Part shown: positions 1 through 6,094 of the stretch, one piece after another
How the letters are laid out: each line of letters starts with the position of its first letter
Position numbering within the stretch: the stretch's first letter is position 1
Sequence record: GQ149088
Length of the DNA: 6,094 nucleotides
DNA from: Escherichia phage St-1
Reading direction: 5' to 3' (one strand)
The notes under the pieces: generated by a model
Databases searched by the model: none
The model's input: the letters and a program-made list of their open reading frames with translations, nothing else
Told to the model about the DNA's origin: nothing
Translations under genes and position numbers: made by a program

Positions 1-64
1 TGTTGACATTCCCTGAGCCCTTATGAGACTCTTGCTTCAACGAAATGAAGTAGGAGTCTTTTTT

Positions 65-349
65 ATGAAGCCAGCTCACCGCCTTTATCATTCTGTGCTT
101 GGTTCTTGGTTGTTTAAGTGCCCTGTTTATATCCGTTATGAGTACCTTCATCATGGTCGTCTTATCAAGGTTCGCGCCGTTCGTGACCTTTCCCCGCGTC
201 AGCAGTTGATTGCCAATCCTAAAAATTGTTTGACGTCGTTATTGCCGAGATTGACGTTACTCACCTTTCTGTCACTTGGTATGATTTTGAGGCTGAAGAG
301 TATGCCGAGTGTGATTCCGGCACTATGGAACTTCTTCTTTCTCAGGTGA
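65..349 (+). CDS. Hypothetical basic protein, spacer ORF 1; only the N-terminal part (about 65-226) looks coding
   Basis: ATG at 65 preceded by AGGAG (52-56) with 8-nt spacing. From 65 to about 226 roughly 54% of codons end in T (manual count; CGT/CTT/GTT-rich like the known genes). The ORF track starts this frame at 23, but codons 23-64 lack that bias. After about 227 the bias in this frame falls to about 22% although the frame stays open to TGA 347-349. Product begins MKPAHRLYHSVLGSWLFKCPVYIRYEYLHHGRLIKVRAVRDL. No homolog recalled. Confidence 0.35.
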   Translation: MKPAHRLYHSVLGSWLFKCPVYIRYEYLHHGRLIKVRAVRDLSPRQQLIANPKNCLTSLLPRLTLLTFLSLGMILRLKSMPSVIPALWNFFFLR

Positions 350-432
350 ATTCTGGTGAGGTTATTCGTTCTTCTGAAGATCTGTTTGTTGATGTTGATG
401 ATATGGATTGGCTTTATGAGATTGCGGAGTAA
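226..432 (+). CDS. Hypothetical highly acidic protein, spacer ORF 2; start uncertain (TTG 226, internal ATG 325, or reached by frameshift from ORF 1)
   Basis: Frame 1 is open from 226 to TAA 430-432 with about 59% T-ending codons (manual count). Product is Asp/Glu-rich, ending SSEDLFVDVDDMDWLYEIAE. No convincing Shine-Dalgarno before TTG 226 or ATG 325. An in-frame TAA at 220-222 lies immediately upstream. Confidence 0.35.
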   Translation: MFDVVIAEIDVTHLSVTWYDFEAEEYAECDSGTMELLLSQVNSGEVIRSSEDLFVDVDDMDWLYEIAE

Positions 433-435
433 ATT

Positions 436-525
436 ATGGAGACTGTTATCGGAAAATTTATTGCTCTGGCTGTTGTTGCTCTTATGCTGTATGGAATTTC
501 CTGTTTGATTCGGAGGTTCCCGTGA
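436..525 (+). CDS. Hypothetical 29-aa hydrophobic peptide with a single predicted transmembrane helix, spacer ORF 3
   Basis: ATG 436 lies 3 nt after the ORF 2 stop and is preceded by GGAG (426-429, 6-nt spacing). Product METVIGKFIALAVVALMLYGISCLIRRFP has a hydrophobic core and a basic C-terminus. About 48% T-ending codons. Stop TGA 523-525. Confidence 0.35.
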   Translation: METVIGKFIALAVVALMLYGISCLIRRFP

Positions 526-698
526 AATATTTTAGTTTGGTTGATGAACATTATGCTTATTGCCCTGAGACAAGGATTCTGCATATCACTCGTAGTCGTG
601 TTTCTGACCCTCGTTATGAGCGTCGCTTTCTTACTGATGAGGAGCATTTTGCGCTTTTGGATTGGTTAAAAAATCGCCCGACTTATATTAATTCTTGA
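522..698 (+). CDS. Hypothetical 58-aa protein, spacer ORF 4
   Basis: GTG 522 overlaps the ORF 3 stop as GTGA, the same arrangement as the A/C junction, and is preceded by GGAGG (512-516, 5-nt spacing). About 62% T-ending codons (manual count). Product MKYFSLVDEHYAYCPETRILHITRSRVSDPRYERRFLTDEEHFALLDWLKNRPTYINS. Stop TGA 696-698 falls inside the -35 box of the gene A promoter. Not in the supplied ORF track (below its length cutoff). Confidence 0.4.
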   Translation: MKYFSLVDEHYAYCPETRILHITRSRVSDPRYERRFLTDEEHFALLDWLKNRPTYINS

Positions 699-724
699 CA
701 GACCTTTAAAATACCCACTATATT
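695..724 (+). promoter_or_regulatory. Sigma70-type promoter for gene A (pA)
   Basis: Perfect -35 TTGACA (695-700), 18-nt spacer, -10 TATATT (719-724), immediately upstream of gene A. Positionally equivalent to phiX174 pA in the H-A intergenic region. Confidence 0.55.
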
Positions 725-754
725 GCCCTCGCAGGTTTACTACGAGGGCTTTTT
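725..754 (+). terminator. Intrinsic-terminator-like hairpin (T_H equivalent), also the 5-prime leader structure of the A mRNA
   Basis: GCCCTCG (725-731) pairs with CGAGGGC (743-749), a 7-bp GC-rich stem with an 11-nt loop, followed by TTTTT (750-754). The 3-prime arm contains the likely gene A Shine-Dalgarno GAGGG (745-749). phiX174 has an analogous hairpin plus T-run just before the A start. Confidence 0.5.
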
Positions 755-757
755 CGC

Positions 758-2242
758 ATGGCTACTGAAATCTTCTCTGATGTTGTTAAGGCTGTTTGGT
801 CGCACGTTACGGCCAAGCATGCTCATCTTCGTATGGCTGTTCAGGTTGATAATCGTAGCCGCCTTCTCTCTGACCTTGTTTATCAGTTGGAAAAACGTCT
901 TTCTGAAGAGACTCATTTGGATGGTGAGACTCTTGCCGTTTATGAATCTCAGACCGCTCTTCTGGAGGATCATATGGCTCTGGTTCGGAAGTGTGCTGCC
1001 CAACTTGATAATAGTAACACTATAGACCACCGTACTCCTCTGGATGCCGAATGTGTTTTTCTGTTTGAAATGATTTGCCCAGGTGTTCGCTACGGTAAAA
1101 CGTTGAATTCTCTTTGGACTAAGTATGTAGCCCAGTGGCCTGAAAAGTTGATTCGTCATGAGCTTGATATGGTCAAGCCTTTATCCTTTAAGGATGAGGT
1201 TGCTAAGTACATGGAGAAAATGCAGGAAAAAACACGCAAGAACCGCATGACTCAGAAAGTAATTAATGAGATGCGTATTGCTCACCAGAAAGGCTGGTTC
1301 TTTGTATTTGATACACTGACCCTTGCTGATGACCGTTTGCAGGCTTTTAATGAAAACCCCAATGCTCTTCGTGATTATTTTAGGACTGTTGGTCGAGCTG
1401 TTCTGCGCGCTGAAGGTCGTTCGGTTAAGGATTCCTACAACGACTGCTATCGTTATCTTTGTGTGCCGGAGTTTGGAGGTCAGCACGGCCGTCTTCATTG
1501 GCACGTTGTGCATATGGTGCGGACTCTTCCTTTGGGAAGTCACGACCCTAATTTCGGTCGCAAGGTACGTAATTATCGCCAGATTAACTCGTTCCGTGGC
1601 ATGTGGCCCTATGGCTTCACGCAACCGATAGCTGTTCGCTATCAACATGACGCTTATTCTCGTAAAGGTTGGCTGTGGCCTGTTGACAAATCAGGAAAAG
1701 CAATGCAGAGTAAGCCGTATCAGGCGGTCGCATGGTATGTGACCAAGTATGTAGCCAAGCAATCTGACCAGCGTCAGAAAGCTATTACCGAGAGACAAAA
1801 GAAATGCAAGAATCCATTAATGGCAATCTGTCTGAAGAAAGAATTTCGGGTGCGCAGCAGTCGGAAGCTCGGAATGGAGCTCCCGTCAATGGCTCACCTG
1901 AGCAACAAAGTGCTTCTGGAACTGAGCCGAATCAGCTTCGATTCCAGCCCTCTGTATCAGATAGTGAAAGAGAACGCCAAAAAGCAATTGACCTTGAACA
2001 TCGGCGCGCTGCCTTTGCACGTCATTTTGGATGTGCGCCCGGAAGTGAGAAGCATGTTGAAAATTATTCGTCGTTTGATGAAAAAGACACCCGAGTTCAA
2101 TTGGCAGAGTTCTATCGCTTCAATGACGGTCACCTTAAAAAATGGGGATATTTCTGATGAAGCACGTCAATACATTATTGATGCAGGAATTACGCCTACT
2201 GATTTGCGAGCTAAAGCGACTCAGGCTTTCGGCGGTAAGTGA
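758..2242 (+). CDS. A: Replication initiation protein A (rolling-circle HUH endonuclease)
   Basis: 494-aa ORF alignable by recall to phiX174 protein A, including FVFDTLTLADDRL, NPNALRDYFR, a GRLHWHVVH HUH-like motif and the catalytic tyrosine pair in WYVTKYVAK. It contains the conserved origin sequence and ends in TGA 2240-2242. GAGGG lies 8 nt upstream of the ATG. Confidence 0.95.
   Translation: MATEIFSDVVKAVWSHVTAKHAHLRMAVQVDNRSRLLSDLVYQLEKRLSEETHLDGETLAVYESQTALLEDHMALVRKCAAQLDNSNTIDHRTPLDAECVFLFEMICPGVRYGKTLNSLWTKYVAQWPEKLIRHELDMVKPLSFKDEVAKYMEKMQEKTRKNRMTQKVINEMRIAHQKGWFFVFDTLTLADDRLQAFNENPNALRDYFRTVGRAVLRAEGRSVKDSYNDCYRYLCVPEFGGQHGRLHWHVVHMVRTLPLGSHDPNFGRKVRNYRQINSFRGMWPYGFTQPIAVRYQHDAYSRKGWLWPVDKSGKAMQSKPYQAVAWYVTKYVAKQSDQRQKAITERQKKCKNPLMAICLKKEFRVRSSRKLGMELPSMAHLSNKVLLELSRISFDSSPLYQIVKENAKKQLTLNIGALPLHVILDVRPEVRSMLKIIRRLMKKTPEFNWQSSIASMTVTLKNGDISDEARQYIIDAGITPTDLRAKATQAFGGK
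1001..1030 (+). other. Viral (+) strand origin of rolling-circle replication; protein A nick site predicted between G1007 and A1008
   Basis: CAACTTGATAATAGTAACACTATAGACCAC differs at only 2 of 30 positions from the phiX174 origin CAACTTGATATTAATAACACTATAGACCAC as I recall it, and sits inside gene A as in phiX174 and G4. Confidence 0.85.
1804..2157 (+). CDS. B: Internal scaffolding protein B
   Basis: 117-aa ORF embedded in gene A in a different frame. The C-terminus LAEFYRFNDGHLKKWGYF matches the phiX174 B C-terminus (PAEFYRFHDAEVNTFGYF). The Shine-Dalgarno is weak. Confidence 0.9.
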   Translation: MQESINGNLSEERISGAQQSEARNGAPVNGSPEQQSASGTEPNQLRFQPSVSDSERERQKAIDLEHRRAAFARHFGCAPGSEKHVENYSSFDEKDTRVQLAEFYRFNDGHLKKWGYF

Positions 2243-2318
2243 CCCGGATTTTTCTCAGGAGAAAATTCATGCTGAGCTCGACTCGCTATTACGCAAGTTA
2301 TCGCGCCACTTTGACTAA
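2157..2318 (+). CDS. K: Protein K (small non-essential protein)
   Basis: Not in the ORF track (53 codons). ATG 2157 overlaps the B stop (TGATG), reads in the third frame across the A/C junction and ends at TAA 2316-2318. Product MKHVNTLLMQELRLLICELKRLRLSAVSDPDFSQEKIHAELDSLLRKLSRHFD resembles phiX174 K (IKQELLLLVYEL...AQLEKLL) by recall. Confidence 0.7.
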   Translation: MKHVNTLLMQELRLLICELKRLRLSAVSDPDFSQEKIHAELDSLLRKLSRHFD

Positions 2319-2475
2319 GCAGTTGATGTTTCTTACAAAAGCTGACTTTACCAATGACGATGAGAAATGGCTTAACGCCTTTGGTAATCTTCTCCGTCAA
2401 TGGTTTCAGATTGAGGATTGGAAAGGCAATCATAAAAAATTGCTTGACGACTTGAAAAAACGTGATTATCTTTGA
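2239..2475 (+). CDS. C: Protein C (switch from RF replication to ssDNA synthesis and packaging); start is either GTG 2239 or ATG 2269
   Basis: The DDEKWLNAFG motif matches phiX174 C (DEEKWLNMLG). GTG 2239 overlaps the A stop as GTGA, mirroring the phiX174 ATGA overlap. ATG 2269 has a strong AGGAG (2257-2261, 7-nt spacing). Stop TGA 2473-2475. Confidence 0.85.
   Translation: MTRIFLRRKFMLSSTRYYASYRATLTKQLMFLTKADFTNDDEKWLNAFGNLLRQWFQIEDWKGNHKKLLDDLKKRDYL
2444..2472 (+). promoter_or_regulatory. Candidate promoter pD inside the 3-prime end of gene C
   Basis: TTGACG (2444-2449), 17-nt spacer, TATCTT (2467-2472), placed just ahead of the D ribosome-binding site. phiX174 has pD at the equivalent position. 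Confidence 0.4.
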
Positions 2476-2501
2476 CTCGAATCTTACATAAGGAGATACC
2501 T

Positions 2502-2954
2502 ATGAATATTGTTTCTGATGTTAATTACGCTACTTCTGTCGCTGCTCTTCGTATGCTTCAGGCTAGCGCTGTTCTGGATATCACTGAGGAAGATTTCGAC
2601 TTCCTGACTGGTGATAAGATTTGGATTGCCACCGACCGCAACCGTGCGCGTCGCTGTGTGGAGGCTTGTGTTTATGGAGCGCTGGACTTTGTCGGCTATC
2701 CTCGCTTTCCTGCTCCTGTTGAGTTTATTGCTGCCGTCATTGCTTATTATGTTCATCCCGTCAACATTCAGACAGCATGCCTCGTTATGGAAGGCGCGGA
2801 GTTTAGCGAAAACATTATTAATGGCGTCGAGCGTCCGGTTAACGCCGCTGAGCTCTTCGCGTACACCCTGCGTATTAAGGCAGGATTCAAAGAAACTGTA
2901 ATTGATGCCGAGGAAAATGCTCGTCAGAAATTACGCGCAAATGGACTGAAATGA
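2502..2954 (+). CDS. D: External scaffolding protein D
   Basis: 150 aa, near-identical over long stretches to phiX174 D by recall (RARRCVEACVYG, DFVGYPRFPAPVEFIAAVIAYYVHPVNIQTAC, NGVERPV). ATG 2502 is preceded by AGGAG (2491-2495); the track's TTG 2472 start is an artefact of ORF extension. Confidence 0.95.
   Translation: MNIVSDVNYATSVAALRMLQASAVLDITEEDFDFLTGDKIWIATDRNRARRCVEACVYGALDFVGYPRFPAPVEFIAAVIAYYVHPVNIQTACLVMEGAEFSENIINGVERPVNAAELFAYTLRIKAGFKETVIDAEENARQKLRANGLK
2674..2901 (+). CDS. E: Lysis protein E (MraY inhibitor), embedded in D in the +1 frame
   Basis: ATG 2674 preceded by GGAGG (2660-2664). The 75-aa product MERWTLSAILAFLLLLSLLLPSLLIMFIPSTF matches the phiX174 E transmembrane domain, including Pro21. 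The track's GTG 2611 start is probably an over-extension. Confidence 0.85.
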   Translation: MERWTLSAILAFLLLLSLLLPSLLIMFIPSTFRQHASLWKARSLAKTLLMASSVRLTPLSSSRTPCVLRQDSKKL

Positions 2955-2955
2955 T

Positions 2956-3030
2956 ATGAAGAAAGCACGTCGTTCTCCTAGTCGTCGTAAAGGTGCCCGC
3001 CTTTGGTATGTAGGCGGTTCTCAGTTTTAA
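2956..3030 (+). CDS. J: Small basic DNA-binding packaging protein J
   Basis: Not in the ORF track (24 codons). ATG 2956 lies 1 nt after the D stop. Product MKKARRSPSRRKGARLWYVGGSQF shares the conserved KGARLWYVGG...F C-terminus with phiX174 and G4 J. Stop TAA 3028-3030. Confidence 0.85.
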   Translation: MKKARRSPSRRKGARLWYVGGSQF

Positions 3031-3034
3031 TTAT

Positions 3035-3053
3035 GAGCCCTTCGGGGCTCTTT
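3035..3053 (+). terminator. J-F intergenic hairpin with UUCG tetraloop (terminator or mRNA-stabilising structure)
   Basis: GAGCCC (3035-3040), TTCG loop, GGGCTC (3045-3050), then TTT. phiX174 has an analogous GGGGC-TTCG-GCCCC hairpin after J. Confidence 0.5.
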
Positions 3054-3065
3054 AAGGAAAATTAA

Positions 3066-4361
3066 ATGTCTAATGTACAAACTTCCGCTGAACGTGAAAT
3101 TGTTGACCTTTCTCATCTTGCCTTTGACTGTGGCATGATTGGTCGTTTGAAAACTGTTTCATGGACTCCTGTTATTGCTGGCGATTCCTTTGAGCTTGAT
3201 GCTGTTGGCGCTTTGCGTCTTTCTCCTCTGCGTCGTGGTTTAGCTATTGACTCTAAGGTTGATTTTTTCACTTTCTATATTCCGCATCGCCATGTTTATG
3301 GTGACCAGTGGATTCAATTTATGCGTGATGGTGTTGATGCCGCACCACTCCCTTCCGTTACTACTACTCAGTATCCGGATGACGCTGGTTATGTTGGTAC
3401 TATTGTTCCTAAGAGCAACCGTATTCCTAAGTTTTTGCATCAGTCTTATCTGAATATTTATAATAACTATTTCCGTGCGCCGTGGATGCCTGAGCGTACT
3501 GAAGCTAATCCTTCAAATTTAGACCGTGATGATTCTCGCTATGGATTCCGTTGCTGCCATCTTAAAACTATTTGGTCTGCTCCTCTTCCTCCGGAAACTA
3601 AGCTCGCTGAGCAAATGGGCATTGAAAGCAATTCCATTGATATTATGGGTTTGCAGGCCGCTTATGCGCAGCTTCATACTGAGCAGGAGCGTACTTATTT
3701 CATGCAGCGTTATCGTGATGTTATCTCCAGCTTTGGCGGTTCAACCTCCTATGATGCCGATAACCGACCGTTGCTTGTTATGCACACCGATTTCTGGGCT
3801 TCCGGTTACGACGTTGACGGTACCGACCAATCTTCCCTCGGACAGTTTTCGGGTCGAGTCCAACAGACGTTTAAACACTCAGTGCCTCGATTCTTCGTGC
3901 CGGAGCATGGTGTCATGATGACTTTGATGCTGGTTCGCTTCCCGCCTATCAGTCCTTTGGAGCATCATTATCTTGTTGGTCGTAATAATTTGACTTATAC
4001 CGACCTTGCGGGTGACCCGGCTTTGATTGGTAATTTGCCGCCACGTGAGATTTCTTATCAGGATCTTTTCCGTGATGGTCGTCCGGGCATTAAGATTAAG
4101 GTTGCCGAGTCTATCTGGTATCGTACTCATCCGGATTATGTTAACTACAAGTATCAGTTACTTGAAGGTTTTCCGTTCCTTGATGATGCGCCCGGTACGA
4201 CTAGTGGTGATGACCTTCAGAAGGCTATTCTCATTGACCATAATGACTATAATGCCTGTTTCCAGTCTCAGCAGTTGCTTCAGTGGAATAATCAGGCTCG
4301 TTATAATGTCAATGTTTATCGTCATATTCCTACTGTTCGTGATTCTATTATGACCTCTTGA
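3066..4361 (+). CDS. F: Major capsid protein F
   Basis: 431 aa, alignable along its whole length to phiX174 F by recall (MSNVQTSAER, ALRLSPLRRGLAIDS, YGFRCCHLK, SIDIMGLQAAYA, QFSGRVQQT.KHSVPRFFVPEHG, TRDSIMTS). AAGGA lies 7 nt upstream. Confidence 0.97.
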   Translation: MSNVQTSAEREIVDLSHLAFDCGMIGRLKTVSWTPVIAGDSFELDAVGALRLSPLRRGLAIDSKVDFFTFYIPHRHVYGDQWIQFMRDGVDAAPLPSVTTTQYPDDAGYVGTIVPKSNRIPKFLHQSYLNIYNNYFRAPWMPERTEANPSNLDRDDSRYGFRCCHLKTIWSAPLPPETKLAEQMGIESNSIDIMGLQAAYAQLHTEQERTYFMQRYRDVISSFGGSTSYDADNRPLLVMHTDFWASGYDVDGTDQSSLGQFSGRVQQTFKHSVPRFFVPEHGVMMTLMLVRFPPISPLEHHYLVGRNNLTYTDLAGDPALIGNLPPREISYQDLFRDGRPGIKIKVAESIWYRTHPDYVNYKYQLLEGFPFLDDAPGTTSGDDLQKAILIDHNDYNACFQSQQLLQWNNQARYNVNVYRHIPTVRDSIMTS

Positions 4362-4364
4362 TTC

Positions 4365-4393
4365 ATGGGCCTTCGGGCCCATTAAGGATTTTT
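4365..4393 (+). terminator. F-G intergenic hairpin with UUCG tetraloop, followed by a T-run
   Basis: ATGGGCC (4365-4371), TTCG loop, GGCCCAT (4376-4382): a perfect 7-bp stem. TTTTT at 4389-4393 is separated from the stem by 6 nt and overlaps the gene G ribosome-binding site. Confidence 0.5.
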
Positions 4394-4394
4394 C

Positions 4395-4958
4395 ATGTAT
4401 CAAAATTTTGTTACTAAGCACGATACCGCCATTCAGACATCCCGTTTTTCTGTTACTGGTAGTATCACTCCTGTTGCGCCTACTGGTAATATCCCTGTTA
4501 TCAATGCTGGTAATATTACTGCTGAGCATGCTGTTGTTAATCTTTATGCTAATTTGACCGCTGGCACTTCTTCTGATGGTTCTTTTATTGTTGCTATGAA
4601 GGTTGACACCTCTCCTTCTGACCCTAACTGCGTTATCTCTGCTGGTGTTAACCTTAGCTTTGCTGGTACCTCATACCCGATTGTTGGTATTGTTCGTTTT
4701 GAGTCTGCTTTTGACCAGCCCACTTCTATTGCTGGTAGTCAGATTGAGCATTACCCAATTGAAATGTCTGTAGGTTCTGGTGGTGTTTGTTCTGCTCGCG
4801 ATTGCGCTACTGTTGATATTCATCCTCGCACTTTTGGCAATAATGTTTTTGTTGGTGTGATTTGTTCTAGTGCTAAATGGACCTCCGGTCGTGTGCTTGG
4901 TACCATCGCTACGACTCAGGTTATTCGTGAGTATCAGGTCCTTCAGCCGCTTAAATAA
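4395..4958 (+). CDS. G: Major spike protein G
   Basis: 187 aa with phiX174 G-like motifs (RFESA/RFESS, DC.T.D..PRT.GNNV.VG, VI.E...LQPLK C-terminus). AAGGA lies 6 nt upstream. Confidence 0.95.
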
Positions 4959-5041
4959 AAGGCCGCCGCACTCCCGGTTATGTGTCTGCCCAGTGTAGGG
5001 CGGACCGAGCCGTACGGAGATACCCGATAAACTAGGAACGT

Positions 5042-5068
5042 GGAAGGCGTTAGCCGCCTTCCCTCCTG
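5042..5068 (+). promoter_or_regulatory. Candidate complementary (-) strand origin element: hairpin plus adjacent CTG primase start site
   Basis: GGAAGGCG (5042-5049) pairs with CGCCTTCC (5055-5062), a perfect 8-bp stem with loop TTAGC, followed by CTG at 5066-5068, within a 136-nt GC-rich G-H intergenic region. DnaG-dependent origins of G4-type phages are hairpins with a CTG initiation site. Confidence 0.4.
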
Positions 5069-5094
5069 CTAAGCCCAAAAAAGGAGCTTACAAT

Positions 5095-6093
5095 ATGCTT
5101 GGAAGTATCATTGGAGGTATTGGCTCATCGCTGCTCGGAGGACTTGCTTCCGGCGGTATCTCCAGTCTCCTTAATAAAATGTTTAGTAAAATGCCAGAAC
5201 ACGCCGCCTCTTCTGCTGGCCTTACTAATGGTCAAGGAACTATTGGTATGGATACTGACGCTGGCATTCAGTCTGCTATTCAGGGCTCTAATGTTCCTCC
5301 TGCTGGTCAATTGCCTGCCTCTAATACCTCTGGTGTTATGGCTGATGCTGGTAATATGATTCGTAATGCTGGCAGAGCTTTGCTTGACGGTACGATTCAG
5401 GCCGGTTCTGACAAGGTTAAAGAGGCTCTTATTGATAAGTTGGTTGGAGGTAATGATGCTAAAGACCGAGGAAAGGCAACCCGTGATTACTTGGCAGCGG
5501 CTTTCCCTGAGCTCAACCCATGGGAACGTGCTGGAGCTGATGCTTCCACTGCCGGGTTAGAGTCTTCCGCTCAGAATCAACAAAAAGAGATGCTTAAAAT
5601 GCAACTGGATAACCAGAAGGATATTGCCAAGATGCAGATGAATAACAATTTGCAGATTGCTGGCATTCAGTCCGCTACATCTCGCCAGAATACGAAGGAT
5701 TCTGTTTATGCCCAGAATGAGATGCTTCAGTATAATCAACGTGAGTCGCAGGCACGCGTTGCGTCCATCCTCGCCAACACTGACCTTACGACTAAGCAGG
5801 CCACCCATGAAATTATGAGGATGGCTCTTACCCGCGCTCAGGAGACTGGTCAGCATTTGACTAACTCTCAGATTATGGCTTTGGAGAAAAAGGTTTATGC
5901 AGAAATTGGCAAAATTCATCAAGATACTCAAAATTCTCGCTATGGTAGCTCTCAAGTTACTGCCGCAGCGAAAGACGTTACGAATATGATTACTGACGCC
6001 TCTTCAGGCTTTGCTGATTGGGCCTCTCAGCAGTGGAATTCATTCTTTAAGGATGGTAAGTCTGATGGTATTCCTCTCAATACCAGAAAATAA
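5095..6093 (+). CDS. H: Minor spike / DNA pilot protein H
   Basis: 332 aa with a Gly-rich N-terminus (GGIGSSLLGG) and long stretches matching phiX174 H by recall (AGI.SAIQGSNVP, TRDYLAAAFPELN.WERAGADAS, LDNQK.IA.MQ, IAGIQSATSRQNTKD.VYAQNEML, NSRYGSS). AGGAG lies 8 nt upstream. Stop TAA 6091-6093. Confidence 0.95.
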   Translation: MLGSIIGGIGSSLLGGLASGGISSLLNKMFSKMPEHAASSAGLTNGQGTIGMDTDAGIQSAIQGSNVPPAGQLPASNTSGVMADAGNMIRNAGRALLDGTIQAGSDKVKEALIDKLVGGNDAKDRGKATRDYLAAAFPELNPWERAGADASTAGLESSAQNQQKEMLKMQLDNQKDIAKMQMNNNLQIAGIQSATSRQNTKDSVYAQNEMLQYNQRESQARVASILANTDLTTKQATHEIMRMALTRAQETGQHLTNSQIMALEKKVYAEIGKIHQDTQNSRYGSSQVTAAAKDVTNMITDASSGFADWASQQWNSFFKDGKSDGIPLNTRK

Positions 6094-6094
6094 C

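Follow-up and report, generated by a model that had tools for sequence, protein, structure and literature searches.

The spacer between genes H and A of Escherichia phage St-1 (GQ149088), a member of the Bullavirinae of the alpha3/phiK/St-1 type, holds, judged by alignment with related genomes, three real accessory genes rather than four, one of which is frameshifted in St-1. The window is the whole stretch of DNA analyzed, 6,094 nt in length. We favor a joint explanation, to which we assign a probability of about 0.85, in which these genes would form a clade-specific accessory cassette that is expressed at low levels, is dispensable, and gives a conditional benefit in host interaction.

Reading frames of the H-A spacer

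The St-1 spacer is 757 nt long, with the gene H stop at 6093 and the gene A start at 758, whereas the phiX174 H-A spacer is 63 nt and lacks any ORF. A preliminary description, made from the letters alone, had pointed to an interval far longer than the ~60 nt of phiX174, to + strand ORFs with AGGAG, GGAG, and GGAGG sites at three starts, to a 3-nt stop-start gap and a GTGA overlap, and to a promoter plus hairpin unit like that of phiX174, all of which were recovered. The ORFs lie at 65 onward, 226/229-432, 436-525, and 522-698, and the ribosome-binding sites at 52-56 (AGGAG, for ORF1), 426-429 (GGAG, for ORF2), and 512-516 (GGAGG, for ORF3). The ATG of ORF2 (436) begins 3 nt after the TAA of ORF1 (430-432), the GTG of ORF3 (522) overlaps the TGA of ORF2 (523-525), and the promoter plus hairpin unit occupies 695-757. 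The order is thus the end of gene H (6093), the ORFs (65-698), pA (695-724), and gene A (758), and the H-ORFs-A order is common to 18 relatives. In position the stretch corresponds to the alphatrevirus H-A accessory block, which follows the stop of gene H and precedes the promoter of gene A. The St-1 ORFs have homologues in alpha3 and WA13 but none in the phiX174 clade. Not all of its ORFs are intact, however, as ORF1 is frameshifted after 228, in St-1 alone. Because one base is missing there only in St-1, the genes number three and not four: the four ORFs first listed are present, but 65-226 and 229-432 are halves of one 122-codon gene.

Alignment showed that ORF1-3 all evolve under purifying selection of the kind seen in genes A-H. 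The dN/dS values were 0.19 for ORF1, 0.35 for ORF2 (a value that rests on few variable sites), and 0.09 for ORF3, and those of genes A, C, D, J, F, G, and H ranged from 0.05 to 0.47. In the other two + frames dN/dS was at least 1 almost everywhere and stops were present, the exception being an overlapping frame across ORF2. Variable sites at codon positions 1/2/3 numbered 43/34/96 in ORF1 and 13/7/31 in ORF3, a periodicity giving chi-square p values of 7e-9 and 1e-3, respectively, with extra genomes included. No indels or stops were found inside ORF1-3 across 13-17 relatives that differ by 5-30% in nucleotide sequence, apart from an older alpha3 record, since corrected on resequencing, and phiK, in which ORF3 reads through to 70 codons. 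Stop-start junctions are rebuilt rather than lost in ID32, NC29, and L019, and an ORF1 allele of 34% identity was found in the same H-ORF1-ORF2-ORF3-A order.

The preliminary description had held that these ORFs are real genes and not filler, had proposed an alignment of the spacer for frame conservation and dN/dS below 1, and had named indels and stops scattered through the relatives as evidence to the contrary. The frames are kept at the dN/dS values given above, no such scatter is seen in the 13-17 relatives, and the claim is strongly supported. Its observation that T-ending codon use matches that of genes A-H also stands, the four ORF segments having 54%, 59%, 47%, and 61% (47-61%) and genes A, D, F, G, and H 39-66%. 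The spacer read through in any one frame gives 31-42%.

It could be argued that the spacer is mainly cis-acting or non-coding (an origin, a packaging signal, or a regulatory RNA) and that the ORFs are incidental, as a hairpin at 25-60 is strongly conserved and 390-520 varies little. The strong three-base substitution periodicity and the preserved frames contradict this for ORF1 and ORF3, an Rfam scan of the whole genome gave no match, and the G-H spacer is a better candidate for the complementary-strand origin. Such a reading seems scarcely tenable. A structured RNA at 400-540 was also tried and rejected, its fold being no better than those of shuffled sequences (z +1.3).

The literature on the block counts five conserved reading frames in it, whereas the present tests support three. 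Five genes would include ORFs that overlap ORF1-3 in other + frames (~99-209, 356-508, and 541-669). Many genomes do have such overlapping frames open, the MG945254 record marks one of them, and the +1 frame that overlaps ORF2 is open with a dN/dS of 0.22, lower than that of ORF2 itself. However, the starts and extents of these frames vary by genome, some are cut by stops, no ribosome-binding sites were seen for them, and their Leu/Phe-rich translations are those expected from T-rich third positions in the +1 frame. Moreover, the synonymous rate of ORF3 is normal and hence indicates no other constraint on that stretch. The overlapping frames were rejected as extra genes on their unconserved starts and a dN/dS of ~1 or more outside the ORF2 stretch, and we consider a five-gene block improbable.

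Among the three genes, ORF2 (436-525, + strand) is the weakest supported, and its support is modest. It encodes a 29-aa single-pass hydrophobic peptide (METVIGKFIALAVVALMLYGISCLIRRFP) and is open for 28-30 codons with its ATG retained in 18 of 18 other genomes. The second positions of its codons seldom vary (5/28 versus 24/56; Fisher p 0.03). The peptide has a GRAVY of 1.43, hydrophobic residues 8-25, and the C terminus RRFP, in keeping with the single-TM peptide first proposed and with the general form of small single-pass membrane peptides (a hydrophobic helix of ~20 residues with flanking charges). Its likeness to type I toxins and phage membrane peptides is one of shared property only, and its sole profile matches were weak (phrog_4546, E 0.023; phrog_12443, E 0.15).

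ORF3 (522-698, + strand) encodes 58 residues from its GTG start. The product had been called basic and aromatic; it is aromatic-rich but not basic (pI 6.8, with 9 K+R versus 9 D+E). The AlphaFold2 model, of moderate confidence (pLDDT 76.5), moderately supports a beta3-alpha protein. A fold search against the PDB gave a sub-domain match only, to the N-terminal sheet and helix 1 of OmpR/PhoB-type winged-helix domains (ToxR 8b4b, PrrA, CadC, and CpxR). ORF3 ends after helix 1 and so has neither the DNA-binding helix-turn-helix nor the wing; helices 2-3, the wing, and the Trans_reg_C profile that characterize the winged-helix class are absent, and there was no Pfam match to ORF3.

The missing base in ORF1

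ORF1 (65-432, + strand) is, by alignment and translation, a 122-codon gene in the relatives that is frameshifted in St-1. Codons 1-55 correspond to 65-228 plus the missing base, and codons 56-122 plus the TAA stop to 229-432. The base absent between 228 and 229 is C or T in all relatives, the ORFs 65-226 and 229-432 are joined as one 122-codon gene in 16 of the 17 related genomes, and ORF1 of L019 is uninterrupted with 129 codons. As written, St-1 encodes a 94-aa product (65-349), the last 39 residues of which are out of frame, and it is the sole modern sequence with a broken ORF1. In its second half ORF1 differs from that of alpha3 by 6.9% of nucleotides but, in the correct frame, by only 2 of 67 residues. 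The alignments show that a single nucleotide, lost very recently, disrupts ORF1 in the St-1 sequence, and that this loss is unique among the genomes compared.

The loss might not belong to the phage at all: if the missing base after 228 were a sequencing or assembly error, ORF1 of the actual phage would be intact. A similar gap of 1 nt, probably a frameshift error, is present in the older alpha3 record X60322 and gone on resequencing (DQ085810.2), and NC_001330 behaves alike in tblastn. The downstream frame of St-1 shows no decay, as judged by the comparison with alpha3, and natural relatives that are 96-97% identical carry an intact ORF1. Against an error, no long homopolymer occurs at the site (TG^TTT), and a recent loss-of-function mutation in a long-passaged laboratory phage would look identical. 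An exact look-up of St-1 products for an independent copy of the frameshift matched ORF2 only. We put the chance of an error at somewhat under even odds. Should it be one, an argument for dispensability would be removed.

A different explanation takes the St-1 sequence at face value and makes 65-226 (basic) and 226/229-432 (acidic) independent cistrons of a four-gene block. The halves do lie in different frames in St-1 and there is a TTG at 226, but every other modern genome has a single uninterrupted ORF1 frame (122 codons, or 129 in L019), no ribosome-binding site precedes 226 or 229, and where the first frame runs on past the junction (227-349) just 22% of codons end in T, which is unlike any St-1 gene. 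Moreover, AlphaFold2 modeling of the closest intact ORF1 homologue (pLDDT 90, pTM 0.81) packs the two halves together as one protein. Independent cistrons are very improbable. The basic N-terminal segment (pI 10.2) and very acidic protein (pI 4.05, charge -18) of the preliminary description are domains of one ORF1 product.

That single ORF1 product is confidently predicted to fold, its beta-rich and basic N domain packing onto a strongly acidic C domain with a hypervariable helix (residues 81-105). A search of the model against BFVD returned only its own family; the predicted fold is without a match among the known folds searched. The dN/dS was 0.07 in the N half, 0.31 in the C half, and 0.5-0.85 in codons 81-105. 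St-1 and phiK are 96-97% identical in F, G, and H and 70% identical in the C half of ORF1, which suggests that ORF1 alleles have been exchanged independently of the structural genes. ORF1 and ORF3 were also compared as possible paralogues, a relationship rejected at an hhalign probability of 0.8%.

Expression of an intact product in St-1 by programmed -1 ribosomal frameshifting at the junction was rejected on sequence. Although the A-rich run CCT AAA AAT TGT precedes the junction, CCT AAA AAT TGT TTG contains no in-frame X XXY YYZ heptamer, a slip at AAA AAT meets TGA at once, and all relatives encode the ORF1 protein without a shift. We find this mechanism hardly conceivable.

Flanking units and predicted expression

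The unit that precedes gene A (unit 2, 695-760) has the same elements in the same order as the phiX174 pA/T_H unit: TTGACA, spacer, -10, a hairpin with a purine-rich 3' arm, a T-run, and an ATG. Its first part is a pA-like sigma-70 promoter for gene A (695-724, + strand) with the -35 TTGACA at 695-700, 18 nt of spacing, and the -10 TATATT at 719-724; with 11 of 12 consensus matches this is the best promoter-like site of the genome. The second part (725-757, + strand) is a hairpin found by RNA folding (725-731/743-749) followed by a run of five T residues (750-754), CGC, and the gene A ATG at 758. In comparison with the 63-nt phiX174 spacer, the hairpin of 725-757 is the counterpart of the T_H hairpin. 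In phiX174, the end of the promoter abuts the terminator stem.

The stretch before ORF1 (unit 1, 3-67) repeats this element order without a usable -10. A -35-like hexamer, TTGACA (3-8, + strand), directly follows the gene H stop, but no acceptable -10 was found at 16-18 nt from it. TTGAC is invariant in 13 of 13 aligned genomes, whereas positions 9-20 are variable. Next comes a 15-bp hairpin (arms 25-39 and 46-60), longer in the stem than that of phiX174, with a U-run at 59-64; this element (25-64, + strand) was matched in a terminator scan, and the ATG follows. TTGACA and ATG are 56 nt apart in unit 1 and 57 nt apart in unit 2. The block has on each side one copy of the phiX174-type arrangement of TTGACA, hairpin, T-run, and ATG, which suggests a duplication, although sequence similarity among unit 1, unit 2, and the phiX174 unit is low and the suggestion comes from layout only.

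The second, stronger hairpin (25-60 plus U6) directly before ORF1 had been overlooked in the preliminary description. In form it resembles an intrinsic terminator placed behind gene H. For the RNA of positions 1-80 (80 nt, which includes the hairpin) the folding energy is -26.6 kcal/mol (z -4.8), and none of 200 shuffled sequences was as stable. Across 13 genomes the stem hardly varies and compensatory changes are absent, and hence covariation cannot confirm the hairpin. The U-run is interrupted in several relatives. Note that the Shine-Dalgarno sequence of ORF1 (AGGAG, 52-56) lies within the 3' arm.

A promoter scan of the + strand of 1-694 gave no promoter-like site. We propose that the cassette lacks a good promoter and is transcribed only when the terminator-like hairpin behind gene H is read through, as part of the rarest late transcripts. 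In phiX174 the terminators leak, T_H stopping ~70% of transcription. The ORF1 ribosome-binding site would be buried in the 25-60 hairpin and, since that stem is very stable, ORF1 may barely be translated, while ORF2 and ORF3 would rely on their own sites plus translational coupling through the 3-nt gap and the GTGA overlap. From read-through transcription, the buried ORF1 site, and the coupling of ORF2 and ORF3, we infer that the products are made in small amounts. Read-through alone does not account for the invariant TTGACA at 3-8.

Distribution and possible role of the cassette

In tblastn searches ORF1 (74-98% identity) and ORF3 (86-97%) found homologues in alphatreviruses only. St-1 ORF2, ORF3, and repaired ORF1 are 86-98% identical to their counterparts in alpha3, NC35, and Lilleven, which share the locus and the clade restriction. 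Clade restriction was assessed in an index of 5.8 billion proteins (singly and by profile), by exhaustive HMMER on 1.84 billion representatives (ORF1), and in 50,697 phage records, and homologues were found only on ~6-kb contigs or shorter fragments of such genomes. No cellular source of ORF1 turned up in a pattern-seeded scan of the bacterial and archaeal genomes in GTDB. These searches show that the cassette genes occur in alphatreviruses only. Profile searches with all three proteins (Pfam, PHROGs, NCBIfam, and PADLOC) gave nothing usable and PDB sequence-profile searches gave only noise; no family or defense-system profile matches the products, none of which the preliminary description could place in a known family.

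In PMC2935103 and PMC3324380 the H-A block is described as clade-specific putative genes and attributed to Rokyta 2006, and the St-1 paper reports it present in the alpha3 clade and absent from the phiX174 clade. With its first report dating from 2006, the block is a long-standing question rather than a discovery, and the novelty implied in the preliminary description falls away. Its term "unannotated" is true of the alpha3, phiK, WA13, and similar records, several of which still lack these genes, but not of Lilleven (MK629527), which annotates all three as hypothetical proteins. The old alpha3 record marks four ribosome-binding sites in the spacer stretch.

Phages of the phiX174 type, and presumably those of the G4 type, live without the block and a laboratory phage apparently tolerates a broken ORF1, from which the cassette would be dispensable for the core lytic cycle. 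Its retention in nature may reflect a conditional benefit. Most likely this would lie in modulating the host cell, or else competing or defending systems, through an interaction surface on the variable face of ORF1. The hints of host interaction are the elevated dN/dS of ORF1 codons 81-105 and the exchange of ORF1 alleles; searches for homologues, domains, defense or counter-defense profiles, and structural neighbors gave none that pointed to a function. The cassette resembles the Bullavirinae K and A* genes and the morons of tailed phages in being small, dispensable for plaques in related phages, clade-specific, and, it seems, horizontally exchanged. In contrast, phiX174 K and A* (tabulated in PMC2935103) arose by overprinting within essential genes, and the St-1 cassette stands by itself and fills ~10% of the genome. 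A promoter and a terminator usually come along with morons, but no good promoter is seen in the St-1 cassette.

A more specific proposal makes ORF1 a counter-defense or exclusion factor, for example one whose DNA-mimicking acidic domain blocks a host nuclease or restriction system, with ORF2 and ORF3 as membrane partners. The charge and pI of the C domain, the hypervariable helix, the horizontal exchange of alleles, and the restriction of the block to one clade are consistent with such a role. However, ORF1 has no similarity to anti-restriction, anti-defense, or defense profiles or structures (Ocr, ArdA, and PADLOC models), its overall dN/dS is below 1, and acidic domains have many other uses. 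We regard this role as unlikely, although not far-fetched. Stated more broadly, ORF1 would be an unseen fold whose acidic, hypervariable, and horizontally exchanged C domain binds a variable target in the host or a rival phage, in counter-defense or superinfection exclusion, with ORF2 and ORF3 as membrane-linked partners, a possibility that we advance only tentatively.

Bullavirinae are among the best-studied viruses. The annotation of phiX174 has been declared complete by synthesis (PMC6883844). Yet in a sister clade three conserved genes with no assigned function take up ~10% of a genome of 6 kb, and the frames under selection are now narrowed to those three, rather than four or five. ORF1 is predicted to be a confidently foldable two-domain protein without structural relatives and with a fast-evolving patch. 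The St-1-type reference carries a broken ORF1, which matters wherever it serves as the wild type, as a benchmark, or for training. If the tentative reading of ORF1 as a factor in counter-defense or superinfection exclusion is true, alphatreviruses would be the first Microviridae known to have a dedicated host-interaction cassette, and this could help explain why the clade, unlike phiX174, has members that were isolated or propagated on E. coli K-12.

Protein-coding genes in the H-A spacer

The complete circular genome of St-1 (6094 bases) is that of an alpha3-type microvirus (Microviridae, Bullavirinae, Alphatrevirus) with gene A at 758-2242, gene H at 5095-6093 and the usual genes between them. 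The H stop and the A start are 757 nt apart versus 63 nt in phiX174, and this enlarged spacer carries plus-strand ORFs, as the preliminary description had claimed. The ribosome-binding sites it had placed at three starts were all found (AGGAG at 52-56, GGAG at 426-429 and GGAGG at 512-516), as were the 3-nt stop-start gap (TAA at 430-432, then ATG at 436), the GTGA overlap at 522-525 and the phiX174-like promoter plus hairpin unit at 695-757. T-ending codons made up 54%, 59%, 47% and 61% of its four segments (65-226, 226/229-432, 436-525 and 522-698), which resembles the 39-66% of genes A, D, F, G and H; the whole spacer read in any one frame gave 31-42%.

The spacer was aligned with 14 sequences: alpha3 (two versions), phiK, Lilleven, NC3, NC35, NC28, NC29, WA13, WA45, ID21, ID32, ID62 and a genome from dog faeces. 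The frame conservation and dN/dS below 1 expected of real genes were both seen in three frames, ORF1 (65-432), ORF2 (436-525) and ORF3 (522-698). Neither stops nor indels were found inside these frames over 13 relatives, indels being confined to three places: upstream of the ORF1 ATG, the junction of ORF2 with ORF3, and the promoter of gene A. Variable sites at the three codon positions numbered 43/34/96 in ORF1, 10/2/9 in ORF2 and 13/7/31 in ORF3, and the Nei-Gojobori dN/dS values were 0.19, 0.35 and 0.09, respectively. The known genes of the same genomes gave 0.05 (A), 0.06 (C), 0.10 (D), 0.14 (J), 0.20 (F), 0.47 (G) and 0.14 (H). The remaining two plus-strand frames over ORF1 and ORF3 had many stops and dN/dS of about 1 or above. 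ID32 and NC29 have a rebuilt ORF2/ORF3 junction with an ATG start, and their ORF3 still has 58 codons. In a divergent relative (Logan SRR20337160) the order H-ORF1-ORF2-ORF3-A is kept with junctions TAAATG and ATGA, and its ORF1 is only 34% identical, its ORF3 about 95%. That ORF1 and ORF3 encode proteins is beyond reasonable doubt.

ORF2 is probably protein-coding. It is open in 18 of 18 other genomes, with 28-30 codons and an ATG start, its product is hydrophobic, and its second codon positions seldom vary (Fisher p 0.03), a comparison with few informative sites. The overlapping +1 frame has a dN/dS of 0.22, below ORF2's own 0.35. A passage of PMC2935103 gives five reading frames in the block, and many genomes also have open plus-strand frames besides ORF1-3, at about 99-209, 356-508 and 541-669. 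As genes these additional overlapping ORFs were rejected: their starts and extents are unconserved, some are interrupted by stops, and dN/dS is about 1 or more outside the ORF2 stretch. The synonymous rate of ORF3 is normal, indicating no other constraint on it. The coding reading of the preliminary description thus holds, with a gene count that these comparisons put at three rather than four. Note that in the older phiK record (X60323, 522-734) ORF3 passes its usual stop to reach 70 codons, which could be a real change or an old sequencing error.

ORF1 as a single gene and its apparent break in St-1

Between window positions 228 and 229 all 14 aligned relatives have an additional C or T, and with that base restored 65-432 becomes one 122-codon frame. 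The segments 65-226 and 229-432 are therefore not separate ORFs, and the "basic segment" and "very acidic protein" ascribed to them are two domains of one protein. The intact junction was also seen in four more metagenomic genomes, wherever ORF1 is present, and 18 protein clusters from public assemblies likewise support an uninterrupted ORF1. Over the second half of ORF1, St-1 and alpha3 differ at 6.9% of nucleotides, yet just 2 of 67 residues differ when the correct frame is read; the frame that the window actually leaves open, 227-349, contains 22% T-ending codons. Programmed frameshifting at the junction was rejected, as there is no slippery site. By these sequence comparisons the break appears to be either very recent or an error. 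The sole other broken ORF1 is that of the older alpha3 record X60322, with a 1-nt gap elsewhere in ORF1 that is gone in the resequencing (DQ085810.2). This gap aligns to window position ~192 and cuts ORF1 to 47 codons. The tblastn match of the alpha3 RefSeq record NC_001330 is split in two pieces exactly as is that of X60322, and hence NC_001330 probably has the same sequencing error.

AlphaFold2, given an alignment of just 18 close relatives, modelled ORF1 with a mean pLDDT of 90 and a pTM of 0.81. The N domain (residues 1-55) is basic (pI 10.2; dN/dS 0.02-0.10) and the C domain (residues 56-122) is acidic (charge -18, pI 4.05), with dN/dS of 0.5-0.85 over codons 81-105 near the C-domain helix. 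Two ORF1 homologues on 6.2-6.3 kb contigs of wild relatives (P0017 and P0018) have 154 residues, with an acidic N-terminal extension of 32-34 residues (MKPLTSSEI...) that also begins MKP and looks like an in-frame insertion right after the start codon. ORF2 is a single-helix peptide of 29 residues (GRAVY 1.43). The ORF3 product, described earlier as basic and aromatic, is aromatic-rich and neutral (pI 6.8), with a predicted fold of three strands and one helix (pLDDT 76.5). No relationship between ORF1 and ORF3 was detectable, and we rejected them as relatives.

Promoter and hairpin units

An invariant TTGACA lies at 3-8, right after the H stop, followed by a 15-bp hairpin (arms 25-39 and 46-60), six U residues and the ORF1 ATG at 65. 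Its TTGAC is constant in all relatives and the following 12 bases vary. The 80-nt stretch 1-80, hairpin included, has a folding energy of -26.6 kcal/mol (z -4.8). The stem 25-60 is near-invariant over 13 genomes, so covariation provides no test of the hairpin, and several relatives have an interrupted U-run. A second unit at 695-760, before gene A, repeats this element order, and its promoter is near consensus, with 11 of 12 matches; the phiX174 H-A spacer shares the layout of both. The repeated order and the TTGACA-to-ATG distances of 56 and 57 nt suggest that the block was inserted along with a duplicated promoter/terminator unit. The end of the phiX174 promoter meets the start of the terminator stem, and the terminator stops about 70% of transcription.

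No usable -10 was found 16-18 nt from TTGACA 3-8, nor any acceptable promoter upstream of ORF1, and the cassette would be transcribed by read-through from gene H. It is conceivable that a weak start from TTGACA 3-8, opening the hairpin, contributes instead, which would account for the unvarying hexamer. On the read-through reading, translation of ORF1 would be poor because its ribosome-binding site sits inside the 3' arm of the 25-60 stem, and ORF2 and ORF3, which have their own ribosome-binding sites, would undergo coupled translation. The viable isolate NC35 has a 29-nt deletion (its 695-729, aligned to window 702-730) that takes out both the gene A promoter's -10 and the 5' hairpin arm. Its first 800 nt yielded no site resembling a promoter or a terminator, and thus its gene A may depend on transcripts passing through the ORF1-3 block.

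Mosaicism and probable role of the block

The nearest records by identity are Lilleven (95.0%), phiK (94.0%) and alpha3 (92.4%); the authors of Lilleven named St-1 (NC_012868) its closest relative. The structural genes are phiK/Lilleven-like (F, G and H 96-97% identical to phiK), whereas the C half of ORF1 (229-432) is alpha3/NC35-like (90-93%, versus 70% with phiK). The genome thus reads as a mosaic (229-432 versus 3066-6093), a pattern that points to recombination within or beside the accessory block. NC3 and NC35 carry the St-1 type of ORF1 (90-92%) with G genes just 52-56% identical. Both mismatches argue that ORF1 alleles transfer between lineages. In the divergent Logan relative a 129-residue ORF1 allele lies beside almost unchanged ORF2 and ORF3 (its 820-1475), and there ORF1 seems to evolve or be replaced much faster than its neighbours within one cassette. 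The C-D intergenic region (2476-2501) has the greatest length variation among the relatives: C stop (2479) to D start (2713) spans 233 nt in NC29 versus 26 in the window, and it may be a second insertion-accepting site.

Of all non-coding stretches in the genome, the G-H intergenic region (4959-5094) is conserved best: the mean pairwise difference is about 0.03-0.07 over 4956-5046, and genes G and H on either side reach 0.2-0.35. Folded as single-stranded DNA, the region gives GC-rich hairpins (z -2.4). By analogy with G4-type phages we take it to be the likely primase-dependent complementary-strand origin, and the H-A spacer is then not required for that role.

The block is not new and has been reported as a group of putative genes specific to its clade; passages of PMC2935103 and PMC3324380 attribute this alpha3-clade block to Rokyta 2006. 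An alpha3 record of the 1980s-1990s marks four ribosome-binding sites in the H-A stretch, the Lilleven record annotates the three ORFs as hypothetical proteins, and in most other records the block carries no annotation. In 2026 a new alphatrevirus was described with only the ten canonical genes, and no published function for the block was found in the literature consulted. Searches of Pfam, PHROG, NCBIfam and PADLOC gave no family matches for ORF1-3. The sequence homologues all came from microvirus contigs about 6 kb long or from pieces of such contigs, and a pattern-seeded scan found none in bacterial or archaeal genomes. The block is absent from sister clades, its frameshift appears to be tolerated, and ORF1 has a fast-evolving, horizontally exchanged patch. 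These features suggest that the block is most likely a weakly expressed, dispensable host-interaction cassette.

Follow-up and report, generated by a model that had tools for sequence, protein, structure and literature searches.

The window analysed here, the whole 6,094-nt stretch of DNA from Escherichia phage St-1, comprises the entire genome of an alpha3-like microvirus (Bullavirinae, Alphatrevirus), and its open reading frame (ORF) map recovers the full phiX174-type gene set in canonical order. The following genes were placed on the ORF map.

758-2242, gene A, with B and K nested or overlapping, and then C
2472-2954, gene D, with E inside D
3066-4361, gene F
4395-4958, gene G
5095-6093, gene H

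Genes A, A*, B, K, C, D, E, F, G and H, as well as two downstream small ORFs, are all intact. The first 760 bases are 81-93% identical to those of alpha3-like microviruses. Genome-wide, the best match in the phage collection is Lilleven (95.0%), with phiK at 94.0% and alpha3 at 92.4%; no near-identical record of St-1 was found in this collection, and the exact St-1 F and G proteins had no match in the assembly collection. ST-1 has been reported to be most similar to phiK and alpha3 (PMC3324380). The ST-1 bases published there in Table 3, T807, T1387, G3869 and A5540, match the sequence studied at four of four sites (chance about 0.005). Three of these sites also fit at the codon level: codon 210 of A is Thr, codon 149 of H is Asp, and 807 T>C changes Val to Ala. 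The amino-acid label given in the same paper at 3869 (V210F) disagrees with the codon in the sequence studied.

Between the end of gene H and the start of gene A lies a stretch of 758 nt that is annotated as empty in most records, and it is here that the coding signal changes frame. In alpha3-like microviruses this stretch holds a cassette of three genes, with ORFs of 122, 29 and 58 aa. Putative genes of the H-A region have already been noted, and the whole extra region is absent from phiX174 (PMC3324380); a literature search on Alphatrevirus intergenic ORFs found nothing relevant. In St-1 the stretch is laid out as follows.

52-56, plus strand, Shine-Dalgarno sequence AGGAG, 8 nt before ATG 65 and in the 3' arm of a hairpin at 25-60
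65-228, plus strand, N-terminal part of the 122-aa gene, frame 2, codons 1-54 and the TG of the Cys55 codon
221-225, plus strand, A5 run within AAA AAT (Lys53-Asn54, invariant), 3 nt upstream of the deletion
228-229, plus strand, single-base deletion site in the alignment, where relatives read TG[C/T] TTT and St-1 reads TG-TTT
227-349, plus strand, out-of-frame tail in frame 2, CLTSLLPRLTLLTFLSLGMILRLKSMPSVIPALWNFFFLR, with its stop at 347-349, hydrophobic and with no coding signal
229-432, plus strand, C-terminal part of the 122-aa gene, codons 56-122 and TAA 430-432, displaced to frame 1
437-526, plus strand, 29-aa hydrophobic ORF, second gene of the cassette, annotated in Lilleven and called in metagenome contigs
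522-698, plus strand, 58-aa ORF, third gene of the cassette, conserved, its GTG start overlapping the stop of the 29-aa ORF as GTGA

The Shine-Dalgarno region of the first gene, AGGAGTCTT, is conserved in the alignment in all relatives. The hairpin at 25-60 is terminator-like (15 pairs), is followed by a T-run and lies directly after gene H, and its sequence is likewise conserved in relatives. Since its 3' arm contains the AGGAG of the 122-aa ORF, folding could link termination after H to masking of the ribosome-binding site. The second gene encodes the peptide METVIGKFIALAVVALMLYGISCLIRRFP, which occurs exactly on two Logan contigs; 16 intact variants of this ORF and 17 of the 58-aa ORF were found among relatives. 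Both small ORFs are intact in all of the relatives checked and are unannotated in the alpha3, phiK, WA, ID and NC records. Neither has a Pfam match or an informative PHROG match.

A preliminary description of this DNA had placed a switch of the coding signal from frame 2 to frame 1 at about 223-229, on the basis of a bias towards T-ending codons. A recount of this bias, together with a codon-usage score, bears out both the switch and its location. In frame 2, 29 of 54 codons (54%) end in T at 65-226, compared with 9 of 41 (22%) at 227-349 (Fisher p = 0.003), and in frame 1 the proportion changes from 15/52 (29%) at 67-222 to 40/67 (60%) at 229-429 (Fisher p = 0.0009). A log-odds model of codon usage trained on the St-1 genes A, F, G and H scored frame 2 at +25.8 bits over 65-226 and at -28.0 bits over 227-346; the corresponding values for frame 1 were -38.7 bits over 67-219 and +36.6 bits over 226-429. 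The best single switch, in which frame 1 is read from 226 or 223, reached 62 bits, compared with -2.2 bits for no switch. The elements described around the junction are all present: a frame-1 TAA at 220-222, a TTG at 226 without a Shine-Dalgarno sequence, an A5 run at 221-225 and no further ATG until 325. The contrast between a basic N-terminal and an acidic C-terminal part also holds, the former having a pI of 10.4 (ten Lys + Arg, two Asp + Glu) and the latter a pI of 4.05 (one Lys + Arg, 19 Asp + Glu). The earlier layout needs correction in one detail, which is that frame 2 stays open past the junction as far as the stop at 347-349 and gives a 94-aa product from ATG 65. The out-of-frame tail of this product has a GRAVY of 1.11.

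Three readings of the switch had been offered, with no choice made among them: a -1 ribosomal frameshift, the splitting of a single ancestral gene by a 1-nt indel, and two overlapping genes with an atypical start. For comparison of the junction across related genomes, 15 GenBank records were aligned and contigs from IMG/VR, ENA and Logan were then added, giving 22 distinct relatives that represent, among others, 13 independent GenBank phages. All 22 read AAAAATTG[C/T]TTTGAC at the junction, where St-1 reads AAAAATTG-TTTGAC; the relatives carry a single ORF, and the two-frame layout of St-1 occurs in none of them. With the extra base present, the 122-aa ORF is intact from the equivalent of ATG 65 to that of TAA 432, except in the old alpha3 records considered below, and translation from the equivalent of ATG 65 yields an intact 122 aa in 13 of 13 independent GenBank phages and 94 aa in St-1. 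What St-1 lacks is the third base of codon 55. This codon specifies an invariant Cys inside the invariant block A50-D64, ANPKNCFDVVIAEID, and the junction segment is the most conserved part of the 122-aa protein. Of the 23 genomes, St-1 alone has a lesion at 228/229. A degenerate pattern scan found the deleted-type junction in no viral, metagenome or genome contig, and the intact-type junction in 12 viral and four metagenome contigs. In addition, the exact 108-, 94-, 68- and 35-aa products of St-1 are absent from a collection of 15 billion proteins.

The St-1 ORF contains no compensating second indel: only one gap appears in the alignment between 65 and 432, and the N-terminal and C-terminal parts both align base for base with the relatives. 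Depending on the ancestral codon, the lost base was the C in TGC TTT or a T from the T4 run in TGT TTT. The second state is found in a metagenome contig (L035), which reads TTGTTTTGAC, so the loss in St-1 may be that of one T from T4, a typical slippage deletion. Of the three readings, the second, a 1-nt indel in a single ancestral gene coding for about 122 aa, is thus upheld, as the relatives are unsplit at 228/229 and exactly one base is missing from St-1. We put at roughly 0.93 the probability that such an indel, whether real or artefactual, accounts for the frame switch, and not programmed recoding.

When the base is restored, the St-1 ORF encodes a 122-aa protein that is 96-97% identical to the family proteins P0009 and P0010 (E = 6e-75). 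A search with the repaired protein returned 19 clusters (90% identity; E from 6e-75 to 7e-43), nearly all of 120-122 aa and none of them split, and all but one matched over 99-100% of the query. The exception is a 211-aa protein on a 706-nt contig, with 69% coverage. The clusters of this family sit on contigs of microvirus size, about 6 kb. Against the uninterrupted ORF of 120-122 codons that defines the family, St-1 is a disrupted copy. The 122-aa ORF is already annotated in Lilleven and in MG945254, and gene callers find it on four independent metagenome contigs with the 58-aa ORF downstream. The ORF of 29 or 30 aa between these two is called in three of the four contigs (L032-L034), which, like Lilleven, share with St-1 the order H, 122-aa ORF, 29/30-aa ORF, 58-aa ORF and A; no gene is called at this position on L035. 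The hypothetical 122-aa protein of Lilleven (QBZ71502.1; BFVD A0A4D6DYX2) shares with St-1 its position, Shine-Dalgarno sequence, ATG and downstream 29-aa and 58-aa ORFs. A longer version of the protein, of 154 aa (P0025 and P0026), is encoded on Logan/ENA contigs of about 6.2-6.3 kb; its extension of 32 aa is acidic and N-terminal, and begins MKP… like the canonical start.

Substitution patterns among the relatives indicate that both halves of the ORF are under purifying selection. Variable sites in the N-terminal part number 14/55, 3/55 and 46/54 at codon positions 1, 2 and 3, and the mean pN/pS is 0.10 in the N-terminal part and 0.41 in the C-terminal part. The AlphaFold model of the 122-aa protein is confident, with a dip at residues 41-60 (pLDDT 79), and the predicted fold has no match among solved structures. 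Because the junction peptide is invariant and selection acts on both halves, the locus is one gene and not two. Two genes would mean that frame 2 (65-349) encodes a basic protein and that frame 1 encodes a separate acidic one, begun at TTG 226 or at another atypical start. Both frames are indeed open across the overlap, and the dip in the model at 41-60 would fit a boundary between sub-domains. However, all relatives carry one continuous polypeptide whose junction is its most conserved segment, and not independent, well-initiated genes in both frames. Furthermore, frame 2 after 227 scores -28 bits with 22% T-ending codons, there is no Shine-Dalgarno sequence before TTG 226, the next ATG is as far away as 325, and the exact 68-aa and 35-aa products are missing from the protein collection. 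The suggestion of two overlapping genes was rejected on the continuous invariant junction peptide, the negative frame-2 score past 227 and the want of a good frame-1 start, and it is scarcely credible.

The suggestion of a programmed -1 frameshift also fails, with the motif, the stimulator and the conservation all against it. The St-1 junction does resemble known -1 sites such as those of dnaX, IS911/IS3 and the tail-assembly chaperone G/GT in that the signal passes to the -1 frame beside an A-run and in that the shift region is bounded just upstream by a stop in the -1 frame. Unlike these sites, however, it has no heptamer or efficient tetramer, no stimulatory structure and no internal Shine-Dalgarno sequence, and the two-frame layout, which is conserved across relatives at true -1 sites, is not conserved here. 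The 0-frame CCU AAA AAU gives U_AAA_AAU, which is not of the form X_XXZ_ZZN as its first triplet, UAA, is not homogeneous. Tetramers that are efficient in E. coli (A_AAG, U_UUY, C_CCY and A_AAA) are absent, and A_AAU is non-shifty in E. coli. The predicted fold of 229-330 had z = -1.02 (26 of 200 shuffles were as good) and that of 229-280 had z = -0.16, so that no stimulatory RNA structure was detected there, and no GGAGG-like or Shine-Dalgarno-like element occurs in 205-220. Among the 22 intact relatives, 20 have the A5 run in frame and two have AAGAA instead; as the run is already in frame in intact genes, it was not acquired with the frameshift. Its proximity to the deletion is a coincidence, and it is not a functional slippery site. 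Transcriptional slippage requires a long run of A or T, typically of eight to nine or more, and a transcriptional slippage site was rejected as the run at 221-225 is only A5.

A form of translational correction was also considered, in which a -1 slip on the A-run, programmed or of the 'saviour' type, would yield a full-length 122-aa protein with Cys55 replaced by Leu. In this scheme, tRNA-Asn would move from AAU 224-226 to AAA 223-225, or tRNA-Lys would slip on AAA, and frame 1 would be restored. Only a -1 shift within 223-228 avoids the TAA at 220-222 and keeps F56 onwards, and the A5 run lies there; neither the sequence nor the codon bias of the C-terminal part has been lost. The tRNA-Lys(UUU) of E. 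coli is prone to shifting (PMC4066793), and translational correction of indels is a recognised category (PMC5009743). On the other hand, none of the 22 relatives has the two-frame layout and the A-run in them encodes an invariant Lys-Asn in frame, the heptamer is lacking, the downstream structure is no stronger than in shuffled sequences, there is no upstream Shine-Dalgarno-like element, transcriptional slippage would need a longer run than A5, and the product would replace the invariant Cys55. Correction of this kind is thus very improbable. Much the same applies to one version of it, a real deletion with a little full-length Cys55Leu protein made by unprogrammed -1 slippage of tRNA-Asn or tRNA-Lys on U_AAA_AAU and with the C-terminal domain under selection, to which we would give only a slight chance. 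If true, 'saviour' slippage would explain both the undecayed frame-1 part and the synonymous nature of the lineage-specific changes past the junction.

These changes bear on the age of the indel. Compared with its nearest relatives, the C-terminal part of St-1 shows a pN of 0.006-0.025 against a pS of 0.28-0.44, and its amino acids match those of P0010 throughout and differ very little from those of alpha3 and NC35. Four changes in the ORF are unique to St-1, namely P10S, the deletion, and T>C at 237 and at 246, the last two being synonymous in the ancestral frame. As the C-terminal part is nearly free of non-synonymous change and the T>C pair is synonymous, the lesion is either very young or an artefact, with bypass as a much less likely third possibility. 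The undecayed C-terminal part by itself fits a very recent mutation, an artefact and continued expression equally well. Apart from the deletion, P10S, a C>T change at 92, is the one lineage-specific change that alters the protein sequence of the broken gene; Pro10 is invariant in the 22 relatives and in an alignment of 18 family proteins, and its loss may be a small sign of relaxed constraint.

Whether the indel belongs to the phage or to the record is less certain than its presence in the sequence. An error, whether of sequencing or of editing, would mean that the phage has an intact 122-aa gene and that a base in TTG(C/T)TTT was dropped in base-calling or assembly. The lesion is confined to one of the 23 genomes, no public contig or protein has it, and the C-terminal part shows no decay at all, which speaks for an error; a frameshift in a region treated as intergenic would also go unnoticed, and if the ancestor had TGTTTT, the state seen in L035, the loss falls in a T4 homopolymer. 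There is moreover a precedent in the same ORF. The original alpha3 sequences (X60322.1, M25640.1 and RefSeq NC_001330) lack one C of a CCCC run at the equivalent of about 190-196, which is complete in the re-sequenced alpha3 (DQ085810.2) and in all other relatives. In these old records the 122-aa ORF appears frameshifted, with a 47-aa product, probably through an early sequencing error that continues to be propagated. As in St-1, a single base is lost in a short homopolymer, the same ORF looks split, and the region is annotated as non-coding. The place is different, however (the CCCC run at about 193, and 228/229 in St-1), and the alpha3 frame was restored by re-sequencing, whereas St-1 is known from one sequence.

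Against an error in St-1 stands the way in which it was sequenced. For wild-type ST-1, genomic DNA was read by Sanger chemistry (BigDye). The complete sequences of four evolved isolates were also determined, and the only changes reported in them were four substitutions, all outside the H-A region (PMC3324380); no indel difference was reported between the wild type and its descendants. A run of T3 or T4 is also an easy template for Sanger chemistry, no other gene in the St-1 genome is broken, and P10S at an invariant residue hints at a real relaxation of constraint. A record error is accordingly the less likely origin, although one to be taken seriously. The repeated Sanger sequencing of ST-1 favours a real deletion, and we lean towards the deletion being real in the phage, whose sequence is known from one record. 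We infer, in addition, a recent origin for such a lesion and a dispensable gene.

On the reading that one base has been lost from a single ancestral gene, St-1 would carry a frameshifted copy of a conserved accessory gene, the first of the H-A cassette. Ribosomes starting at ATG 65 would make 54 native residues, or 55 if the Cys of the fortuitous TGT at 227-229 is counted, and would then add about 39 out-of-frame hydrophobic residues before the stop at 347-349. The 67 C-terminal codons, lying in frame 1 without a start signal, would be essentially untranslated apart from background slippage. The deletion would represent a recent loss-of-function allele, tolerated since the gene would be dispensable in laboratory culture. 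The region is absent from phiX174, and so the 122-aa gene does not belong to the essential microvirus set; its loss in a long-passaged laboratory phage would be unsurprising. A real deletion would make St-1 a naturally occurring knockout of this gene, would show that growth on E. coli K-12 in culture does not require it, and would provide a ready-made control for work on the natural role of this orphan protein.

Nothing out of the ordinary is needed to explain the frame switch: a conserved, poorly annotated accessory gene has lost a single base, or its record contains an error. St-1 adds no case of programmed recoding. Its value lies in annotation. The 'intergenic' H-A region encodes three conserved genes, apparently under selection, that are unannotated in most records, and St-1 and NC_001330 look non-coding there only because of single-base frameshifts.

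The cassette is followed by a near-consensus sigma-70 promoter at 695-724 (TTGACA, 18 nt, TATATT; 11/12). A GC-rich hairpin (about 727-751) and a T-run come after it, directly before the gene A ATG at 758. From its sequence, the element at 695-757 is presumably the promoter of gene A with a leader hairpin.

Follow-up and report, generated by a model that had tools for sequence, protein, structure and literature searches.

The window analysed here is the whole 6094-base genome of Escherichia phage St-1 (ST-1; GQ149088). The four sites reported as mutated in experimental lines of ST-1 (807, 1387, 3869, and 5540; Table 3 of PMC3324380) each have the expected ancestral base here, and three are in the expected codon (Val in A, Thr210 in A, and Asp149 in H); a search of a phage collection did not return ST-1 itself. 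It is that of a complete phiX174-type microvirus, in which genes A, B, K, C, D, E, J, F, G, and H are all on the plus strand, as are all of the features described below. Gene A is at 758–2242, gene F at 3066–4361, gene G at 4395–4958, and gene H at 5095–6093. Three small open reading frames, here called ORF1, ORF2, and ORF3, lie between the end of gene H and the start of gene A, and the order H-ORF1-ORF2-ORF3-A is kept on every contig examined. The intergenic region between genes G and H (4959–5094), where ST-1, phiK, and alpha3 have their primase-dependent origin for the complementary strand, has a high GC content and evident self-complementarity, as at ggccgccgcactcccgg ... ggaaggcgttagccgccttcc. 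Neither this region nor any other part of the genome matched an RNA family in Rfam.

The most acidic of the long reading frames of the genome is found at 226–432. Frame 1 is open here from position 223 to the TAA stop at 430–432, the first start-type codon is the TTG at 226, and the product is MFDVVIAEIDVTHLSVTWYDFEAEEYAECDSGTMELLLSQVNSGEVIRSSEDLFVDVDDMDWLYEIAE. A TAA stop (220–222) and an AAA codon (223–225) directly precede this TTG. The product has 68 residues, including 19 Asp or Glu (28%), a single Lys or Arg, and 8 aromatics, with a pI of 4.05. This bears out the sequence-only reading, which had described a product dominated by Asp and Glu with interspersed aromatics, and the translation is exactly as that reading gave it. 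The length of the ORF is by itself unremarkable, as the ORF list of the genome has 60 entries of 30 codons or more; its D+E fraction is the highest among the stop-to-stop ORFs of at least 60 codons in all six frames. Judged by comparison with related phages, 226–432 is protein-coding sequence. The pN/pS in this frame is 0.40–0.43 versus approximately 1.0 in the two other frames, and the variable alignment columns number 29, 31, and 52 at codon positions 1, 2, and 3, respectively. No Shine-Dalgarno-like sequence was found upstream of the TTG at 226 or of an internal ATG at 325.

The related phages used for comparison were alpha3, NC3, Lilleven, WA45, WA13, ID21, ID62, NC35, NC28, phiK, ID32, NC29, and a Microviridae genome from dog faeces, making a total of 13 alpha3-like phages (genus Alphatrevirus). 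The first 760 bases of the window, from the end of H to the start of A, have 81–93% DNA identity to these. All 13 carry an intact ORF of 120–122 codons that runs from the equivalent of an ATG at position 65 to the equivalent of the stop at 430–432. A Shine-Dalgarno sequence, AGGAG (52–56), is 8 nt 5' of this ATG; it is kept in the relatives, and the alpha3 record M25640 has a ribosome_binding_site feature at the corresponding place. In a DNA alignment of 15 sequences, the ST-1 genome has a one-base deletion relative to all of the relatives at about 229–230, where their TG[C/T]TTTGAC is replaced by TGTTTGAC, and this deletion moves the rest of ORF1 from frame 2 into frame 1. Since the extra base is present in all 13 relatives, the 226–432 stretch forms codons 56–122 of the ORF starting at ATG 65.

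It is therefore very probable that the acidic frame is the C-terminal part of a conserved 122-codon gene, ORF1 (ATG 65 to 430–432), which has been split by a one-base deletion. Codons 1–55 (65–229, frame 2) encode a basic N-terminal domain, MKPAHRLYHSVLGSWLFKCPVYIRYEYLHHGRLIKVRAVRDLSPRQQLIANPKNC, with 10 Lys or Arg, 2 Asp or Glu, and a pN/pS of 0.10, while bases 229–429 are the codons of the acidic C-terminal domain. Beyond 229, frame 2 continues for 39 out-of-frame hydrophobic codons to a stop at 347–349. The proposal of a small acidic protein at 226–432 thus holds for the sequence, the composition, and the coding nature of the stretch. It does not hold for the boundaries of the gene, as there is no Shine-Dalgarno sequence and the codons are internal in all of the relatives.

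When the repaired ORF1 protein was searched against 5.8 billion protein clusters, 19 clusters (226 member sequences) were found at 72–97% identity, with E values down to 6e-75. The members are nearly all 120–122 aa long and are mostly located on contigs of approximately 6 kb. The ST-1 copy is like them in having homology over both domains and in being placed right after gene H and a hairpin, followed by the 29-aa ORF, the 58-aa ORF, and gene A. It lacks their uninterrupted 120–122 codons from the conserved ATG, and is either disrupted or mis-sequenced. ORF1 is marked as a single 369-nt feature in Lilleven, as a 122-aa hypothetical protein, and in MG945254. The Lilleven protein (QBZ71502.1 in MK629527) belongs to the cluster whose representative, P0001, has 96% identity with the repaired ORF1 protein. 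It is the product of the same gene, sharing the position between H and the 29- and 58-aa ORFs, the start, the Shine-Dalgarno sequence, and the stop. It differs in that the reading frame in ST-1 is broken at about 229/230. The orthologous ORFs are unannotated in alpha3, WA13, WA45, phiK, NC3, NC28, NC29, NC35, ID21, ID32, and ID62. An exhaustive HMM search of 1.84 billion representatives matched only three clusters, all of them alpha3-like; there are therefore no distant relatives from which a function could be borrowed.

Selection on ORF1 is uneven along its length. The pN/pS is 0.26 overall, with 0.10 in the N half and 0.40–0.43 in the C half, and values of 1.0–5 in the other frames; that of gene A in the same genomes, taken as the benchmark for an essential gene, is 0.07. 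Within the C half there is a peak of approximately 0.8 at codons 81–103, with conserved segments on either side (codons 56–64 and 105–119). The exhaustive profile search identified one distant relative, of 129 aa (P0020), with 35% identity overall and 24% in the C half, encoded at 820–1209 of an alpha3-like contig (L016, Logan SRR20337160), and here too the C half is acidic. The identity of this contig to the ST-1 genome is 35% for ORF1 versus 85% for H, 73% for ORF2, 97% for ORF3, and 80% for A. Divergence in the region thus has its hot spot in ORF1, which is far less similar than its neighbours. This comparison of sequences points either to replacement of ORF1 by recombination or to a strong acceleration of its evolution. 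Two further relatives (P0017 and P0018, at 3501–3965 of L029 and 689–1153 of L030) are 154 aa long and carry a 34-residue acidic N-terminal extension, MKPLTSSEIAVINSAICDLDDSIEEVESLVASVSS..., before the conserved domain; the genomes encoding them are alpha3-like and about 6.2–6.3 kb.

ORF2 (436–525) starts 3 nt past the ORF1 stop and encodes a 29-aa peptide, METVIGKFIALAVVALMLYGISCLIRRFP, with GGAG (426–429) located 6 nt 5' of its ATG. A hydrophobic span followed by a basic tail makes this a putative membrane peptide. ORF2 is present in all of the relatives, and the exact peptide is found on metagenomic contigs of approximately 6 kb; it is annotated only in Lilleven, as a hypothetical protein. 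Because the ORF is short, its selection signal is weak and ambiguous, and in the profile libraries only sub-threshold PHROGs matches were found for it, the best having an E value of 0.023. ORF3 (522–698) encodes a 58-aa protein from a GTG start that overlaps the ORF2 stop (GTGA), with GGAGG at 512–516 upstream, and has a pN/pS of 0.10–0.11. It had no match in Pfam, PHROGs, PADLOC, or NCBIfam, and bears a weak resemblance to a winged-helix DNA-binding domain. Paralogy of ORF1 and ORF3 was suspected from a shared C-P...R...xPR pattern and was rejected, the hhalign probability being 1%. In the alpha3 record M25640, ribosome-binding sites are marked at the equivalents of 52–56, 426–429, and 512–517, which indicates that the original sequencers had noticed the starts of all three ORFs.

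Just 3' of gene H, at 25–60, is a terminator-like hairpin with a T run, identified by a terminator scan and with a predicted RNA folding energy of -21.1 kcal/mol (z -4.9). The 3' arm of the hairpin holds the ORF1 Shine-Dalgarno sequence. Its sequence is conserved in the 13 relatives with no compensatory change in any pair, so that this conservation is evidence neither for nor against the structure. A σ70-like promoter, with TTGACA and TATATT separated by 18 nt (11 of 12 matches in a promoter scan), is at 695–724 and delimits the accessory module on its 3' side. It is the sole such site in a scan of 1–800 and presumably drives gene A. A second, GC-rich hairpin with a T run (725–754; -16.1 kcal/mol, z -2.9) follows this promoter and precedes the start of gene A (758). 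This terminator-like structure sits within the gene A leader, a few bases 5' of the start. Based on this arrangement, the cassette of ORF1, ORF2, and ORF3 between H and A, which lacks a promoter-like site of its own, would be transcribed only by read-through of the 25–60 hairpin, and translation of ORF1 may be held low because its Shine-Dalgarno sequence sits within that hairpin.

The ORF1 protein has a charge dipole. The C half (residues 56–122) carries the 19 acidic and single basic residues of the frame 1 product, giving it a charge of about -18, while the basic N half (residues 1–55) is at about +8, for a net charge of -10 over the whole protein. The dipole is kept in all homologues, including P0020, with 10–12 Lys or Arg in the N half, and 16–20 Asp or Glu and 1–5 Lys or Arg in the C half. 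The intact protein is predicted to be compact, mostly beta, and two-lobed. The AlphaFold2 model, made from a shallow alignment of 18 close relatives, has a mean pLDDT of 90.3 and a pTM of 0.82; its predicted N lobe has four strands and a short helix, and its predicted C lobe has a beta-beta-beta-alpha-beta-beta order. Superposition on the BFVD model of the Lilleven ortholog, which is independent, gives a TM of 0.97. Disorder with no conserved fold, named in the sequence-only reading as counting against the proposed anti-defence protein, is therefore not predicted, given the high pLDDT and the agreement with the BFVD model. A structure search of BFVD with ORF1 found only a marginal match to an uncharacterised protein of a Brevibacterium phage.

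The phage and plasmid DNA mimics T7 Ocr, ArdA, and PBS2 Ugi are small accessory proteins in which dense Asp and Glu with interspersed aromatics are typical. ORF1 resembles them in its small size, in the comparable density of Asp and Glu (28%) with interspersed aromatics in its C-terminal domain, and in being an accessory gene. The C-terminal domain taken on its own has a net charge of -18, conserved across homologues; that of ORF1 as a whole is only -10. In the comparison of structures, similarity to the fold of a known mimic was not found. Nothing was found for ORF1 in Pfam, PHROGs, PADLOC, or NCBIfam, using both halves and the repaired full length, and a PDB sequence search with the ORF1 family profile gave only a chance match (E 0.68). 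Pfam, PHROGs, NCBIfam, and PDB sequence searches did not place ORF1 in the known mimic families (Ocr, ArdA, Ugi), and among the PADLOC defence-system profiles no family matched ORF1, ORF2, or ORF3 at E values up to 1. There are no EcoKI or EcoBI sites in the genome, where 0.6 and 1.6, respectively, would be expected. This absence is not significant, and avoidance of restriction sites was rejected as an argument, being uninformative either way. As a whole, the evidence speaks neither for nor against a DNA-mimic role for ORF1.

What is made from this locus in ST-1 depends on the nature of the one-base gap. It is highly unlikely that TTG 226 starts a separate acidic protein of 68 aa, or ATG 325 one of 35 aa, with a DNA-mimic function against restriction. 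The frame is open and strongly acidic, selection acts on the acidic domain at the protein level, and this part forms a lobe of its own (residues 57–120) in the model of the intact protein. Neither codon is preceded by a ribosome-binding sequence, however, no relative starts a protein at either point within its 122-codon ORF, the 68-aa product is absent from a collection of 15 billion proteins, and there is no match to a DNA mimic in fold or in sequence. The 94- and 108-aa products of the broken frames are likewise absent from this collection. Rescue of the full-length protein from the broken gene, whether by programmed -1 frameshifting or by slippage during transcription near 221–231, is more improbable still. 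The required shift is -1 and there is an A5 run (221–225) just 5' of the break, but the zero frame from 215 to 349 contains no X XXY YYZ heptamer, and a run of A5 or T3 is too short for efficient transcriptional slippage. With no canonical slippery heptamer present, and with ORF1 simply in frame in all of the relatives, none of which recodes here, programmed frameshifting at the break was set aside. An error in the deposited sequence has to be taken more seriously, although the chance of it appears to be somewhat below even; the phage would then encode an intact 122-aa protein, with no pseudogene. The gap sits in the short T run of TG[C/T]TTTGAC, the kind of place in which base-calling errors arise, and ORF1 is intact in the other 13 phages and in approximately 226 metagenomic sequences. 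The sole other broken ORF1 record among the relatives is the 1992 alpha3 sequence (X60322/M25640), with a comparable frame error elsewhere in ORF1 that is gone from the resequenced record, DQ085810.2. This error is seen at X60322 188–433 and in M25640, a sequence that is also distributed as NC_001330, therefore the RefSeq alpha3 record hides ORF1. Against an error in ST-1, the ancestor and evolved isolates of this phage are reported to have been sequenced in full and Table 3 of that study shows no change in the ORF1 region (PMC3324380). This suggests that the base is consistently absent and leans towards a real deletion, although a systematic artefact could give the same result. A loss-of-function mutation in an accessory gene over decades of laboratory passage would be equally plausible. 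An error would mean that ST-1 produces the complete 122-aa protein, and the case for dispensability made below would then fail. With a real break, a ribosome starting at ATG 65 would make the basic N-terminal domain of 55 residues followed by 39 residues read out of frame, and the acidic C-terminal domain, having no start signals of its own, would probably not be made in this genome.

Under the preferred reading of ORF1 as a single gene split by a real deletion, a viable phage carries it broken, and ORF1 would therefore be dispensable in laboratory hosts. The viability of ST-1 and the absence of a homologue from the phiX174-like and G4-like phages together suggest that it is an accessory gene. 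The K and A* proteins of the phiX174-type phages are not needed for laboratory plaque formation. ORF1 would be similar to them as a small Bullavirinae protein dispensable for laboratory plaques, judging from the viability of ST-1. These two are found in all three clades and are encoded within or overlapping essential genes. ORF1, by contrast, has a place of its own between H and A with no overlap, is limited to the alpha3-like clade, and shares no sequence with them. One possible role, though on balance a doubtful one, is in the phage's own life cycle, with ORF1, alongside ORF2 and ORF3, modulating for example replication, packaging, or superinfection exclusion instead of acting against host defence, and its acidic domain binding a basic phage protein such as J or A. 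The order and content of the cassette are conserved in all alpha3-like genomes, unlike those of variable cargo, the N-terminal domain and ORF3 are constrained like the essential gene A, and the ORF2 membrane peptide and the weak winged-helix likeness of ORF3 suggest a regulatory or exclusion module. Yet the phiX174-like and G4-like microviruses complete the same cycle without any homologue detectable by the exhaustive profile search, ST-1 is viable although its ORF1 is apparently broken, and nothing links the ORF1 protein to J or A. A role in host interaction, of which counter-defence or nucleic-acid mimicry would be one form, is put forward tentatively and is itself rather unlikely as matters stand. 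In such a protein the constrained basic domain would serve as a structural or anchoring core, and the fast-evolving acidic domain might bind a basic partner that itself binds nucleic acids and belongs to the host or a competing element, as a decoy or in a mimic-like manner. A constrained core joined to a lobe that changes rapidly yet is always acidic fits a protein with a partner outside the core machinery of the phage.

A more specific form of the host-interaction role is distinctly improbable on present evidence. ORF1 would here be a counter-defence or host-takeover protein of a fold not seen before, with its acidic domain decoying a DNA- or RNA-binding factor of the host, and the cassette between H and A would be a host-range module. 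ST-1 and phiK are phages of K-12, and E. coli B is a further host of alpha3. The phages phiX174 and G4 have a host range confined to E. coli C, a strain without restriction. These host ranges make a host-range module attractive, although they are circumstantial. If such a role is true, ORF1 would be the first counter-defence or host-takeover protein of this kind described in the Microviridae, which are ssDNA microviruses, and the H-A cassette would help to explain the growth of alpha3-like phages on hosts beyond E. coli C.

ORF1 is already on record, as the hypothetical protein of Lilleven and as one of the "putative genes" of the literature. In the literature searched, the three small ORFs between H and A appear only under this term, for which Rokyta et al. 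2006 is cited, and no functional study of ORF1, ORF2, or ORF3 was found. Only the canonical genes A–K are described for a new alpha3-like isolate in a paper of 2026. The completeness of the phiX174 annotation has been argued experimentally (PMC6883844). The phiX174-type phages have some of the best-annotated genomes, yet most records of the alpha3 clade leave the approximately 700 bases between H and A unannotated. Automatic annotation of the ST-1 genome will yield a chimeric 94- or 108-aa product, and perhaps a spurious 68-aa acidic ORF, and such calls should be read as a single disrupted gene. ST-1 is possibly a natural ORF1 knock-out, which would be useful for tracing the function of the gene. 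The stretch between H and A contains at least two genes that are constrained nearly as strongly as gene A (0.10 for the ORF1 N-terminal domain and 0.11 for ORF3, compared with 0.07 for A), together with a conserved putative membrane peptide. ORF1 itself, with a confidently predicted fold that has no known relative, would be a well-constrained accessory gene in a very well-studied group of phages.

Follow-up and report, generated by a model that had tools for sequence, protein, structure and literature searches.

A small hydrophobic reading frame between genes H and A of alpha3-like microviruses is probably a membrane-peptide gene expressed together with its downstream neighbour

The phiX174-type phages serve as the textbook example of a genome that is understood in full. 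One strand is transcribed, with leaky terminators, and they have a primase-dependent complementary-strand origin that in G4 is located in the F-G spacer. Among the described systems that come closest to the locus treated here, the small enterobacterial inner-membrane proteins KdpF (29 aa), PmrR (29 aa), AcrZ, MgtS and CydX bind larger membrane proteins and tune them, and genes VII and IX of the filamentous ssDNA phages encode hydrophobic proteins of 33 and 32 aa that are made by coupled translation and cap the virion; no such cap-like protein is known in alpha3 virions. Within the microviruses, PMC2935103 attributes to Rokyta et al. 2006 five conserved reading frames without assigned function in the alpha3-like/WA13-like clade, and an additional region that holds putative genes has been described in phage ST-1 (Chantranupong and Heineman, PMC3324380). 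The reading frame analysed below, ORF2, shares locus, clade and status (conserved frames between H and A) with these extra putative genes, as the two papers describe them (PMC2935103, PMC3324380). As an open reading frame ORF2 is already on record: its 29-aa orthologue in phage Lilleven, which differs by one residue, is annotated as hypothetical protein QBZ71503.1, and the alpha3 record M25640, from the 1980s, carries ribosome_binding_site features at the positions of ORF2 and of the frames on either side of it, ORF1 and ORF3. That annotators arrived at this frame independently speaks for ORF2 as a gene. No experimental work on ORF1, ORF2 or ORF3 was found in the literature searched, in which Rokyta et al. 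2006 is known through the papers that cite it. Added here are an analysis of selection on ORF2, its reading as a membrane helix, two coupling solutions, a fusion of ORF2 with ORF3, and the delimitation of an orphan module to one genus.

The sequence analysed (hereafter the window) is the whole 6,094-nt stretch of record GQ149088, Escherichia phage ST-1. Its numbering fits the mutations published for ST-1 (PMC3324380): the expected base stands at each of the four positions given there, A at nt 5540 (H codon 149, D), T at nt 1387 (A codon 210, T), T at nt 807 (a Val codon) and G at nt 3869, and the residue agrees at three of them, the exception being nt 3869 in F, where the window encodes Thr268 and not the published V210. 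In its ORF map the genes run A, B, K, C, D, E, J, F, G, H, as in a phiX174-type microvirus, and its first 757 bases form a long H-A spacer that holds three consecutive frames, ORF1-ORF2-ORF3 (Table 1). A BLAST search with nucleotides 1-760 gave matches in 25 records, all of them alpha3-like microviruses (genus Alphatrevirus), with alpha3 itself as the top match at 93%. ORF2 is present in 25/25 alpha3-like records and in none other of 50,697 phage records (blastn; tblastn at E<=10), and it occupies the same place, on the coding strand between H and A, in metagenomic contigs as well as in 13 GenBank relatives. For ORF1 and ORF3, the homologues found were all on contigs of microvirus size (~6 kb) or shorter. 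The phiX174 and G4 clades lack the ORF1-3 module, which is therefore accessory.

Table 1. Coordinates of the H-A spacer features and of the genes referred to in the text, numbered from the first base of the window.
Feature	Position	Strand	Description
Long imperfect hairpin, then T-run	25..64	+	Directly 3' of gene H stop; terminator-like
ORF1	65..432	+	122 codons in all relatives; split here into 65..349 + 226..432
GGAG Shine-Dalgarno of ORF2	426..429	+	6 nt before ATG; inside last ORF1 codons
ORF2	436..525	+	29 codons; hydrophobic, predicted single-helix peptide METVIGKFIALAVVALMLYGISCLIRRFP
GGAGG Shine-Dalgarno of ORF3	512..516	+	Encoded in ORF2 codons 26-27 (CGG AGG)
ORF3	522..698	+	58 codons; GTG start 522-524 overlaps ORF2 TGA (GTGA)
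Sigma-70 promoter-like site	695..724	+	TTGACA, 18 nt, TATATT; 11/12; upstream of gene A
GC-rich hairpin + T-run	725..754	+	Directly before gene A ATG; -15.8 kcal/mol, z = -4.9
Gene A	758..2242	+	ORF map; ATG at 758
Gene E (lysis)	2674..2901		Intact; 75 aa; embedded in gene D
Gene H	5095..6093	+	ORF map; window linearised just 3' of H

The hairpin at 25-64 includes the ORF1 Shine-Dalgarno sequence (AGGAG) within its 3' arm. Its stem is kept in the relatives and in a divergent contig, L041, in which the T-run is missing, and the structure could be a leaky terminator, a translational gate for ORF1, or both. At the other end of the spacer the -35 hexamer of the promoter-like site overlaps the ORF3 stop, and the GC-rich hairpin that follows would terminate transcripts reading through H and ORF1-3. 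Transcripts from the promoter-like site would probably begin within this hairpin, so that only upstream transcripts would be stopped by it. Since one-strand transcription with leaky terminators is known for these phages, we infer that the late transcription unit has ORF1-3 at its 3' end. A consensus scan of the - strand of 1-800, which a weak promoter could escape, found no promoter-like site for an antisense RNA. Elsewhere in the window, the spacer between G and H (4959-5094) shows 80% identity with the one that separates F from G in G4-like phages (ID52 3851-3983); it is presumably the primase-dependent complementary-strand origin, placed one gene further along than in G4.

A preliminary description of the window had read ORF2 as the gene of a translationally coupled single-transmembrane peptide, and the local signals that it listed are all present: a GGAG ribosome-binding site at 426-429, a start 3 nt past the upstream stop (TAA 430-432, spacer 433-435, ATG 436), and a stop overlapped by the GTG of the next frame (TGA 523-525 against GTG 522-524), which is the 58-codon ORF3 (522-698) with its own GGAGG at 512-516. 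Among the 37 tabulated copies, 34 have GGAG before ORF2 and 3 have GGGG or GGAA. In the window the frame that ends at 432 opens no earlier than TTG 226, since ORF1 is broken by the loss of 1 nt between 228 and 229. The equivalent frame has 122 codons in 13/13 GenBank relatives, and its intact form lies at 66-434 in L005; the window lacks one C (AAAAATTG^TTTGACG), which is present in all 13 of these relatives and at every other locus. The deletion allele was found nowhere in IMG/VR or in the other loci examined, and the window's G protein has no exact match on record. The deletion is either a private ST-1 mutation or an error in the deposited sequence. Of the proposed translational coupling, the geometry is conserved in two independent sequence forms (see below), but coupling from ORF1 into ORF2 is compromised by the frameshift and may be inoperative in the window.

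We assembled 38 copies of ORF2 from GenBank, IMG/VR, metagenomes and read-archive assemblies, amounting to 24 distinct nucleotide sequences and about 19 peptides, and took extra peptide variants from a protein collection. Conservation among relatives had been set beforehand as a check on the preliminary description, and ORF2 is intact in 38/38 copies, including two genomes in which the gene caller missed it and the Shine-Dalgarno sequence is weakened; no disrupted ORF2 was seen. This intactness alone is not beyond chance, the probability that no stop would arise being about 0.43 given ~26 substitution events. Nor is hydrophobicity alone: the + strand is 31.6% T, and 9 of its 22 small ORFs meet the same hydrophobicity criterion as ORF2, so that what had been taken as an informative sign is common by chance in this T-rich genome.

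The manner in which ORF2 varies is more telling. Across the 24 distinct sequences the variable columns of codons 2-21 fall 9/1/9 on the three codon positions (Fisher p=0.0013), synonymous and non-synonymous events in these codons stand at 10:10 where ~28-31% synonymous would be expected (p 0.03-0.06), and the replacements are exclusively I/V, F/L, A/V, A/S or M/I, with a mean |dKD| of 1.11 vs 3.03 for random ones (p ~0.002). The length of the core is fixed, with no indels. Pairwise pN/pS is 0.34-0.41, and the other two + frames have stops or a pN/pS of 3.7; this signal comes from ~20 substitution events only, and at ~0.35 the constraint is weaker than that on the N-terminal half of ORF1 and on ORF3 (0.10). 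The overlapping frame with the high ratio (+2; 356-508, 50 codons) is open in all relatives only because its third position coincides with the T at the second position of ORF2 codons, and no codon of the form NNT is a stop; it was rejected as a selected frame on its ratio, and the remaining alternative frames on their stops. In MG945254 a longer version of the 356-508 ORF carries the label 'similar to hypothetical protein'.

Synonymous divergence among close relatives is lower in ORF2 (0.12-0.14) than in the neighbouring ORFs (0.31-0.45), which leaves room for some nucleotide-level constraint. That worry is answered by contig L041, which was reached through an exhaustive HMMER search with an ORF1 profile and carries one distant ORF1 homologue (36% identical to alpha3 ORF1); its A and H are 80% and 85% identical to those of the window, and its ORF3 97%. 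In an 89-nt gap left empty by the gene caller L041 encodes METVIGKFIALAIVALMLYGIYVTINRILK. Over codons 1-21 five synonymous changes and a single V-to-I replacement set it apart from the window; synonymous positions have drifted with the peptide otherwise unchanged, which argues that the peptide is held and not the nucleotides. We regard this as the strongest single comparison bearing on selection. As judged by substitution pattern, these results show purifying selection on the ORF2 frame for a predicted hydrophobic helix. What upholds the earlier proposal of a single-transmembrane peptide gene is codon periodicity, conservative replacement and retention in a divergent relative, and not hydrophobicity as such. 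We conclude that ORF2 is probably a genuine protein-coding gene, the middle one of a three-gene accessory module restricted to alpha3-like microviruses (Alphatrevirus), and that its peptide is probably made together with ORF3.

The core of the peptide, residues 1-21 (METVIGKFIALA[V/I]VALMLYGI), is near-fixed, and the variable positions 22-30 have either an ...RRFP form or an ...[SDGN]R[TSI]L[KR] form. Arg27 (AGG) is invariant; it is doubly constrained because AGG is also part of the Shine-Dalgarno sequence of ORF3, which may be what holds it, rather than peptide function. Residues 9-25 (17 residues) have a mean KD of 2.61, with K7 on one side and R23/R26/R27 on the other, and by size (<~50 residues), hydrophobic stretch and charged flanks ORF2 fits the description of a small single-pass membrane peptide. 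Residue 23 is Arg in most relatives (Cys in the window); this brings the uninterrupted hydrophobic run down to 15 residues, with which the ends of the helix would need snorkelling. The positive-inside rule predicts an N-out, C-in topology. We rejected a lipoprotein reading: judged by the pattern [LVI][ASTVI][GAS]C after a signal-like helix, ORF2 has no lipobox, the window having G-I-S-C23 with Gly at -3, and Cys23 is not conserved.

Nothing significant was returned for ORF1-3 by scans of Pfam, PHROGs, PADLOC and NCBIfam, and no defence or anti-defence family matches them. Two PHROG matches to ORF2 (E 0.023 and 0.15) were dismissed as hydrophobic-segment noise, and a PDB sequence search with ORF2 gave no match. 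None of the type I toxin families TisB, Hok, Ldr, Ibs and ShoB was matched by ORF2 in Pfam, NCBIfam or PADLOC at E<=1. These searches gave no homologue of known function that could support the modulator roles, such as lysis timing or exclusion, mentioned in the preliminary description. The possibility that ORF2 is a form of microvirus protein E (Pfam Microvir_lysis) was also rejected, since there is no Pfam hit at E<=1 and the local alignment to the window's E is no better than shuffles, scoring below their mean; furthermore, ORF2 is not nested in any gene, unlike E in gene D. The preliminary description was therefore right to separate ORF2 from the intact lysis gene.

Of the neighbours, ORF1 consists of a conserved, basic N-terminal half (pI 10.1; pN/pS 0.105) and a hypervariable, very acidic C-terminal half (pI 4.05; 18 D+E vs 1 K+R; pN/pS 0.40), a pattern that an arms-race or mimic-type protein might show. 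Two 154-aa proteins, P0027 and P0028, encoded on contigs of ~6.2-6.3 kb, have an ORF1 with an acidic N-terminal extension of 32-34 residues (MKPLTSSEI...). ORF3 is the best-conserved protein of the module (pN/pS 0.10), and its 97% identity in L041 compares with 80-85% for A and H. With pN/pS of 0.10, the ORF1 N-terminal half and ORF3 clearly have the character of genes. AlphaFold (AF2) models reached a pLDDT of 90.5, a confident model, for ORF1 and 75.5 for ORF3; the former has no structural match in PDB or BFVD besides its own orthologue, and for the latter no fold match and no family were found.

The ORF1 stop and the ORF2 start are 3 nt apart, and 0 nt apart in L041. One group of relatives has the ORF2 stop and the ORF3 start overlapping as GTGA and the other group has them overlapping as ATGA; ID32 has one base between them (TGAAATG) and the peptide is kept. 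By these comparisons the ORF2 stop is consistently held on or beside the ORF3 start, and that this arrangement persists although the sequences differ suggests selection for producing ORF2 and ORF3 jointly. A programmed -1 frameshift from ORF2 into ORF3 was rejected, there being no slippery heptamer at TTCCCGTGA and the two ORFs being kept apart in ID32. In contig L042 (298-534; ENA ERZ13405072 NODE_196078) a clean 26-nt deletion, corresponding to about 509-534 of the window, lets residues 1-22 of ORF2 continue in frame into ORF3 at about its residue 5, giving a 78-aa product (P0003). This fusion agrees with a C-in topology and with ORF2 and ORF3 being partners; it was found on a single contig of 761 nt at ~2x coverage, and one random deletion in three would likewise be in frame.

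Might ORF2 be translated and its product be irrelevant, its role being to bring ribosomes to the ORF3 start and to open the RNA over the Shine-Dalgarno sequence and GUG, with hydrophobicity a by-product of T-rich sequence? The conserved stop/start overlap, the weak GUG start of ORF3 in the RRFP group and the stronger constraint on ORF3 than on ORF2 all speak for this, as do the frequency of chance hydrophobic ORFs in this strand and the fact that residues 26-27 are set by the Shine-Dalgarno sequence of ORF3; in addition, a 9-bp hairpin (493-501 with 512-520) buries the ORF3 GGAGG in the window and in some relatives. However, in the ATGA group, where ORF3 has an AUG start and its own Shine-Dalgarno sequence, that hairpin is weak or changes register, and ID32 parts the stop from the start yet retains the peptide. 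A pure spacer should moreover accept any sense codon, yet second positions are near-invariant, replacements conserve hydropathy, and the core is of constant length in all 24 sequences. We therefore think it unlikely that ORF2 serves ORF3 by its translation alone. A second view holds that ORF2 is not a gene, and that what is conserved there is a DNA or RNA element (an origin, a packaging or regulatory structure, or an mRNA 3' region) with the frame open by chance. Nucleotides 436-495 are indeed among the better-conserved 60-nt windows (mean pairwise identity 0.963 vs a genome mean of 0.859), but this only equals the conservation of gene A and is hence unexceptional. Low synonymous divergence among close relatives and the appreciable chance of the frame staying open also favour an element, but the synonymous changes that pile up in distant L041 while the peptide is held, and a three-base periodicity of conservation exactly in the ORF2 frame, do not. 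The region folds no better than shuffles (DNA z +0.5, RNA z +1.7), an Rfam search of it gave no family, and the complementary-strand origin maps by homology with the G4-like F-G spacer to the G-H spacer. A non-coding element is in our judgement very improbable.

The remaining rival accepts the peptide and gives it a different task, as a second membrane-damaging or lysis-type product (a type I toxin or a single-gene lysis protein) that depolarises or permeabilises the inner membrane or blocks a cell-wall precursor step, and so helps or times lysis by E. In size and architecture ORF2 is like the TisB-class toxins and the shortest single-gene lysis proteins, and its position downstream of H suggests late expression. 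The lysis timing of ST-1 changed in experimental evolution without changes in gene E, but the adaptive mutations were in A, F and H, outside the ORF2 region, and E alone suffices for lysis in phiX174-type phages (PMC3324380). In sequence ORF2 resembles neither E nor any family of toxins, holins or lysis proteins, and tight coupling to a soluble, highly conserved partner is atypical of such toxins. We consider a lysis-type function quite unlikely.

If, as we prefer, ORF2 is a peptide gene expressed with ORF3, the following sequence of events can be proposed. ORF2 would be transcribed as part of the late polycistronic mRNA that extends past H, with its own GGAG directing translation. Because it is no longer than 29-30 residues, the peptide would leave the ribosome before being inserted into the inner membrane as one helix (~residues 4-25), with its N-terminus out and its Arg-rich C-terminal tail in the cytoplasm. 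Ribosomes that terminate at the ORF2 UGA would re-initiate at the ORF3 GUG/AUG that overlaps it; the two products would in this way be made together, and the peptide would most likely work at the membrane's cytoplasmic face along with the small, soluble protein encoded by ORF3. As to specific roles, all of which we put forward only weakly, a block of a membrane step in superinfection or the modulation of a host inner-membrane protein ranks above a tuning of lysis. A more elaborate proposal, possible but rather doubtful, is that ORF2 and ORF3 make up an accessory device of two parts, tethered to the membrane, which originated de novo in the alpha3-like lineage out of T-rich non-coding DNA. The peptide would anchor or activate the 58-aa protein at the inner membrane, and the hypervariable acidic ORF1 would be a third, arms-race component. 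Such a device, if real, would give these phages a capability that phiX174 lacks, for example superinfection exclusion at DNA entry or growth on K-12/B hosts.

The finding overturns nothing known, and it offers a concrete and cheap experimental target in a 6-kb genome. The alpha3-like phages have ~700 extra bases and three conserved genes beyond the textbook phiX174 set; ORF2 could show the form that an accessory function takes among the smallest DNA phages, and may exemplify a micro-protein born from T-rich sequence.

Set beside the known systems, ORF2 resembles protein E in being small, in its predicted N-terminal transmembrane helix and in belonging to the same kind of phage; E, however, is a separate gene (2674-2901) inside gene D, with a product of 75 aa that has no similarity to ORF2. 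With genes VII and IX of the filamentous phages ORF2 shares the character of a tiny hydrophobic ssDNA-phage protein encoded in a tightly packed run with overlapping stop and start codons. Those genes have no sequence similarity to ORF2 and belong to phages that assemble in the membrane, whereas microviruses assemble in the cytoplasm. The KdpF, PmrR, AcrZ, MgtS and CydX group differs from ORF2 in sequence (no Pfam/NCBIfam hit), ORF2 being phage-encoded, and in partner, which for that group is a membrane complex and for which the sole visible candidate here is a soluble 58-aa protein. These proteins are nevertheless like ORF2 in their size, their one hydrophobic helix (predicted for ORF2), their short charged flanks and their probable post-translational insertion, as well as in having a gene that lies beside or within the operon of the partner.

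Follow-up and report, generated by a model that had tools for sequence, protein, structure and literature searches.

In phiX174 and G4, gene H is followed by a compact module that leads into gene A. In phiX174 the module reads TTGACA, 17 nt, TTTCAT, GCCTCCAAATCTTGGAGGC, T6 and ATG; in G4 it reads TTGACT, 18 nt, TAATAT, GCCTCCCATCAAACGGAGGC, T4, C and ATG. The transcription map of phiX174 describes this arrangement as an overlap of the promoter pA with the terminator TH, which halts approximately 70% of incoming transcription (bioRxiv 10.1101/2020.03.05.979765), and the pA start site given in the phiX174 record, position 3962, falls within the 5′ arm of the terminator. The H–A spacers of phiX174 and G4 are 63 and 58 nt long, respectively, and contain no reading frame resembling the 58-codon frame (ORF58) that is the subject of this analysis.

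The gene set of phages of the phiX174 type is usually regarded as closed, at 11 genes. In the passages of Wichman and Brown (PMC2935103), and also of PMC3324380, that treat the alpha3/WA13 clade, Rokyta et al. 2006 is cited for five extra conserved reading frames; when a new alpha3-like phage was described in 2026, the canonical genes alone were listed (PMC13029530). Most GenBank records of the alpha3-like clade leave ORF58 unannotated and label its region as intergenic. The record of phage Lilleven annotates ORF58 and the two frames upstream of it (ORF122 and ORF29), all as hypothetical proteins, and the alpha3 record M25640 marks the GGAGG upstream of ORF58 as a ribosome-binding site. ORF58 is already known as a conserved putative ORF, mostly ignored and never characterised.

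The window analyzed here is a 6,094-nucleotide stretch of Escherichia phage St-1 (GQ149088) in which the genes are ordered as in phiX174-like microviruses: A (758–2242), F (3066–4361), G (4395–4958), and H (5095–6093). Its numbering agrees exactly with the positions of published ST-1 mutations (807 in gene A and 5540 in gene H). The sequence between the end of gene H and the start of gene A carries the following features, all on the + strand:

3–64, +: second TH-like module, with TTGACA at 3–8, a 15-bp hairpin at 25–60 (−21.1 kcal/mol) and a T-run (T6) at 59–64
51–56, +: ORF122 Shine-Dalgarno TAGGAG, in the 3′ arm of that hairpin, ahead of the ATG at 65
65–432, +: ORF122, first of the three-ORF block, start ATG at 65; 122 aa in relatives
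436–525, +: ORF29, a 29-aa hydrophobic, single-pass membrane-type peptide, METVIGKFIALAVVALMLYGISCLIRRFP
512–516, +: GGAGG Shine-Dalgarno of ORF58, within the 3′ end of ORF29
522–698, +: ORF58, predicted 58-aa protein-coding gene with a GTG start and a TGA stop
695–724, +: promoter pA, with −35 TTGACA at 695–700, an 18-nt spacer and −10 TATATT at 719–724
725–754, +: TH-type intrinsic terminator, with a hairpin at 725–749 (GCCCTCG..CGAGGGC, −15.8 kcal/mol) and a T-run at 750–754
744–748, +: gene A Shine-Dalgarno GAGGG, in the 3′ arm of the hairpin; gene A ATG at 758

The initial annotation described ORF58 accurately: 58 aa, a GTG start overlapping the upstream stop as GTGA, a GGAGG site, and a stop codon inside TTGACA. 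The GGAGG lies 5 nt upstream of the GTG, whose position (522–524) overlaps the ORF29 stop TGA (523–525), and the ORF58 stop TGA (696–698) coincides with bases 2–4 of the −35 hexamer. ORF29 itself was absent from the list of open reading frames because it falls below the 30-aa listing threshold. The window contains 60 ORFs of at least 30 aa, and the length of ORF58 is by itself unremarkable; what raises it above chance is the comparative evidence.

We aligned the H–A region with 14 GenBank relatives, to which 7 metagenomic and IMG/VR relatives were then added. Bases 1–760 of the window are 81–93% identical to those of alpha3, NC3, Lilleven, WA13, WA45, ID21, ID32, ID62, NC28, NC29, NC35, and phiK. 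The frame, whose loss in related genomes would have spoken against the initial annotation, was open in all 21 genomes (the window and 20 alpha3-like relatives), and the encoded protein was almost invariant across them. The pooled pairwise dN/dS was 0.079 in the ORF58 frame; the two alternative frames gave 1.01 and 1.89, and the first 32 codons of gene A gave 0.113. Variable sites in the 14-relative alignment were distributed 12/7/30 over codon positions 1/2/3, and parsimony changes on a neighbour-joining tree of 20 genomes were distributed 45/27/124 (p = 2e-18). Among the 21 genomes, the 177 nt of ORF58 contained a single indel: contig L032 has one extra nucleotide in an A-run close to the 3′ end of the ORF, and its protein is shortened to 56 aa. 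The direct ortholog in phage Lilleven, QBZ71504.1, a hypothetical protein, is 86% identical. This substitution pattern indicates that ORF58 is a genuine gene whose protein sequence is under strong purifying selection.

The same data bear on the reading that ORF58 is open only by chance and that what is conserved here is a non-coding element, for instance a "reduction sequence", a structured RNA, or an origin of replication. The intergenic label in most records would fit such an element, as would the involvement of the phiX174 H–A region in the plasmid-borne "reduction effect" (PMC8310164). However, the substitutions cluster at third codon positions with a low dN/dS in the ORF58 frame only, the start codon alternates between GTG and ATG while the frame stays, and the window yielded no Rfam family at E values up to 1. 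The G4-type complementary-strand origin, moreover, maps elsewhere, to the G–H spacer (4959–5094), and we give the non-coding reading almost no credence. The spacer aligns over its full length with the complementary-strand (primase) origin region of G4 (G4 3884–4019) with a score of 132, compared with at most 19 elsewhere, and strong hairpins are predicted within it (−52.5 kcal/mol). In this phage the minus-strand origin thus lies between G and H, unlike its F–G position in G4, and a complementary-strand origin in the H–A region was rejected as a candidate.

A second alternative places the real gene in the +1 frame, in an overlapping hydrophobic ORF at 541–669 (42 aa), or, in a weaker version, has both frames coding. 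This ORF, 38–43 aa long, was open in all 15 genomes first compared, and a count of five extra conserved frames in the literature exceeds the three non-overlapping ones found here. In a T-rich genome, however, hydrophobic open frames are expected, and the dN/dS in the 541–669 frame was 1.0; its second codon positions are the third positions of ORF58 and vary freely. Synonymous divergence in ORF58 (pS 0.31) was not below that in the non-overlapped start of gene A (0.32), and thus gives no sign of a second constraint. We judge it highly improbable that the +1 frame is coding, whether alone or together with ORF58. A comparable hydrophobic overlapping frame, at 138–509, was seen in WA13, WA45, and MG945254; it likewise had a dN/dS of approximately 1 and no sign of selection. 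Overlapping hydrophobic frames of this kind may explain the count of five.

The start region of ORF58 was conserved together with its frame. ORF29 and ORF58 overlap by 4 nt (GTGA or ATGA) in 20 of the 21 genomes, the exception being ID32 with a 1-nt gap, so that the GTGA junction to which the initial annotation drew attention is a feature of the clade. The junction occurs in three sequence versions, each with a Shine-Dalgarno-like motif (TAGGA or TAGGAG in place of GGAGG in the variants); five genomes (ID32, NC29, L028, L029, and L031) have ATG in place of GTG, and all changes in codons 2–7 are synonymous. A start/stop overlap combined with a Shine-Dalgarno motif in the upstream ORF, as expected of coupled genes, is therefore kept in relatives, and its persistence across three divergent junctions fits translational coupling. 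ORF58 is probably coupled to ORF29.

The initial annotation had likened this junction to that between genes A and C. A GTGA does occur at the end of gene A (2239–2242), but no GGAGG precedes it, the sequence there being GGCGGTAAGTGA, and the likeness to the A/C junction of this genome is weak. In the alpha3 record, gene C starts 27 nt past the end of gene A, at an ATG corresponding to window position 2269, with AGGAG at 2257–2261. A parallel is offered by phiX174 itself, in which A ends at 136 and C starts at 133, giving a 4-nt overlap with the Shine-Dalgarno inside the upstream gene, as in ORF29/ORF58; in this genome, unlike phiX174, the annotated start of gene C is the downstream ATG. The terminal GTGA of gene A is thus reminiscent of the ATGA overlap of phiX174 A/C, but alpha3 records use the downstream ATG for C.

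As judged from the alignments, ORF122, ORF29, and ORF58 (122, 29, and 58 codons) form a clade-specific block between genes H and A in which ORF58 is last, sitting where gene H ends in phiX174 and G4. The order H–ORF122–ORF29/30–ORF58–A was the same in every contig examined (21 genomes). ORF29 was conserved in all relatives, and its changes by codon position (40/3/21 by parsimony) keep its hydrophobicity, which therefore appears to be the property under selection. The dN/dS of ORF122 was 0.076 in its N-terminal half and 0.33 in its C-terminal half, its AlphaFold2 model has a pLDDT of 90.7, and its homologs were confined to microvirus contigs of approximately 6.1 kb. The window itself lacks one base (C or T) between 228 and 229 that is present in all 20 relatives, and this 1-nt deletion splits its ORF122 into 65–349 and 226–432. 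The missing base may be an error in the sequence of the ST-1 record; alternatively, the laboratory strain has truly lost the function. With ORF122 frameshifted in this genome, at least some of the block may not be needed in culture.

In one ENA contig of 761 nt (L035; coverage 2.2), an in-frame deletion of approximately 27 nt, equivalent to about 504–535 of the window, fuses the two frames; the resulting 78-aa product consists of ORF29 residues 1–22 followed by ORF58 starting at residue 5. At this low coverage the fusion may be artefactual; a genuine one would hint that ORF29 and ORF58 act together at the membrane.

The homology and structure searches that had been proposed for ORF58 were run and returned no homolog, domain, or convincing fold match outside the alpha3-like clade. 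Searches of Pfam, PHROGs, PADLOC, and NCBIfam with ORF58, ORF29, and ORF122 gave nothing usable, and ORF58 had no match at E values up to 1 in Pfam, NCBIfam, or PHROG, including the profile of the Trans_reg_C family. A word-indexed search of 5.8 billion proteins returned ten clusters, all on microvirus-sized contigs and containing orthologs only; the main cluster comprises 107 sequence variants, and the only name attached to it is "hypothetical protein". A HMMER profile search of 1.84 billion representatives recovered the 50%-identity cluster of ORF58 itself and two other matches, which were rejected as spurious since they involve only an EEHxALLDWLKN-like helix inside repeat proteins. Nothing credible came from profile searches of PDB sequences, and phmmer, run against the + strands of this genome, phiX174, and G4 translated in three frames, gave self-hits only, with no ORF58 paralog or relative. 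These results identify ORF58 as a clade-restricted orphan at the level of sequence. Its predicted tryptic peptides include ILHITR, YFSLVDEHYAYCPETR, and FLTDEEHFALLDWLK.

The AlphaFold2 model of ORF58 (pLDDT 76) predicts a small β-sheet followed by a C-terminal helix, and its top structure match, to ToxR, raises the question of whether ORF58 could be a small DNA-binding transcription factor of the OmpR/ToxR winged-helix type that regulates pA or host promoters. The match covers 46 aligned residues, under half of the 110-residue ToxR chain, and the aligned part is what we take to be the N-terminal β-sheet and one helix of the OmpR fold. The complete OmpR/PhoB fold comprises an N-terminal sheet, a three-helix bundle with the recognition helix, and a C-terminal wing, whereas 58 aa leave no space for a recognition helix and wing. 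Against this identification also stand the moderate confidence of the model, the lack of a Pfam match, and the Foldseek search of the PDB, in which no match had an E value below 1. Furthermore, ORF122 has the same top structure match, while the two profiles are dissimilar (hhalign probability of 0.7%), so we take the resemblance for a generic sheet-plus-helix motif and not for family membership. We consider a winged-helix regulator very unlikely.

We then consider the 3′ end of ORF58, where the initial annotation had seen a regulatory meaning. pA is the best sigma-70 match in the window (11/12 positions); its −35 is invariant in relatives except phiK (TTGGCA), and its −10, invariant except in ID32 (TATAGT), directly abuts the terminator stem that precedes gene A. 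The TH hairpin is maintained across the alpha3 clade: 94% of cells are paired, and two base pairs show compensatory changes in both arms. The stop codon of ORF58 lies inside the −35 in 19 of the 21 genomes, and from the placement of this codon it had been proposed that ORF58 evolved in register with pA. Taken further, ORF58 would be mainly cis-acting, with its translation or transcription into the −35 tuning pA or the terminator and the peptide being secondary. Besides the frequency of the overlap, this reading can draw on the fact that upstream transcription has to pass pA before it reaches the terminator, on the net loss of transcription across pA–TH in phiX174 (bioRxiv 10.1101/2020.03.05.979765), and on phiK, in which loss of the stop would bring ribosomes into the 5′ arm of the hairpin. 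However, TTGACA holds TGA in one frame of three, so that a stop there is expected at a rate of 1/3 and the overlap amounts to a one-in-three coincidence of frame. A leader-type device would need no almost invariant 58-aa sequence, phiX174 and G4 operate the same module with the gene H stop 3–9 nt before the −35, and NC35 has neither the −10 nor the 5′ arm of the hairpin. A mainly cis-acting role is, in our assessment, very unlikely.

The proposal of evolution in register is likewise not borne out: the TGA is a mere part of the conserved −35, the ORF is 70 aa long in phiK and 56 aa in one contig, and phiX174 and G4 have the module without the ORF. The related suggestion that transcripts arriving from upstream reach pA holds as such, but describes a general property of pA–TH that has already been reported (bioRxiv 10.1101/2020.03.05.979765) and is not created by ORF58. 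We attribute the position of the ORF58 stop within the −35 to the packing of the gene against a pA–TH module that was already there, in a genome that is tight throughout; the overlap is no special regulatory device and introduces no new regulatory principle.

Natural variants of the module were observed in two relatives. NC35 (L011), a viable wild isolate, carries a 29-nt deletion equivalent to 702–730 of the window that removes the pA −10 and the hairpin 5′ arm; this loss of promoter and terminator could leave gene A expressed by read-through. In phiK (L013), over the equivalent of 695–734, TTGGCA removes the ORF58 stop, and the extended frame ends inside the hairpin 5′ arm; the change may be naturally occurring, with altered termination, or may go back to an error in early sequencing.

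At the other end of the block, the module at 3–64 is a degenerate second copy of the pA–TH module, remaining after gene H in this genome. Its TTGACA and hairpin are conserved in relatives, with a spacer (9–20) that varies and a T-run that is interrupted in several of them. No good −10 was found after the TTGACA at 3–8, the best candidate being GAGACT. The bracketing of the three ORFs by two related modules suggests that the block originated by duplication or insertion at the pA–TH site. The hairpin at 25–60, together with its T6, may keep most upstream transcription from entering the block.

Overall, we consider it likely that ORF58 is a real gene, the last cistron of the ORF122–ORF29–ORF58 block, coupled to ORF29, and that the overlap of its stop with the −35 is a by-product of packing. 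In such an arrangement, ORF58 mRNA would be the tail of rightward (late) transcripts, or would come from a weak promoter in the H-proximal module, and ribosomes would be coupled from ORF29, or would re-initiate after it, by means of the GGAGG and the GTG. Translation would stop at a TGA that happens to sit in the pA −35. The 26 nt from this stop to the hairpin would leave the hairpin free to form, so that upstream transcripts would terminate at 750–754. Transcripts from pA would start at approximately 731–733, as suggested by spacing and by analogy with the phiX174 start in the 5′ arm. Lacking that arm, they would pass the terminator and leave the gene A Shine-Dalgarno exposed; by the same analogy, this site would be free in pA transcripts only.

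We do not think that ORF58 is a regulator of pA. As to what the protein does, one possibility, of low probability, is that the H–A block is a self-contained accessory ("moron-like") cassette between two promoter/terminator/Shine-Dalgarno modules of the pA–TH type, in which ORF29 would supply a membrane anchor and ORF58 a soluble domain that resembles no known fold clearly, made in a fixed ratio and acting jointly, perhaps with ORF122. The role of such a cassette could be superinfection exclusion, counter-defence, or host-range extension. If this is true, the cassette represents a protein family without known relatives and the first such accessory cassette described in phiX174-like phages. The more specific suggestion that ORF58 is a non-structural accessory factor, working with the co-translated membrane peptide ORF29 in host interaction or exclusion, is our best guess, held at low confidence; the partnership is proposed because of the conserved overlap and the one low-coverage fusion contig.

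The dN/dS values, the conserved coupling, the confident (ORF122) and moderate (ORF58) models, and the lack of homologs together lead us to recommend that ORF58, ORF29, and ORF122 be annotated as genes. The alpha3 branch then has approximately 0.7 kb of extra, selectively maintained coding sequence, and these three genes may explain differences of alpha3, ST-1, and phiK from phiX174, for example in host range or competition.

Compared with the described systems, the gene A-proximal module is like those of phiX174 and G4 in its TTGACA, 17–18-nt spacer, −10, GC-rich hairpin, T-run, and gene A ATG, with the Shine-Dalgarno in the 3′ arm. It differs in that the gene H stop lies 9 and 3 nt upstream of the −35 in phiX174 and G4, respectively, while here the ORF58 stop lies inside the hexamer. 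Gene K of phiX174-like phages offers another comparison: we take K to be a small, non-essential accessory protein that is membrane-associated, as ORF29 presumably is. There is no sequence similarity between K and ORF58, and K is superimposed on A, B, and C, whereas ORF58 occupies a stretch of its own. Both are small, and neither belongs to the essential set by which the family is defined (Table 1 of PMC2935103). The closest correspondence is with the extra frames of the alpha3/WA13 clade, with which ORF58 shares the H–A region, clade restriction, and conservation: it lies between H and A and is absent from phiX174- and G4-like genomes, and we infer that it is among the five frames of Rokyta et al. 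2006.

Follow-up and report, generated by a model that had tools for sequence, protein, structure and literature searches.

A predicted promoter, a predicted intrinsic terminator and the ribosome-binding site of gene A overlap in one 63-nt stretch (positions 695-757) of the Escherichia phage St-1 genome. This element is the alphatrevirus ortholog of the published pA-T_H composite of phiX174, an arrangement that is therefore already known. Three signals are packed in this way into about 60 nt of a very small genome, and the choice of the transcription start site would decide the fate of the transcript, which is either terminated and masked or translated. Such a composite, in which both termination and the masking of the Shine-Dalgarno sequence (SD) depend on where the RNA starts, is quite probably the best explanation of the data described below. 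To the principle known from phiX174, the present analysis adds an orthologous example, covariation of the stem across genera and a natural variant, NC35, in which parts of the promoter and of the stem were deleted together.

The window, that is, the whole stretch of DNA analysed, is a complete alpha3-like microvirus genome of 6094 nt (Bullavirinae, Alphatrevirus), with whole-length identities of 95% to Lilleven, 94% to phiK and 92% to alpha3. Gene positions transferred from the alpha3 annotation placed gene A at 758-2242 and gene H at 5095-6093, with the H stop at 6093. Positions 1-757 form the long H-A spacer that is typical of the alpha3-like clade. The element lies at the end of this spacer, on the coding strand and directly 5' of the replication gene A, as pA-T_H does in phiX174. 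The features on which the analysis is based were as follows.

26-65, plus strand: post-H terminator-like hairpin, with the stem at 26-59, a T-run (T6) at 60-65, AGGAG at 54-58 in the 3' arm and an ATG at 65
522-698, plus strand: upstream small ORF of 58 aa, a hypothetical protein in Lilleven
695-700, plus strand: -35 hexamer TTGACA of pA, read from the sequence; TTGAC(A/T) is kept in 28 of 29 Bullavirinae sequences, and phiK has TTGGCA
701-718, plus strand: pA spacer of 18 bp, constant in length over the intact alpha3-like sequences
719-724, plus strand: -10 hexamer TATATT of pA, ending exactly at the start of the hairpin
725-749, plus strand: terminator hairpin, with the 5' arm at 725-731 plus 733-734 and the 3' arm at 743-749 plus 740-741
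731 (plausible range 730-733), plus strand: predicted pA transcription start, a G located 7 nt past the -10, placed from the RefSeq start of phiX174
744-748, plus strand: Shine-Dalgarno GAGGG of gene A, inside the 3' arm (743-749) of the hairpin
750-754, plus strand: T-run (U-tract) TTTTT; relatives have 4-7 T
758-2242, plus strand: gene A (replication initiator) with the start codon at 758-760, taken from the ORF list; alpha3 annotates A at 759-2243

Sequence analysis showed that pA has what is expected of a sigma-70 promoter, with near-consensus hexamers, an 18-bp spacer and a purine (G731) 7 nt past the -10, and it is accordingly a predicted promoter. Of its 12 hexamer positions, 11 agreed with the consensus, and no other promoter match on either strand of the window was better. 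A match of this quality was expected 0.108 times per random genome of the same size and composition (2000 first-order Markov genomes), and on its own the sequence match is only mildly unusual. pA is convincing because it lies 34 nt before the ATG of gene A on the coding strand and because it is conserved, the TATATT being identical in the alpha3-like sequences except for ID32 (TATAGT) and NC35, in which it is deleted. These numbers bear on the possibility that a promoter-like match and a palindrome met here by chance. An 11/12 match turns up somewhere in about 10% of random 6-kb genomes, and over the whole window promoter-like sites are as numerous as expected from shuffling, both of which fit such a coincidence. 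It is contradicted by how well the element is conserved, by the covarying stem pairs, by an ortholog that has been defined experimentally and by the exact position in front of gene A, and its probability is practically negligible.

The hairpin that follows the -10 hexamer (GCCCTCGcAGgtttaCTaCGAGGGC) has the layout GCCCTCG-c-AG-gttta-CT-a-CGAGGGC, in which the stem consists of seven G+C-rich pairs (six of them G-C in this outer stem), one C/A mismatch and two inner pairs. The RNA of 725-749 folded with -15.8 kcal/mol (z -4.6), and none of 200 shuffles folded as well. Five separate places in the genome reached -15.8 kcal/mol or less (best 33-nt fold); among these, only the hairpins at 725-749 and 27-59 precede a run of at least five T. 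The hairpin is followed by TTTTT (750-754), CGC and the ATG at 758. The distance between GAGGG and this ATG is 9 bases, which is long yet within the usable range. The initial annotation had already described the -10 at 719-724, the hairpin at 725-749, the T-run and an SD within the stem, all of which are present in the sequence and conserved; its position for GAGGG (745-749) had to be moved one base to the left, to 744-748.

With a generic intrinsic terminator the hairpin shares the stable G+C-rich stem-loop, the immediate T-run and the location where an upstream transcription unit ends. It differs from one in its internal mismatch, which leaves a loop of 11 nt if the outer seven pairs count instead of a short loop (3-8 nt) on an uninterrupted stem, in having only five T, and in its location inside a promoter and a ribosome-binding site. 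Because of the inner C/A mismatch and a loop limit of 3-8 nt, the hairpin was not listed by a simple terminator scan. A search of window 600-900 against Rfam (E-value mode) gave no family match. Since the U-tract is short (5 T, and 4 in NC3 and one IMG/VR locus) and the stem carries an internal mismatch, termination at 725-754 is probably partial. In the latter two sequences, IMG/VR locus L003 and phage NC3 (L036), only four T follow the hairpin (GAGGGCTTTTCGC), which suggests weaker termination there.

The 5' arm of the hairpin occupies most of the stretch between the -10 of pA and the predicted start. By the same spacing as in phiX174, the start is predicted at about G731 (724 + 7), the same position as had been proposed in the initial annotation. 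A polymerase at pA would thus begin about 7 nt past the -10, near G731, where six bases of the 5' arm already lie behind it. The resulting transcripts would lack the full stem, would not be terminated at the T-run and would carry an unstructured 27-nt leader with a free SD. Polymerases coming from upstream, either from the spacer genes or from H after passing the hairpin at 26-59, would transcribe both arms, and the stem and the U-tract would end part of these read-in transcripts shortly ahead of the ATG, at about 755-758. The remaining transcripts, which read through, would have their SD paired within the stem. Protein A synthesis would then be tied mainly to the RNA initiated at pA.

Thermodynamic computation agreed with this proposal. 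Freeing the SD cost 12.9-13.1 kcal/mol with the 5' arm present, compared with 3.3-3.5 kcal/mol in RNAs starting at 730-733, and the same contrast between presence and absence of the 5' arm was computed for alpha3, phiX174 and G4. The leader RNA from 730-733 had an MFE of -5.4 kcal/mol (z +2.0), and all 200 shuffles folded at least as well. In four phages of the alpha3, G4 and phiX174 types, leaders from the predicted starts had less structure than their shuffles (z +0.2 to +2.0), those from the equivalent starts of alpha3, ID32, phiX174 and G4 being likewise unstructured. As pA transcripts would lack the 5' arm, be unstructured and have an SD that is cheap to open, they are expected to escape the terminator and to expose the SD. 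The earlier claim of an SD that is free in pA RNA and masked in read-in RNA is thus borne out as a thermodynamic prediction (opening at about 3.4 versus about 13 kcal/mol), and the mechanism as a whole is supported by orthology and by computation. Translation of read-through RNA would accordingly be masked in this phage, and protein A may be kept "low and promoter-specific", with a possible benefit from limiting its amount.

The kinship with the pA-T_H composite of phiX174 (H-A intergenic region, nt 3927-3980) was found at every sequence level on which the latter is defined. Common to both are the site directly 5' of gene A, the TTGACA -35 and, after 17-18 bp, a -10 with the first G of the stem immediately behind it. 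The 5' arm GCC(C)TC(C), the SD-bearing 3' arm, the T-run and the ATG are shared as well, and the arms align across genera with compensatory changes by which the pairing is maintained. In phiX174 the promoter and the terminator overlap, and pA-T_H produced a net 0.29-fold change of transcription from H to A (Logel & Jaschke, bioRxiv 10.1101/2020.03.05.979765). Saturation mutagenesis located two mutation-sensitive hexamers, the -35 (3927-3932) and the -10 (TTTCAT, 3950-3955), and assigned the ribosome-binding site of gene A (GGAGG, 3969-3973) to the 3' stem of T_H (Wei, Li & Lehner, bioRxiv 10.64898/2026.07.25.740675). The transcription start is given as 3962 in RefSeq NC_001422, which is 7 nt past the -10 and inside the hairpin at 3956-3974.

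The two elements also differ in several respects. The -10 is TATATT here, a better hexamer than the TTTCAT with TRTG extension of phiX174; the stem here is longer and contains an internal mismatch (-15.8 versus -12.8 kcal/mol); the T-run has five T here versus six; and the distance from SD to ATG is 9 nt here versus 7 nt. In phiX174 the element follows H directly, whereas here it comes after a 757-nt spacer that holds small ORFs and a separate, stronger post-H hairpin. The promoter, the start within the hairpin, the termination and the overlap with the ribosome-binding site are documented for phiX174, whereas the start and the termination of the alpha3-like element are predicted. A literature search found no mapping of 5' or 3' ends for any alpha3-like phage, and in the accessible phiX174 literature no statement was found that pA transcripts escape termination and masking of the SD.

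The phiX174 work also bears on a rival explanation, in which the hairpin does no more than end upstream transcripts and stabilise their 3' ends, its overlap with promoter and SD is a by-product of genome compaction, and masking of the SD in read-through RNA has no regulatory weight for protein A. The terminators of phiX174 also stabilise the transcripts that end at them, and a separate point against the start-site-dependent composite is that the level of the phiX174 pA transcript is low largely owing to mRNA instability and not to the hairpin (Zhao et al. 2012, PMC3335065). In the saturation mutagenesis, the share of detrimental mutations was 63% for the 3' stem of T_H compared with 13% for the 5' stem (Wei, Li & Lehner, bioRxiv 10.64898/2026.07.25.740675), that is, substitutions in the 5' stem were mostly tolerated and those in the 3' stem, which holds the ribosome-binding site, were not. 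Because substitutions in the 5' stem are rarely harmful, stem formation adds little to laboratory fitness, and the 3' arm may be constrained mainly as a ribosome-binding site. The viability of NC35 without the stem points in the same direction. Against this explanation stands the computed SD-opening penalty of about 9.5 kcal/mol, which is expected to affect translation strongly, together with the conservation of the layout and the manner of the NC35 deletion, both described below. We consider it unlikely.

Comparison with relatives bore further on the composite in which termination and masking depend on the start site. The region 5' of gene A was gathered from 28 further Bullavirinae sequences (14 alpha3-like, 6 phiX174-like, 7 G4-like and the unclassified Lilleto) from GenBank records and IMG/VR; the IMG/VR scans with protein A of phiX174 and G4 returned few loci. 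For locus L021 the start coordinate was about 9 nt off, by which its alignment row is out of register, and the layout is still readable. The part of MG945254 that was retrieved (nt 1-900) lies outside this region, as the record begins at another point of the genome. All 28 relatives except NC35 had a -35, a spacer of 17-18 bp and a -10 that ends exactly at the start of a G+C-rich hairpin, whose 3' arm is GGAGGC or GAGGGC and is followed by a T-run and the ATG. The abutment of -10 and stem is common to phiX174, G4, Lilleto and the intact alpha3-like sequences. That this exact abutment and an SD in the 3' arm were kept across three genera and Lilleto, with differing arm sequences, argues against an overlap that arose only from compaction.

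The pairing itself was conserved at two levels. Within the alpha3 clade, two of ten pairs showed compensatory changes (U-A to A-U, and the A/C mismatch to A-U or G-C), and 93% of the cells were paired, compared with 36-54% when the partner was slid; covariation at this level was modest, as 12 of 500 shuffles reached the observed score. Across genera, GCCCTC/GAGGGC is swapped for GCCTCC/GGAGGC, three of seven pairs covary, and 92.9% of the cells were paired versus 29-58% with the partner slid; none of 500 shuffles attained the observed score. The hairpin versions of alpha3, ID32 and ID62 had 10-11 pairs and loops of 3-5 nt, and where ID32, ID62 and IMG/VR loci have G-U wobbles, their RNA still pairs well. 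At a greater distance, in an IMG/VR contig (L024, 553-597) with a protein A 52% identical to that of G4, GCCTCCA-ATTA-TGGAGGC, T6 and the ATG are kept immediately after an H-like ORF; its -10-like sequence is weak, with TGTG before it, and the hairpin/SD/T-run part seems there to be more conserved than the promoter part.

These wobbles are also relevant to the proposal that the inverted repeat serves in the single-stranded viral DNA and not in RNA, for example as a signal for replication, packaging or protein binding. The plus strand is the packaged genome, and the repeat folds as DNA too (-8.8 kcal/mol, z -4.3). Chemostat-evolved phiX174 lines repeatedly change the H-A intergenic region, with the authors undecided between an effect on replication and one on transcription. 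Several relatives, however, keep the pairing by way of G-U wobbles, and the T-run, the SD in the 3' arm and the abutment of the promoter are features of the RNA level. The phiX174 ortholog is, moreover, a measured site of transcript loss, and the homolog of the G4-type primase origin is located elsewhere, in the G-H spacer. An action on single-stranded DNA is therefore very unlikely. That homolog, at 4958-5079 in the G-H intergenic region, was 76% identical to the complementary-strand origin of G4 over 123 nt (E 1e-19), and because of it the idea that the long H-A spacer, hairpin included, is a primase-dependent complementary-strand origin was rejected. Two of the strongest local hairpins of the genome (4981 and 5035) lie within the same origin homolog.

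The phage NC35 provided a natural variant of the element. Its sequence (L005 and L038, a GenBank record and an IMG/VR copy) carries a 29-nt deletion at about 695-729, corresponding to window 703-731, which takes out the -10, the pA spacer in front of it and six nt at the start of the hairpin's 5' arm. The -35 is retained, as are the T-run, the ATG and an SD that reads GAGGA. The fold of the hairpin remnant was not significant (z -1.1), and nt 1-900 of NC35 contained no promoter-like site and hence no replacement promoter. The joint loss would fit a supply of protein A by upstream transcripts once the anti-SD/terminator arm is gone, and it is suggestive only, as NC35 is a single isolate sequence in which an assembly error is possible. 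That the -10 and the 5' arm were lost jointly, and not either alone, is a further point against a hairpin that serves upstream transcripts only.

The logic of the composite, in which termination and masking follow from the start site, is the same as in the protection of the IS10 and IS200 transposases. In these systems, the RNA from the element's own promoter lacks the upstream repeat arm and is translatable, and outside transcripts are likewise terminated or have their ribosome-binding site paired. Outside transcripts of IS10 reportedly undergo "fold-back inhibition", which Davis, Simons and Kleckner are said to have described in 1985. In the phage element, pairing of the ribosome-binding site only in transcripts started upstream corresponds to the computed difference of about 13 versus 3.4 kcal/mol. 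IS200 has a terminator against impinging transcription and a stem in the 5'-UTR that sequesters the SD (PMC4513863). The likeness is a functional analogy only, with no kinship in sequence or evolution. Unlike in IS10/IS200, one hairpin does both jobs here and also overlaps the stretch from the -10 to the start, and the protected gene is the phage replication initiator A and not a transposase at an IS end.

The overlap may have a further consequence for the promoter. As the 5' arm must complement the SD, the stretch from the -10 to the start has to be rich in C (GCCCTC or GCCTCC), a trait shared with rRNA promoters, and pA could for this reason be sensitive to ppGpp/DksA. The overlap also matters for the refactoring and modelling of microvirus genomes, in which separating pA from T_H alters both; one gene-expression model of phiX174 had to shift transcription elements that overlap ribosome-binding sites.

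Transcripts leaving H reach another hairpin first, at 26-59, which was absent from the initial annotation. It has 15 pairs and about -19 to -21 kcal/mol (z -4.4), is stronger than the hairpin at 725-749, and is kept in alpha3, NC35 and ID32. This hairpin is probably the real terminator behind H, and the SD of the first spacer ORF should be masked within its stem. A second TTGACA lies at 3-8, 3 nt past the H stop (6093) and at the same distance as in G4, and no good -10 was found downstream of it.

The spacer ORFs between the two hairpins are probably genes. Among 15 alpha3-like sequences, the variable sites by codon position numbered 33/35/64 in the ORF at 65-349 and 15/11/33 in the ORF at 522-698, with an excess at third positions in both, and Lilleven is annotated with hypothetical proteins in the H-A spacer region. 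PHROGs gave no family for four spacer ORFs, including these two. Transcripts of the ORF at 522-698 would run into the hairpin at 725-749. The stop codon of this ORF is the TGA at 696-698, which lies within the -35 hexamer of pA.

Design is all that the post-H module (3-67) shares with the pre-A module (695-760); no sequence similarity was detectable. As sequence duplicates they were rejected, since their alignment was no better than that of shuffles (z 0.2). The similarity of the post-H module to phiX174 (z 4.8) came mainly from the last H codons and from the SD and T-run. We tentatively propose, as a doubtful reading, that alpha3-like phages carry the TTGACA/hairpin-SD/T-run/ATG design twice, on either side of about 690 nt of small genes that are under purifying selection, as though an insertion had divided an ancestral H-A junction, and that the -10 and the anti-SD arm form a coupled pair that is lost only together, as in NC35.

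Some minor observations were made on other hairpins and isolates. Within gene A, 33 nt past the start codon, a hairpin at 791-823 (GCTGTTTGGTCG...CGGCCAAGCATGC) has -15.9 kcal/mol and no T-run behind it. In a phiX174 chemostat isolate (HM753709, L029), TG is inserted inside the T_H hairpin (GCCTCCAAATCTTG[TG]GAGGC). This insertion was considered as an adaptation that weakens the stem, and as the energy changed only from -12.8 to -12.1 kcal/mol, no conclusion was drawn. Several other evolved phiX174 isolates were 1-2 nt longer across the 200-nt query region.

Follow-up and report, generated by a model that had tools for sequence, protein, structure and literature searches.

Gene C very probably starts at ATG 2269, downstream of the GTGA at the gene A stop, in an ordinary alpha3-clade A/K/C junction

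The stretch of DNA analysed here (6094 nt, referred to throughout as 'the window') is the complete genome of an alpha3-clade microvirus (Microviridae, Bullavirinae, Alphatrevirus), which can be aligned end to end with the genomes of Lilleven, phiK and alpha3 at identities of 95.0%, 94.0% and 92.4%, respectively. The features that make up the junction between its genes A, K and C are the following:

758 to 2242, plus strand: gene A, replication initiator; an open reading frame ending in stop codon TGA 2240-2242, annotated at the same coordinates in phiK and alpha3.
1804 to 2157, plus strand: gene B, internal scaffolding protein (Pfam PF02304 Phage_B, E = 2.3e-50), annotated identically in relatives.
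2157 to 2318, plus strand: gene K, 53 aa (phrog_8511, E = 1.5e-39, full length), annotated in 12 relatives.
2239 to 2242, plus strand: GTGA, in which a C-frame GTG overlaps the A stop; a candidate start of C for which functional use is not supported.
2243 to 2268, plus strand: A-C spacer of 26 nt, coding for K only and holding 18 nt that are absent from phiX174 and G4.
2257 to 2261, plus strand: putative Shine-Dalgarno (SD) sequence of gene C, AGGAG, separated from ATG 2269 by 7 nt and invariant in 57 of 57 haplotypes.
2269 to 2475, plus strand: gene C, DNA maturation protein, 68 aa; start placed at ATG 2269 from PF12025, annotations and the change in constraint.

The three reading frames are distributed across this region in a manner that is characteristic of the Bullavirinae. 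Relative to the frame of gene A, gene K is read at +1 and gene C at +2. Gene K begins at the stop codon of gene B, where TGA 2155-2157 and ATG 2157-2159 overlap (TGATG) at nucleotide 2157; this base is at once the last of the B stop, the first of the K start and part of an A codon, and is the only position in the interval 2157-2318 that is truly common to three reading frames. From there K proceeds in the third frame across the A stop (AGT at 2238, GAC at 2241) and into gene C, so that it overlaps the 3' end of A (2157-2242) and the 5' end of C (2269-2318) and is the sole reading frame in between (2243-2268). Gene C likewise occupies its expected position between A and D (ATG 2502), with K lying over its 5' end, and the relatives are annotated in the same order. 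The coding content of the junction is thus best described as both A and K as far as 2242, only K at 2243-2268, and both K and C at 2269-2318.

The C-frame open reading frame itself extends further upstream (2239-2475), and GTG 2239-2241, which lies directly after an in-frame TAA (2236-2238) and 30 nt before ATG 2269, is its first possible start codon. A protein initiated there would comprise 78 aa, carrying a 10-residue N-terminal tail that begins (M)TRIFLRRKFMLSS. The initial annotation had correctly observed that K runs through the A stop and into C, and that an AGGAG-ATG combination 30 nt downstream, at 2269, is a well-placed rival start; it had also proposed that GTGA 2239-2242 is read in all three frames, and had left the start of C ambiguous. 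The proposed three-frame reading depends wholly on GTG 2239 being a start codon.

Taken by itself, the GTGA motif is within chance. A GTGA is present in frame with C at 2239-2242, but a formal NTG start is created at a TGA stop in three of every four cases (whenever the preceding base is A, G or T), and nine stop-free codons are expected about 65% of the time. The junction between genes C and D serves as an internal control in this regard: TTG 2472 overlaps the C stop codon (TGA 2473-2475) to form a corresponding TTGA, and is open in frame as far as the D start at ATG 2502, a distance that is, by coincidence, also 30 nt. In relatives the C-D spacing has another length, one that is out of frame and not a multiple of three; in WA13, for instance, C ends at 2476 and D starts at 2520.

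More direct information on the start of gene C can be obtained from the point at which constraint on its reading frame begins. The main set used for this purpose consisted of 19 sequences from the alpha3 clade, found through nucleotide similarity of whole genomes or of 17-mers and hence independently of the C protein, in which the region 2100-2480 aligns without gaps. (A 17-mer scan of metagenome and genome collections produced almost exclusively chance matches, of which only two loci, L131 and L144, were real, and searches of IMG/VR via proteins G and C gained no new genomes.) The numbers of variable sites at the first, second and third codon positions of the C frame were:

2243-2268 (K plus the hypothetical extension): 1 of 8, 6 of 9 and 4 of 9.
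2272-2315 (K plus C): 1 of 15, 0 of 15 and 7 of 14.
2319-2472 (C only): 11 of 51, 2 of 51 and 37 of 52.

Second positions of the C frame, which correspond to third positions of K, are thus variable at 6 of 9 sites upstream of ATG 2269 versus 0 of 15 in the K/C overlap (Fisher p = 6e-4, 19 sequences) and 2 of 66 across all of C (Fisher p = 1.1e-5, 19 sequences). At all six variable upstream positions the changes leave the K protein unaltered but would alter the hypothetical extension, exchanging T for I, R for Q, I for T, L for P, K for R and F for Y. Downstream of 2269 the pattern inverts, with seven of the eight variable sites in the K/C overlap falling on third positions of C and for the most part altering amino acids of K. 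Purifying selection directly after the overlapped GTG was accordingly not found at 2243-2268; within the sequences compared, purifying selection on the C frame sets in exactly at ATG 2269.

An enlarged set, to which 57 extra loci were added, comprises 75 sequences representing 57 distinct haplotypes. Because the extra loci were recruited by exact identity of the C protein, they were left out of the non-synonymous comparison inside C, which rests on the 19 sequences described above. Among the 57 haplotypes the GTGA, the AGGAG and ATG 2269 are each invariant, whereas the 10-codon extension exists as 23 peptide variants that include radical replacements (L to H, R, P or V; F to C, S or Y; R to L or Q), and site 2255 is occupied by all four bases. 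The K peptide encoded by the same bases (SDPDFSQEKI) is almost constant. Second positions of the C frame in the spacer are variable at seven of nine sites; viewed as third positions of K, these vary as freely as third positions of C in the region that codes for C only (7 of 9 versus 39 of 52, p = 1). The only two that are invariant, 2258 and 2261, both lie within AGGAG. Apart from the constraint imposed by K, the extension evolves like non-coding sequence, with a footprint of selection at K-synonymous sites where the SD is located.

Two further observations that might be taken to favour a functional GTG proved to be uninformative. The invariance of GTG 2239 says little, because its bases are already fixed by the A stop or by K codons: a G to A change at 2239 (a second position of K) is synonymous in A and replaces Ser with Asn in K; T2240 is the first base of the A stop; and G2241 is a first position of K, such that a change of TGA to TAA replaces Asp with Asn. 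Similarly, no in-frame stop occurs in the extension among alpha3-clade relatives, the frame being open to 2269 in all 57 haplotypes, but just two single-base changes (A2260T and A2263T) could introduce a stop, and each of them would alter an amino acid of K.

The initiation signals at the two candidate codons differ considerably. The AGGAG at 2257-2261 is predicted to form an anti-SD duplex of -7.4 kcal/mol at a functional spacing (6-7 nt) from ATG 2269, comparable to that of gene D (-9.3) and stronger than those of A, B or K, while GTG 2239 is preceded only by a weak GGCGG that ends 2 nt upstream. The ATGA of phiX174 and G4 is preceded by the same weak context (GGCGG or GGTGG plus 3 nt), and because these phages use it successfully, a weak SD context alone cannot exclude the use of GTG 2239. 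In E. coli, termination-reinitiation is 80-100% lower at an intergenic distance of 38 nt, and a distance of about 20 nt nearly abolishes coupling (PMC10666635); removal of the SD cut reinitiation by 60-100% in four of five E. coli gene pairs (PMC6728339). The combination of a 26-nt gap with a strong SD suggests that initiation at ATG 2269 is best explained as independent of termination on A. A hairpin over the SD (2246-2267, UUUUUC/GAGAAA), predicted in a 120-nt fold, was also considered and rejected: the corresponding 45-nt fold has z = 0.52, 138 of 200 shuffled sequences fold as well, none of its pairs has changes on both sides, and shuffling gives scores like those observed.

The placement of the C start at the downstream ATG is, moreover, already known from deposited annotation. 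In all 13 of the annotated alpha3-clade records (alpha3, with two entries, phiK, Lilleven, NC3, NC35, ID21, ID32, NC28, NC29, ID62, WA13 and WA45), gene C is a 207-nt reading frame (68 aa) that starts at the ATG homologous to 2269, with K annotated from the B stop. Automated gene calls on 57 further contigs, which carry members of the same 90% cluster as the C protein of the window, always place C at the ATG, with the end of A located 26 nt upstream. The window's 68-aa protein has the same sequence as alpha3 C (Swiss-Prot VGC_BPAL3), an identical protein being deposited also as ACS44790.1, and the 78-aa GTG-initiated sequence was absent among approximately 15 billion predicted proteins in public collections.

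Family models are in agreement with these annotations. The protein belongs to PF12025 (Phage_C; E = 1.2e-9, 38.3 bits against a cut-off of 25) and matches phrog_1465 (E = 1.3e-33); positions 8-66 of the Pfam model match residues 18-76 of the long form, which projects position 1 of the model onto the Met at 2269. A search of the literature returned neither N-terminal data nor ribosome profiling for gpC of an alpha3-clade phage, and a preprint describing complete mutagenesis of phiX174 (bioRxiv 10.64898/2026.07.25.740675) contains nothing on start-codon variants of C.

Taken together, this evidence makes it very likely that gene C starts at ATG 2269, and that the window contains an ordinary alpha3-clade A/K/C junction in which C is provided with an independent SD. 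Two other arrangements deserve consideration. If C were to start only at GTG 2239, in the manner of phiX174, ATG 2269 would be no more than an internal methionine codon, preceded by chance by an SD-like AGGAG. This arrangement, for which there is hardly any probability, would be consistent with the fact that, in one of two equally good alignments, the GTGA is positionally homologous to the ATGA of phiX174 and G4, and with a resemblance between the C-frame codons RKF at 2260-2268 and residues 2-4 of phiX174 C. However, that resemblance is also imposed by the conserved E-K-I codons of K, and even so it varies (K to R or E; F to Y, C or S). The sharp difference in second-position variability on either side of 2269 (6 of 9 versus 2 of 66), the selective footprint of the AGGAG at K-synonymous sites, the consistent use of the ATG in every annotation and gene call, and the start of the Pfam Phage_C model at Met 2269 all argue against it.

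A less extreme alternative is that of 'dual' initiation, in which GUG 2239 is a site of reinitiation for ribosomes that finish translating A (or A*) at UGA 2240-2242, yielding a minor form of C with the 10-residue tail in addition to the major product from ATG 2269. Under such a scheme the GTGA would truly be read in three frames, and the tail would have no sequence-specific function. The tail evolves at a neutral rate with radical replacements, so that there is no selection for it; GUG initiates translation less well than AUG; the long form is found in no database; and the invariance of the GTG in 57 of 57 haplotypes, which together with the frame being open to 2269 in all of them might otherwise speak for reinitiation, is fully accounted for by the A stop and the K codons. 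The geometry is nonetheless favourable, since reinitiation can be efficient at a -4 overlap, which is the commonest coupling arrangement (four of five tested E. coli pairs being translationally coupled; PMC6728339), and the same upstream context serves the ATGA start of phiX174 and G4. Here a weak SD-like element stands just 2 nt from the GTG, and loss of the SD lowered reinitiation in four of five E. coli pairs (PMC6728339). On balance dual initiation is unlikely, and low-level reinitiation at GTG 2239, judged from sequence alone, has a correspondingly small chance of occurring; if it does occur, the tail is under no detectable protein-level selection. A still more specific version, to which a slightly lower probability is assigned, holds that the alpha3 clade makes a major 68-aa C from AGGAG-ATG plus a minor 78-aa C that is coupled to translation of A, with the GTGA acting as a functional remnant of ancestral coupling. 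Were this the case, the remnant would link the replication initiator A to its inhibitor C.

The reading that is preferred, with C starting at ATG 2269, can be placed in a simple evolutionary scheme. Protein C (68 aa) would be initiated from its own consensus SD (AGGAG 2257-2261). In phiX174 and G4, the 4-nt ATGA overlap probably couples translation of C to termination of A; in the alpha3 clade, 18 extra nucleotides part the A stop from the C start and would supply the SD, such that translation of C may proceed independently of termination on A. The alpha3 clade would then have replaced a 4-nt A/C overlap by a spacer and an independent start, although both the direction of the insertion or deletion and the loss of coupling are conjectural. 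The apparent three-frame overlap at the GTGA is most likely either a relic of an ancestral ATGA or a coincidental by-product of the TGA stop, and no nucleotide at 2239-2242 is required to be read in three frames. The corresponding claim of the initial annotation is thus unsupported, constraint beginning at 2269 and annotations using the ATG. Its description of the C start as ambiguous holds insofar as both candidate codons are present, but the comparison with related genomes that it proposed as a check (13 of 13 annotated relatives and 57 contigs starting at the ATG) and the other comparative evidence decide for ATG 2269.

The A/K/C junction of microviruses is a textbook example of overlapping genes, and beyond correct annotation the significance of these results is small: the arrangement matches public alpha3-clade annotations, and is in that sense ordinary and already known. 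The modest gain is that a start codon could be settled from comparisons of nucleotide sequence, by means of a site-by-site change in constraint and an SD footprint at K-synonymous sites. The absence from the alpha3 lineage of the 4-nt A/C overlap seen in phiX174 and G4 bears on how tightly expression of C is linked to that of A across microviruses, and is relevant to projects that aim to 'decompress' the phiX174 genome. In phiX174, C matters for fitness (64% of its single amino-acid changes are detrimental) and K is dispensable (bioRxiv 10.64898/2026.07.25.740675), and the dominance of the C frame over constraint inside the K/C overlap of the alpha3 clade fits with that difference in importance.

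Comparison with phiX174 (NC_001422; A ending at 136, C at 133-393, K at 51-221) illustrates both what is shared and what is different. As in the window, K of phiX174 extends from the B stop (TGATG) through the A stop and over the 5' end of C; the two genomes also share the A C-terminus (...GGK*), the downstream sequence GAAAATTC and membership of C in PF12025. In phiX174, however, ATGA forms a true 4-nt A/C overlap that is read in three frames, whereas the C start of the window lies 26 nt past the A stop and has its own AGGAG; the C protein measures 86 aa in phiX174 and 68 aa in the window. The G4 clade (G4, NC_001420; ID2; ID52) possesses the same A/K/C architecture and, like phiX174, an ATGA overlap (preceded by GGTGGAAAATGA), without the 18-nt spacer and without an independent SD for C. 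The statement in the initial annotation that phiX174 has ATGA at the junction of the A stop and C start is therefore confirmed, and can be extended to G4, ID2 and ID52.

At the nucleotide level, the junction reads GGCGGAAAATGA followed by GAAAATTCGAC in phiX174, GGTGGAAAATGA followed by GGAAATTCAAT in G4, and GGCGGTAAGTGA, CCCGGATTTTTCTCAGGA and GAAAATTCATG in succession in the window. The 18 extra nucleotides of the alpha3 clade preserve the reading frame, a necessity for K; they push the A stop and the conserved GAAAATTC apart and include the SD. The C-terminus of A (...AFGGK* in the window, ...TAGGK* in phiX174 and G4) aligns without gaps. The extra segment can be placed either as 2243-2260 or as 2239-2256, an ambiguity that arises because it is flanked by xTGA...AGGA; the ATGA of phiX174 aligns with GTGA 2239-2242 or with AGGA 2257-2260, within the SD, at the cost of two mismatches each, and that of G4 at the cost of four each. 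The further idea that an ATG had been 'replaced' by GTG at this point accordingly corresponds to one of two equally parsimonious alignments, and is possible rather than established. The PHROG profile of C places the first residue (Met) of the phiX174 type on codon AGG 2257-2259, and ATG 2269 of the window corresponds to codon 5 of the C genes of phiX174 and G4.

A more distant relationship is provided by Pectobacterium phage Mimer (ON872163), a divergent member of the Bullavirinae whose homologues of A, B and C are arranged in the same order, and in which the C-homologous region aligns with the C core of phiX174 and alpha3. The 94-aa gpC annotated in Mimer has its start at the B stop, the place of the K start in the other phages, runs in one frame into the C core, and overlaps A by 95 nt; the gpC frame offers neither ATG nor GTG close to the A stop. 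Because of this different junction geometry, Mimer is uninformative as an outgroup for distinguishing an 18-nt insertion in the alpha3 clade from a deletion in phiX174 and G4; the geometry of the A/C junction differs in every lineage compared. Within the alpha3 clade itself, alpha3 and phiK (X60322, X60323 and DQ085810) have the same gene order, frames and coordinates as the window to within 1-2 nt, and share with it the A stop, a K of 162 nt, a C of 207 nt from the ATG, and the conserved GTGA, AGGAG and ATG. Their genomes are distinguished from the window by point substitutions only (92-95% identity), and at the junction itself there is no difference.

A different arrangement of the K and C genes is found in Mimer, a divergent Bullavirinae phage, in its annotated gpC:

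Pectobacterium phage Mimer (L237, ON872163.1), 2199-2483, minus strand: gpC, 94 amino acids as annotated.

This gene begins at the B stop, which is the site of the K start in other Bullavirinae, overlaps A by 95 nt and continues, within one frame, into a homologue of the C core (...AAFLNMLHNILGAWFKYED...SLVDILKAKGY). Because gpC thus runs from the B stop to the C core in one frame, the equivalents of ‘K’ and ‘C’ form a single ORF in Mimer, whereas in phiX174, G4 and alpha3 the two genes occupy separate frames. K might represent the N-terminal piece of a longer ancestral C, severed by a frameshift; alternatively, the arrangement in Mimer may have arisen by fusion of K and C. Both the loss of the K stop and the variability of K codons fit weak constraint on the C-terminal part of K. 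The substitution T2316G removes the K stop (TAA, window 2316-2318) and lengthens the protein in several haplotypes from metagenomes (for example L144, a match from the 17-mer scan) as well as in phage ID21, whose annotated K measures 189 nt. Amino-acid changes are found in 10 of the 16 K codons of the K/C overlap across the 57 haplotypes.

At the other end of K, nucleotide 2157 of the window is common to three reading frames, since it closes the B stop (TGA), opens the ATG of K and also falls within an A codon; the corresponding TGATG is kept in phiX174 (position 51) and in G4 (position 1638). A further potential start lies within the A/B overlap:

Window 2142: ATG in the K frame, five codons 5' of the annotated K start (MGIFL-MKH...).

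This triplet is formed by Lys-Trp codons of B (AAA TGG), and phiX174 and G4 lack an ATG at the matching site. Its anti-Shine-Dalgarno pairing is weaker than that of ATG 2157 (-2.5 versus -5.5 kcal/mol); initiation there would give 16 nt that code in three frames.

The public record of Lilleven (MK629527.1) leaves B, K, E and J unannotated and places three ORFs, each named ‘hypothetical protein’, between H and A (intergenic region, 5397-6031), and MG945254 is rotated, with ‘similar to’ misc_features as its sole annotation. For the overlapping genes of microviruses, automated annotation cannot be relied on.

Around GTG 2239, phage NC3 carries CAA at window positions 2236-2238 in place of the TAA of the others, and the C frame is therefore open farther 5' of the GTG; NC3 shows that the stop directly before the GTG is not itself conserved for any purpose. 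Within the A-C spacer (window 2246-2267), the clade-specific GGATTTTTCTC repeats the adjoining conserved GAGAAAATTC imperfectly and in inverted orientation, a possible hint that it arose through template switching or snap-back. An RNA hairpin formed by GGATTTTTCTC and GAGAAAATTC found neither statistical nor covariation support when tested.

At the C/D junction, the C stop (TGA 2473-2475) shares bases with TTG 2472, from which the frame stays open to the in-frame D start, ATG 2502, which lies 30 nt past the TTG and is preceded by a strong AAGGAG Shine-Dalgarno sequence. This geometry matches that of GTGA and ATG at the A/C junction of the window. In phiX174 the C/D junction is likewise an ATGA (C 133-393, D 390-848); the 4-nt overlap that phiX174 has at both A/C and C/D is thus a spacer at both in the alpha3 clade. 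In WA13-type relatives the C-D spacer is of another length and out of frame.

Follow-up and report, generated by a model that had tools for sequence, protein, structure and literature searches.

Analysis of the complete genome of the microvirus St-1 (GQ149088; 6094 nt, here called the window) indicates that the intergenic region between genes G and H is very probably the origin of complementary-strand (minus-strand) synthesis, a G4-type single-strand initiation signal carried on the packaged + strand. For this genome the assignment draws on homology and covariation, on the position, strand and conservation of the element and on its presence as a single copy, all read from the sequence and its comparison with relatives. 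The same evidence supports the identification of the spacer with the primase-dependent complementary-strand origin of the alpha3/St-1/phiK group, which is already known and was sequenced in 1979. We present as new the absence of stem-loop II in the alpha3 group, the covariation in stem-loop III and the existence of plasmid homologs; to the mechanism itself nothing new is added.

Every gene of the window is encoded by the + strand, in the order A, B, K, C, D, E, J, F, G, H. Phage Lilleven shares 95% identity with it, phiK shares 94% and alpha3 shares 92% (genus Alphatrevirus); phiK and alpha3 are also named as the most similar genomes in the published description of the St-1 genome. Gene G ends with a TAA stop codon at 4958 and the ATG of gene H lies at 5095, leaving a spacer of 136 nt (4959–5094, + strand) with a GC content of 57.4%, against 45.2% for the genome. 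The spacers between J and F (3031–3065) and between F and G (4362–4394) measured 35 and 33 nt, respectively. These values bear out the original prediction, made from the raw sequence, which had described the J-F and F-G spacers as short (about 35 nt) and the G-H spacer as GC-rich and 136 nt long. As delimited by the open reading frames and the alpha3 annotation, the spacer contains the origin element followed, at the 3' end, by an AAGGAG ribosome binding site for gene H (5081–5086, + strand), which lies 8 nt 5' of the ATG and belongs to the spacer, not to the origin. The equivalent site is annotated as an H ribosome_binding_site in the alpha3 record M25640, which has no origin annotation. The origin was in fact unmarked in every alpha3-group record that we examined, so its coordinates can be transferred to these records from G4.

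The G-H spacer was the only segment of the genome to align with G4 over its full length. In the G4 reference record an 'RNA primer of replication' is annotated at 3970–3997 and a rep_origin, 'origin of compl. strand synthesis', at 3998, both inside a 136-nt spacer between F and G. Identity of the St-1 spacer was 80.5% over 127 nt to the F-G spacers of the G4 group and 76% over the full length to G4 itself, and a 120-nt core matched the annotated G4 origin with 76–80% identity at 100% coverage. Priming at G4ori needs primase and SSB only and starts at the T of a 5'-CTG-3' located 3' of the stem-loops, with a primer of up to 28 nt (PMC6783573, 2019). In the primer that we derived from the G4 annotation, the first C falls at position 9, in agreement with that study. 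The CTG of the window at 5066–5068 falls on the same alignment columns as the G4 CTG at 3996–3998, where the primer template ends at T3997.

Folded as ssDNA, the G4 origin forms three stem-loops, III, II and I. G4oric and the window share the length of the spacer, Hairpin I, the CTG 3 nt after its stem, the TCCCTNCTGCNAAGCC block, the base helix of stem-loop III and the central GACCGNGCC-TACGGAGATAC block. They differ in location, the element lying between G and H in the window but between F and G in G4 (Gequatrovirus), and in stem-loop II, which is present in G4 and missing from the window. Smaller differences concern the helix of stem-loop III (7 bp in the window versus 9 bp in G4), the loop core (GCGTTAGC versus GCGAAAGC) and one pair of the Hairpin I stem (A:T versus C:G).

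A closer relationship is seen with the origins of St-1's own group. The paper of Sims, Capon & Dressler (1979), cited in PMC13037366, announces in its title the dnaG-dependent origins of St-1, phiK and alpha3. According to PMC13037366, which cites the 1979 paper, Hairpin I of St-1 and alpha3 has an 8-bp stem in which GCGTTAGC replaces the GCGAAAGC of G4. Positions 5042–5062 of the window correspond exactly to the form quoted there, with GCGTTAGC at 5047–5054. Identity of the G-H spacer was 97.8% to phiK and 94.8% to alpha3, and the window is essentially without difference from the St-1/phiK/alpha3 origins, a few spacer bases differing from phiK; the window being St-1, the spacer would be the very element that was published. 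The original prediction had placed the alpha3, St-1 and phiK origins between G and H and had proposed an alignment with these and the G4 origin. We found no statement in the accessible literature that places the alpha3-group origin between G and H. The element occupied this position in 17 of 17 alpha3-group genomes whose flanking genes were checked. The alignment brought the G4 and St-1 CTG columns together and returned Hairpin I in the form given in PMC13037366.

Hairpin I (5042–5062, + strand) consists of a perfect 8-bp stem, whose arms GGAAGGCG (5042–5049) and CGCCTTCC (5055–5062) are 100% complementary, and a 5-nt loop, TTAGC. As ssDNA it was the dominant fold of the region, with an energy of −9.4 kcal/mol and a z of −4.0; none of 200 shuffled sequences folded as well. 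In the alignment 100% of cells were paired across 22–23 relatives, with a compensatory change at pair 5045/5059, which is A:T in the alpha3 group, including the window, and C:G in the G4 group. The GCGTTAGC core (5047–5054, + strand) is an instance of the GCGNNAGC 'mini-hairpin' motif, which is given together with the St-1/alpha3 sequence in PMC13037366 (a 2026 review). Natural variants of the core were GCGTTAGC, GCGCAAGC, GCGTAAGC, GCGAAAGC, GCGTAGC and GCGAAGC, which vary at the N positions only; at the two N positions, which lie in the Hairpin I loop, the bases were TT, CA, TA or AA, or else one T or A alone. The next three bases of the loop, A5052, G5053 and C5054, were invariant in 23 relatives and in plasmid copies of the element. 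An invariant A-G-C beside free N positions fits, without proving, the mini-hairpin proposal of the review.

The hairpin runs into a conserved start-site block, TCCCTCCTGCTAAGCC (5060–5075, + strand), which contains the predicted initiation triplet CTG at 5066–5068, with the start expected opposite T5067. The triplet sits 3 nt 3' of the Hairpin I stem, a spacing also found in G4, and its columns were invariant in 23 of 23 sequences and in the plasmid homologs. From T5067 the predicted RNA primer AGGAGGGAAGGCGGCUAACGCCUUCCAC (5040–5067, − strand) would be copied leftwards through Hairpin I; its length of 28 nt is set by analogy with G4, and 22 of the 28 positions are identical to the primer derived from the G4 annotation. 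The perfect 8-bp hairpin at 5042–5062, the CTG immediately after it and a primer begun opposite T5067 had all been put forward in the original prediction, together with a resemblance to the G4 primer start. The hairpin, the triplet and the resemblance held, and the reverse complement of the template yields the predicted primer as it was written there. A competing pairing in the fold of the window, between AGGA and TCCT (5034–5037 with 5064–5067), would bury the start T; it was ruled out, not being conserved in G4.

Hairpin and triplet are statistically weak when taken alone. The window contains one perfect 8-bp hairpin with a loop of 3–8 nt, whereas shuffled genomes contained a mean of 0.5 and a maximum of 3, and with 140 CTG triplets in the window the chance of finding one at the observed distance from the hairpin is about 13%. 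The case for the element rests on comparison with other genomes, through homology and conservation. Annotated phages, viral contigs and metagenomes together yielded 23 distinct copies, from whose alignment we built a covariance model, R1. In the window the model gave a single match, at 4955–5099 on the + strand only, with a score of 170 bits, the next match in the window scoring 9 bits; it found no second copy in the 757-nt region between H and A and nothing above noise in phiX174. Two metagenome microviruses outside the training set scored 179 bits at the same G-H position, and in six phages of the G4 group the element lies between F and G. In Microviridae the packaged strand is the gene-sense strand; the element is present as a single copy on the + strand, which also carries all of the genes.

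In relatives with an F gene about 70% identical and a gene G of which only about 10% can be aligned, the core of the spacer was 93–98% identical, and such identity beside a nearly unalignable G implies a strong constraint for a noncoding stretch. That the hairpin arose by chance, in a spacer that serves only to hold the ribosome binding site of H, is scarcely credible. One such hairpin per 6-kb genome and one nearby CTG are, as the shuffles show, within what chance allows, but this reading is refuted by the conservation data: the near-identity of the core next to so divergent a gene, the compensatory changes both in Hairpin I and in the base of stem-loop III, and a homology that links different genera, persists at another intergenic position and extends to plasmids. 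Gene G itself (4395–4958) occurs in the alpha3 group as two very different types, with about 37% protein identity and nearly unalignable DNA. This split beside a conserved spacer (4959–5078) suggests either that a boundary of recombination lies at the stop codon of G or that the spacer is under very strong constraint.

The 5' part of the element is a conserved block, AAAGGCCGCC...GGGCGGACCGAGCCGTACGGAGATACCCG (4959–5026, + strand), homologous to the stem-loop III region of G4 and the conserved single-stranded stretch that follows it. Its columns were mostly invariant among 23 sequences from two genera, and the pattern GACCGNGCC(N)TACGGAGATAC occurred once in the window and in 0 of 200 shuffles. 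A long-range helix (4961–5006, + strand), the counterpart of the stem-loop III base in G4, pairs 4961–4967 with 4999–5003 and 5005–5006, leaving A5004 bulged. In the alignment 99.4% of its cells were paired. Two of its pairs had undergone compensatory Watson-Crick changes, 4964/5002 from C:G to T:A in 5 sequences and 4965/5001 from G:C to A:T in 2 sequences, where slid controls showed none. The equivalent helix is present in the minimum-energy fold of G4; in the window its energy is −4.5 kcal/mol. The minimum-energy fold of the window contains instead a local hairpin, GTCTGCCC / GGGCGGAC (4984–5005, + strand; −6.8 kcal/mol), an alternative that competes for positions 4998–5005 and that was kept across relatives only through G:T wobbles, with no two-sided change. 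The 5' domain thus has two mutually exclusive folds, of which the local one is the stabler in the window but only the long-range helix covaries in Watson-Crick fashion. An outer pairing of the same minimum-energy fold (4961–4965 with 5006–5011) was rejected on inspection of the alignment, since Lilleven and NC28 would have A:C mismatches in it and alpha3-type sequences would have T:G.

Between the 5' block and Hairpin I lies a variable linker (5027–5041, + strand) in the position of G4 stem-loop II, and it contains no equivalent hairpin. Of the six pairs of the G4 stem-loop II helix (GGAGAT/GTCTCC), four were unpaired in 17 of 17 alpha3-group sequences, and at this position 47% of cells were paired in the alpha3 group, the same as in slid controls. 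The absence of stem-loop II means that the architecture is not identical to that of G4, and its lack in all 17 sequences assigns the window to an alpha3/St-1 subtype as opposed to a G4 subtype. The comparison suggests that stem-loop II may be dispensable and that the functional core would consist of Hairpin I with GCGNNAGC, the CTG block and the base of stem-loop III.

In phages resembling phiX174, weak terminators follow J, F, G and H, and a hairpin that follows G might be read as one of them. It would then act mainly as a transcription terminator, or as a stabiliser of the mRNA 3' end after G, and its conservation would reflect control of H expression. The hairpin does lie on the mRNA-sense strand, right after the G stop codon and 5' of the H ribosome binding site, and it is GC-rich and stable. 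We nevertheless regard this as very unlikely to be its main role. The Hairpin I stem is followed by CTCCTGCTAAGCCC, with no T-run, and an intrinsic terminator at this hairpin is unlikely; a scan for promoters and terminators returned no site of either kind in the G-H spacer, though it did find a site after H. Conservation extends over about 120 nt, including a 5' block and a CTG block that are superfluous to a terminator, the G4 counterpart follows F and not G, and the plasmid homologs are antisense to all genes. A secondary role of the hairpin in the mRNA is conceivable alongside its function as an origin. An Rfam search of the window (E ≤ 1) gave no match. The site found after H, at 25–60, directly adjoins the stop codon of H and is made up of a 15-bp stem and the T-run behind it; no other terminator-like site in the genome is as strong, and the late transcripts probably end there.

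The related microvirus phiX174 starts its complementary strand by a PriA-dependent primosome route. Its assembly site (the PriA or n' site, in the F-G spacer) does the same job as the element described here and is likewise intergenic among the late genes, but it works by a multi-protein primosome, unlike an origin served by primase and SSB alone. Were St-1 to use a site of this type elsewhere, the G-H hairpin would be incidental, and the 757-nt H-A region would be roomy enough to hold it. We consider this highly improbable. Comparison of the phiX174 F-G spacer with the window gave only chance word matches of 8–10 nt, the G-H spacer had no match in phiX174, and the window's own F-G spacer has only 33 nt; a phiX-type primosome site was excluded at the sequence level. 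The G-H spacer is instead homologous to the primase-only origin of G4, and the 1979 title, for its part, calls the St-1, phiK and alpha3 origins dnaG-dependent. The H-A region (1–757) has a GC content of 42% and an open reading frame at 23–349 (108 aa), and it is less conserved than the G-H spacer, with 77–93% identity among relatives. A near-consensus sigma-70 promoter-like site (TTGACA, 18-nt spacer, TATATT; 11/12 matches) at 695–724 lies directly upstream of gene A, which starts at 758, and may be the gene A promoter. The St-1 genome paper describes putative extra genes in the H-A region that are common to alpha3 and WA13 and absent from phiX174.

If the G-H spacer acts as a G4-type origin, the steps would be those described for G4, with the Hairpin I sequence published for St-1 and alpha3 and with T5067 as the predicted start nucleotide. 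On entry of the ssDNA into the cell, SSB would, by homology with G4, coat the strand. Hairpin I (5042–5062) and the 5' stem (4961–5006) would resist or phase SSB and leave flanking SSB-free stretches, to which the host DnaG primase could bind without DnaB or a PriA primosome. DnaG would then start an RNA primer opposite T5067 of the 5'-CTG-3' and carry it leftwards across Hairpin I, to a length that in G4 reaches at most about 28 nt, after which extension by DNA polymerase III would produce the double-stranded replicative form.

The element also occurs outside phages. A homolog of window positions 4959–5075 is present in four records of small E. coli plasmids, of which two measure 9653 bp and two 8009 bp. 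It is located at 1083–1201 on the − strand of CP057337 (also in CP057350) and at 867–985 of the locus taken from NZ_CP062859 (also in NZ_CP062904). The homologs showed 80% and 73% identity and scored 99 and 84 bits with the phage model. They keep the 5' block and TCCCTCCTGCTAAGCC, but where the phages have Hairpin I they carry a different sequence, which folds weakly and has a GCGAAGC core. The plasmid copies lie on the strand opposite all annotated genes and, in the 9.65-kb plasmid, within about 1.7 kb without convincing open reading frames. Among the products of this plasmid are an AlpA-like HTH protein, a resolvase and a protein that resembles the small terminase subunit of Sf6, a combination that suggests a phage-satellite-like episome. 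Among 5,426 complete E. coli genomes the element was found in two, and in neither on the chromosome. An Rfam search of the two plasmid loci at the gathering threshold gave no match and thus identified no ColE1-type RNA there.

Primase-only priming sites of the G4 type (ssi) have been reported in older work on F, R100/R1, R6K and ColE2-type plasmids. It is possible, if rather doubtful, that the G4-type origin of about 120 nt is a portable module and that its plasmid copies could act as primase-only priming signals, a reading that draws on sequence comparison. What may speak for it is the use of the F-G and the G-H slot in two genera, the near-invariance of the element beside a swapped spike gene G, and the plasmid copies themselves. 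Parts of this reading may already stand in the older literature.

That a reading of the raw sequence without tools correctly placed a classical replication signal is one outcome of this work. Four comparative details may help to dissect what DnaG and SSB recognize: stem-loop II is lacking, stem-loop III covaries, the loop keeps an invariant A-G-C, and homologs exist on plasmids.
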